From positions 3,162,001 through 3,226,000 of the forward strand of contig CM030334.1 in the NCBI GenBank assembly GCA_017654855.1: a DNA stretch of 64,000 nucleotides. The letters are read 5' to 3'. The position numbers were made by a program, and so were the translations under genes. The stretch comes from Podospora anserina. Taxonomy: Eukaryota. Below are positions 1-64,000 of the stretch, one piece after another (position 1 is the first letter of the stretch; each line of letters opens with the position of its first letter). The notes under the pieces were generated by a model. That model ran no database searches and had not been told where the DNA came from. It saw only the letters and a program-made list of their open reading frames with translations.

Positions 1-3000
1 ACTCCTAAGCAGACCAGCTGAAGGAAGGTAGGCCCTACGGACGCGCCCTTCCGCAGCCCGGGCAGCCCTTCGACGGATCCAGGAACCCACGAATATAGTG
101 GATATTAAAAAGGTGTGTCAAACCCTCGGCTCCATCTCTCAATCCGTCTCGCTACGCATATGTCGGCCTGCCGGTGGGGTTGGACCTCAAGTCAAGGTGG
201 TTACTGATCCCACATGCAGACCTGCAGCCGGGCAAACCCCCTCTTGATCGACGGAAACACTCGTTTCGTTCTGGCCATCCCTCAGAGGAAACTGTTTTCA
301 CATCCAGTCCGGTTTCATCCAACCGTCACCCCCCATTGCGGACTGGTTCTTGATCCAGGGCCGCTCCTCTGGGAAACTGGCACGCTCTCGTGGCATGTGC
401 TCCGACTGATGATGTGCTTGCCAGTGGCGCATACTGAGGCACCAAGAGGACCCCCCTTAGCGTCTGGATGTGGCACGGTGAGCAGCTTGCAGCAAGCTCC
501 CTGTCTGCATTTGGGGTTGCTTGGAAGCATATGCTGTGTGCTCAGCCATAGAACCACCCTCCCGTCTACCTCTCTTCGGTCATGCTTCCGCTTGGTACAG
601 ATTTCAGTCTCCAAGTCCGAAGACGATCAGGTTCGGCAACTGTTGATTGGTGTCTTCGTCTGGAACACAGCCTAGGCAACCGGCCTATGTGTACGTTGAC
701 CAGAAAAGACGCTATGCATTCGCCACGAGTTCAGATGGCAACCCACCAACCAAGTTGTTCAGCAAACGCGCACAAGACTGCAAGTAAGCCGCCCTGATAG
801 CTGGCTTCCGTCGACCATGTAGCACTCTCGAATGTCGTTTCGGGTTTTTGACTCACGAAATTAGTTCAAAGCATGGATGTATAGGTAACCACAAGCTCCA
901 TCTCAACCATCAAGCCACCGGTGACCCAACACGCCTCGTACTTTGCCAACCTGGAGGCGGCCAAATCCGCTACAACGAGGTGTGGCGCGCTCGGGTCCCA
1001 GCAAGGCCCCTTGTTCAGAGAGATTTATATCTTCCCGGTCTGACGATGACCTGAAACAACACCAACTCCTACCCAGTGAGCCTTGTTATCTCACGGGCGA
1101 GTGAAGCACTTTCAGTGCCATGGGAAGCAATGTCACACCATGTGATCTCCCGTACGGACTCGGTCATATCTGAGACCACTTGTACATATGTGCCGTGGCA
1201 TCTTGCCGCCCTTGGAGAGCATCATTACCGCCTTCTTCGTTGGGGATCATGTTGCTGATTGACCAAGACCGGATTTGAAGAGTCCAAGTCGAACACAGCA
1301 CGCACCCGGTCAAGTCAACACCACCAACCACCCAGCCAGTCTGGGCAAGTCAAAGACAAAAGTGAGACTCAGCACCAAGTGTGGTCGCCAATCTGTGCAC
1401 AGCATGCGCAAAGACTTTCGGCAAGTGCTTAGCTCGGGCGAGTTAATGACATTGACTGTTGTCCCGAGTATCGCACTCCAGTAGAGCTGCTAATCACGTT
1501 GTCAAGCATAGTCAAGTGCTCTTGCCCTCTTCAAATGGGCCTGACTTATTCATATATTCAGGTCCTGTACACAAGTCTGCACCGGCCCGGCCTGAAATAC
1601 GACCTTGATCTGAGCCGATCTGGTCTCCGATATGAGGCTCACGGAACTCCTAGATTGTGGCACGCAACACCAAGCTCCGTTTCACACAGCCCACGGCATC
1701 CTGCCCGGAGCTGGACACGGGTGGGACGTCTAGTTTGTGACATTCGTCTGAACATAGAGTTGACAAGCCGGGCGAAGTGTTTAGATACATGCCTGTTTCG
1801 CCGTAAGCTGATGCTTTTGCTCCCACACTCCCACACGGCCAACGGCTGCCGATATACCATTGGCTCCCCGCAGAAACTGAGCGCATGGCCCCACCACGTC
1901 TGCCGAGCTTCGAGAACGATTGCCTGGAAGTGATAGGCTGGCCGGACTTCCGATGTACGGAGAGACGCGTGTGTAGCACGAGTCTCTTTCTCCACGAGAC
2001 AGGATAAAAGACGACAGCCCACTGGCTCTTGTCTTGGGGGGGCGCCGAAGAAGTGCAGCAAGCAAAGCTCCGCCCGAGGGACTGGTGGACGTGCCAAGCG
2101 CTGCTGAACCGTATTTTCGCGCTCATCCTTCCCGCCTCGTGTTTTGTGGTTGCTTGCTTGGATGGTTTGCGGGTTGCAGCATGAGGGATGGATGGCCAAG
2201 TCAATTCTAGAAACCCTGCCGAAAGGACCTCCTCTGAGCAACTAGTACGCCCCCCCCCCCTCTGAACGTCTGCTCCTGGCTGTGGGAATGATGAAATTTT
2301 TTGTTGCTGAATCTCGGTTTACCTATTAGGCCACTGCCGGTCCTTTGCGCAAGTTTAAACCACCCTTGTTACCCTCGTACCAAGGCGAGTGCGAAGAGGG
2401 TGGGTGGTGCAAGGTAGGTATCAAGGTGGTCAAGCATACAACAGCCCCCCCCATTTTTTCCGACTTGGGACGTGAGCTATACCACACTGGCTGTAGCGCC
2501 AGAATAACGCTCTCCGCCTCCAGTTCTTGTTTCTACCGCATGCCGTTACATTCTGTGGCACGGGTGGTCCCAAGCAATGGGGAAGGGAAGTAGTGTCGTA
2601 TGTAGGTCAACAACACCTTTGATCACCTGTGACCTCTCTCCTCTCTCCTCAATGGAGCTCTTATTAGGCTCTGGTTGCAATACCACAGATTGGCAAAGCC
2701 TGGAACCGATCTGGTTTTAGCAGATAAAACTGGGGTTGCTGATAATCAGGGCTCATATTGATATTGGGAATTCGAACCCGCCACTTTTTCTGTCGATGGG
2801 AGCATGGGCTGCCAAGCCGGTGCAGACTAGTAGGATGGACGAGGACAGTATAGGCAACAGGGTGTGGCTCACACACTGCACACATCAGCCACTGCCCTGT
2901 TTCCTGGCTTGGCGATATTCATGTGTGTCCCGTTCGCATTGTTCACTGGGAGGGACCGCAAGGTTGTAGGACCTTCCGAATAGGGACGGCGAGGCGGGTT

Positions 3001-5693
3001 GCAACTGGACGAGACAAACACATTGGGGACGGAGGGAGAGGAATAAAAGGCGGGGTTGGCTCCGAGGCCTAGCTGGTGGATGATGTAGGGGTTTGTTGTT
3101 GTTGCTGTGGCTGGGATTTCTTCGTGGCTCTCGTTCAAGGAAGATGATGTTTGTTCGCTGCTAGCCCTTCAACAGACTAAGGTGGCCGACTTGGAAAAGC
3201 CTACTTCATCCCGGGTTCAGTCGTCGAATACCGGAGAGAGGGACCCATGAAGAGGCGACAAAAGTATCACTGCCCGATTGCTTCCCCCGTCGTCGTCGTT
3301 TCAGCAGGGTAGGTGGGTAGACTGAGACATGGCTACTTTGCTGGTATAGGTGGTAGGTAAATGTAGATAGGTAGATGATAGGTAAGCGGATCTCCGACAC
3401 GTGTGAGGAGGGAGTGAGGGTTGGGGTTGTGTGACCACGCGTCCTGGATGCAGTGTGGCGAGCGGCAGAGGACGAATCAGAGGTGGTTCGGGGTTGACGC
3501 CTGTGGCTTGGGAAGGGGAGGGGTGTACATTTTCTCTGTTGTGAGGAGTTGTCGGAGTGGCTGGATTGAGCTCTATGAAAGGAGATCAGAAGACGATGAC
3601 AAGAGCCGGGGACTTGTGATGGAGGAAGAAGAACAGCGAGTAAGTTCTAGTTGAGTGATGGTGAGATGAGCTGAGGATGGGTTGTACTGCTGGTTTATTC
3701 TCCGAACCGAAAATAAGCGCTCCCCAAAAAGCGTCAACACATATTCTCACGATAATACCTATCTGGCCATTCGAGCTGGCTGAACCTGGCTTGAACTGGG
3801 CTTTTTCGAGTTTGATGGTTTCTCGACTTAGACGATTTCGTTGCCGTACCTATGTACCACTCACTGCCAAACTCCATACCTAGAAAGTATAAATGCGAGG
3901 AATTTTATCTTTAAACTCTTTGGAATCTTGCTACCTTAGGCAAGTAGGTAGGTACGTGCTTCCCTCAGCACCATCCCATCAGCTACTCATCGACACTCTT
4001 GCCTCCGCGCACCGAATAATTACCAATAGGACCAACCCAAGACACCCCCAGATTCAGGAGAGAAATGTCACAGTGACTGTTCTAGAAACACAACAAAGTC
4101 TGACACAAGATGAATTCCAATTTCAACATCAGCTGGCTCAGATAGGACATTGCCGAATACCGCACAAGTCCACACCTGGTGAAGAGGGCATGCAATCAAC
4201 ATATGGGGACCCCCTGACGATGAAGATGTGATGGGGGCTGTGAGGCTTCTCGGTATCTTGACTCCGGGAAGACTTTGCCCATGATTCGAGACAAATACCT
4301 ATATGCATTGCGAGGAAGGGTTGGGTGGGAAGGATGAGTGCAGGTCGGGGTTTTATACGATACCTAGAGTTTGAAGAGCTGTCTTTTACATGCGCTTTGC
4401 TAATGACTTTCGAGGTGGCATGTTGTATACAGGTACCTGCAAACCCTGTTTGGAGATTTCCAAACGAGTTTTAACTTAGAGGACCCAGACGATAAACATC
4501 CATATTAAAACAAGAAAATAGCATCTAGTAACCCGGACTCTAATACAAATAAACCTTACCCAGACCCAACCCAGACCCAACCCAGACTCATTCAAGACAC
4601 CACGAGGACAGGACCCAGACTCCGCTTCTTCTAGTATAATTACGTTGGTAGATGAGGAAGGGTAGAGGGTCAGTTGTCAAGAAGGGAGTGAGTGGTATGC
4701 TGGGAGATAGGGAGTTGTAATTCCTTTTAGATTTTGGTTTAAGAATTCAGGTTTTATTCTTGTGGGGTCTTGGATAAGTTTTTGGATGACCAACAGAGAC
4801 ACAAAGCTGGCCACTTATTCATGGTGCGGGCGTTGAAGCTGCAGTGGGCTTGCCCGCAGCCGGTTATCCAGAGCTTCTAGAACCTGGGTCGCCACGACGA
4901 GGAGGATTGAATTCCACAGCGCCTCCAGCAAAACACGGCCCACGCGCGAGCATGCTCCGGCTTAGGGTTTTGCTCCGTCTTTCGAAAGAGCCAGATAGGC
5001 ACTGACCATCAAGGAGATCTTTCGTAGCCCGTGTAAGAGCCCGCTTGGGAGTGGGAATGGCGGTAAACCACCACCAGGGTCCTATGTGCCGGCTGCAGAA
5101 GGTCTATTAGCAGAGGACTACTGCTGCGCACGACTCGATGAACGATCGTTTTAATAGGAAATAAAAGAAAGGGGAGTTGGCGAGAATATATACACCATTA
5201 TGCTGCGTCGTAGTCGTCGACTTGAACTGTCCTTTCCCTTCATTCTTCTGATAATTCTCGTCAGTTACTCATCCCGCCTCGGGCTGGTATAAGACAACGA
5301 CTGTCATCCAACCCAACTACAAACCCCATATCTCAACCTTAACAACTACACCCGAGATATAACCCCCCCCAAACCACCCCTCCCTCACCTTCCCCCCACC
5401 TCCCAAAACCAAAACCCCTCAGACTCCCACCATCCAAAAATACCTCCTCCAACACCACCCCCTTTTCTCACCACATCCCAAAAGTACCAACCCCTCACCA
5501 CTACTAAACACACAAATATCCCATCAAAACAGAATCCCAATGTTCATATCTCTCTCTTGTTTCCTAATCAAAACACACCAAAAACACGCTATAATGCTAG
5601 GTACGTACATCCCTTTTCTTTTCCCTTGCCAAATTCCTGCCCGTTTTTTCATTCTGAAAGCGATATTTTTCTTTCCACCATGATGATTGATGA

Positions 5694-5757
5694 GCAAGTA
5701 AGTAAGTAAGTAAGTAAGTACGTGAGTAAATATGAAGTGAGTAAGCAAGTAAGTGAG
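5694..5757. repeat. (AGTA)n microsatellite with degenerate tail
   Basis: aagtaagtaagtaagtaagtaagta followed by gtgagta/gtaagc/gtaagt variants. Confidence 0.85.
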
Positions 5758-6254
5758 GATGGATGTATAACAATTAAAAGAAGAAAGCGTATAAGAAATG
5801 AAACCCTTCCCAACCCCCCCTTTCTCTTAACTTCTCCTCCCCATTAACACAAACACCAGTCATAAATAAAAACCCAAAACACCCCAAAACCCAAATACAC
5901 CCTGGGATATCATGCATATAACACACAAAATAAAAACGCATACAGAAAAATAAAAAGGGTTGAACGAATAAAACAAAACGTCATGATATGCCTGTTGTAA
6001 AAAAACTCAAGACAAAGAAAAAAGGTTTACACCAACTGTCCCTCCCTCCCTCCCTTGCCTAAACCTGCCCAAAAGCCCAGACAAATAAATGCCCTGTCCT
6101 AATGATAATCATTGATTCCCAAAAACAAAAAAAACCCTCCCATTCCCTTGTTTCGTTGTTGTGTGTTGCCATAATGTAATCGAATAATTCCCTGATAGTA
6201 ATTCCAACTTGTTCCACTCCCATCCCATCATCCCCTTATTTCCCCCTCCCTTCC

Positions 6255-9200
6255 TCAAAAAAACTTGGACAGCGCCTGGCTCAAATTAATAAAATCCACC
6301 GGCTTCGCCACATAGTCGCTAAACCCAGCCTCCACACACTTTTCCTGCACGTCGCTCATGACATTCGCGCTGAGCGCAATAATCGGCAGCGCCCTGTTCT
6401 TGTTGTTTGGGTTCTGGTTTGTTGGAACAAAGCTCCTCCCGGTCTTCTCGTCCTCCATCAGGTGCTGAATTTCCCACGCTCTAATCTCCCTGCAGGCTTG
6501 ATACCCGTCTTTTCTGGGCATGTGGAGGTCGCACTGTTCAGTGGTTAGTGATGGGGAAAAAAAAAAGTGACGAGACAAGAAGACATACCAGAATCAACGA
6601 ATAATACCCCCTCCCCCTCCCAAACACCATATCAGTGCACTCGACCCCATCCGCCGCCAGTTCCACCTCCACTCCAACCCTCTTCAGATACTTTGACAAG
6701 ACCTTTTGATTAACCGGGTTATCCTCCACCAGCAGCACCTTGTACCCCTTGTTGCCCATGCGCCTTTCCATATCAACGTAGCTCTGTCGTTGAAATTCCA
6801 CCAACTGCTGCGCCGTCGAGCGGTTCCGATCAATACTCAGATCACGCTCCTTGCCCGGGTCGAAAATCACGGCAAACCTCGACGGTTTGACTGGCTTGTA
6901 GATATACGTCACCTTGCCGTCGGAGAGCATGTCGTCATACTTTGTGCCCGCTACCTGCTTGATGACTGCCTGTCGCTGGACCGAGTCCGAAAGAATAAGA
7001 ATGCTGGTCTTGCCCAGCATGCTCGATCCCGAAATCCTGTCCATCAGACTGATGATATCTTCAGGCGTGGGCAGGTTGACAACAATGTGCGTGAAATTCA
7101 CCGATTCATCACCACCGATCATACCGCGGGCCTCATCCACAGATGATACCGCAACGATCTGATGGGGGACGTCCTTGGGCAGCGTCTGCTCAATGTGCTT
7201 GGTAGTCGCCTCCCGGCTGTGCGTTTGTGGGCAGATGATCAAGATAGAGTACAAGGACGGGCGATAGTTGGCCACAAGACTTGGCCGTTTCGAGTCTAGG
7301 GGCATCGGGGTAGTACCTGGAGATATCCGGTGGGCCGGCATCTCCAACTTCATCTGCGACAGGTCCTGCCCGCTAGCTCGAGCAGCTTCACTGAAACGAG
7401 CCAGTCCGCTGACAGAAGATAGCGACGACCTCTCGGTAGTTTGAGTCCGACCAGAGGCTCCGGAAAGCTCCGAACTACCACTAGAAGCCATGGTCGGTGA
7501 CCTGTATGTCGAGTCTGTCGTCTGCGGGCTGATGGCCTGCACATGCTGGAAGGAATCCCGCACGGCAGACTCTGTCGAGCTTACGCTAACCTCCCGCATG
7601 AGCCCAGGTGTCGGTTGAGGAACCGCCGAGCCATCGGGATGGTCTGTGTCAGTCGGCAGCCCAAATCTCGCCGTGAACGTAAACGTGGACCCCTTGCCAG
7701 GCACGGCCGTGCCGTTCATGGTGCCACCATGCAGCTCAGCCAGCTGGCGCGAAATGACCAGCCCGAGTCCGCTTCCGCCGTGCTGTCTAGTGCTGCTTCC
7801 ATCGATCTGACTGAAGGGCTTGAAGATCAGCTCAGCCTCCTGCTCGGTAAAGCCCCTGCCCGTGTCAATCACAGAAAACTCCAGCATAATCTCAGCTTTC
7901 CCAAGCTCGACACCCTCAGGGACAATGACTTTGCACCGACTGAAAACCTCCCCCTGACTGGTGAATTTGATAGCATTGCCGATGACATTGAGCAGGACCT
8001 GGCGGATACGGACTTTGTCTCCCTTGACCCACGCCGGAACGTCCTCTTCCACAACATAGTTGAGTTCCAGACGTTTCGCAATGGCCATGGTCGACACCAG
8101 CTCATTCACATCCTCGATCAGCGACCGGGTGTGGAACCACTCAAAGTTCAACTTCATCATCCCCGCATCCACCTTGGACAGGTCCAAAATGTCGTTGATA
8201 ATCATCAGCAAGCTGTTGGCGCTGGTCTGGATCGTGTTGGTGTAATCGCGCTGCTCTTCGTTCAGTGTCGTGTCCTGCAAAAAGCTGACCATGCCGGATA
8301 TGCCGATGAGAGGCGTCCTGATCTCGTGAGACATGTTGCTGAGGAAGCGACTCTTTGAGTCCATAGCCTCCTTCAGCTTCGTCTCGAGCAGTTTCAAGTC
8401 GTTGATGTCCGTGGCCGACCCAAAGAAGGAACTGACACCATTACCAAAGTCGACGTTATCGATCTCAACACAGCGTACGAGATGCCACCGGTACTCGCCG
8501 CTCTTAGAGCGCAACCGTATCTCGGTGGTGTACGAGAGCCGCCCGCTGCTGTCGGTCGAAACGCGAATCACGCCCTTCCTGGCAAGCTCGGTAAGATTGG
8601 CAGTCGAGAGCTCGTAGACCGAACCGCTGCTCGAGCTGTTATGTCGAGACAGCGCCTGGTGGATGCCGCGAATGTTGGCATCGGGGGCGGTGCTCGAGGG
8701 CCTTGTCGATTTGGCAGACTTGATAGACATCCTGTCAATCGAGATAGAGTGCGCGTGGCCTTTGTTCTCATTTTTGAAAAGAGGACTTGGTGACCTCTCC
8801 GGGGGGATTTGGCACTTTGCAAGATCGTCAGGATGAACAAAGTCCATGAAGCCAAGACCCAGGACATCCTCAAACGTTTGGCCCGTGTAGGACAGCCACT
8901 GTTCGTTGGCGAAGGTGATCCCCTCGTCTTCGGTGGCGGTAAAGATGATCTGGGGAATTAGGTTGGCGAGCAGTCGATGCTTGGCTTCCGACACTTCGAT
9001 TTCCTCTTGACGCGCAGCCCGGAGCTCCGCAATGTGTTGATCATGAATGTCCATGTAGGAGCCCAGGAACTGCATGATGACACCTCTCTTGTCCTTGGAG
9101 GCGACAGCCCTGGCGTAGAACCACCGATAGGCACCGTCAAACCGCCGGATGCGCACTGTTCTCGAAAACTGCTCACCTGTCCTTACTGACTGGCTCCAGA

Positions 9201-12200
9201 ACTTGAGATACTCGTCCCGGTCGTCAGGGTGTATGCTCCCCCAGGGATCGGCCGCTAGATCGCCAGATGTTTGGCCCCGATACGAAAGGAACCTGCTGTT
9301 GACCCAGACTATTTCACCTGTTTGCGGGAGAGCGACAAAGACGTGAGCCGGTAAAGAGTCCAAGATGAGACCTTTTAGCTTGTCCGACGGCGGTGTCATC
9401 TCGCCCTGGGACAACGACCCGGCCCTCGAAGGTGCTGCTACCGAGCCAGAGCCTCTGCTAATGGTGGAGCTCGGAGGAAGAGACTGAAAAGTAGCCGCAA
9501 AATCGGCACCGTACGAGTGAAGCTGGGTATGGGGACGGGCTGCCCCTGGAGTCCCAGGAAGCTGTTGTTTCTTATCCCCCGCCCCCGCACTGATTTTCTC
9601 ATTGGAGGAATCCTTGAGCTCTTTGGCACCCGGCCTCCTGGATTCTTCCGAGCTTCGACGGGCACCATCGATCACCTCAGGCTGTCCTGGGCTGAGCAAA
9701 GCTGCATCTTGTTTGCCCCCCGACAGCCTCGATGATGATCTCCTCTCAGCCTCTCTCGAGTCCCGTGTAGGACGCTGAGTCCCAGCTCCCATTTTCGATA
9801 CCGAGCTAAAGTAGCTGTCTGCGTTCACTGGGGCAGGGCTGGCAGTAGGTCCACCCCTCAACAATCCCATTGCCGTTGGCTCCCACCCGGGAGTTCCTGT
9901 TGGTGAGCCAGCCGTACTACGAGAAGGCCCAGAGTAGTCACTTGGACTGGTGATACTGCCGGCCAACGAACCTCTAGTTGCGTCCTCGGCATACGCCAGT
10001 GAAGCGAGGGCAGTCGGGTCGGCAAGTGGTCTTCCATCTGGACCCAGAGCGCCAAAGCCTGCGGTTTGTGGCCGCCTCTTTTGCAGCCCATTCAGCTCAA
10101 TCTCGAGGTTCGTGTAGTGACGACACAAGGAGAAGGATGTGGCGAGATGGGGGGCGAGATGGTCGAGAGAGTGGCGAAAATTGGAAGGATACGGGATGAT
10201 GGGGCTCAGAATCGATAGGATGGCGATTGGCGCGTGTTTCTCCTTGGGAGGTCTCTCCGGTGAGGAATTGGGAATCGCAGAAACATCCCCGGATCTGTTC
10301 CGCGCGGATATCTTCTGCTCCATAAGAGAAGGATCAAGCTTGAAGGTCGGATTCGGTTTGGATAGGAGCACGTGCGTCAGGGGAATGTGCAGCACAGTCC
10401 ATGAGTTATCCATCCCGATCGCTTCGGGCGGCCTTATGTCCGTATAATCCACAGGAGCAGAGGCAGGATTGAAAGAGTCCTCGTCCACCATGGCGTCGGT
10501 GAAGAACGGGTTCTCATTAGGATCAGCCCGCACCGCAGGCGAGGGGGCTGGGGACTGCGACCAGGGTGATGGTGGAGTTTGCTCATATTCCTCGTAGCGT
10601 GGGTTGGCTGCTTTTGGCCTGTCTTCATCCATCCGGGACCCAGCACCAGACCCCTTCTTGTCCAACCCGACTTTGGGAGCTCTGTTCACGGCTGGCGAGA
10701 AGGTGGTGGCGCTACTGAGAAGCGACGAAAGCTTGGAGGCAGAATCAGACCGAGGCCTTCTCCCGGATTTGCGGGTACCCTCGGGGGATTTTGGCCGGGC
10801 GGGTGTTTTGGGCTCTGGCACTTTGTACTCTGCTGACCCTGGAGCAAGATAGGGGTAGTTCCTCGTGAGCGCTACAACCCGGCCACGCTCTAATACCCGC
10901 ATTACCCCATTATGATCGATCAACGGGTCGGCCTCGTAGTCAAGCGCTTGCAGGACATTCAAGATTTTGCCATTCCCCTTTCTCGGCGCTGTAATGGGCG
11001 CCTCCCAGCTTGGAATATCCTGTTGCTGTTGTTCCTCCAATGCATCGTGTTCCTCCAGAGCCTGCCGGTTCAGAGCAGTGGTGTTGTGGTCGTCAAGATC
11101 GTCATGAACTTCGAGTGTGGGAGCCGCATGACTTGTTTTGCTCCTAGAAAGAAAATGAGGTCGTCGAGAGGCAGCCTGGGGCGCTCGTTCGTTGGCCGCA
11201 GTGCGTGCTTCCTTTCTGTCCTCGTACGAAGTGTAGGAATGCCTGCTTTGCAACCCCGGGCGGGCCGGCGGTTGCTGCTGTTGTGTCGGTGACTCTGGAG
11301 GATGGGAAAGGCCTTCGGAAAGATCGTCGACACTGCTCGGCATAAGACTCGACCCCTTGGCGAGATAACCCAGGCTTAAAACATCCTCCCTGTGAGCATT
11401 GTAAGTCGCCTTTTGGCCCCATGGAACGTTTTCAATATCGGTTGAATCTGCTGGAACAGCCAGTGTGACCCTTTCAGCCTTGTACACATCAACCATGATC
11501 TGCACCACCGTGTTCCACCACGCATCCAGTCCCGGTTCCGCGGCAAGCATCAATGTTAGGTCATAAAGGTTAGGACTTGGGAACTCATACTGCTCTCCCG
11601 TAGACTGGGAATATCCCGGGGGCAGAAACGTGGTGGCCGACGCCGGGGTGGATGGGTTCGAAAGAAAGCTGTCCTGGCCTTTGAAGATATCAAAACCATG
11701 CTGGGGACCTTTGGGCGGCACGGTTGGCGAGAGCGTCGTGAACGGCCGGTGTATCGATGGTGGTATCATACTTGGAGGAGCCATGCGAGGAAACGGATAG
11801 GAAGGCGTGCCGGTCACCGGGCCGGGTGTAAATCCTCCTCGAACGGTATTACCGGACTCGGTAGACGATGTCAGGGTGGCGTCTGAGCCGGACGAATGGA
11901 ACATTGCTGGTGGTGAGATCTCCTCCTGAATAGGAGAGACGCGAACGGGTCCAGGCATGGCGAGAGCCTCACCTCTCAAAGGAGCCTCTCGTCTCTCGAT
12001 ATGTCGAGCTAGATTTTCCCGGTACTCGTCCAACTTCCGCTGAGCGTCCCTCGGCTCCGCCTGACCACCGAGCTTTCCTGCCCTACCCTGCTTAACCTGT
12101 GCAGGACCAATCTCATTTCTTGGCGTGGTGTCGTTATCGCGCGGCCTGGGTGGACTGGTTGGTGATACTCCTTGTTGTGATTCGTCCACTCGGTCATATC

Positions 12201-12588
12201 TCTCCTTGAACTTTAACGCTTTGTTTCCCAGGTTCTGAGAAAGCGGATCAGGGGTGGCAGATGGCTGGAACCCTCTGCTGCTCCCCAGATCCCCCGTCAT
12301 TTGTTGTTGTAGTTTTGCAATCAGCGACACAGTCCCACGCAAGATTGTACCACCATCACTATCGTCAGCTTCACTGGAATCAGCAACACCACTCCTGGTC
12401 ACAGCAGTCTCTTCAGCAGCAGCGACACCCGTGATATCTGGTGGGATTGTCGTCGTTGTTGTCGTTGTTGGCGTCGTAGTCGTTGTGGGAGGATTCGACC
12501 TTGTCCTCTTCAGCTCAGCCGCCTTCTTGGATCGTCGTGAGGCAGATTTTACCCTGGCTTGTCGTGGTTTGTGACCTCTCCTTCGCAT
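6255..12588 (-). CDS. Hybrid two-component histidine kinase (2x PAS/PAC, HisKA, HATPase, C-terminal receiver); probably fungal group V (HHK2/NIK-2/Mak1-like)
   Basis: H-box FLSNMSHEIRTPL, N-box QVLLNVIGNAIKFT, G boxes DTGRG and GGSGLGLVI, PAS motifs IHPDD/VHPDD, receiver VLLVEDNPVNQ...CDLHMP...KPV. Exons 12588-6589 and 6533-6255 (intron GTATGT..CAG, 6588-6534). The start may instead be the in-frame ATG at 12300, which has a better context (CAACAAATG). Confidence 0.93.
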
Positions 12589-12937
12589 TCCCTCATTCAG
12601 GCTGATGATGCGGTTGCCTCCTGGGAGCTAAAAAATCCCAGCAGTGACGTCGACGGTAGTATAGGCGGCCGCGCAGGCTCGGGTCGGCAGTCGTACATGC
12701 ATCCGCTGTGGGAGCCCTCGACGAGATAAAAGAGCAACCTTCCTTTCTCCTCCCCTAGCACATCAAAAACATGAGACGAAAATGGGCCACAAGTGAAGTC
12801 AAAGCAATGGCTGGGCTGCGTGTGATGATGGATGGGTCTGAGCAGAGGCTGAAACGGGCGGCGGTTGTCCTGGTCTGGTCTGTCTGGGGAATTAGACTGG
12901 CAAAAACCTTGGAAGGGGGGATCGTGGTGTCGGGTTC

Positions 12938-13025
12938 GAGAGAGAGAGAGAGAGAGTGTGTGTGTGTGTGTGTGTTGTGTGTGATGACTGAGTTTGGTTT
13001 GGTTTGGTTTGGTGTGTGCGTGTGC
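12938..13025. repeat. Compound microsatellite (GA)n(GT)n(GTTTG)n upstream of the histidine kinase
   Basis: Directly visible dinucleotide and pentanucleotide arrays. Confidence 0.9.
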
Positions 13026-15210
13026 GTAGAGGTGGGTGGAATTCGAAATTGGGAATCAGGAAGCGCGCGTCGCCCGGTGGGTGGGTTTAGAAGTTGGCAG
13101 CAAACACCCCAGTGGCCCGAAAGGGGACTATGACGTTATGCTGCTGGTCAAGGCGGCGGCGACATGCGAGACGACGCGAACCCTTGCGAGACGCCCTGAC
13201 TGCCGGGACTGACAGATTGATGACCTCTCCGATACAGATTACACTACGTATCTTACCGATAACTACACTTGCCCGTTGGATACGGACTGAGTGGCTCTGG
13301 CTTTTCTCTCAACAACTGATGCCTTTTCACAAGATATGGAGGCAGTGTGTGGGAGCATTGGGTCGTGTTGCACATCACATTTATTAAAGCTGGCCGGTGG
13401 GTAACAGGGCCCTCGTAGGGAGGATGGCGCTTCGTGCCTTGCTTTCACTTGCTCGGTGCCACTGCCCATGTCGCTTCCTCGGCCAGGTGTCCGCTGCCGC
13501 CGTGGTTATGTATATGGGGGTCCTCTTCCCCCCCCCCCCCAACCCCTCTCTCCCCTCCCATCCGATGGACGGGATGCCATATTGACTCGATCAGGGTCCA
13601 ATAATGCATTGACAAGACGTGGCTGACGGGTCCTATACAATGAGCTGGCCAGACTACTGGGACCAATCTGACAAAGTGAGGCCATTTCGGACTTCCACGG
13701 GCCTCCAGAGGCTGCAAGAAATACGCGCGCTCGGGGATGCGATTGGACAGGTGTCGAGGTTGATGATGTCGCTTCCAGTGGAATTTGGCATTTCAGCTGG
13801 CATTTTCTGGGGAAACTAGGACGAACGCAGCAGCAGGCATAGCACAACAGCACAACAGCGCACAGCAAAGGGTACAGCACACATTACTCCGTACACCACA
13901 GCAAACGGCACAAGTCACTCTTACAGGAAGGAAGGAAGGCTTCTGCAGAATGCAGCTCCGTCCCGTCGGCGACCATGGCTTGCTCCCCGATCCTACGCAG
14001 TACAAAGTACGCAGTTACGCACCCCACCTCGCATGCCCCCTCCCTCAATCTCACCACTACGTACCAACCTCCCACCGCCTCGAGTCGATATCCCGGAGCT
14101 TCCATATTGGGCCGACTCCCCGGCTCTTACAAGCTTTAAAAAGGTACAAAAGATCGACTGAACTATGCAAGGAATTATCGAACCAAATCGTGATTGCAAT
14201 CGTCGATGGTGCTTGATAAGTGGCCGCACGGACGGTTATGACCGAGTGACCCAAAACCCAAAATCCCCCGGTCCCGTACCTTCTCCAAGATGGGAAATTT
14301 TCTTTTGGGCTGATTTTTTGATCCCGCTGATGACCCATGGAAGATATCCATATCGGATCCCCCAGTGGAACATTACGTCAACGGCGCCAGGGATAACCGA
14401 TGAGAGGGCGGGGCAACCATGCGCTGCAAGGGCGCGGCCGGCCTGATTCGTCGGTTTGGGTACAAGCCTCACACCATGCTGAGACACGTCTTTCGCACAG
14501 GCCTGCAGTTGTGCCTGACCACCTCTCACTTTTTTATATTTCAGAAAACCTCGCTGCCTCGTTCGCAGGAAAATCGGCAGCCCGGCAGCCTCAGCGGGCG
14601 TTTGAACCGGGAGATTGCTTGGCCATCTCCCGATCGATTGGAACCACCGATCTGATGACCGACGTCGGGGAATGCTTACATAGTGACGGGTGGTGGTGTG
14701 AGGTGGTGGTGGTGAAGAATTTTGCAATATATCAACACAGCCTCACGTGGACGGGACCATGATCCGACAATTCGTCATCATCATATCCATGCCGAACCAC
14801 GGAGACCTGCGTCGAAGACCTCTAATGAACCAGCATGTCTCGTACCGGTGAGGTTGTGATTAAAAAAGTGTCTCATTCAAAATAAAAACTAGGAAAATCC
14901 ATCGGTCATTTTCCTGGCCGGTGGGGGCCAAGACCCGTTGGTGCTGCGCTGCACTATCTACCGTCCGGATCTGAGCCGGATAATTCTAACGGAGCCGGAG
15001 GTGTGGGTCGCCATTCTGGCAGCGCCCGCAGCCGATAGGCCCCACTATTTTCGGAACCATATTTTACGTTTCCATTGGTCACGTCATTTTCATGCTGCCC
15101 CACTGAATCTGCGAGGCTGCTGCGGGTTCCTGAACTTCTCAAGTAACCTTCGACAGCCTCGCCGTCCCATCTCCAACTGCTCAACATACAAACTTATCAC
15201 GAACCCCACG

Positions 15211-16790
15211 ATGGCCGACTCCGACGACGAATATGTCGGGGACCTCTCTGGTGACGATGCCGGAGTCGACAGCGTCTACGGTACACGATCGAAAGATGGC
15301 GGAAAAGGAAAAGGTGGCCAGAAGGGCAAGGGAACCCGCAAAGCAGCCTGGGAAGAAGTCCACCGAGCCTGGGACGAGGTTGCCATTGCCGAAGATGGCA
15401 GCATCACAGTGGCCGAGTTGATCGAGGCCGAGAAACGCCGGCGGTTGATGCGGGATACCACACCGATCCAGCGTGGAATAATACGGCACATGGTGTTGGT
15501 GTTGGACATGAGCATCGCGATGGCAGAGAAGGACCTGCTTCCGAACCGCTTCGCCCTCACCTTCTCCTACGCTATGGAATTTGTGAACACATTCTTTCAG
15601 CAGAATCCAATCAGTCAGCTGGGGATCATCGGGATGCGCGATGGTATTGCCGTCAGGATCAGCGACATGAGTGGGAACCCAGTCGAGCACATTGAGAAGC
15701 TGAGGCAGTGGGCGCTTAAGGACCCTATTGGGAACCCAAGTCTTCAAAATGCCCTCGAAATGTGTCGAGGTCACTTATAGTAAACTGCCCCCCCCCCACC
15801 TCTTTGTCTGGTTTATGACAACCACAGCTGACCATTCATTCCCTTCCTCATAGCCACACCCCCTCCCACGGCACCCGCGAAGTCCTCATCATCTACGGCG
15901 CCCTCCTCTCCTCGGACCCAGGCGACATCTCCGACACCATCACCTCCCTCATCGCCGACCGCATCCGCGTCTCCATCATCGGCCTCGCCGCCCAGGTAGC
16001 CATCTGCGCCGAGCTCTGCGCCCGCACAAACGACAACGACGACTCCCAATACCGCATCGCCCTCCACGAGCAGCACTTTCGCGAGCTCTTCCTCGCCGCC
16101 ACGACACCCCCCGTCACCCACGAGGCAGAGCAATCAAACGCCTCCCTCCTCATGATGGGCTTCCCCTCCCGCTCCCTCGCATCAAAAGATTTTGTCTCCC
16201 TCTGCGCCTGCCACAACAAACCAACAAGAGAAGGGTACACCTGCACGAGGTGTAGAATCAAAGTCTGCCGGTTACCCGCGTCTTGTCCCGTTTGCGGGCT
16301 GACGCTGATATTGTCGATTCACCTGGCGAGATCGTATCACCACCTTTTTCCCCTCAAATCATGGGTGGCGGTTCCGTGGACAGAAGCAAAGAAGTCGGTG
16401 GCGTGTTTTTCCTGCCAGACGCCCTTCCCGCCTGTCCCGAAGGCTGCGCCGCCAAAGATCAAGTTGAAGGTGAAGGAGTCTTCCGGTGTTGGGGGGCAGA
16501 CAGCAGCCAATATCGCCAAGGCAAAAGGCAGAGGGGAGGTGCCTGCAAAGACGAATACTGTAACGGCACCGACGCCAGGGTTGTTGCCAGAGGCGATCAA
16601 GGCCGGGGTGAGCGAGAGCGGGAGGTATAAATGTCCAGAGTGTGAGGAGCATTTTTGCATTGATTGCGATATTTATGCCCACGAGACGATTCATAATTGT
16701 CCGGGGTGTTTGGCGAGGCTGGTGAAGAGTCAGCAGCAACAACAGGAGGAAGTAGTAGGGGCAGGGGAGGCGATGGAGGTGGATTCATGA
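15211..16790 (+). CDS. SSL1: TFIIH subunit Ssl1/p44 (vWA domain, C4 zinc finger, C1-like finger)
   Basis: Motifs RGIIRHMVLVLDMS, FFQQNPISQLGII, PSLQNALEM, CPVCGLTLILSIHLARSYHHLFPL, FCIDCD..HETIHNCPGC. Exons 15211-15779 and 15854-16790 (intron GTAAAC..TAG restores LYHTPSHGTREV). Confidence 0.95.
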
Positions 16791-17193
16791 TTATTAACAG
16801 GACATTGAACTGAGAGCGTCAAACGGGCATAAATGGTAATTAGCGATTTGTTTATATTGGTTTTTGAAACGGCGTATCTGGTGGTTATTGGAAACAGGAC
16901 AACAAAGCTATGGGGTCGGGTTAGCGAGTGAAGATGGGAGTTTGGAGACTCATGCAGGGATCAAAAGCAGAGATACTAATCATCATGAACTGAAGTGAGA
17001 ATGATGGGTATCTGATGCTCATGTGGTCATCAACAGGGTGATATATAACTCGCAGATATGTAACTTCTTCAACCATCCAGCCGACCGTAACTCCAACGCC
17101 ATTCATCCATGCAAGGCGTTTTGCGCGCGTGCATATCAAGGCCAAAAATCAACCCTACCCAGAAAACGCCATTCTACAAGAGTCTGCCCCCGT

Positions 17194-17895
17194 TCAAGCA
17201 GCAACCGCCTCCCTCCTCTCAGCAACCGGTTTCTTGACCCCCTCCTGCCTCTGCTCTCCAGCAGGCAACTCCGTCCCCGGCACATCAGGCAACCCCCCCT
17301 CCACCACCACCCTACTAGGAGTCTCCTCCTCCTTCTTCTTTGGTTCTCCCAACTCCCTCTCCAACGCAGCCAACTCCTCCTCCACCTCCTCCTCATCCTG
17401 GACACTGATCCTGCCCCCCAACATCTCGCTCACCTCCCTCTGGTACTCGACCTCCTCCGCCGTCTCCCCCATCAGTTTTTCCACCTTGTCGATCCCGCCC
17501 ATCTCGGCGTGGATTTCTTTGAGGACTTTTGTCCCCTGCTGCAGCCCAAAGACGACGTCTTTTTGGATGAGTGCGAATTCTACAGAAGATACCAATTTTT
17601 CTAGTTGCTCGAGTTGCTGGTCGGTTTTGGCGAGGAGGGATTCTTGGTATTTCTTTCGGCGGAGGGCGAGGAGGGCGCGGGGACGGTTGTTTTGGGCGAG
17701 GAGGGCGCGGGCGATTTCGGTTTCCCGGGAGGTGAGAAGGGTTATGCGGCGTTGGTATTGGTGGAGGCGGTCGCGTTGGAGTTTGAGGTCGTAGATTGCT
17801 CTGTGGGGGAGGGTTAGCGAGTAGATGCGGGAGTGGGAGGGGGTGGAGGGGACGTACTGGTCTTGGGCTGTTATCTTGCTCGAGTTGCCGCCCAT
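17194..17895 (-). CDS. VPS20: ESCRT-III subunit Vps20/CHMP6 (Snf7 family)
   Basis: MGGNSSKITAQD myristoylation-type N-terminus, LKLQRDRLHQYQ, SVEFALIQKDVVFGL. Intron 17857-17801 (GTACGT..CAG). Confidence 0.93.
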   Translation of the reverse strand: MGGNSSKITAQDQYVPSTPSHSRIYSLTLPHRAIYDLKLQRDRLHQYQRRITLLTSRETEIARALLAQNNRPRALLALRRKKYQESLLAKTDQQLEQLEKLVSSVEFALIQKDVVFGLQQGTKVLKEIHAEMGGIDKVEKLMGETAEEVEYQREVSEMLGGRISVQDEEEVEEELAALERELGEPKKKEEETPSRVVVEGGLPDVPGTELPAGEQRQEGVKKPVAERREAVAA

Positions 17896-18566
17896 TGTGT
17901 CTACTATGGAGGTGTGTGAGGGGGTTAGAAGAGGCTATAGTGATGGCGGCAATTATAGGCGGAAAAGGGCTGCCCAGCAGCGATTGAAACTATCGAAGTG
18001 TGTTGTGCTCAAGAATCAAGAATGCGATACTAAACAACGAATGCGGTTGCTTGGTTGCGTGCGCTCTGAAGGTAAGACGTCACTGGCGATTGCTTATCGG
18101 CGGCGATCAAGTCTGGGGTACAGAGGAGTCGGCTCTTGGCAGCGAGATGGCAGCTCGTGGAGGTAGGGATCGAGGTGTTTGAGACTACACTAACGTCTTG
18201 TCGCTATGTGTCAAAACTAGAAAGCGAGTTCAACAGCTTGTTTACAATAAACTAATGCCAAACATAGACGCGATGAGGTAAAGCTCAAATGTACATGGTG
18301 ACTTTGCAGAGGAGGGAAGGCTTATCGATAACGTCGTCAACCCGTGTGGCTCAGGTGGGTCGCATGAGGGGCTACGTAATCTCGCTGGCCACCCCCCCAG
18401 AGCTCACATGCGACAGCATTCCAAGGGGCCAACTCCCCTGATTCTGGCAATTACAAGAAATTGGGCAGAAATAACTTCCTTGTTCCTCGTCAAGTCTCAG
18501 CAAGAACCGAAGTTTTGAAGGACGCTTCTCGTCTCGAGATACACCCACTCGCTCACAACCGGAACC

Positions 18567-20109
18567 ATGTCTGCTCCAACCGACGCTGTAAGTGATACGC
18601 CGCATTCTCCCAGGGACGGGAGCTCAAAAACGTCCATATCCATGAAACACTTACCCCGGGTGGCTTCATACCTCCTTCTTTCCTCGTCTCTCCAAAAGCT
18701 TCTTCTAACTATCTACCCGTTCAAGAACAAGGTCCCGCCACAACCGGAATCGCCCACCACCGCAAGACCCCTCGAGATGGACGACGACGATATTCAAGAG
18801 GCCGGCATCATCAACAACGACGACAACACCACCACCACCACCACCAGAAATGTCACCACCACTTCAGCCTCAGCAACCTCCCCCGTCGGCGAGGTCCCTC
18901 CCCCGCAGCCACCCCGGCCCGCCGTGAACGAGACGCAGCAGAACCAGCAGATGCTCAAGGAGGCCTTCCCCACCATCGACATGGCCGTCATCAAGGCGGT
19001 CCTAACAGCCAGCCGAGGGCAGATCGAGCCGGCGTTTAATGCACTCCTCGAAATGACGGACCCTGACGCCGTTGCCCAGAACGAGCAACCCCCTCCCCAG
19101 CCCCCGAGGCCCGTCGCTGCCGCTCACGGACCTACCACCACGGCCCAGGAACAGCTCGAGGCAGATGAGAGATATGCCCGGCAGCTGGCGGAGCACTTTG
19201 AGAATGTCGGTGCCTACGAGGCCAGGACGGCGAACAGAGGGGGTGAGAGAGGTGGCCACCCCGGTCGGGGTGGGGGTCCGGTGCCCCGCGGAAGGCAGCA
19301 GACTGGTCTGCGCCCAAGCCAGGATGAGCGGGAGCATAGTTTTCTTGATGACGATCTTCCCGTCATCAAGGAGCAGTTGAAGAAGGGGTTTTTGGAGACG
19401 CAGACCAAGGTCAACACGTGGTTTACGGACTTCAAGAAGAAGATTGATGAGCATTTTGATGAGCAGGAGGAGGAGCGCCGGCGGGCGGAGGGGAGCGCTG
19501 GCAGCAGCAGCAATCCGCTTGCCGGGGGGAGGCCCACTAGGGATCAGAACCAGACGCGGAGGAGTGCGGATTATGATCGGTATGATGCTGATCCGGAGCT
19601 GTTGAGTGATGATTTTGCGGGGATGAAGTTTCACAGCGACGGCAGTAAGTTTATTCTACGGGATTAATCGTGGTCTTGCAATGAGGACACTGACGCATGC
19701 TACAGCCCCTGTTCAGAACCAGAGACAGTTTGGCAGCAACGCCAATGTGTTCAGACCACCCCCGCCTTCCAAGTCGCCCCGGTCTCATGAGGGCAGGAAA
19801 GTGGCGTTTAGTGACAAGGTGGAGGACATTGACGCTTACAATGCCTCCCCCAAGGTGAAGGCCCAGGATGCGGCGGCGGCACCGGGTGGGAGCAAGCCGA
19901 GCAAGTGGCAGCCTCTCTCTGCTGTTGAGCCTAACCCGATTGCGGACAATGACCCCTTTAGTCTGGGGGATAGCGACGACGAGAGAGAGGTCAAGGACAA
20001 GAAGGAGATTAAGCTGGAGGACAGTGAAAGGCTGAGGCAGGCGACGGCTGATGCCATGGCTGACAGTCTGGTGGATGATAAGACCAAGGCTGGGAGCGGG
20101 AGCAAATAG
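18567..20109 (+). CDS. CUE5: CUE-domain ubiquitin-binding protein (Cue5-like)
   Basis: CUE motif LKEAFPTIDMAVIKAVL...AFNALLEM, plus QLEADERYARQL and KGFLETQTKVNTW. Introns 18588-18725 and 19645-19705. Confidence 0.85.
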
Positions 20110-21499
20110 GTGTACGGAGTAGGGATGATTAGGTAGTTTGGAGCTGGGAAGCTGGGAAGTTGGAAAGTTTAATTTTCATGTCATTCTAAGTCTTGGCTAC
20201 AACAGCTCACCGTGTCAACATTGTTCTCTGTACTGAATGTATGGTATGGTAATTCAATACCTGCCAAAACGCTTCAACAAGCATTGCCCCTCGTTTTGAC
20301 ATGCCCCTCACCTGCAGGTTTGCCCCCGCACTCGACTGGAGCTGTTTCCACGCGAGCTTTCCCTTGCCCATTTTTTGTTGCATCAGCCTTGCAACGACAA
20401 CCGGATGCAAGCACATGGCGAGATGGAAGCTTCTCATTGGTTCGTGCTGGAGGTTCATTGAACATGAAGAGTTACCTTGGAGTGGTGACCACGCACGCGA
20501 GAGGATTTTTTTTTTCTTCAGAGAATCGGAGAGATCATATGACAAGAGATGTGGAAGGCCAGTTTGGGAATGCCGTTGATGTCTCGGACATCTCGTATCA
20601 GACGGAGCTCCAGGTTCATCTTCCGATGGCAGCTATGACAGCTCAGCTCTGCAGCTCAGCTTTGCAGCTCAGTATCTTCTCTCTGAATATATGTATGTAG
20701 GTAGCTAGTTTATCTATATGGTCTTATTAGTCAAAACATTGTCTTCAGGGTCCCTGACTCGTGGGAGACAGTAGGAGAGGGTTTTGTGTACCTTTATGCA
20801 ACTGTCTGACGACCCAAGCCAACACGAAGACATTTGCCCGGGACCCTGGGAATGGGAATGAGGGGAGAGGATAAACCTTTGATCTGGTACTCGTTAGTAG
20901 ACGATACGGAGGATTCCGCCTGTGGTTGTGGTTGTTGTTGTTGTTGTTGTTGGACGATACCCGATCTGCCGGGGCGTGAAAGAGACGTGCTAGGCGGATC
21001 TTGGCACCCCGATTCCAGCGCCCCCGAAACCCCCTGTGACCGAGATCCGGCACGCCCACGCCCCCCCCTAATAACCGATTGACGGCCCGCCCGTTCTTAA
21101 CTACAACTACACTTTGTCTTTCTTCCTCCCACTTCAACCTGCTGTGGTACCTAGTAACCAGCAGCCAAAACCCAAACTTGGCAAAACTTTATCTTCGTCA
21201 CAGGGGCCATAAACCGGTATTTTGGACTCAGCGAGACGAGACAGCAAAAAACTTGCAGAAAAGGGAAAGTGTCTTTATATCAGACTGGTCCATCCCACCA
21301 CAACTACAGGGAGCCCAGCCAGTCCGCCGCCCAACGTCTTTCTCAGCTGCTATTACTACCTAGGTAGGTTATCAAAAACGACACCACCACACACACCCCC
21401 GGCCCACCATCCACCCCTTGTCCTCACCAACACCGGATCTTATTCCCCATATCGTTGCTTAGACGAGCAACAACTCCTCACTTTTGTTTTTTCTGAGAT

Positions 21500-21509
21500 C
21501 ACGTGCGGG
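21500..21509 (+). promoter_or_regulatory. Candidate Pho4/NUC-1 E-box CACGTGCGGG upstream of PHO81/nuc-2
   Basis: CACGTG at 21500-21505, ~200 bp before the ATG, with a G/C-rich 3' flank. The hexamer also occurs elsewhere in the window, so specificity is limited. Confidence 0.4.
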
Positions 21510-21702
21510 TTGGGTTTTGTCTCTATAAGAAAGTTTCCCCGGAGTTCTTATTTTTTGGGGCATTGCAAAAAAGACTGAGACGGGAAGTCTGTTGGGTTGG
21601 TTGGGGTCACACATACACACACCACACTCACCACCACCGTCCACCTTGATTGTCACAAAGAGGTTTTTCAAAAGCCTCAAGTCAGAAACAACAACGAACA
21701 AG

Positions 21703-24700
21703 ATGAAATTCGGGAAACAGATTCAAAAACGGCAGCTCGAGGTGCCCGAATATGCCGCCAGTTTTACGAATTACAAGGCACTCAAGAAGGTATTCCTCAC
21801 TCGGTCTTACTGTTGAGATTTGGACATGACTGACGTGAGTTATAGCTCATCAAAAAACTCTCGGCAACACCAGTCCTCCAGTCTCAGAATGGCGCCACCG
21901 GCGTTCAGGCAACCGGCTTTTGTGCTGCCACACCGGGCAGCATCAGCGGCGGGCTGGAGCACCTCGACTCGCAAGCCGCCCTCCAAGCCAACAAGGCCAC
22001 ATTCTTTTTTCAACTGGTAAAGCTCACCACCCTTTTCCCTACATATTGCCCCCGCCCTCCAGAAGCTGAGTCCGAGTCTAGGAAAGAGAACTAGAAAAAG
22101 TCAACGCCTTCTACCTCCAAAAAGAAGCCGAGCTCAAGATCCGGCTCAAGACGCTCCTCGACAAGAAAAAGGTTCTCCAGTCCCGCCATCAGCAGGGCGG
22201 GGGGAACAACCTGTCCCGGCGCTCGGCAAAGTTCACCACCCTGCAGGAAGGTTTTCAACAATTCGCCAACGACCTCAACAAGCTCCAGCAGTTTGTCGAG
22301 ATCAACGGGACAGCCTTTTCCAAGATTCTGAAGAAGTGGGACAAGACGAGCAAGTCCAAGACCAAGGAGCTGTATCTGAGCCGGGCGGTGGAGGTGCAGC
22401 CTTTTTTCAACGCGACGGTGATCAGTGAGCTGAGTGATCAGGCCACGACGAGCCTGCAGGAGCTGGGGGCGTGGGCGGATGGGGAGAATTTGAGCTTTCA
22501 GGAGACGGGGACGACCGCAGGGCATATTGTCAGTAGTCAGCATCTGCTTGGGACGGACGAGGGGGATGCGGACACGCTGCTGCTTGATACGGTGCTGAGT
22601 GGGAATTTGGAGGGGTTGAGGGATTTGCTCGGGCGGATGAGGGCTGCTGGTGGGGACGAGAGACAGCAGCAGCAGCAGAACATGGTCATGATGGAGCGGG
22701 TGACTAGGACTTTTCTCGCGAGCATCAATGAGGGTCCGTTGGAGGCGCTGCATGTGCTGTTGGAGACGGGGTTGGTGGATATTCAGAGCGAGGATGATAT
22801 CAACGAGAGGAATTGTCTGCATCAGGCGGCGATATATGGGAACGGGTTTGTGCTGGAGTATGGGCTTGCTAAGGGGGTGGCGGTGGACCGGACGGATGTT
22901 TATGGGCGGGTGCCGTTGCATTATGCGAGCATTCATGGGAGGCTGGATATGCTGGACAAGTTGCTCGCGGGGGCGCCAGAGACGATCAACTTGATTGATC
23001 ATGACAACTATACGCCGCTGATTCACGCGATCGTGCATGGGCATCTGGAGTGTGTGGGGAGGCTGTTGGAGAGGGAGGCGAGGTTGGATCCGGTGTCGGA
23101 CACGGATCATGTGCCGTTGAATCTGGCTTGTGAGCATGGGTCCTTGGCTGTTGCCGAGCTGTTGCTGAAGCACGGGGCGAGGATATTGGCTGATGCCGAG
23201 GGGCTTTACCCTCAGCATTTGGTGGCTAGGTCGGGCCAGACGCCCGAGTTGTTGCTGCTGCTCCAGAACTACGGGGCGGATTTGGACCAGATTGACAAGC
23301 TGTATGGCTGGACACCGTTGGTACACGCGGCGAGCGAAGGGAACGTTCCTTGTCTTCAGGCACTGCTGAATGTGGGCGCCGACCCAAACATTCTGGACGA
23401 AAAGGACCTTCCGGCAATGTACTATGCAGCCTGGGAGGGTCATCTGGAGTGCATGAAGCTCCTCACGCCGCTCAGCAAAGACAAGACGTCCAGCCCACTG
23501 GCACGGCAAGTAGCGGCCCCCTTGGCCCCCATGGCCAGCAGCAGCGCCCCCATCCCCATGTCTCTCGACGTGGACGCCATCCCGGTCCTCGAGCTCCCAC
23601 CGCCAATCATCCCACTACGCCGCTACGGCCACAACTTCCTCGACAACAAAACCGTCGTCCAAATCAACTTTGACGGCGACCAGCCCCTCGTCTTCTTCCA
23701 CGACAGCAAATACCCCGCCGCCCGCCTCACCATCTCCTCCAAGGTTTCGGATGTCATCCCCAAGAACATCATGCTCCCCTTCCAAGAAGACACCCGGCTC
23801 GTCTCTTTTCAGATTGACAACCTCGACTCTTTCACCCTAGACTTTGACGTCTTCCCGGCCTACGGCGCAAAGGTCATCGCCAAAACCGTCGCCCTCCCCA
23901 ACACATTCCGCGCCTTGCTAAACTCCAACTCGGGCAGCTGCTGCCTCCCTCTCTTCGACCCCCGCCTCCGCGCGATCGGGCAAATCAGCTTCCACGCCCA
24001 GGTCATCAAGCCCTTCCAAGGAAAACCCCTCGAGATAACCGACTTTGAGACCTACTGGAAGGCAACCTCCCAATTCGACACCCCCTCCATGCCCGCCACC
24101 ACCCCGGCCATGCCCAACACCACCTTTGTCACCGGGTCCTCTCTAACCGGCGACTTTGTCCGGATTTATGTCCAGCACACCTCAGATGGCATCCCGGTCC
24201 TCTGGCCCCAATGGACGGTCCCTTGCACTGCGGGGATTGACATCCCCGTGTCGAGGTTAACACTCTCCCAGTTCGGGACTGTAACCGGCCCTTCTCTTGC
24301 CGCCGCACTACCAGACGACATCCCCTCTGTCCACAAAATCCTCGCCTCGGCAGGGGGAACAACACTTCACGAGGCGTTGTCTCTCTTGCCGAAAGGAATG
24401 CACGTCAACATCCAGGTTTTATACCCCACACCAGCTGAGCGGGAGAGGATGCTCCCCCTCACCGGCGCCGGCCACGGCCTCAGTGCTGATCTGAACGCTT
24501 TTGTTGATGCGATCTTGACAGTAGTGTTTGACCACGCACGTGCGCAGAGGAGTGGCCCGGGGAGGGGGGGGAGGAACGTGGTGTTTAGCAGTTACAATGC
24601 TAGCGTTTGCACGGCGCTGAACTGGAAGCAGCCGAACTTTCCGGTGTTTTTGTGTAACGATTTGGGGAAGGGGGGGGATGGGGAGGAGGGACAGGGGGTT

Positions 24701-25051
24701 AGTGTCAAGGATGCGGTGAGGACGGCGCAGAGTAACAACTTGATGGGGTTGGTCTGTTGTGAGAGGTTGTTGGTATGTATCCCCCGCCCCAAGATGATGA
24801 TGATGAAAGATGTTGACGGTTGGTGATAGGACATGGTGCCTGCGCTCGTGGATGCGGTTAAAAGTCATGGGCTGGCGTTGGTGGTGGATAAATCTGCTGC
24901 TGCTGCGAGTGATAGCACCACACCCCCTACAGCAACGGGAGGGGATATCTTTGGTGTTGTTGCCGATCCGTTTCCGAGGTTGCCAAAGGGGGTGGATGGG
25001 GTGTTGAAACGGGATGGGATCTTGAAGTTTTGTGAGTCGATTGATGTTTGA
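21703..25051 (+). CDS. nuc-2: SPX-ankyrin-GDPD CDK inhibitor Pho81/NUC-2
   Basis: SPX MKFGKQI...YKALKKLIK...ILKKWDK, ankyrin repeats (YGRVPLHYA, YTPLIHA, YGWTPLVHAA), PPIIPLRRYGHNFLD, GDPD-like C-terminus (LNWKQPNFPVF). Exons 21703-21789, 21846-22016, 22082-24772, 24830-25051. Confidence 0.94.
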
Positions 25052-25295
25052 TTTTGAGGTCGTCGTTTTCACACTCTCGTTGGTAACGAATGTTCTTTTG
25101 GAGGTATTATTATGCAAGATGTAGAAGGGCTATATTTTCCATTGTAGATATAACTTGCGGTTGTAATTACATCCTACTCAAACTTCTTGGATCGAATCTG
25201 GGCTTCACTTTTGACGCCACTCGGCTGTTCAGCTCGCGGCAAATCAATTACTTTGCAATATTCACAAAATCACACACCCGTGTATTTCAGCCCCC

Positions 25296-28200
25296 CTACC
25301 TAAACCCACTCAACCGACCCTCACTCTTCCTCTTCTTCTTCTTCTTAAACGGGCTCAAACTCTCCCTCACCCTCCCCGCCGCTCCCGCACCAAAACTCTG
25401 CCGTCCCCCAAACAACCCCGGCAAAACCTGACTCATCGTCGGCGGTACCTGCTGCCGACTAGGCGTCTGGCTACTCCCCCCACTCACCCCCACCCCCTGC
25501 TGGCTTGAACTCTCCCTCCCACCACCACCACCCATCCTGTACTCCCTCCTCAGCGGACTCGTCGGCCTCACCACCCCCTTCCTCGTCGGGCTCCTCAAAA
25601 ACGCCGCCGGCGACCCCGGCACAACAACCCCCTGACTAAACACCAGCTGACTGCTAGGTTGAATACCCGGCAGCAACTGCTGACTAGCCGATTCCTCCAA
25701 AACGGAAGACTCCTCCCCGAAATATCTCTGAGATAACCTCTCTACCCGCTGCCGTCTGGCCATCATCTTCTTCAAGCGTTTATCCTTTCTCTTTTCGGCT
25801 TCTATATCTTCCTTATCCTTCCCAAGGTGCCAGCTTATGTTGTCCGGGTCGCCGCCCACTTCCCAGGGGGAGATGTCAACCGACAATTCGCCCTTGCGGC
25901 TGGACGAGGTGGGGATGGAGCCGTATTTCCTCAGGCGGAGCGCGACGACGTCTTCTTGTGGCTGTTCATCTTCGGGGTCGGCTGATTGGGAGGGTAGGCG
26001 GGATGGTTTGGATGGGCTGGAGGGGGTGGGGGGGAAGGAGGGGGAGGGGAGGGTTGGTTGGGAGGAGGAGTAGAATGAGAAGGATTGGGATTGGGATTGG
26101 GATTGGCTGTCGTTGGGGGTTATTAGTGTGCTGCCCCACGACGGAGGGACGGCCGAGACGGAAATGTTGGAGAGGAACATCTCGGCGGCCATCTTTTGCA
26201 GGATGTGGGTCCGGCGGTTCTTGACTGTTGCCGGCGCTCGTTTGCGAGGCTTGGGGAACAGCTCGCCCAAGTTCTGGGCCATGTCGTCCGGGTTGAAGCC
26301 GGCGATCGGACGGCTTGCTTCGGGAGGATAGAGCCATTCTTCCTCTTCCTGATCGTCTTGCAGTTCTGGTTGTATGTCTGCCCATGTGCGGGCAAGAGTG
26401 ATGAGTCCATCGTCTGATTGCTGATGGCTGGGCTTTGCCAACTCAAGACTGGAAACAGTTAGCAGGTGGACATGTTCATATGCAACCAGAAAAGAACCTA
26501 CACGCTGTGTCTAGGCATATACCCATCCTCCTTCTCCTTCTCCACAGCCTCTCGAAGGAACCTGAGATCCTGACCAGTAGCCGGCTCAATCTTCTCAAGA
26601 TGAAGCGTCCGGTTCCGCCATTCACTAGGATCCATACCCAAACGCAGCCCAACAAGGCTGCAATCGTTGAGCTTCAGCCTCTTGGGTTTCTCATCCCCCG
26701 AGTCTGGCTCTTCAATCTTGCGTTTGCCAAGGACAGTGAGCTCATCAAACCCATCTGGAACAACAAGCCTCTTGTGCAGATGTTCCAGTAGCTCCTTCTC
26801 GGCATCTCTGCTCTTATCGCCCCTGTCCAAAATCTCTGGGGCAGGCATCTCGGCGCCTTCATCATCCGACCACACACAAAGCGCGCTGCTAACCTCCATG
26901 TCTTGACTGAGAGTCAAAAACTGAAAGAACCTCATGGACGCATCCCTCAGCCGTTTGCCAGAAGGCGTGATAGTATCCCTCTTCCCCAGCTTGCGTTTAA
27001 CAGGAAGCATGCCAAGGCCAACGAAATTCGAACGGCTCTTCAACGAGACGACCTCACGATGGTACCTAGTCGTCGTGCCCGATTCCGGCAGGAGAAACCA
27101 GAAAATGTTCATCTCCGTGTCCTGCGCGGACCAAACACAAACGAAACAGGCCGAAACATCATTGACAAACGTCCCAGCCGAGACTTCGATCCGCAGAGTC
27201 GGGTCACTGCTGTCTTTTTGGTGCGGACATATCGCGAGAAAGTCGGGTTTGACTGTGCCATCAGCCCCCTTCTTGGCCGCAATCCACAGTAGACTCTTGT
27301 TCGTCAAGACAAAGAACTGTCCAGGGTCCAGTCGAGCGGGAGCAACTTCCATGACGCGCTGATGATCGATTCCAAACGATGGAAGAGCCACAGGATGTGA
27401 ATTCTGCGACTCGATGTCAAACAAATGCAGAGCCTGGTCGGTGTTCAAAAGGAGAAAGGGCCGCCTTGGGTGCTCAAGCTCATCGGAGCTCGACTCATCG
27501 GCCTCGACCTCCAAGTAGACAACCCCGTGCGGCTTGTCCAAGCTTGTCGACGAGCTCGGCAATTTAGGTATGGAGCCTGCCAGCATGTTGCCGCACATCG
27601 TCAGAACTGGCGTCAAGCTTTTTGGTCGATTATCCCGGCGCCCCGTGATGTCCCATATGCTCCAGTAGCCGCACTGGTCGATAATAACAAGCTGGGGTAT
27701 GTTTCGATCCGGCCCACGGATGAAGCACACATCTGTCTGTGGGCTGCCACCAGTTTGGCTTATTGGTATCGTCGCCAGGGGATTGATAAATATCTGAGAG
27801 GTAGGGCTCGATGTTGTCGCCAGGCCAGGGGTAGGCATGGGCAAGTCCCGGACTTCTGGCTCACATATCGTGGTCGAGCTTTCTTTCTGAACCAAAAGCC
27901 AGCGAATCATGTCGACGCTTTTCCCCTGCTTGTTCTTGCTGCCGCTTGCATTGATAGCAAACTTGACCAAAGAAATCGGGGTCGCATCCTGACACCACTC
28001 TCCCTCGAATCTGGCATCGGGTGCCTTGGTACGCGCCGTCACATCAGCCTCCTCCCAAACCCACTCTTCTCGAGCGAGGCTGATCAAACGAAGCACATTT
28101 CCAGAGACTCCAGACGACACAGCCATGACCGAAATCGCTGCGTCGCCATTGCGTCCGGTCCTCACATCTGCGATTTCACCAACGGAAAAGAGAGAGGTTG

Positions 28201-28639
28201 TCGACACAGGTGAAGCTTCGGTGCCGTCTTTGGCGCTGGCGATCTCCTCCATAAATAGACCTTCGAGCGCATCCTCGGTGATGGAAGCCTCGGGAAGAAA
28301 TTCCGTCAGCCAGTTCCCTTGCGCCCTGGCAATTCTCCACGGGCCCCCCAAGTTGGACTGAGGAGCAGCAACTTTACTCGGAGGACACCACTGGCTGAAG
28401 GGCGTCACTTGCTGAAAGTTGGGAGCTGCATTCGTTAGTCAAAGCCGCAAAATTTTCTCGGGGGCCTGCCAAAACTCACCCTCATCCTCGACGCGATTCT
28501 TGCGCAGTTCACCAAAAGCACCATCCCGCTGAGCGGGCGTATAACTCAACCGTCCAACCACACCATCAGTATGGTGTCTTCGATTCGCGTTCACCCTCGA
28601 CTTCCCAGCCGAGTGGCCAGTCCCGCGCTTTTCATCCAT
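25296..28639 (-). CDS. RRN6: RNA polymerase I core factor subunit Rrn6-like
   Basis: Three ORFs join in frame via introns 28479-28426 and 26501-26449. Motifs TGGSPQTDVCF, IIDQCGYWSIWDI, W..GGDP..ISW and a MSQVLPGLFGG...KKKRK..GF tail are typical of Pezizomycotina Rrn6. Confidence 0.8.
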
Positions 28640-29224
28640 TTGGGTCTCTCGTGTCTGGAATGGCAGAGTTTGCGAGTCTCAATATCATTCTCTTGTTTTT
28701 CTGTCAACGACAAAATCCAGAAATGAAAGTACTTTTGAGATTCCAAAAAGAAAAGAGGTCACGAGCTTTTGTTCAAAGACTCGTTCAAAGACGATACAAA
28801 ACAGCCAAACAAGCCAACGAGAGTCTGGATTGGGAAAGAACGGGCTGAGGGGAAAATCAAGACATCACATTAGTGAGAGTGAAAGTCGATGTCGAAGGCC
28901 AACTTTCATGCAATTCTTGCTTTCAAAGGAAGAACCCCAGTACCCAGAAATAAGTAATAAGTTTTTAGTGGGGCAAAGTCACCCACGCAGCCACTCACGG
29001 CTACGGGGCCGAGGGACATGTGGGGGCAGTCTTGGCATACATACAAAACCCGGGCTGCTGGGAGACCAACGGAAAGTCGATAAACAAATCGCCTGTCGCA
29101 AACCTGCCCGCCTTCTTCAACACCCACCATTCGCATCACAACTCCCACTCCTCGCGCAACGCCTGCCATCACCACGTTCCACACACCCCATAACAACCAT
29201 CGCAAACACCACCAACAATCCAAA

Positions 29225-30004
29225 ATGTCCTCCTTCGACCCCTCCCTCTCAACCACAACCCGCCCCTCCCCCCTCCCACCCCCCTCCACCACAACAAACC
29301 TAGCCGACTCCCTCCCCCAAATCAACTTCGACTTCGACTCCCTCCGCGACCGCATGTCAAAATTCACCCTCAAATTCGACTCCTTCATCGAGTCCGGCCG
29401 GAAACGCGTCCTCTCGGAACGCAATCAATTCCGTCTCAACGTCGCAGAGCTCCAAGAAGACCATCGAATGAAAAAAAAAGACATCGAAATCCTCCAATTG
29501 AAAACCTCCTCTTACCAGCAAACCATCGCGAAGGAAGCCGCCGAGACGAGAGAGATGCAGCAGGCTATTGCGTCGCTTACCGCGCAGAGGGACAGGCAGC
29601 TCGCGCAGCGGGATAGCTTAAGGCAGCAGATTGAGGCTGCGCAGAGGGAGATTGAGGAGAGGCTTCAAAAACAGAGGGAGCATCAGAAGAAGTTGGAGGC
29701 GCAGGCGAGGTATAACGTCCCGGAATTGGATTTTTGGGTTACAAATCTGTGTCTGAGGATTGAGGGGGCGGGGAAGGAGGACAGGCTCAAGTTTGTGTAT
29801 ACTCATGTGGATGAGAAGGATTGGGAGAGGGAGGCTTGGTTCGAGCTGGCGATGGGGGGGAGGGAGTATGATGTGAAGCATTGCCGGCCGAAGCTGGAGA
29901 AGGACAAGGTGGAGAGGGTGTTGGATAGGGTGAATGAGACGAGGGAGTTGGTTGGGCTGTTGAAGGGGATGAGGGAGTTGTTTGTGGAGGCTATGAAGTC
30001 TTGA
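29225..30004 (+). CDS. SPC25: Kinetochore Ndc80 complex subunit Spc25
   Basis: Single exon. INFDFDSLRDRM.KFT.KFD.FIE.GRKRVL.ERNQF, coiled coil, RWD-type C-terminus PELDFW...LRIEGAG..RLKFVYTH...LKGMRELF. Confidence 0.9.
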   Translation: MSSFDPSLSTTTRPSPLPPPSTTTNLADSLPQINFDFDSLRDRMSKFTLKFDSFIESGRKRVLSERNQFRLNVAELQEDHRMKKKDIEILQLKTSSYQQTIAKEAAETREMQQAIASLTAQRDRQLAQRDSLRQQIEAAQREIEERLQKQREHQKKLEAQARYNVPELDFWVTNLCLRIEGAGKEDRLKFVYTHVDEKDWEREAWFELAMGGREYDVKHCRPKLEKDKVERVLDRVNETRELVGLLKGMRELFVEAMKS

Positions 30005-30347
30005 TTTTTGGGTCGTGTCAAAAAATGTTATGATAATCATGATGGATGGATGGTTGGGTAATGAATTGGGCAAGGTGGGTAGGGTTGGATTTTTCTGCGT
30101 CAAGATACCAATTGTTTTGTTTTACTGTCTGGAGGACGAAATATTGAATCAATACTCCATATTTGCCTCTGCATTTTCATCATAAATCTTATGCATCTTA
30201 CAAGCGTTGAAAGCCGTCGCGTGAAAACTCAACCCCACCAATTAACCCCATCCCACCTCCAACCCTCACCCCTACAACGCGTCACAACTCCTCCCCATCA
30301 CACTCAACCCTCATCCCTACCAAACAACCCAAACAACCACCCAGAAA

Positions 30348-30697
30348 ATGGCAGACCGATCAGAAAAGCAAGCCGCCGCCCAACAAGCGGTCGACATTCT
30401 CCACGAGATATCCACTCTTTTGGTAAGTTTATTTTTCTTCCCCGAGTTTTGTTTTAACTAAAACCTCCCAGAACTGCCACCTCGACCGCCGAACCCTCTC
30501 CATATGCATCTCCATGATCGAAAACGGGGTCAACCCCGAGGCGCTGGCTGCAAGTCTTTTCACCTCTTACCCCTCCAAACTCACATACACGAATACTGAC
30601 AAACCAAAAACAGGAGGTAGTCAAGGAACTCAGAACAGAAGGCCAAAACGTGCGATTAGAGGCTGCTGCTCCTGCTGGGGCGAGCCGGAGGAGATGA
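30348..30697 (+). CDS. MZT1: Mitotic spindle organizing protein 1 (MOZART1, gamma-tubulin complex)
   Basis: Not fully in the ORF track. Exons 30348-30422, 30472-30549, 30614-30697 give [58 protein letters not shown]... The second intron is GC-AG. Confidence 0.93.
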
Positions 30698-31680
30698 CCG
30701 AGCTTCCTGAGGGAGGGCTGTGTGTCGAGATATCAAAATAATGATAAAAGATTGTCTCCCCCCGAACATTGCCTTTTACATGTCTTTATATCAAAAACAG
30801 GGACGCAAATTTATGAACGAGCGTTGGCTCAGGTCTGGTGTGTTCGTCCCAACTTATTTGTATGTTATATGGCTGTCATTGAACCTTAAACGCTCCATCC
30901 AGCTATAGCCAATATCAAATGTGTGAAACTGTTGCAATCCCAGAATCAAGAGCGATTCACTTTTCCACGAGTTTTCAGTTTCTGAGGGCATATCTTCAGA
31001 GAGCATCACAAGATACATCGCGTTCAGGATTCCGTTCGATTCCTCGTTCCACACGTGCTTGGGCGTGTTGATGGCCATATCGATGTTTCCGAATCGAGAT
31101 CCCAGCCAGAGGCGATGTGTGATACCCATGGTCTTGTTGGGTTGCTGTGGCGTTCTGATATGAAACGCTGCAGTGCAGTCTGACAACTGACTCTAATCAA
31201 ACCTGCCAGTTCTCAGACTGCACAGAAAAGCCACACACTCGGAGCACTTGAACACATGAGATAATTGGACTGGACGCTCGTATTCACATTCCCTCAACGA
31301 CGTGACAGGGCGGCTGACGACTGTTGACCGTTCGTTGCCCGAGATAAACCATCAAAAACTCCTTTTAGTTTCACATAATTGTCCCATAGAACCCCATCGG
31401 AACCGGTCATTAAGTTCAGCAACCCAGTGAGAGGACTCAAAAATCGTGATATTGACCGCAGATGATGACCCCGAATGCAGAAGTTTTCCCGAATGATTCT
31501 CTAACCACGAACTCCCCCAACGCACATTCCACTCACAATCCCGGTTAGTGAGTGGGTGCAGAGCGCATCGCTGGTCGACCGACCCTTGGCAATCTTTTCG
31601 GCCTAGAGTACATGTCGTGCCATGCCGTTATGCCGCCGCTGGCAACCCAAGAGATAGAGAGATGATCTGGCTTTTCGCAT

Positions 31681-32560
31681 TTACGAGGGAGGGGCATCAC
31701 CACGGCCGCCACGGCCACGACCGAATCCACCACGGCTGTGAATATTGTCAGCACAAGAGCCCTTCTTCCTGTACATCCCTCACAGAGTCCAAACTTACAA
31801 CTGAGGAGCGAAGTCGCTGGGGGCACCGCCCTCCTTGCCCTCACCGGCCTCACGGCGTCTGTAGCCACCCTCACGGTCGCCACGGTCGCCACGGCCGCGG
31901 CCACCGAATCTGCCCTCACGGCGGCCCTCATCGCCGAGCATGCCGCGGGGGGGGGCGTGAGACCGCTGCTGCTTGATGTGGGTGGCAGGGACAATCTCAG
32001 CGGGGAGGTGGAGCCACTCGCGGAGGTAGTCGAGACCCTCGGGGGTGAGGGTGTAGTAGTAGTATTGCCACGAGAACTGGGTCTTGACGTAGCCGCGGGA
32101 GGTCAAAGACTGGCAAGCCTTGATGACATAGAGGTTGCGGATGCCGGTCTCGTGGGTGGACTCGTAGCTGCACAATTCAACCGTTAGCGTCCGCACTTGT
32201 CCATCAATCCGTTGTTGCAGTCGGAAAAGGTCGTGTTGGTGTTTGAGGGCTCGGTGCTGGGCGAATTTGAGGAAATCGAGTGTAGTCGTCGGTTCAAGAA
32301 GATTTTGGGAACTCGGCCCTCGCTCGTGATACGTAGAACTCGAAATTGAAGAGAATGGCCTGAGAGAAATCGGGGGTGAACGTACTCCTTGGCAGCGACC
32401 ATGACGCCCTCACGAAAGAGGTACTACAACCGTTTGTTAGCTAACAGATTCATCAGGGCCCTTCGAAACCTCCGCTGTCCTCTCTCCAGCGACGAAGACA
32501 TCAAAAAAAAAAAGGCCTTACCTCATGGATCGCCTTGCGATCGGCCTTGGGAATAAGCAT
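31681..32560 (-). CDS. RPS10: 40S ribosomal protein S10 (eS10)
   Basis: MLIPKADRKAIHEYLFREGVMVAAKDY...SLTSRGYVKTQFSWQYYYYTLT...RGGFGRGRG. Exons 32560-32522, 32423-32386, 32167-31799, 31735-31681. Confidence 0.97.
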
Positions 32561-33058
32561 CTTGACGAAGGGGCCGGTATCGACACAATGGGGTCTCTTG
32601 GTCTGGCGGAAGTGTCGTCGTTGGGGAGTCGAGCTGCCAAAATTCGAGGTCTCAGCGATTTGTGGGCTGCAGCGCCGAAATTCCAAGACGGTAGTAGGGC
32701 TCGGGATTAGCGGGGCTGCACAGCCACAGGTATAAAATCTTGGCGCGACCGAGAACTTGCCTCTGTGGCTGGGGGTCCCACCTTTCTCCAAGGTTCCTGG
32801 GGCCACCAGCCATCGCTATCACCTGCCGCCATCAAGGTTGCGACGACAAAGTCTACAAAGACTGTAGCTAACTTTTCGCCTACACATTCACTCTACGCGC
32901 GACTCCCAACTACCACGGCAGTGACCGGATCCCTACATCTCTGACCTCAAGTCGGCGCATATCTCAAAACCTATTCGATCTACAGCGCAACGCCACTCCT
33001 ATCAACCATCACCAATCGCCGCATCAACACCCAGTCGCAAACCCAACACCACCTCAAA

Positions 33059-34003
33059 ATGGCCTCCCCCCCCTCAAAGATCAACATCCTCATCACCTCC
33101 TTCACAGGCTCCTCCCTCCCCCCAACCCTCTCCCTCGCCCTCCCCCCCTCAACCCCCATCTCAACCCTCATCACCACCCTCGACTCCCGCCTCCCCTCCT
33201 CCTCCTCCCTCCTCTGCACCCGCCAACTCCTCCTAACAACCCTCTCCTCCACCTACCTCCCCCCCTCCTCCTCCTCCCCCATCTCTTCCTTACTCTCCTC
33301 ACAAAAAGATGACTTCCTCACCCTCCGCCTCTCAGCCCCCCTCTGCGGCGGCAAAGGCGGCTTCGGCTCCCAACTCCGCGCAGCAGGAGGCCGCATGTCC
33401 AAGCGCAAAAAAACCCAAGAAGACAACGGCTCCTCCCGCAACCTCGACGGCCGAAGGCTACGGACCGTCACCGAGGCGAAAGCACTCGCCGAGTACCTCG
33501 CTATCAAACCTGAGATGGACAAGAAGGAAAGGGAGGCACGCAAGAAGAGGTGGGAGCAGATTGTGGAGATGACGGAGAGAAAGCAAGAGGAGATCAAATA
33601 TGGGAGTAAAAAGGTTGGGTTGGATGGGAAGTGGGTCGAGGAGAAGGAGGTGGGGGAGGAGAGGATGAGGGAGGCGGTTGCGGAGGCGATGAGGAGGGGG
33701 TTGGTGGTTGATAATCTTTTGGGGACGTCGGTGGGGAGTAGTGGTTCTGGCTCGGGTTCGGGAGAGGAGGAGGAGGAGGATAGGGAGATGGGGGATGGTA
33801 GTGAGGGGGGTGAGGAGCACAGTCAAGGGTCGAAAGAGACGACGCCGCCTTCGGAGGTTGAGCCTGAGGCTGACACGGCAAAGGTGGGGGGTAAAGGGAA
33901 GGGGAAGGAGAAGGAGGTGGTGAAGCCGGTGGAGAAACCTCAGGCGAGGACTTTTTTCGGCTTTGATGAGGATGATGAGTTTATGAGCTCTGATGAGGAG
34001 TGA
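33059..34003 (+). CDS. SDE2: Sde2 ubiquitin-fold-activated splicing/silencing factor
   Basis: N-terminal ubiquitin-like domain ending in LCGG, then KGGFGSQLRAAGGRMS and SSRNLDGRRLRTV.EAK.LAEY. Single exon. Confidence 0.92.
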   Translation: MASPPSKINILITSFTGSSLPPTLSLALPPSTPISTLITTLDSRLPSSSSLLCTRQLLLTTLSSTYLPPSSSSPISSLLSSQKDDFLTLRLSAPLCGGKGGFGSQLRAAGGRMSKRKKTQEDNGSSRNLDGRRLRTVTEAKALAEYLAIKPEMDKKEREARKKRWEQIVEMTERKQEEIKYGSKKVGLDGKWVEEKEVGEERMREAVAEAMRRGLVVDNLLGTSVGSSGSGSGSGEEEEEDREMGDGSEGGEEHSQGSKETTPPSEVEPEADTAKVGGKGKGKEKEVVKPVEKPQARTFFGFDEDDEFMSSDEE

Positions 34004-34727
34004 ACATTTGAAGTGAAAAGGGAACTGTGGAAATCGAGCGAAAATCTGTATCAATTTGTATTACTGGGACATCATGGGAGGAGGGCATTCAAAGCGTATT
34101 ATTTTGGCAGCGGTTTGTACTTGGGTTTGGCGGAACGGGTTATAAGGTTCATAAACGGATTTGTGATACCAGGCTATCAGCACGTAATTTACACATCAAT
34201 CTTTGTGCTTTCTTTGACTTTGGATGTCGAATGAGATACGAACTGGAAACGAATATCTTCTTGCGGGGTGCGGTCTTGGGAGCGAGATCCAATGGCGGTT
34301 GACGAAGCCCGTCATAGGTTCATGCAAGGAGGTTCGGATACCAGCCAGCCAGTACATAGCTGACAAGCACCATATTACCTTACCCATGTTCCCAAGGCGG
34401 CAATGCGGTGCGCTGTAGGAACAACCTCTCAATGTGATATTGTACAAGCACATCTACAGTCAACATACCAGACGACCAGGAGCCGAAAAGGGGGCGAACC
34501 AAAACCCACGTCTTTCTCAAAATTCTATATGCCTGACCCTCACACACACAACTCCCCTGAGTTTACTACCAATGATGGCATTTTTTCTAGTGTCACAAAA
34601 GGTAATTTTGTTTGGGGGGGCCGCCGTCGCCGTTCTCCATTAGCTCCTAGCTTCCTTTCTCTCCGTTTCTCTGCCGCAATGCTGGGCAGTAGGGTTTAAT
34701 CCAACTTTCCCATTTCGAAAAGCACGC

Positions 34728-35586
34728 TTACTCGAGCTTGACGGGGAAGTTGCCAGCCTCTGTTGGGTATGTCAGTCATCTTTTCAAGCCAGAGAGGTGG
34801 AAATGAAACAGGAAGCTTACCTCTCTGGGCGTCCCACCGTTCATACCAACCGCTAGGGCACAGAGACCGGTAGGCGAGCCAGAACTGCGCATGCGGGTTA
34901 GTTATCAGCTGATAGGTTGATAGGGGGTAATATATAGGGGGCTACGGACCTGGCGGCAGGGAGCGAAATCCTCACCCTTGGCGAGGATGCACTTGTGGTA
35001 GTCGACGTAGTTCTGCCAGCAGTGCTTGGTCTGGTTGGTGTTGGGGAAACGGGCGTCGACACCTATAGAAGAAATCCATCATGTCAGAGGTTCTGTTTCG
35101 CGGCTCAAAATGACAATAATTTCTCCTGCTTCGTTTTCTGGCGTGGCGTCGGCTTCCACGTGGAATTGTGGTGATCCCCCTTCTCCAGCATCTGAGTTGT
35201 TGAAAGCGTCGGTGTCGGCGGCCGGTCCATGTGTCGTCGTTCCGTCATAACCATTCGTCATCGTCATCGGCCCAGCTCCCCAAGCTCAATCATCCCCATT
35301 TCAATCCAGCTCTCAATTCCATTTCCCTCGGCAACCAATTCGACACTCTCGGGCTTCAATCGGGGCAGAAAAAGAGATTTATGCATACCAGCTGTCGCGG
35401 ATGTTAGCAAAGTGTCGTTGTTGTCCCAAAATCAGACCATGTTGTTTTTTTTCTCCCCCCATCCTCCTCCTCTTTTACCGCGGGAATTTACAGCTTTGCG
35501 GGCACTTCGGTAGCACATGGGAGGAACTGGACAAACGTACCGGTGACGAACTTGAAGGGCTTGGTAACGCGCTCCTCGTCAGACAT
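34728..35586 (-). CDS. COX12: Cytochrome c oxidase subunit 6B (Cox12)
   Basis: Missing from the ORF track. Exons 35586-35541, 35391-35389 (3 nt), 35062-34950, 34884-34821, 34759-34728 give [85 protein letters not shown]. Confidence 0.95.
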
Positions 35587-36140
35587 TTTGGCGGTTTATT
35601 GATTTGTGGTTGTGGTTGAGGGGAGAACAACGACCGGGGGGGCGTGGGAGTTTTGGTGAGAGGGGTTTGGAAAGTACGCTGTTCGATAATGGTTCGGAGA
35701 GATGATGAGAGGTAGGTATGGATAGGAGCTCTCGGGTTGGCTGGCTTGTGCTCTTGGCTGGAGCTTTTTCGGTTCGGCTGTCCGCTGCTGCCACCGAGAG
35801 CTCTCTGATGCTTGGGCTTGTGTTCATGCAGTGCCAGTGCCAGTGCACGCACACTGATGACGGAAAGTGGGTCACTTTGACGGAGCTTCGCAGCGGTGAT
35901 TGGAGGAATCGCTGCCTGAGGCACATGTTTTCTTGGTGCAGGCAGAGAGTATGGAGTACAGTGTGGGCTGATATCGCTGACGGTGACTGGCCTTGGCGGA
36001 ATCAAACCCGCTTAGCTAGGTAAACCTTCCAACTTGCCGAAGCTCCCCCCCCCAGAGAATACCCGAAGAACTCCAAAAGACGTCGTCGACAGCCACACAG
36101 TCTACCCTCTCGAGGAACATCCCCACTCAGTCATTTCAAA

Positions 36141-36628
36141 ATGTTTGCTACGCGCTCTCTGCGGATGTTCCGGGCCACCCCCCGCATGATGCGGCCCATT
36201 CCTGTGAGTGCAACGACGAGAACAGTTTTGTGTTTTTTTGATTGCGTCAGAGCTAACTGTTTGGTGTTTATAGAAGGAGGAGCAGTCTGGTATGTGAAGG
36301 CAACGGGAAGAGGACGATATCTGGGCTAGGATGACTCGACGACGCTGACACGAATTGAACCGATCTATGTAGCCCACACTGTCTCCCAGCGCCTCAGACG
36401 CCTTAAGAACATCCCCGCCGAGTTGATTCCCCTTGGTGAGCAGCCCACGATGTCTACCTTTGGTTATCCGGAACAAATACTCATACGACTACAGGTGTCG
36501 TCGTCGGCTTCGCCGTCTGCGCGGCTTGCTACTCCATCACCCGTCACTTGGTCGTTGACAAGACCATCCGTCTCAAGAGACAAAATCGCGCTGCCGACAG
36601 CCACGCCGCTGCCGGTGAGCACCACTAA
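36141..36628 (+). CDS. Small mitochondrial membrane protein, MLRQ/NDUFA4 (COXFA4/B12D)-like
   Basis: Exons 36141-36203, 36274-36289, 36373-36435, 36495-36628 give MFATRSLRMFRATPRMMRPIPKEEQSAHTVSQRLRRLKNIPAELIPLGVVVGFAVCAACYSITRHLVVDKTIRLKRQNR... This has an Arg-rich presequence, a P.ELIPL motif and one TM helix. Confidence 0.78.
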
Positions 36629-36998
36629 GCTTAGACAAACAGCATTGGAGGTCAGAGCAGGAGGGCTCGTCTTTTCATTTTTAGACTTGGGAGGCGGCGG
36701 GGCGCCCTTTGTATATGATGGACAGGCTGGGTCGGTTTGGAGGGTGAAATCGACGTCTGATTCAAACGGGTAGCAATCCCCCTTTCTCTCAATGCGTGAA
36801 ACAACAAAAGAACAACATGGCATTGCTCTCTTCCCTTTTCCCTTGAACTAACAAAAGGCCATCTTCTCCTAAACGCCGTAGCTATGCACACACTTTTTTC
36901 CCCCTTTGGGGCTGCAATATCAACATTGTTCCTCGATATCGTTGGTGATGTCATGGTGTAACCCCCTCGTGATCGTCAGTATAACTCAAACCATTTCT

Positions 36999-37584
36999 TC
37001 ATTCTGGCTTGGGACCAGCAACATCCAGTCCCTCCAGTCCTTGCATTGGATCGTCTGCTCTGTTCTGAGCCTGCTCAGAGGCGAGCCTGTCCTCCTCACT
37101 GACGGCATTCTCGGCCAACCATCCCTCCTATTTGTCATATAATTAGCACATATTTTCTCCTCGAACATCACGAGATGGGGTCAAAACTCACCTGCTCCCA
37201 AACAGCAGTCTTACTCCCCAGCCCACCCGTCTGCGCGCTCTTTGGGATCTTGGCTGCGGAAACCTTGATAGTTCTCCCAAAGATCTCGGCTTGGTCCATG
37301 TTGTCGATTGCCTCCTTTGCGTCGGCCTCATCCTCGAATTCAACGTAGGCAAAACCACGGTGAGTTGACTGTTGTTGTTGCTGTTGTTGGGGGCCGTTGC
37401 CGAGGAAGTCATTATTGTTGGACTTGTTGTCAGCACCGTTGGGTCCGCGGCCGTCGTTTTTGGGGAGGGAGATGTCTGCTATTTCACCAAAGGGGAGGAA
37501 GGCTTCGGAGATGGTTTGCAGGGTTGCTTGGGGAGGGAGGTTGCCGACGTAGATGGTGGCTTTCCAGCGGGTTGCGTCCGACAT
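36999..37584 (-). CDS. RRM protein similar to the RRM of cyclophilin E (PPIE/Cyp33), without a PPIase domain
   Basis: RNP2 IYVGNL, AFLPFGEI, RNP1 HRGFAYVEF, AIDNMDQAEIFGRTIKV, AVWEQEGWL. Exons 37584-37192 and 37127-36999. Confidence 0.85.
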
Positions 37585-38444
37585 TTTCAGGGGGTGGGAA
37601 GGGGATGTGTAAGTGGTAGTGAGTTTGAAGGAGAGCAAGAGCTGTAAGGAGTGATGGTTTGGTGGTTGAGTCTTGGATTTTGGAAGAGGTGTGTATTGAG
37701 ATATGTCGTTCGGCAGGCGGGATCAATGTCGACTTGATTGCCAGATATTCCACCGGATGAATACTCGAGGGCTTTGATGTGGTGGTGAGTTGAGATGTTG
37801 GGTTGATTGATAGAGAGGCTGAAATCACGTGGAGTGAAGATTGCCTGGATGCAAGCTGCAGTGATGCCCCGCCAGAGCTTGGGGTTGCTCGTTCAGGGAC
37901 TCCAAGCTCCCGTCATGGTTGGAGGCGGATGTTTGACTGGACGAGGTGTTTTGAATTTATTTTGATCTGATGATCTACTCAAACAATATTCTCTCGAGCT
38001 TTAGATTCCGTCCCTCTTTTGGCAACTTAGCTACGAGAATATGGAATCTTTGTGCCCTTGATGTACATGTGTAAGAGTGAAACAAGGGTTAGGGTAACCC
38101 CACCTTGTTGGAAGGGACAGCTGCCAAAAACTGGGGGCGGCATCACCCCCTGTGGGCGCCATACCTCGCAATGTTAGTTGGCGCCCTGGCTGCAATCTGG
38201 CAACTCGCCCAGCCAACATTCCCACCTTGAACCTCCCAAACCACCACCTCACTCTCGTCCGCCCTCACGGCCTAACAGCTCTCTGGAGAAGAGCTCCCGG
38301 TGTTTTCTATAAGCGTCTCAAGCCAATTGCCACTTTCCCGTTTTTGTTCTAATTCCATAACGATAATCACCGAGAAACCCCTCTACCGCCGTGGTCCCTA
38401 CGGAGTAACACGCCGTCTACCGATTCCACCGCCCACCGACCGTC

Positions 38445-41400
38445 ATGGTCCGCCTGAGAGAGATCCCGCGGACCGGGGCCTTTGCCTGGTCACCCGGTTC
38501 TGACGCCCTCGTCGTCACCGGCACCCGCTCCGGCGCAGTCGACGCCGACTTCTCCGACGAGACCAAGCTCGAGCTGTGGGACCTCAACCTCGATTCCCAA
38601 GAACAGGGGCTCGAGCTCCAGCCGATAGCTACCATCAGCACAGAGTCCAGGTATATACTAGATCTAGATAGCCGCACCACCATAGAGCTACCTGACCAGA
38701 CAAACTGACGGGATGGCATCACAGATTCTACGATATAGCATGGGGTGCCCCAAGTGACGAGCACCCATTGGGTGTTGTTGCCGGCGCAATGGAGGATGGA
38801 TCCCTGCAGCTGTGGGATGCCCAGAAGCTCAAGGACAGCGAAGATGCCCTGATTTCACGCACGACAAAGCACACCGGCCCTGTCAAATCACTCCAGTTCA
38901 ACCCCCTGAGACCACACGTTCTCGCCACGGCTGGCTCAAAGGGCGAGCTCTTCATCTGGGACGTTAACGACACCTCGACCGCTTTCCGTCTTGGCACCGC
39001 CGCCGCCCAGGATATCGAGTGCGTGGCATGGAACAGGAAGGTTTCCAACATTTTGGCGGCCGGAAGTGCCGGGGGATTTGTCTCAGTATGGGATCTCAAG
39101 ACGAAGAAGCTGTCCTTGACCTTGACACCCAGAGACCGCAAGCCCGTCAGTGCGATCGCTTGGGACCCGAACAACTCGACGAGCCTCCTTACCGCGACGT
39201 CCGATGACACTAGCCCAGTTATTTCTCTCTGGAATCTGAGAAACTCGCAGGTTCCCGAGAAGACCCTTCAAGGCCACGATCAGGGCATTCTGTCTCTGTC
39301 TTGGTGCCAACAGGATCCAGGCCTGTTGATTTCTTGCGGCAAGGACAACCGATCACTCGTGTGGAACCCGCAGACCGGAGAGCGGTATGGCGAGTTCCCC
39401 GAGGCCACCAACTGGGCTTTCTCGACACGTTTCAACCCAGTCAACCCCAACTTGTCCGCCATTGCGTCTTTTGATGGCAAGATCACCATCCACACTCTGC
39501 AAAACACCAACCCTTCTACGGCGCCAGTGCCCCAAAACAGCTTGGACGATGATGACTTCTTCTCCAAGGCCCCGACCCAGCTTCAGACCACCTCTTTCTC
39601 TCTCCCTAGGGCTCCCAACTGGTTTGAGCGCCCTGTCAGCGTATCCTTTGGCTACGGTGGTAAGCTTGTCATTCTCCGCAAGAACGATACGCCCGCTGGT
39701 CAGCCCAGGTCTTCCAAGATCCAGATTGTTGGGTTCTCTGTAGACTCAGACATTGGATCTGCCACCGAGAAGTTCGAGGAGGCCTTTAAGAGTGGCGATC
39801 TCGCTGGCATCTGTGAGTCGCAGATTGAGTCTGCCAAGACGGAGGAGGAGAAGGCCGAATGGCAGGTGTTGAAGACCCTGAGCGCTTCAGATGGCCGTAC
39901 CAAGATTGTAGAGTATCTTGGCTACTCCAAGGAAGAAGAGGAGGAGTCCAACGGGGCTGAAGAATCCGAGACTGCCGAGACCACCGAGGCCAAGGAGGAA
40001 ACAGAAGAGACCGGCCTGGCTCCTCCCCAAGCCAATGGCGACGGCAAGAGGAAGCACAAGCGTGTGACGAGCATGTGGGGTGATGTAGATGATGGCGAGG
40101 ACTTCTTGTCCGATTTGCCTGCCACCAAGGGCGCCAGAACCGACAACCCGTTCCACCTCCTGAGCGAGGGCAACACCCACCTCGAGGACAAGATTACCAA
40201 GGCCATTATCCTGGGCAAGTTCGAAAAGGCCGTCAACATCTGCTTGAAGGAGAACAGGATCGCCGATGCCTTCATTCTTGCTAACTGCGGTGGAAAGGAT
40301 CTCGTCGACAAGGTCCAAACCGCTTACCTCGCGCAGAAGAAGGGTGCCCCCAGCTATCTCCGCGTGATCAACTCGATCATTGGAAAGAACCTTTGGGATG
40401 TCGTCTACAATGCCGACCTCGCCAACTGGAAGGAGACTATGGTTACTCTCTGCACCTTTGCTGATCCCTCCGAATTCCCTGATCTCTGCGAAGCACTTGG
40501 AGATCGCATCTACGAGTCCGGGTCGCGAAACGATGCTTCTTTCTGCTACCTTGTCGGCTCCAAGCTGGAGAAGGTGGTGGACATCTGGATCGCTCAGCTC
40601 AAGGAGGCCGAGGAGGCTGGACTGAAGGAGTCCACTAATGATTCGACTTTCTCGGTCCACGCCAGATCGCTGCAGCAGTTTATCGAGAAGGTTACCGTGT
40701 TCCGTGCGGTGACCAAGTTCACCGATGAGGAGAAGAACCTCACCGGCGGCTGGAAGCTCGAGGCTCTGTACAACAAGTATACAGAGTATGCTGATATTGC
40801 CGCTGCCCATGGCCAGCTGGCGATCGCTCAAAAGTACCTCGACCTCCTCCCCAACGAGTTCCCTGCTGCCGAGGTTGCGAGAAACCGTGTCAAGCTTGCC
40901 ACTCAGAAGGCTGCTCCCCAGCCTGCTGCCGCTGCTACTCGGGCTCCTGCCTCTCGCGCGGCTTCTCGCGCCCCTGCGCCTCTGGGTTATCAACAGGCCG
41001 CCCCCGTTGCCCCTGTTGCCGCCACACCCGCCAATCCATATGCTCCTCCTGTTCAGGCTCAGCAGCGCGCTCCCGTTCAGAACCCATATGGGCCTACGAC
41101 TACATCTCAGTACGCCCCTCCAGGTGCCTCCCCATACGCTCCTCAAGGTCAGGGATACGCGCCTTCTCCTCCTGTAGGCGGTGGGTATGCACCTCCCGTT
41201 CAGTCTTTCACCTCGGCTGGCCCCCCACCTAGAAATACTGGGCCACCGCCCCAGATCAAGAAGGACGTTGGTGCTTGGAATGATCTCCCAGAGTCTATGG
41301 CGGCGAAGAAGCCTCCTCCTCGGAGGTCTACCCCAAGTGTCGCCCCGATTACCTCACCCTATGGTGGCCCCGCGGGTTTGACCAGCCCTCCCCCAGTTGG

Positions 41401-42366
41401 CCCCTATCAGCGAGGAGCACCAACACCACCACCTCCTCCTCCCAAGGGCCCTGCACCCCCTCGCAACACGGCTTCTCCTTTGACTGGGCCCCCGCAGGTT
41501 GGCCAACAGCTGCCGTATAGACCCGGGTCGGCCTCTTCCCATGCTTCCACCAACCCGTACGCGCCTCCACAACCCCAGGTGGCACCTCCGCTGCCATCAC
41601 CCATGGCTGTTCCCCGGACAGCATCGCCATACAACCCACCTCCCGCTGGTGCCCCTGCCCCGAGCAGATACGCCCCGGCACCAGCGCCGCAAACCTATAG
41701 CCAGCCCCCGACGTCCACCCCACTTGCTCCTCCCCCGTCCAACCCGTACGCCCCTGCGCCCGTTGCGCACCAGTCGGCACCACCCGTCGGCCAGTACGCA
41801 CCTCCTCCTCCCCAGGGCGGCCGGCCACCAGTGGGGCCTCCACCCAGCGCCGGTCCTCCCCGTGCTCCCGTAGGACCCCCACCAGCTGGCGGACCGCCCC
41901 GTGCTTCTCCTGCCCCGGCTGCGGCTGCCCCTCCACCGCCAGCGGCGGCCAAGCCCAGACATCCCGCCGGTGACCGGTCTCACATCCCTCCCAGTGCTCA
42001 GCAGCTGGTGGAAATCTTTAGCCAGGACATGCAGAGAGTAGCAGCCAAGGCTCCCGCTTCGTTCGCGCCGCAGGTCAAGGACACGCAGAAGCGTCTGGGT
42101 CTTCTCTTTGACCATCTCAACAATGAGGAGCTCGTCCAGCCAGACACGATTGCGCAGCTGGCTCAGTTGGCGGATGCTCTTGCCAGCAAGAACTACGACG
42201 TCGCGAGCAAGATCCAGGTGGACATTCAAAGGGAGAAGACTGAGCAGTGCGGACAGTGGATGGTAAGTTGTTCTTTTGATTGATGGTGACTATAAAGTTG
42301 ATTGCTGACTGAGTGTTGCAGGTTGGTGTGAAGCGGTTGATCAGCATGAGCAAGGCGACTCCTTGA
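38445..42366 (+). CDS. SEC31: COPII coat protein Sec31
   Basis: [19 protein letters not shown]40 repeats, [18 protein letters not shown], Pro-rich region, C-terminal WMVGVKRLI. Exons 38445-38650, 38725-42262, 42322-42366. Confidence 0.96.
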
Positions 42367-42801
42367 GCGGTTGATGGTTGGTAATTTTGCAGGAATGGAA
42401 AAGCAGGAGCGGGTGGTTTTGTGCTTGGTAGTGTTGGTAGTAGTACAATATAGCTTGTTGTTATGTGTTGGAGTGAATTTTCATCTTTTTATCTTAGGAC
42501 TTAATGAATGAATCACAGTCTTCAAGTTTTGAGCGGTTGTCTGGCAGCTGTTTTGCTGCTTGTAAACTGTGCAAGTGTGTGCGTGGCAACTGCTTTATCC
42601 CGAAACCTGACCCCGCAATTATTAGCAACGTGAGCCACTCACTCACTCACACACCCGCTTTCGACGGTTCTTACACCTTCCATGTCAACAACATTGACTT
42701 GATTACAACCTCAACCACACCAACATCTATCTCACTTTTACTTTTTCACCTTTTTAGTTTATTTCATCACGAGTGACAAGAAGGAAAGGAGGGAAGGAAA
42801 A

Positions 42802-43630
42802 ATGTCCCACCACTGCCACGACGAACACCACGACCACTCTCATGGCGGGGAGGGAGAACATGACCACAGCGACGACATCACGCCCGCGCTGCAGTTTTCG
42901 CTGTACCAGCACATTGACTTTGACGGGGTGGCGACGCTGAACGAGGCTACTTATGGGTCAGGGAAGGAGGTGCTGAAGAAGACGTGGGCGGAGAGGTTGA
43001 GGGTTGAGCCTGAGGTTGAGAGCGATGGGGATGAGCAGTTGTTGGTGAATGTGCCGTACGTATTCCTACTGTTTTTTTTTTCTCCTGTTTGGGTATAAGA
43101 AAGAAGTGAAAACTGTAGGGCTTTGGAAGTTGGCTGATTTTGGGAGGGAAGATTTACCGGACAGGTCAAGCTGCATAGTATCTTGTTGAGGACATCAGAC
43201 AGTGATTCTGCGCCAAAGACGATGAAAGTTATCATCAACAGGGATGATGTCGATTTTGATGTTGCTGAGAGCGCAACCGCGACGCAGGAGTTTGAGTTAG
43301 CCCGGACGGGGGAGGTGCAGGAGGTTGCGGTGGTGAGGTCCCCCTTCACTTCATACAAAATAAAATGCTGAGAGACTAAAAAAAAAAAAAAATTAAAAAA
43401 AAAAGAGAAGAGCCCGCTTCAACGCCGTCCGCCGCCTGTCCCTCTTCTTCCCCGACAACTTTGGCGACGGGGACGAGGACGTCACGAGGATATCGTACAT
43501 TGGTTTCAAGGGGGAGTGGATGCAGCTGGGACGAGCACCGGCAAACATCCTGTACGAGGCGGCGGCGAACCCGAGTGATCACAAGGTTAAGGGGGTGGGG
43601 GTTAACCAGATGGGAAGTGACATTCAGTAG
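42802..43630 (+). CDS. PITH (DUF1000) domain protein, PITHD1-like
   Basis: His-rich N-terminus, SLYQHIDF, ESDGDEQLLVNVPFTGQVKLHSI, RISYIGFKGEW, YEAAANPSDH. Exons 42802-43055, 43152-43332, 43406-43630. Confidence 0.9.
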
Positions 43631-43686
43631 TAAGAGTCAATTCATGAATAAAATAGGGGGTTGATTTGTTAGAGACAAAAAAAACA

Positions 43687-44603
43687 CTACATGAAATCAT
43701 CCTCCCAATCTGACCCCCTGTCCTGGTTGCTGGACTGGGCCAGGTTCTCCTCGGTGAAGATGTCGTCGTAGGCGTGGTCCTTTTGGTATTTCTTCTCCTG
43801 GCGCTCTTTGGCGATACGGGCTTCTTCTTTTTTCTGTTTTTATTTTTTTTCCACACACACGTCAATTAACCAAGTTAAAAGAGATAGAAACGGGAGGGAT
43901 GACTAACCCTCGCCAGAAAAGCACTATGATCCCTCTTCCTCAGCTCTTTGAGTCTATCCTCCTTCTCCTGCCTCAAGTCAGGGTGCTTCTCCACCTTGGT
44001 CTTGTTGAGCCTGTTCACGATGGGGTTCTCCCTTTGGGGGATCAGGATCCGCTTGACTTTCTTCTGGTCCTTGAACGAGACCTGGCCGACGGCCATGGAG
44101 CCGTCCTTTTTCAGGTTGGACCAGGGGGTGTAGATGATGGTGATGTTGTCCTTTTTGTTGCCCTCGATCGAGTTAGCCTTTGTCAGCTGGCCGAGGTCGG
44201 TGAGGAGGGGGTCGGGGATGGCGTCCCAGGTTTGGCCTTCGGGGAGGCGGAGGTAGATGTGGGCTGAGGAGAGCTTGTCTACGTGGAACTGCCTCGAGCG
44301 TTAGCGAGGGGATAGGCATGAGTGACGAAGGGGTGTGGTACGTACCCTGAAGAAGAGAAGAGTATGAGGGTGAGTTCTGTAGGTAGGTAGAGGAGGTCTT
44401 GGCTGGGACCGGGAACGGTAGGTGAGACAGGCTTACCAGACATCTTCCTCCCAGCCGTGCTTGATCAGCTCTTCGTCTGTGAGATGTTAGTTTCCGTTCT
44501 TCGAACATGGACTTGAACTAACACACTCACTCTCAAACTTGTCCTTGCCGACATAAATGTACGCCGGCGGGTCAACCACGGTCGAGGTGAAATAGTAGAC
44601 CAT
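43687..44603 (-). CDS. CCDC25: CCDC25/Jlp2 (DUF814, NFACT-R domain) protein
   Basis: Exons 44603-44531, 44476-44437, 44346 (1 nt), 44288-43908, 43833-43687 give MVYYFTS...[37 protein letters not shown]...QLTKANSIEGNKKDNITIIYTPWSNLKK...WEDDFM. Confidence 0.93.
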
Positions 44604-45058
44604 TTTGACTCGATTTGCAGAAGATGACCTAAAGAGTGTATGATATACCTGCGGCTGTAAGATCTCTGCTCGCCCTGCTGCTCAGCGTTGCTCCAAAGAG
44701 AAGTGAAGAGGGAGCTCGAGAACCTCTGCAACCCAAAACCAATCAATGAATGAGAGGACCAAGTGCAGGCAGGCCACTTCAGCCTTGAAAGGGTTAGGGT
44801 TAAGGCTTATCATGCCCAATCCCCGGTAGGGGCAGATCGGTTTATCGGAGCCCGAATCCCAGTCCAGTTCGAGCTTCCCAAATTTCTCTGCTGCCGCCGC
44901 GGCCGATCGACCTTGAACCCGCGACACCTCGCCGTCGTCGCCGCCTTTTTTTCTCACCAGGGGTTCGACGCCATAACCCCAATGCCATAACCCGACGACA
45001 AGCACACCGAGAGAACCAATTGACCAACCCCTCGAGGGTGCATCACACAGCAACAAAA

Positions 45059-46207
45059 ATGGCCCCCCGACTGGCGCCAGCAGGCGCAGGACTCACCCTC
45101 CGACTACCCCTCCGAACAACCTCCCCGGCCTCCCTCCTCCGAACAACGCAATTCCACACTTCCACCCCCCAATCCGTAAAACTCGGCTGGTCCACCCTCC
45201 CCTCCCGCGCCAAACCAACCCGCTTCAACCAAGTCACCTCGGGCCTCCCCGCCCCCACCGCCGGCCCAGCCGCCGCCCTCAAGCGAAAAGCCCAGTCCAC
45301 GCCCGTCCGCGCCGGCGTGCTGGCCATAAAGAAGGGCATGACCGCCTTCATGGGCCTGACCGGCACACGCATCCCCTGCACCGTCCTCCAGCTCGACCGC
45401 GTCCAGACCGTCCTCAACAAAACAAGAAAAGACCACGGGTACTGGGCCGTGCAAGTCGGTTTCGGGGAACGTGACCCGAAAAACATTGGCGCGCCGATGC
45501 TGGGGTACTACGAAGCAAAGGGCATCGCGCCCAAGGAACAACTCGCGGAATTCAAGGTCAGGGATGAGAAGGGGTTGCTGCCGGTCGGTGTGCAGCTCAT
45601 GCCGGACTGGTTCTACATCGGGCAGAGGGTTGACGTGAGGAGTAACTCCCGGGGTATGGGTTTTGCGGGTGGCATGAAGAGACATGGGTTTTCGGGGCAG
45701 GAGGCGTCGCATGGTAATTCGAAAAACCATCGGACTATTGGTTCTGCTGGTCCTTCGCAGGGTAGCGGCAGCAGAGTGCTGCCGGGGAAGAAGATGCCCG
45801 GACGGATGGGGAACCAGAGGGTTACGGTGCAGAACCTGCCGATCCTCCTGATTGATAACGATCTTGGGATCGTGGTTGTCAAGGGGGCTGTGGCGGGGCC
45901 GAAGGGGTGCGTGGTCAAGATTCAGGATGCGTGCAAGAAGCCGCCGCCGCCAGAGGAGCACATTGAGAAGACGATGAGGGCTTTGAAGGAGAGGTTTCCC
46001 AACGCGGAGGAGCATTTGCAGCAGGCGAGGGAGAGGCATCTCGAGCTGAAGAGGGCCAGACGGGAAAAGAGGATAGAGGAGATTTTGACTGGGGGGTGGG
46101 AGCCGACGAGGGAGCAGGCCGAGATGATGGAGCGGGCGGCTGCTGAGGATGGGCATGAGAGTTTGGGTGGGGAGCAGCAGCAGCAGCAGCAGCGGGCTAC
46201 GTTGTAA
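45059..46207 (+). CDS. MRPL9: Mitochondrial ribosomal protein uL3m (yeast MrpL9)
   Basis: Presequence, GVLAIKKGMT, RGMGFAGGMKRHGF, HGNSKNHR..GS, GRVLPGKKMPGRMG-type L3 motif, KGAVAGPKG. Single exon. Confidence 0.94.
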   Translation: MAPRLAPAGAGLTLRLPLRTTSPASLLRTTQFHTSTPQSVKLGWSTLPSRAKPTRFNQVTSGLPAPTAGPAAALKRKAQSTPVRAGVLAIKKGMTAFMGLTGTRIPCTVLQLDRVQTVLNKTRKDHGYWAVQVGFGERDPKNIGAPMLGYYEAKGIAPKEQLAEFKVRDEKGLLPVGVQLMPDWFYIGQRVDVRSNSRGMGFAGGMKRHGFSGQEASHGNSKNHRTIGSAGPSQGSGSRVLPGKKMPGRMGNQRVTVQNLPILLIDNDLGIVVVKGAVAGPKGCVVKIQDACKKPPPPEEHIEKTMRALKERFPNAEEHLQQARERHLELKRARREKRIEEILTGGWEPTREQAEMMERAAAEDGHESLGGEQQQQQQRATL

Positions 46208-46331
46208 AGGCGGGGGGAGAGAGAGGCCTTTGGTGTTTTTGTTTGATTATTTTTGAAATGTATGATATTTACACTAAATGTACAAGTACTGGGATGTGTG
46301 AGAGTGTGCCTCTTTCACTGATGTCATCTGA

Positions 46332-47041
46332 CTACTTCCTGAACCCCCTCTTGGCAGCAAAGCTATCACCCTCATCATCATCCAGTTCAATCCCCAGCTG
46401 ATCAGCCCCCGTCATGACCTTGAAGGGATCCTCGGCTCCGTCCAGCAGGTCAATCTTCTTTCCCCCATCCATCTCCAAGCTCCACTCTGTCGTCTCAAAC
46501 ACGCCCCTTGGCGACGGCCTGAACGAGGCAAACCGCATGACGCCCTCCCCCTTTGTGCCCTTCACCCTGAACGTAATATCGATCCTGCCCTGGACCTGGT
46601 TGAGAGTGCCAGAGATCCAGGGGATCTGCTGCGCAAAGTAGATGTTGTCGCCGAGGTGCTCGCGGCCGACGTCCGAGGTGCGGAGGGCGTAGAGGGTGGC
46701 GCCGACCACGGGGGAGGAGAACTTTTGGTAGTTGAAGATGGCGACCGAGGCGACGCCCACACAGAGGGCGAAGAGGGGGAGGGTTTTCATCCATTTGGAG
46801 GAGGGAAGGGCTGAATTCACACGTTAGACTTGGAAAGAGGGAAGTGGGAATGCTATGGGGGTTACACACGGGGAAGCTCTCTGTCTGCTCTGCGCTCCAT
46901 GAGGGGGCCGTCGCCTCGTTTGGGGGCTGGTATTAAGGTTCGTTTTTGTATTTGCTGCCTGAGGGGTTGTGTCCGCTGTGATATTTGGGAGGGTATCCGC
47001 CTGAAGAGGGCCGCCCTTTGTGTTAACCTTGACAGCAGCAT
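46332..47041 (-). CDS. COA1: Cytochrome oxidase assembly factor Coa1-like
   Basis: Presequence, GPLMERRADRELP, TM helix, IFNYQKFSSPVV..TLYALR, PWISGTLNQVQGRIDITFRVKG. Intron 46869-46811. Confidence 0.85.
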
Positions 47042-48098
47042 GTTGGGAGTCGTTGTGGTTTTGCGACGGGGGTATCCGTAGAGGTTCGTTGATTCTAGCT
47101 CAAGCAAGCAAGGCAGCCCACTTTGGAGAGCTCGTTCGAGGGCTTGGCGGGAAGCTTGGTAGTCATGGATTGATGCATATTATTGGGTTATGCGAGAAAG
47201 GATATGGGGTGCATAATCGCTTTAACCGAGAGTTTCTTTCAACTACACTCACACTTCATACTTCATTTCATGGCTGAATAGCCTCGGATGGTTTTCCTTT
47301 GTTTGAACACCCCGCAGATTTGATCAGCCACCATGGCGGGACAGTTTACCGTGTCTAGGGAACCCTCCGACCGGCAAGATAAAAAAAACATCCGAGAAAT
47401 AGTAACGTTGGAATGCCATAGCAGCGGCACAGCGAGCGTTGTTGGGACGAAAACGAGAATTACAGTTGGAGCCGGTGATGTATGTTGCGTAACATAGTAG
47501 GTATGAGCTAAGTCTTCGGACTGGAATCGGCTTAGAAGGATGACCTGGCAACCAGGATGGAACGGTTTTCTTAGTAGATCTCACAAATCTACTCATCAGG
47601 GGCTGTGGAAATGCCTACCATGAGAGACCAATGAAGAAGCATATTCATTCATTCATATACCATCACATCCCCGTCGTCTCGCTCGTCCGCCACACGGACA
47701 AAAACTCGGTGTATACGTCATCCAGGATTTCTCACTGAATCCTTCATCCCAGCTTACACGACTACCCTCTTCACAAAAGCCCAAGCAGTTATCCTGGACA
47801 AGTCCCGCAATACGAACCACCGAAACAGTAGATAGACTTGGTCCAGTCCACCACCGCCCGGACTAACACAGACAAAAACAATACAACCACTCACACTCTA
47901 TTGTTTGTTTTCTCCCCATCTCCCAGCCAGCAAAACCCGTCTAGACCCGAGCCACCTGCCTCGTTGTGCGTTTCACTCATATACCCACCCACTTCCCGCC
48001 CTCCCCCACCCTCCCCAATTCCCTCCACGCACCCTCTCTGTCAACTACCGCCCGTTATTTTCAGCGCCCGGGAAGCATACCACCCCCAATTCTTCAAC

Positions 48099-49274
48099 AT
48101 GGTAGCCGCCACCGCTGGCGGCTGGCTCCCCCCCCGCCTCCCAACCCCCTTTGTCTACCCATCCTCATCAGTAGGGACCTCAACCTCGTCGAGCGGTCGC
48201 GGCGGCGGCGGCGGCGGCGGTGTCTACACCGAACTCAACAGAAGCCATTCCTCTCCCTCTCCCCACCCATCAACCCCCAACCCCTCGCTCACAACTCCCA
48301 CGCCTGAACCTGACAACAACTCGAGGGGGTTTCTACTACCGGAATCAGAACCAAGGATACCACCCCGAAAACCGATAATCATGAACGGCAGAGAAAAAGA
48401 CCGGCATCACAACTTCCCGCCTGCGGCGCCGAAATCGTGGATAAAGTACATTATCTTGGTCACGGTACTGCTAGCAATGGACGGGATCATCTCCCTTTCG
48501 CTCGTCTCATCAACCGTGTCTTTTCTCCATAACTACGGAAAGGGACCCTTCGAGATGGGCTACCCGTTGGGTGTGTCTGGCTTCCTGCTCTCGGGACACC
48601 CGGCCGGGTTGGTGATGAACCATGGGCATGCTGTCAATGCGGCGGGTGGGACGGCGGTGGTGGTAGTTGGGGGAGGGGGGGTGTTGGGCTTGTGGGGGTT
48701 GTGGAGGTTTCATTCGCGGGTGGGTTTATCTCTTTTATGATCACAGAAACAAGAAGGAGATGCTGACAACAAATAGAGAAGAAAAGACTATGCAAACTAC
48801 ACTCGTTCCCCACTGCCCAGGGTTTTTCAGGCCTGGGCTGTTGTTGTGGTCTTGTCGTTTTTGCTTTCGCTTGGGGCGTTGGCGTACACTTTTGTCGAGA
48901 CGAGGCGGACGAGCGAGCAGAGTATTGATCCGAATGTGGCCGAAGAGTACCAGTTTCCGCGGTTGTATCCTGATGATAGGTGGACGCCCGAGACTTGGTT
49001 TGAGGCTGTGATTGCGTTGCCGATGGAGGATTCGAGGGATGAGGAGGTGATTAGGGAGAAGCTGAGGTTGATGAGGGGGTGGAAGTGGAATACTATTCCC
49101 ATGTTTCTGCTTGGGTTGACATTGGCAGGGTTGGTGGTGAGGGAAGTGGTGGTGTTTGGGGGGTGGGGGTCTAAGGGGAGGAGGGTGAGGGAGGAGAAGA
49201 GACAGGAGGAGTTGGGGATGGCAGGGTTGAATGGGATGAGTGGATATAGGGGAGTTGGGGATGGGCCGTTATGA
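48099..49274 (+). CDS. Hypothetical ~4-TM membrane protein
   Basis: Two ORFs joined in frame by intron 48720-48776 (GTGGGT..GCTGAC..TAG). Four hydrophobic segments and a YP..RWTPETWFEAV motif. The start may be at 48381. Confidence 0.7.
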
Positions 49275-49715
49275 GGCTCGGTACAAATAGTGGTTGATTC
49301 TTGTCTGGAATGCTCTGGTCTTTTCTGGTCGTTGAATTGCACCTTTGATCAGTCTGTTGCGTCTAGTTCTGCTCGGGCTTGACATTGTGATGAAATAACA
49401 CTTTTAATTCTGTGATAATTCGACATATTCATGCATTGATCAACTTGTGGTGTCATAAGTGCCAGATCAGAGCTGAGGATGTAGGTATGCAAATACCGAA
49501 TCCTATGCCGTCTACCGGCATTTCACCTCTTATATGCCTCTATCCATCATAACTACGGGGCCGCCAAGACCAAACGGTTGCGCAGCTGTCAACGGCAGCC
49601 ACGGAAGCTTCACAGCAACTGTCATTTCACGAAGCCTTCTTCTCACCGAATCCCCAGTTTCACTCTCAACACTTCTCAACCACACACAGACAGAATCCTC
49701 CAACCAACAAAAGAA

Positions 49716-50420
49716 ATGCCACGAAGAACCCCCACCCCCAACCTCACCACCCTAACCTCAAAGCTCGAATCAGCCTCAACCCGCCTCCGCAAAACCTTCA
49801 AATACACCGACGACAACAGCACCGACGATGACATCCCAGAAGTGATGGACGAGCAAGGTATTCCCCTTCCCCTTCCTTCTCCCCCACTTTATCCATTCAC
49901 TAACCTCTCCCCAGAACAAGAAACCCTCATCACAACCCTCACCACCCGCAATGCCCACTCCAACACCCTCACCCTCCGCCTCCTCCTCACCCTCCCCGTC
50001 CTCTCTTCCCTCCCCTACCTCCTTCTATTCCCCACATCTCCCCCCATCTTCCCCCTTCTAGCCTTCTCCTCACTATCGTCAACCCTCTACCTGCTGTACA
50101 CCCTCCCCGTCACCTCGACAGGCTTCAACGCCCTCGACAAACCACCCCCCAGCATGCAAGGGAAGATAATCCAACCGCCAGTTGCCAAGTCCCCGTTGGA
50201 AGAGTACCTCCCCTGGTTGAACTTGTTGCTAGTGACAGTACTAGCATTAATGGGCTTAGTGCAAGAGAAAACAGGAAAAAGTGGGGGGCCTCACCCGGTA
50301 TTGCTAGGCGTGCTACCGGGCGTGGTGTACGGCGTTTGTGTTGCAACGAAAAAGACGATGGCGGGGGTGGATGTGGAAAAGGAGTTGGGCCGGTTGAGGT
50401 ATGGGTATAAGGGTGCTTGA
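49716..50420 (+). CDS. Conserved hypothetical membrane protein
   Basis: RLRKTFKY...MDEQEQE.LI..L, several TM segments, SPLEEYLPWLN, C-terminal EL.RLRYGYKGA. Intron 49858-49914. Confidence 0.75.
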   Translation: MPRRTPTPNLTTLTSKLESASTRLRKTFKYTDDNSTDDDIPEVMDEQGIPLPLPSPPLYPFTNLSPEQETLITTLTTRNAHSNTLTLRLLLTLPVLSSLPYLLLFPTSPPIFPLLAFSSLSSTLYLLYTLPVTSTGFNALDKPPPSMQGKIIQPPVAKSPLEEYLPWLNLLLVTVLALMGLVQEKTGKSGGPHPVLLGVLPGVVYGVCVATKKTMAGVDVEKELGRLRYGYKGA

Positions 50421-50471
50421 ATTTTACACATTCATGCATTACATACGTCTAGAAAGATATCAAAAATATAT

Positions 50472-50505
50472 CTCACACACTCACACACTCACACACTCAC
50501 ACACA
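50472..50505. repeat. (TCACACAC)4 tandem repeat between convergent genes
   Basis: tcacacac repeated four times. Confidence 0.85.
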
Positions 50506-50754
50506 AATCTTTGACAAACTGAAATATTGGTAAACCAGAAAGGGGAAAGGATAGTGATAAACTCAAAAGTGTATGACAATGGCCAAAGCTGGGTTATCTA
50601 TATGCCATGTTCCTCCAAATCCCATACCATGGCAAAGATATACACCTAAAAATACGCCAGATAACACCACCACGACGGCCTGTCGTTTCTGCACTGTACC
50701 AACCCCCCAAAACATAACCCTGTCAACCGCCCAAAAACTACTCTCATCCCACGA

Positions 50755-53700
50755 TCAAGCCTTCTTAGGCCGTCCCCCAGGCTTCGCAGCCGGCTTAGCC
50801 TTGACCCTGACCGGCACATCCTCCTCCTCAGCCTCATCATCATCCATCACCACCGCCGCTGCCGCCTTCTTCTTCGCCGCCGCCGTCTTCTTCGGCGCAG
50901 CAGCCTTCTTCGGAGCAGCCTTCTTCTTGGACGCCTTGATATACTTGTCCTTGCTCAAGTCCAACTCCTCCTCTTCATCATCCACCGGCTCCGCAACAGC
51001 CGCCTCATCATCATCCTCCTCCTCAATCGCCTCCTCCAAGTCAGGCACGTCACGGCTCATCTTCTTGGCTTGAGCAGGGAGGTTGGTCGCCCGCATAAAT
51101 GGGACAGGGTGGGAGGCTTGGTTGTATCTATCATTTTACGTTAGTATTTTGATACGAGAAAAAAAAAAAAAAAAGGGCGGGGAGAAAGAGAAACATACAT
51201 CCTCGTAAACGCCGACTTTGTCTGCGTGTCGATATTCACCTTCTCCTCGTCCTGCTCACCCACTCCCAGCTCCTTGATAAAGTCAAAGTCTTCCCTCGTC
51301 AAGTAGTAGCTATCCATCAGCTCAATCACATCCTCCACCGCCTCCTTGCCTTCCAGCTCCAGCTTCTTCACGAGCTGGCGCCACAGCACAGGCAAGTACT
51401 GCTGGCGAATCTCATTATGATCGCCAGAAGACTTGAGACGCATGTGGGAGTGAATCTCACGGACGTAGCGGGACAGCTTGCCGTACTTGCTGTTGTTGCC
51501 CAGCCAAGAGGTAAACGTGGGCTGAGCGCCGAACTGGCCGGCAATGTAGGAGGCCGGCTTGACGGTGCTAAAGACGGCATGAGTAGGCATCAGAGACCAG
51601 TGCTGCTGGGGACCGTGGATCATCCGGTCAACCAGATCGCCATCGCTGATGCTCTCAGCCGCCATGTCGACCAGCTCAAGATGCTTCAGGTTCTGCTCCT
51701 TTGGATGCATGCCCACGCCCCCTATAACATTGGGCTTGGCGCGCAGGTAGTTCTCCTGCACCATCAGGTAGCTGAACTCGTGGTCGTTGAAGTACAGCTC
51801 AATCTTGTCGTTCAAGGTCGCCTTGCTGGCAGAGCTAAACATGCCACCGCCAATAATCTTTTGGCAAATGTCCCATGGCTTCAAGATGACGTGCTTCTCC
51901 CAGGCCTTGGCCATCGCCTTGGTCTGATCAAAGTCCATCGTGGTCTGGTCAAGTTTCGCCGTGGCCAGCATGTTGATGATCTGCCGGATGTCCTTCCCGC
52001 TGCCCTCAATCAAGGCGTTGACGACCGGAAGAGGCATCTTCAGACCTTCTCTGTGACAGATGGTCATGACACGAGAGCGAATCTGATCAACAGTCGGACG
52101 TTGGAACTTGATGTCGAAAGCAACGTGATCAAACGGCTTCATCTTTGGCAGACGGCGGTCGTTGCAAATGAGGATCATGGGCACCTCAGTCTTCTTGCAG
52201 AGTTTGGCCAGCGCACCAACACCGCCACGATCACCAGCAGACATACCATCCACCTCGTCCATGACCAGAACGATCTTCTTCTTGGCCGCATCCGCAGTTT
52301 TGCCATCGCCAGCAAAGTAGCCCAACAACGAGGTGTTGTTGACAACCTCCATGACCCCGTTCTCAACAAGCTTTTTGCTGCGGCTGTCGGAAGCATTGCT
52401 CTCAATGACATCGTACCCCTCCAGCTTGGCGGCGAGGTGGGCCGAAGTAGTCTTGCCAATACCTGGCGGGCCAGAGATGATGACTGCTCGGTAACCACCC
52501 ATGCCATCAGCACCCCTCTTTTGAAAGTCGTACTTTTTGTGCTTGGGCCAATTCTTAAGCCAACCCTGGATCCTCTCTACGTTTGCCTTGTTGCCGCAAA
52601 TCTGGTTGAGGGCAGTAGGAGCGTACTTTGATGTCCAGAGTTGGGTAAGGGGTACCGTTGGCTGGGGAGCTGGAGCTGCGGTTCCACGGGCAGCAGCAGC
52701 AGCCTTGGCAGCCCTCGTCGCCTCGGCTCGCTTGATCTTTTCTTCCTCCTCCATGCGAGCAGCTTCCTCTCTGGCTTTCTGTTCCTCCTGCTCGCGCTTC
52801 TTTCTGGCGGCCTCAGACCCCTTGCCACCACCGCCACCAGCAGGCATAGTCTTGATGAGATAGAACAGGCCTTCCTCGTCAATAGTCTTGATGTTGTGCT
52901 CCTTGATCTTCCTGAGCTTGCTGGGGCCGGCGTCGTCACCGAGGACGACAAAGTCCGTCTTGCTGCTTGGCGCGCCGGTGACCTTGCCGCCATATCGTTT
53001 GACCAGGGCTTGACCATCTTCACGGGATATTGTCTTGAGCAGCCCAGTGAAGACAAATGTCTTGCCGACAAGGCAGTCCTCCTCTCCTTCGGGAATGTCA
53101 ACAATACCAGCCAACGGAGCCGGACCAGCATTGCCGCCACCGCCCTTGTTCTTGAAATCAAACTTCCAATTCGGGTCCTTCGGGGGAGCATCAGGTGCCT
53201 GAATCGTCGGAATATTGGCAAGAATGTCCTTGACATCATCCGGCTCAGCATCAGCGTCCTTCTTGGCTTTCGTGGCGCGAGGTTTCGCAGGTGCAGCCTT
53301 CTTGGGAGCGGGCTTCTTTTTGACCACCTCCTCCTCTGACTCCTCGCTGTCGGTGACTGGTGACTTTCTCTTCTTGCTCGCGGCAGAGGCAGCTGGTTTC
53401 TTGGCGACTGGTTTCTTTGGCGCAGGTTCAAAATCGTCCTCCTCAGACTCATCCTTGACCTTCTTCACAGAACGGGAAGCAATCCGTTTGGGCTTGGGTT
53501 GTGGCTCCTCCTCGCTTTCCTCCTCTTCGTAGTCATCCTTCTTTCTCTTGTTACCTCTGACGTCAGCGGCAAAGATGTCGTCTCCCGCGTCCTCGTCCTC
53601 GTCGTCAACAAATGCGTCGTCATCGTGGATGGTGTGCTTCTTGTAGGTGGTGACCGGCTTCTTCGTCTTTGGCTCAGGGGCAGGCTTGGCGGCCGGTTTG

Positions 53701-54207
53701 GATCGTGGGCTGGAGCGCACAGGGAGCTCGGGCGTGGGTTTGGCGGCAGCCTTCTTTGGCGTGCTCGACGTGGTAGTGGCAGCTGGTTTGGCCTTGGTGG
53801 AAGCAAAGTACTGTGATGTTGAGATTTCGGTGCCCTTGGCTTCGATCGGCGCCCTGCGAAGCGTAAGTCACAACCCGTGCAAGTATCACAATACTACAAC
53901 CAAACATACGCTGCCTTTTTCCTCGGTGTGCTTCTGGTACTCTTCTTCACCCTGTCGAAATGTCAGCTAAGTCTCACGAAGAATCATCGAGGCAACCTAC
54001 TCTACCACCTCCTCATCCTCATCACTGTCCTCGATGACCTTTCTCGCTTCTGGAGCAGTGTCAGCAACCCATTACTACCCTTCCGAACCCAAAGGTAAAC
54101 CCACTCCCGCGACCCTTTTTCTCCTCCTCCTTTTTCTTGGGCGCAGGCTTCGATGGCGCCGCCGCCGCACCGCCCTTTGGTGCAAAAAACGACCGAATAT
54201 CAGGCAT
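50755..54207 (-). CDS. RFC1: Replication factor C large subunit
   Basis: PIP-like MPDIRSFF, BRCT (TFVFTGLL...YGGKVT..PS.KT), LWTSKYAP, Walker A GPPGIGKT, MDEVDGMS. Exons 54207-54105, 54049-54001, 53951-53910, 53853-51199, 51127-50755. Confidence 0.96.
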
Positions 54208-54401
54208 GGTGGTTGTGGTCGTTCTGTCCTCAGGAAGCTTTCCAATTGAAAATCGAGCGAAAAAGAGAACACCTTTGCTTTTAAAAAATACAAAAATTTA
54301 AACCCGTTTGAAGCACCCCTGCCGTTGTCAAAAAGGGGGGTCTAATGGTAGGCAACCGTCGAAGTCTAGAAAGAAACTCGATATCGGCAAGTGAAAGGGA
54401 A

Positions 54402-54460
54402 ACGCGCTCGGAAAGTGGTGACGCGAGTCCTACCTACTTGCTCTCTCCTCTTGGCGCGAC
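54402..54460. promoter_or_regulatory. Cluster of MCB-like CGCG elements in the RFC1/MRPL16 divergent promoter
   Basis: ACGCGC at 54402, ACGCGA at 54421 and GGCGCGAC near 54453, ~200-250 bp upstream of the RFC1 ATG. Consistent with MBF-type G1/S control. Confidence 0.45.
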
Positions 54461-54677
54461 GACCCACACAGACCACTTTAAACTTTATGCCCCACTTTCA
54501 ACCACCTTTCATAGCCCAAGCTCCCACCCCGGACTTTTTGCCCGCCGAAGTTATCCCGAACTGGAGCCAGCAGCTTTTTGGAATTGGCGCGCAACACCAC
54601 CACCACCATATCTGGTGATAGCGAGGAGCTCTTTGATAACCCCCGCCGTTCCAGCACCCCAGCAGCCAACCGCAAAA

Positions 54678-55696
54678 ATGCCACCACGACCCTCCCCCCC
54701 CCTCTCCTCCCTCCTCAGCGCCCTCACCTCCCTCCGCCTCACCACCCCCCGCCCATCCCCCCTCAACCATGCCACCACCACCATCCGCACCTTCACCACC
54801 ACCCCAACACTCCAAGGCTCCTGGCTAGAACCAAACCTCCTCCGCAAAAACAAAATGATGAAAGGCCGTCCCCGGGTCCCAACCGGCGGCTCAACCAAAG
54901 GAACGACCGTCGTCTGGGGCGACTACGGGCTCAGGATGTGCGACCACGGGAGACGCATCAGCGCCAAGCACTTCAAGATGGCCGAGGACACCATCAAGGC
55001 ACGGCTCAGGGGGCAAAAGTACAGGTTGTACAAACGGAAGTGCTGCAATGTGGGGGTGTTTATTAGTGGGAATGAGGTTAGTTCACCGCACCCTTTGTTT
55101 GAGTTGTGGTGGGGGATAGGGGATGGTGTGGAAGGGGAGGGGAGGAGGGGAGGGGGGGAGGTGGTATAGGGGGGATCCGGGGGTTTTCATGTCAAATGGA
55201 GTCGATACCCAAAAAAACGGTACCAAAAAAGGCAGAGATCTGGGGTCATGAGGAGGAAGGGTTCACATCAAAAAGCGCTGCACCTAATGCGACGGGGGTT
55301 GATATCATGGGATCAACATCCAGAACAACCACCAGAAAGCACCGCTCAACAAGAACCATGCTAACACCCCCCAAATAGATGCGCATGGGCAAAGGAAAAG
55401 GCTCCTTCGACCACTGGGCCGCCCGCGTGGCCGCCAACCAGGTCATCTTCGAGATCCGCGGCGTCCTCCACGAGCAGGTCATCCGAGACGCCTTCAGGCT
55501 GGCAGGCAACAAGCTGCCCGGCCAGTACGAAATCATCACCAAGAACGACCCCCCCGTAGTCGGCATCACCAAGCTCGAAAACGGTCTCACCCTCGAAGAC
55601 CTCAAGAGGCCGAGGAAGAAGCTTCCTGCCCCTGTTGTCGAAGAGACATCCACATCTGCCACAGAGGCGAGCTCGAGTGCTCCTCCTCCTTCATAG
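54678..55696 (+). CDS. MRPL16: Mitochondrial ribosomal protein uL16m
   Basis: [26 protein letters not shown]...[20 protein letters not shown]...[11 protein letters not shown]. Exons 54678-55076 and 55379-55696. Confidence 0.95.
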
Positions 55697-56407
55697 TTTT
55701 ACAAAGGGGGGGAGAAGGGACAGGAAAAGAGAATAATGAACCAAGTGTATAAAAATGTTTTATTAGAAGGGATATCAAAACAAAACTGTACAATCAATTT
55801 AGACACTGAGAGAAAAAAATCTCGGTGAGTGAAACAGAGAGACATTAAAAGGCTGATCCTGGGAGCTTGGAACCTGTGATATCAAAGTGCATGTCACATG
55901 TGCATAGGGGGCGATGTTTCGACATAAAGTTGGGAGATATGGGGTTGACACTTCCGAGGCACTTAACTGCCAGCTACACTTCGAGGAACGGGCAAACAAA
56001 AGCATAGTCTACAGTAGCAAGCTACGGAGTGGTCTGATATGCCCTTCCAAAAAAGCCAAAGTCACATCACCTGGCAAGACGGCACAAGGATAAGAGGCAA
56101 TCAATCCCAAACTCCAAGGGTATTCACAATGCATTCATAAAACAACGCCTGATGGACAGACAAAATTATCATCGAGTGTAGCCTTCACGGCACACTGGTC
56201 CATTCCTTTTTCTCTCTGCTCAGCTAAGACCAGATTCTCCATAGCATAGCTCCCGAGTTCCTCAAACGAGTACCAGACCTCGCCCAGTCAACGATGCCAA
56301 AAAGCACGTCTGAAATGCCACGAAACAGGAGAACCAGAGCCGAACCAGCCCCATCATCATCTCCTCTGCCATCATTGAAAATGACACGGTCAGCGACGAC
56401 CGCGCAT

Positions 56408-57226
56408 TTACCTGTAGCGCCAGAGGGAGAGGGTGTTGTGGCGCTTCCAGGTCTTTCTGCGGCCAGCCTTGGTCTTGTTGTAGCGGTGGCCCTTGTTGAG
56501 ACCGCGGGACTTCTTGCCGGTGGCGGTGAGGCCGCGGGACTCGCGGTGCTTGTGCACGGGGTTGACGATCCAGTTGATGCGGGGATCGCGACGGATGGCC
56601 TTGTGCTGGGGGTCGACGAGGATGACCTCGAAGTACTTGTAGGTGGAGTCCTGGTTGATCCAGTAGGAGTTGAGGACGCGGAGGTTGGCGCAACGGCGGC
56701 CGACACGCTCCTCAGCGGTGGCCTTGAGGGAGCGCTGGTACTTGAGCTGGTTCACACCCTGGTTGGTGGGCTTGCCTGTGAAGTGAAGGGTTGGTCAGCT
56801 CCTGTTCCTCTTTATTAAAAAAAAACGGACAAAAACATACCATAAGTAGCACCCTTGGGGACGGGCTTCTTGCGACCACCACGGCGGACACGCACGCGGT
56901 AGATGACATAGCCCTGCTTGGCCTTGTAGCCGAGGCGGCGGGCCTTGTCGGGGCGGCTGGGGCGGGAAGCACGGTGGATGACGTTCAACTGGCGGAGCTA
57001 TATTGATGCACTCTCAGCAAATGTTCAACGAGTGTATAGCAAGGGCGGTGGTCAATCGCAACAGAGGTTTCCCGAAAAAAAAACCCCATTGCGATGCCAA
57101 CCGTCCACATGTTCTCTCGGATATCGGATATTAACTGACCTCCCAGCAGCGAACCCGGAGAAGGAAGCGAACGACATCGCTCTGCTTCTTCTTGGAGAGC
57201 TCTTCGAGGTACTTGAGGGCGCCCAT
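56408..57226 (-). CDS. RPL15: 60S ribosomal protein L15 (eL15)
   Basis: [32 protein letters not shown]...NTLSLWRYR. Exons 57226-57140, 56997-56841, 56775-56408. Probable 5'UTR intron 57365-57232. Confidence 0.97.
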
Positions 57227-57458
57227 TTTGCCTGTGCAGAGTCTCGCCGGTCAGCGTTTTGTTGCCAGAATGAAAAATGAGGCAATTGAAATGTTCCTGA
57301 GCAGAGAGCTGCAAGAAATTGTCGTCGTCTCAGTGGCGGGAGGAGGGAGGGGGGGCAGCACTCACCGGATTCCTGTGGTTAGTACGGAAGGGAGTTCGTG
57401 ATCGGGAGTCGAAGGTTGCCAGAAAATCGAGAATTTTGCAATTGTGAGGGAAACCCGC

Positions 57459-57467
57459 AAGCCCTAA
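57459..57467 (-). promoter_or_regulatory. TTAGGGCTT (Tbf1-type) ribosomal-protein promoter motif
   Basis: AAGCCCTAA just upstream of the RPL15 leader. A related TAGGGCT lies at 32695-32701 upstream of RPS10. Confidence 0.45.
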
Positions 57468-58504
57468 CAGTGGGCAGGGCGCTAGACCAATCCTGGAATC
57501 GTGCGTGTGGTCCAAGCTCCACCTGCCCCACCTCCCAACTTCACGTCTTGGCATGCTGGAGACCCACCGTTCTTAAACTTGAGATTGATAGCTCGGGGCT
57601 CTGGACTTGGGGCAGCTCTTCAGACTGCACGGCAATTGGCATTCCTGTTTTGAAAACGAAAACAAATCAGATTCATTTTCGTCAAACTTCACATTCAAGC
57701 ATCACACACCAACTCTCATCAAAATCAGCACAGTCTCAATTAAAAGCCGCCAACTACCTGAAAAGACTAGGCCCCAGGAGCCAACTAAAAGAAGTGAATC
57801 CGCAACGAAAGCAAAAAAGAAAAAAGAAAGAAAAAAACAAGAAAAAACAGAAAAAAGGAAAATCGCAAATCTTTGTTGTAATGCCCATATCAGTTGATCC
57901 ATCCCTAAACCAAGTTCGAAAAAGTTCCCGTTTTGTAGTATCAGATTACATAATGCTCCCCCGTTGAAGCTCCCCTTTCTGTCTGTCTATGGCAAAGTCT
58001 TCTGTTCGTCAAATGGAGAAAGCGACGGCTCGACGTCTGAGCAAAGAGAAAAATAAGAAAAAATAACTGAAAAGGGGGTTTTTTTTTAAAAAAAAAAAAA
58101 AAAAAAAAAAGAATGTAAGTGACTTTGTCTGGCCAAAAGGTTTCAAGAAAATTAGATCTCAGAGAAGAGAAAATAAAAACAGGCCAAGCCAGCTGTTTGG
58201 CAATACGGAACATGTCCTGACCAAAACCAACCGCCCGCCAACGCCCCTTAAAAAGCAAGTGGTCGCCCTCGGGCAAACCATGATGTAATGTTGACATGTC
58301 CCATAAGCCTCGTGCCTCGTGATGAAAAGGATCGACCGTCCCAGAAATCTCTTCATGCCCTAGTCTTTCTTTTCTGTATCTCGGTTCCAAATGAGCGAAG
58401 TCTCGTCGTCTTAGGTCATCTTAACGCGCTGGGAAATCGAAACGCAGCAAGTAAATACAAGTACAAAGGCGTAGCTGTTGTAAAGCACAAACGTCGAAAC
58501 CGTC

Positions 58505-61259
58505 CTAGCGAGAGTTGAGAGAGAGTCCCTGGAAAGAGCCAACCCAATCTGCCTGGGGTCCCAGAGCCGGCACTGCTTGATCCTGGGCTGCTGGTGTGGT
58601 GGATTGGGGTGGTGGAAATCGTCCGCGACCGGCAAAGTCGCCTCCTTGAGGAAAAGCGTTCGCATAGGCATCCACACCCTGAACCAAGCCGGGCGCGTAC
58701 GGCATGGCTCCAGCACGAGCAGCCGGGTTCGCAAAGGCGGAATAGGGGTTGTATGGAAAGTTTGTTGCGGGGTAGTTCTGGTTGGGAGCCACTGCACGTT
58801 CGGCGAACGGCATGGTAAATGCCGGGCGTACAGCTCGATCGGCTTGACCGGGCGCCGAGAAGGCGTTCTGGCCTTCTTGTTGGTTGTCCTGACGTCTTCC
58901 TGCAGTCGCCAGGCCCCGGTTCACGACCGCTCCAGGACCAATACCGCTCGGAGCCGGAAGACCAAGGGACGGGCTCGCGAAAGATGCCGGATTGATGGCC
59001 GACATCCAGATGCGAGTTTTGTAGATTTTGAAAAGGTCTGTGACGAGAGAGTTGAAGTTGATGTATGAGTCGGCAAAGTAGTAGAATGTGAGCTTCTTCC
59101 AGTCCCTGTCCAGCTGTTAGTCACAAGTTTTGCCTCACTTCAAAGTAGGTAGAGACTTACACTTGAAACTCTGCATCCAGAATCTCCATGTTAAGGCCGT
59201 GCTCTTTTACTTTCTGCTGGCAAACACGCTTGGCCTTGGCCTCCTGTCCCTCCTTCTCGCGCAGTCCCTGAATCTCATAGGGTTGCGCGAGCCGCCTGAT
59301 AAGCTTTGGTTTCAACTCACCCGAGTTGGGCTCCTGCATATGATTCTGGCTCGGGGGGCCCATGCCGCCCACAGCGCTGGCCTGGAGGCCGTTGGAAGCG
59401 GCCATGAGACCAGCACCAGCCCCGTCTTGTGAGGTGGCGTTTTGTGAGTACATCATGAGCCATCGGTACTGCTCCTCAGCATAATGCTCCTTGTATTCCT
59501 TGGCCGTCTGCCAGTCTACATTGTCTTTGGCGACGGTGCCCAGATCCGTACCACGATCAGCCTCGACAATTACCAGGTCACCAGGCTTGACGCTGAGACC
59601 GGTGCCTTCCTGAATGTAGAAAACATCGGCTCTGGAGCACTTGAACAGGACGATGTAGAGTGATTGGGTATGCCGGGGTTGCGTCACGCCGTACATGCCC
59701 CGATGCGGTGAGATGGGCCTGTTGGCGTACGCACCAGGCATTCCGCCGTACGGAGATGCATACTGGTTGTGATACGGTCCCACCTGTCCGAGACCTTGCT
59801 GTGCAGGACTTGCGACGTTTCCAGACAAGAAGTAAGATGGGACTGTTGAGCACGTCAGCAAGCCGAATCTGATATGAGACCAACGATATGCCTTACCTTG
59901 ATTGCCGGTATTGAAGTTGGCATTGTCATTATACGCAGACGGAAACTCTTGCGAATGAGAAAGGTCCTGAGATGCCTGCTCAAGCGCCGCTTCACTGATC
60001 GAGCTGATGGAAGCCTGACGGGTCGGCACATCGGCAAAAGAGTGACGTCTGCTTTGAGGAGGTTCTCCCAGACCACCGAACCCAAGTGAGCTCTGCCAGA
60101 TGCCCTTCTTGACATTCTCCAGCTTCCTGTTTTCAATCAGGTAGGGAGTCCGAAGAGTCCCCGGTCCGTACTCGCTCATCCGTCGTGCAAGGCTCCTTCT
60201 GGCTGCCATCTCAGAGCCATCATTAGCTTCATCGTGCTCATCAACGGCGTAGTCGGATTCCTCTGGAACTGGCTCCTGTGTAAAGTAGCCATTGCCCAAC
60301 CCCCAGGATGAGGTAGAGGCCCTAGGTCTCAGCCGTGCTTGGTTCTGGAATTGCTGCTGTTGCCGCAGCATCATGTTCTCTCGGGTGAGCATTTCGATCG
60401 TCTTGGCCTGCTCCTGATGCTGGCTTCCCTGCAAGGAACCGGTACTGTCGTCATCATCATCCTCGTTCACCTTTCCGAGCGACGAATCGTTTGCCATCTC
60501 GCTCAACATGCTAGGCCGAGAAGGACGGTGCTGAAGGCCAGAATGGCCCATCGGCCGGACTCGGGAACCAATCGTGGAAGGAACACCGGCGGTCATGGCC
60601 GATTCAGAAGGCTCAAGCTGGCCTACGGAATACGACTGGGATCGGTACGTCTTCGGGGTAGGGTGCAGAGGAATCGGGAACGGAAGCTGAGAGTTGGGTG
60701 TCTCTCGAGGGCCGGGCGAGGTTTGTGTGAAATCATTGCCAAAGAAGGAGCTTGCTGTACCTCCGGGGGGCGCTGCTGAAGTCGGAGAGGGAAGCACCTC
60801 AGTCAAGCGCGAAGGAGGTTCCTTTCGGTCGGTATTCCAGATACCAGTGTTTCCCCAAGTAAACGTGCCACTCCCCGAATGGTTTCTCCCAAGCACTCCG
60901 GCAGAGGCTCCCCAGACAGAAGCGCCTGGGTCAGCGGCAGGTGTACTCGGGTGAGAGGTTGTCGGAGACATTGAGCTACTGGCAAAAGACTCTTTTCTCT
61001 GGCGCAACGGTTGCTGCTGCGTAGTATCGTTCAACCAAGAAGCTCGACGCATCGGTTTCGGGGGTTGAACAGTGGGCGGGATGTTGTCCTGGCGGAAGGC
61101 CTCGGGCTCATCGTCAGAGCTGGCGAGAGCCTCGGAGTCGGGCGTCGACCTCCGACCCAGTTTATCAAGCAGTATCGCCTGGCTGCTGGGGGCAACGCCT
61201 GAGAAGGGCCCCTGGCCCTGCTTGGGCGGAGGGCCCGTCTTTCCTCCACCGGAGCTCAT
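58505..61259 (-). CDS. PSP1 C-terminal domain protein
   Basis: LYIVLFKCSRADVFYI, GDLVIVEADRGTDLG, KPKLIRRLA, MEILDAEFQVDWKKLTFYYFADSYINFNSLVTDLFKIYKTRIWM. Introns 59896-59843 and 59160-59106. Confidence 0.9.
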
Positions 61260-63579
61260 AATGTCGTCGGTTGGAATTTCAAGTCAATTGAGAATGGGCC
61301 GGTCGAGCTGAGCCAACTATTCACCTGACTATGGCTAGCAAGGTGGATGATGGCAAATGATGATCGAGTTGCCCGCTGCACTAGCCGGATGACGTTAAAC
61401 AAGTGGCGACTAGTGATGAAAACTCAAAAAACCTCAGATCTCTAAGACGTTTATCGGATATCTCTAGGGCGCGTGAAGGAAATCAGCTGTAGGCCTAGTC
61501 AGCACAAGACCGGAGAGTGGAGTTTGGGCGATGATTGTCATCGACTGTGTGCCTGTTTATTTGGGCATACATCAACTGCCTGCTGACACGAGACGAGCTG
61601 GAGCTTTGAGAACACAGTCCAGCCACGAGCAACACGGAATGAGCCCATTGGCAGCTCGCTCTTGGTCGGGCATACACAATGAACTGATGTATGCCTCTCG
61701 CCAGACTTCAAGAAAATAGGGGGTCACTTACACAACACAGTCTGATGGGAAACTCTATGTGGGGGTATTTGTCGCAGTCTCTAGAAAGTTGAAACCAAAG
61801 AAAAAAGCACAATGATGGAAAAAGTGAAGGACGAAATGTCAACTAGAGTAGAGCGTACGGTTGTGTATCGTGGCCGACGATATCAAACTGGAACTGAGGG
61901 CGGCGTTTGGGACCCAGAAGACAGGAATGAAAGACGGTCTATCCCGGACTCTTGCCGAACGGATGGAGCGTAGTACCGGAGGCTCCAAACCCAATCCTCA
62001 TGAAACCGGCCCTAGTGAGTGAGTCCTATGGAGACGACGGACTGTTGCGGGGTTTATAGTTTTCCGATGAAAACTGTCGAACTTTTTATCGATGCGCTGA
62101 CTTCGCGGAGGGGTGCGGCAGCGCTAAACGCGACCTCCCATTGCAGGCGCGAAGCTCTCTGGAAGGGTTGAGGGTATCTGGCCGGGCAGTGGGCCGCGTA
62201 TTGCCGAGCAGTCTTGTCTTGTCTTCGCCGCCGTCGAGCAGCGGGAGAGTAGGTGAAGAAGAGAAGAGAAAAAAAAGGGGGGAGGAAGGGCGGAAAGGCG
62301 GGAAGGGGTGGCTCTCAGGGAAAGGGAAAAGGAGAGACAAGAGTGTGTGAGTGATGAAGATGTCTGGCTGGCTGGCTGGCTGTCTGGCTGTCGGGAGTGT
62401 CCTGTTCAAGGATGGATGCGCGAGGGTGCAGGCAAGGTAAGCGTGCTGCCGCAGCTGCTTTAGGAGGGTTGAAGTGTGGGAGCGGGGAAGGCACGTTACT
62501 CGTTAGTGGCTGGATCCTGGCCAGGCTAGCCGAAGGGTCAAGTCACGCTGAAGACCGCAGGAGAGACGAGAGAGAGACCTGAAGGCTCGAAAGGTTGTGT
62601 GTGGTTTGGTTAATGAAGATGATGCTGTGGCAAAACGCCGTAGGATTTAAGTTTAGAGTCCCTCGATGATGCCTGCCCCCAGGTTCCGGGAATGGAATTG
62701 AGAGATTGCTCAAGAGGTCTCGTGCCGGGCGTAGTCTTTTGTTAGTGGCTCCAGTCAAGAAACTCGAAGCCCCAGCACCGCCCGTGAGACAAAGAACTAT
62801 CCACTGCGCGATGGACTACTGTTGGGTGGGCATCCCAGCTCGCGGAAGAGAGGAATTATAGAAGATACCGTGGGTACGTAGGTATTGTGATGAACTCAAG
62901 TGGCAGGGAAGGGGACAAGACAGGGACGACAAGAGACGATGGGAGGGAGACAAGGGTTGGGTGCTAGAAGGGTCTAGGTCCCCGATTGGAGCAACCAAGC
63001 CAGTGCGGAGTGTTTCGACAGACACCAAGAGATGGAAGCCCGGCCGGTGACGGTGTTGATGTTGTGCTGTGGTTGTGGTTGTGGTCGTGGCCGTGTTCAA
63101 TGGCTAGAGATGCATGGAAGATGCAGCCAGATGGGGTGGAAACGGGGAGCTCTCTTTCTTTTTTGGTGGGGTGGTAGCATGGGTCAAACAATTTGATGTT
63201 GACGCTAGAATGTCTGTTAACGTGGTACCTGCTGCACCTTCAACCTCGATCCTACCCGCCCCTTTCCCCGCGGACAACCCGAATACCACCAATGCCACAA
63301 ACAACGACCCAAGGTAGAGATGTTCCGTCTACGCAGTAGGTATGGCGAGAGTGTCCCGTGGTGGTGAGGGCAACTCAGAAAGTGCAGTGGGGTTCTGGGC
63401 GATCAGGGTTCCCGATAGTGATGCGTTTGGTCTGGACGAAAGAGGTTAGCCCAGTGTCGAGCTCTGTCAAGGCCGACAAGGCGTTTCTTTCATGGGGTTT
63501 CTTTCTTTTTTTCCCCGCCATGCCCAGGGAACACAAATTGCGGGGGGGGTTGTGCCGCCTTATCAACTACTGGACTTCG

Positions 63580-64000
63580 TAGATTAGGGTCAACTAACTA
63601 TTACCCGTCTTTATTACCTGGCCATTCCTGAGTAGGTAAACTGAGATTTTCGATTTATTAAAAAAGAATCAAGCGTTAAATAATTTAATGTAACTTACTC
63701 TATAATCTGACTCAATATAGTTATTGAAGGTTATGTCTCATACAGAGCTATAAGCTTTGTTTAGACACGCACTTACAGTGCTCGCATTAGTGGAAGACTT
63801 AATATCTAGTATCTATAGTTTACTATTGAAGCTTATAGCTACAGCGCCTTCCAACGCTAAGCAATAGAGTTATAGAGAGTAAATTTCTGTAGTTAGAGTG
63901 ATTTGTCTGCTATATACCAACTTTGACTTTGTAGTAAGGTTCATACTCGACTTTTATTGTATACCTCCAAGGGCCTCACAGTGCTTCGTATACTACAATA
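63580..64000. pseudogene. AT-rich, RIP-like degenerate relic (repeat, transposon or pseudogene fragment) running off the window end
   Basis: Abrupt AT enrichment with many TpA/TAG/TAA. A + frame from ~63649 has six stops, all TAA/TAG, as expected from CAA/CAG mutated by RIP. Family not recognisable. Confidence 0.55.

Follow-up and report, generated by a model that had tools for sequence, protein, structure and literature searches.

In the window, a stretch of 64,000 nucleotides from Podospora anserina, a gene of the CCDC25/JLP2 family is read from the minus strand. A preliminary description of this DNA had placed in the gene a coding exon of one nucleotide, the G at 44346, between introns of 90 nt (44436-44347, hereafter intron A) and 57 nt (44345-44289, hereafter intron B), and all these elements were indeed found at those positions. 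The complete gene model, from the start codon to the stop codon and with the evidence for each element, is the following.

44531-44603, minus strand: coding exon 1, with the ATG at 44603; covered by RNA contigs, which join 44531 to 44476
44477-44530, minus strand: intron 1, 54 nt (GTGAGT...CTAAC...CAG); precise 54-nt skip in three of three RNA-like runs
44437-44476, minus strand: coding exon 2, 40 nt, ending in ...GAT GTC TG, that is, with bases 1-2 of the Trp codon; covered by RNA contigs
44347-44436, minus strand: intron A, 90 nt (GTAAGC...TTCAG), phase 2, inside TGG; gone from the mature RNA contigs
44346-44346, minus strand: single-nucleotide exon, G, third base of the Trp codon; needed by the open frame, and RNA skips 147, not 148 nt
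44289-44345, minus strand: intron B, 57 nt (GTACGT...CTAAC...GGCAG), phase 0, after TGG; skipped alone in one X1 contig
43908-44288, minus strand: coding exon of 381 nt, starting with TTC CAC GTA GAC AAG at 44288 and holding most of the NFACT-R domain; Pfam PF05670 and RNA contigs
43834-43907, minus strand: last intron, 74 nt (GTTAGT...CAG); 74-nt skip in three of three RNA-like runs
43687-43833, minus strand: final coding exon, with the stop codon (the protein ends in ...WEDDFM); gene model and RNA contigs

Translation of the possible gene models showed how much depends on the single nucleotide. The five-exon model that keeps the G at 44346 is alone in giving an open frame, of 213 aa. Taking out 44436-44289 as one intron shifts the frame, as had been claimed, and leads to a stop after 40 codons, while retention of either intron brings stops in frame.

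The gene product is an NFACT-R protein of the CCDC25/JLP2 family. Against the Pfam profile NFACT-R_1 (PF05670, cut-off 29.8 bits), the 381-nt exon scores 70.6 bits and the full 213-aa product 114.5 bits, the latter over profile positions 1-112 of 112. Homologues are named in the sources coiled-coil domain-containing protein 25, DUF814 protein or JLP2; the closest named protein is that of Cercophora samala (98% identity over a 127-aa query), which points to a Sordariales-type ascomycete, and the 213-aa product is identical to P0001, a protein known from Logan contigs only. In the family alignment A1, the tryptophan whose codon is completed by the G is nearly invariant, with a conservation of 90% or more across the 20 full-length rows.

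A neighbouring gene lies divergently on the plus strand at 45059-46204, its start 455 nt from the JLP2 start codon. A Ribosomal_L3 domain (43.8 bits) was found in its ORF of 382 aa, whose N-terminus contains much Arg, Ser, Thr and Pro; such a product would fit a putative mitochondrial ribosomal protein.

Spliced RNA and splice signals at the junction

Among the runs listed for this stretch, 18 contain about 0.62-0.66 of the sampled words, approximately the non-intron share of the stretch, and six contain all of them. Contigs of three RNA-like runs from three studies (X1, X2 and X6) and of one DNA-like run (X19) were mapped on 43600-44700. No run is recorded as RNA; X1, X2 and X6 were treated as such because their contigs lose all introns precisely, and contigs without every intron at GT-AG borders are the pattern of spliced mRNA. 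The X19 contig is identical to the window over 43600-44700 and has no joint, and it may be the window's own source rather than an independent sample.

One contig in each of X1, X2 and X6 (depths 265, 51 and 60, respectively) shows three skips, of 54, 147 and 74 nt, where the model has its introns. At the key joint, placed from 44287 to 44435, 147 of 148 nt are skipped, with 2 nt fitting either side. This is to be expected, since an aligner is unable to place a 1-nt exon and the kept G matches either the G that opens intron A or the one that closes intron B. As 147 of the 148 nt are removed, the mRNA keeps one G and therefore reads GTCTGGTTCCAC, exactly the junction that had been predicted. The mature RNA thus retains a single nucleotide between two excised segments in all three RNA-like runs.

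A second contig of X1, 97 nt long and of depth 16, connects 44288 with 44346, so that exactly the 57 nt of intron B are skipped, and the ends of this joint, CT..AC on the plus strand, are GT..AG on the gene strand. The contig keeps the 3' 44 nt of intron A attached. Removal of intron B before intron A would thus occur at least sometimes, and this one oddly built contig provides moderate evidence that intron B can be excised alone, via the donor after the lone G.

The same contig contains a second join, which leads from 44266 in the exon back to 44389 in intron A through a 6-nt CTCCTC microhomology. This join has no GT/AG and is not a lariat junction, and the contig ends seem to repeat like a 67-nt cycle; a template switch or an assembler cycle may be its cause.

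The reverse intermediate, with intron A removed and intron B retained, was not found in the contigs of X1, X2 and X6, and neither was a joint that skips all 148 nt. Contigs drop rare forms, and the absence of these two forms therefore carries no evidential weight.

We also considered the splice signals. Both introns are canonical GT...AG introns, whose donor and acceptor dinucleotides are all intact in the genomic DNA. In intron A, 86% of the last 22 nt before CAG are pyrimidines; a strict CTRAY branch motif is missing from it, and the motif is matched only in relaxed form, 24 and 18 nt from its 3' end. Intron B has its branch A (in CTAAC) 12 nt from the 3' end, and its donor, GTACGT, is present before any splicing. 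On reading the sequence, a canonical intron is left whichever of the two is removed first.

Taking RNA, signals and the related loci described below together, we are confident that 44346 is a true, constitutively included 1-nt exon between two ordinary U2-type GT-AG introns, lying in an invariant TGG codon. Intron A follows TG and intron B follows TGG, so that a single G is left between them. Each intron has its own donor, its own branch and pyrimidine region and its own acceptor, and each would be recognised by intron definition. Short fungal introns are usually recognised across the intron, and a vanishing exon would therefore be no obstacle in itself. Moreover, no splice site would have to be created by a prior splice, and whichever intron goes first, the other would stay normal.

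The order of the two reactions is a different matter. The acceptor of intron A and the donor of intron B overlap within about 3 nt, where two spliceosomes could hardly sit simultaneously, and U1 pairing at the donor of intron B (about -3 to +6) would cover the AG of intron A; with such an overlap, removal would have to be stepwise. The sequential removal proposed earlier is in this respect a reasonable deduction, while its direct support consists of the one X1 contig in which intron B is gone and intron A is kept, which is thin. The context of the intron B donor would be AGG/GT (slashes mark exon-intron borders here and below) before intron A is removed and TGG/GT afterwards, marginally worse at -3. 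This change agrees with the B-first intermediate but is no proof of a fixed order. The exonic base itself is fixed as G because Trp has one codon, and a G would also suit the consensus at acceptor position +1 and donor position -1, a point made for a Fusarium exon as well (PMC12940212).

Related loci and annotated proteins in other fungi

Metagenome contigs were scanned with the family alignment, which gave 80 loci, 77 of them readable at the Trp site. Results showed three states of the site. The layout TG/GT..AG/G/GT..AG/TTC was found in 22 of the 77 loci, 21 of them complete; in the remaining one, L001, the AG/G/GT core is present and the contig stops within intron A. Ten loci have a single phase-0 intron directly after TGG, at the position of intron B only, and in 45 TGG TTC is uninterrupted. 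A fourth conceivable state, with intron A only (TG/GT..AG/GTTC), was found in none of the 77 assessable loci. As ten loci carry an intron at the B position only, intron B is therefore a free-standing intron.

Among the 45 uninterrupted loci, 41 are genomic, with introns elsewhere, and four are complete intron-less ORFs on short contigs (L006, L050, L070 and L074), probably transcripts among the metagenome records. Over the first 43 residues of its large exon, L006 does not differ from the B-only loci L021/L022. A Tuber protein shares 95% identity with L050, which, being a likely transcript, does not demonstrate that Tuber lacks the introns.

The preliminary description had suggested looking for a conserved AG-G-GT core in orthologous loci, and the related sequences bear it out: beyond the presence of the layout in 22 of 77 loci, AGGGT is found in 20 of the 20 distinct two-intron sequences (the window included), in which the introns themselves have drifted. 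In these 20 loci intron A measures 48-90 nt and intron B 48-163 nt, and their sequences are unrelated; all donors are GT and all acceptors AG, with variation within the usual fungal range. The strict CTRAY motif is present in 14 of the 20 A introns and 10 of the 20 B introns, the window's own intron A being among those without it. By chance, a usable AGGGT core, with two introns of at least 35 nt each, is found in about 3% of shuffled intervals (about 0.03 per locus). In two Terfezia-like loci both introns can be aligned, and there the core CAACAGGGTAA and the CCCTAAC of intron B are conserved, while an indel shifts the branch region of intron A.

A second intron position was noticed in these loci, between ...ANSIEG and NKKDN, about 130 nt past the match start and absent from the window's gene. 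It is occupied in L018, L021-L025, L029, L032, L035, L037, L040-L043, L047-L048 and L051-L052 and further in L060, L064-L067, L069, L071-L072, L076 and L078, and it recurs in loci of all three states of the Trp site. Six of these loci (L064-L067, L076 and L078) belong to a distant lineage, with about 51-79% identity to the best-matching homologues, in which the B-position introns are only 31-35 nt long and similarly tiny introns follow downstream. An ESM Atlas search with one of them, the B-only locus L065, gave generic NFACT-R clusters only (best score 0.86), which pointed to no particular taxon.

Metagenome loci were placed by their nearest named homologue, in some cases at only 57-74% identity; nearest homologues were used rather than a tree because the protein is short and highly conserved. 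L058 and L073 are nearest to Terfezia claveryi (82-86%), which we take to represent the Pezizomycetes. L052 is nearest to Penicillium cinerascens (83%) and L060 to Cladophialophora / Capronia (73-74%), presumably Eurotiomycetes. For L077 (Coniosporium uncinatum, 92%), L071 (Coniosporium apollinis / Cryomyces, 86% over 43 aa) and L043 (Elasticomyces, 69%) we assume an affiliation with the Dothideomycetes, and for L001 and L005 (Coniochaeta, 84-90%), L002 (Thyridium, 83%) and L004 (Madurella / Canariomyces, 81-82%) one with the Sordariomycetes. Judged by these placements, the two-intron layout spans loci whose nearest named relatives lie in four classes of Pezizomycotina.

For the intron-less genomic loci, the nearest proteins are those of Cladosporium and of Pleosporales and Leotiomycetes type, and the B-only loci form two groups, one Dothideomycetes-like and the other the distant lineage with 31-35-nt introns. 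The simplest reading of this distribution would be that the arrangement is old, going back to the Pezizomycotina ancestor or further, and was lost several times, other lineages having lost both introns together (no intron left) or one of them (intron B left). The two B-only groups give a weak hint that intron B may be the older intron and that intron A may have been added 1 nt upstream of it.

Annotated proteins carry the trace of this structure. We scored 333 homologous proteins at the Trp site: 151 have the expected [V/I/L]W before FH, 69 lack exactly two residues, [VI]W, 35 have an odd insertion at the site and 78 have a different or truncated N-terminus. At this site 255 proteins are readable, and 104 of these are damaged there (69 gaps and 35 insertions), which gives good support to the earlier expectation that gene finders would mis-annotate it. 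A single species can be annotated both ways, as are Verticillium dahliae (P0110 / P0112) and Fusarium avenaceum (P0080 / P0097), and Apiospora arundinis has three versions at the site. The nearest named proteins of the two-intron loci are mostly damaged (P0121, P0276, P0302, P0217, P0108, P0206, P0020 and P0270), and those of the intron-less loci are intact at the site. In this comparison of sequences the damage signature follows gene structure, and the two-residue gap would result from a predictor choosing a weak donor one codon earlier.

What this means for databases is that 104 of 255 readable proteins lack an invariant Trp or carry it garbled, a 1-nt exon being something that predictors cannot place. 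A gap of two residues at a conserved motif, beside an over-long intron, can serve as a flag for more such exons. Judging by the annotation signature, many ascomycetes used in laboratories or known as pathogens probably have the arrangement, among them Fusarium, Verticillium, Aspergillus and Penicillium.

Alternative readings of the arrangement

We asked whether the arrangement could act as a regulatory gate, in which a 148-nt skip would cause the frameshift and lead to nonsense-mediated decay, JLP2 output being tuned by the mode of removal. The splice from the donor of intron A to the acceptor of intron B, 148 nt, would be a fully canonical GT-AG splice with a stop after 40 codons, and the persistence of the arrangement in several fungal classes could reflect selection; however, exact intron loss is rare, which can also account for this persistence. 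Moreover, the 41 genomic loci without both introns and the 10 without intron A argue that the arrangement is dispensable, and a 148-nt joint is absent from the three RNA-like runs, though contigs drop rare forms. We consider such a gate unlikely, and the on/off switch through skipping and nonsense-mediated decay that had been put forward is speculation, the frameshift alone being demonstrated. An extended version would have the second intron gained once, in a Pezizomycotina ancestor, 1 nt upstream of an older phase-0 intron, and the pair preserved over hundreds of millions of years through its use to the cell: the forced order in which the overlapping introns leave, with the frame-shifting canonical skip as the other outcome, would form a kinetic gate that works through nonsense-mediated decay and sets the level of a protein related to ribosome quality control. 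To this combination, too, we attach little probability. If it were true, this 1-nt exon would exceed all known ones in age and would be the first to have a function.

The 147 nt could instead leave in one step, as a single non-canonical intron (TGG/TA...AG/TTC or TG/GT...CA/GTTC) in which the internal AG-G-GT would be a coincidence. An aligner does report one 147-nt skip with 2 nt of ambiguity, and the mature RNA is identical under both readings. Coincidence would, however, have to place AGGGT in every one of the 20 distinct loci, where shuffling predicts about 0.03 per locus, and to do so amid introns that are otherwise unconserved. One contig lacks the 57-nt intron B alone, at GT-AG ends, ten related loci have intron B only and at the same position, and both halves have typical fungal intron lengths with branch-like motifs of their own. 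The X1 intermediate, the related loci and the Terfezia-like pair make a one-step intron very unlikely.

That the lone G is an assembly or sequencing error, in a real gene with one ordinary intron, is a formal possibility raised in the preliminary description and has next to no probability: nothing was found in its favour, the skip of 147 nt in RNA from three studies agrees with the assembly, the layout recurs in 22 loci from other fungi, and the X19 DNA contig is identical over 43600-44700, though it possibly has the same source as the window.

We give just as little credit to a stwintron, in which one intron lies inside a splice signal of the other and is removed first: two abutting introns in a gene of Pezizomycotina, the group in which stwintrons were described (PMC5587772), do recall one, but no donor, acceptor or branch region is interrupted, both orders of removal leave a canonical intron, and the one nucleotide between the introns is exonic and retained in RNA. 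The statement of the preliminary description that this is not a classic stwintron holds. The stwintron forms [D1,2] and [A2,3] were both rejected, as no GT or AG is completed by a prior excision. A recursive splice site, with a zero-length exon, was likewise rejected: one G is retained and the donor GTACGT pre-exists.

Long introns of Drosophila contain recursive splice sites with zero-length exons, at which AG/GT abut and removal is stepwise. At such a ratchet point nothing is retained, the donor is regenerated after the upstream splice and the introns are many kilobases long, whereas in the CCDC25/JLP2 gene a G is retained, the donor pre-exists and the introns measure 57-90 nt. After these alternatives, the reading that we prefer is the one given above, of a constitutive 1-nt exon between two ordinary introns.

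Comparison with known one-nucleotide exons

Exon definition plays a larger role in plants. The 1-nt exon of Arabidopsis APC11 is constitutive, lies between two spliceosomal introns and was first mis-annotated (Guo & Liu 2015, PMC4674806). There the exonic base is an A (A333), the gene is a plant gene and reporter constructs were used; in the CCDC25/JLP2 gene the base is a G, the gene is fungal and the case is known from sequence and public RNA (PMC4674806 for the former).

The Fusarium CYP621A P450 gene, which its authors present as the second case overall and the first in fungi (Nelson & Syed 2026, PMC12940212), is closer to ours. Both are fungal nuclear genes with an AGGGT core, in which a G completes a codon of a conserved motif and its omission breaks the phase, and in both the evidence comes from comparative alignment and public RNA reads (PMC12940212). 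The CYP621A exon is the middle base of a Gly codon in a P450, whereas the CCDC25/JLP2 exon is the third base of a Trp codon in an NFACT-R protein; CYP621A is described in one genus, while the nearest relatives of the CCDC25/JLP2 loci lie in four Pezizomycotina classes. In the CCDC25/JLP2 case there are, in addition, one contig that suggests a singly spliced intermediate and related loci with intron B only or with neither intron.

In the basidiomycete Coprinopsis cinerea, a long-read annotation reports 13 exons of 1 nt in 13 genes (PMC12230235). These exons indicate that fungi handle 1-nt exons repeatedly, and their omission leads to premature stops, as in CCDC25/JLP2. This is a genome-wide count in which the genes are unnamed (PMC12230235), and a CCDC25 orthologue could be among them. 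The preliminary description called 1-nt exons extremely rare; few cases are published, but CYP621A (PMC12940212) and the 13 exons of Coprinopsis (PMC12230235) make them less exceptional than it had implied.

The stwintrons of Pezizomycotina (Fekete et al. 2017, PMC5587772) resemble the CCDC25/JLP2 introns in three respects: a complex intervening sequence is removed step by step, as would also be the case in CCDC25/JLP2, orthologues have introns at positions shifted by 1 nt, and once one of the two introns has been lost from the DNA, an ordinary intron is left. In stwintrons the internal intron breaks up a splice signal, with no exonic base to separate the two, whereas both CCDC25/JLP2 introns are intact and independent and one base is kept (PMC5587772 for the former).

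In the openly accessible article texts searched, no description of a 1-nt exon in CCDC25/JLP2 was found. The CCDC25/JLP2 exon is a new case, unusually widespread and probably unusually old.

In conclusion, 1-nt exons represent the lower limit of what the spliceosome can keep, and published cases are few. The case of CCDC25/JLP2 stands out among them by its breadth in Pezizomycotina, by its natural variants and by the systematic annotation errors that it causes. Moreover, a small, well-expressed and conserved gene of housekeeping type offers a tractable system for the study of an overlapping acceptor and donor and of the two spliceosomes that have to use them, for which the natural B-only and intron-less versions are ready-made controls.
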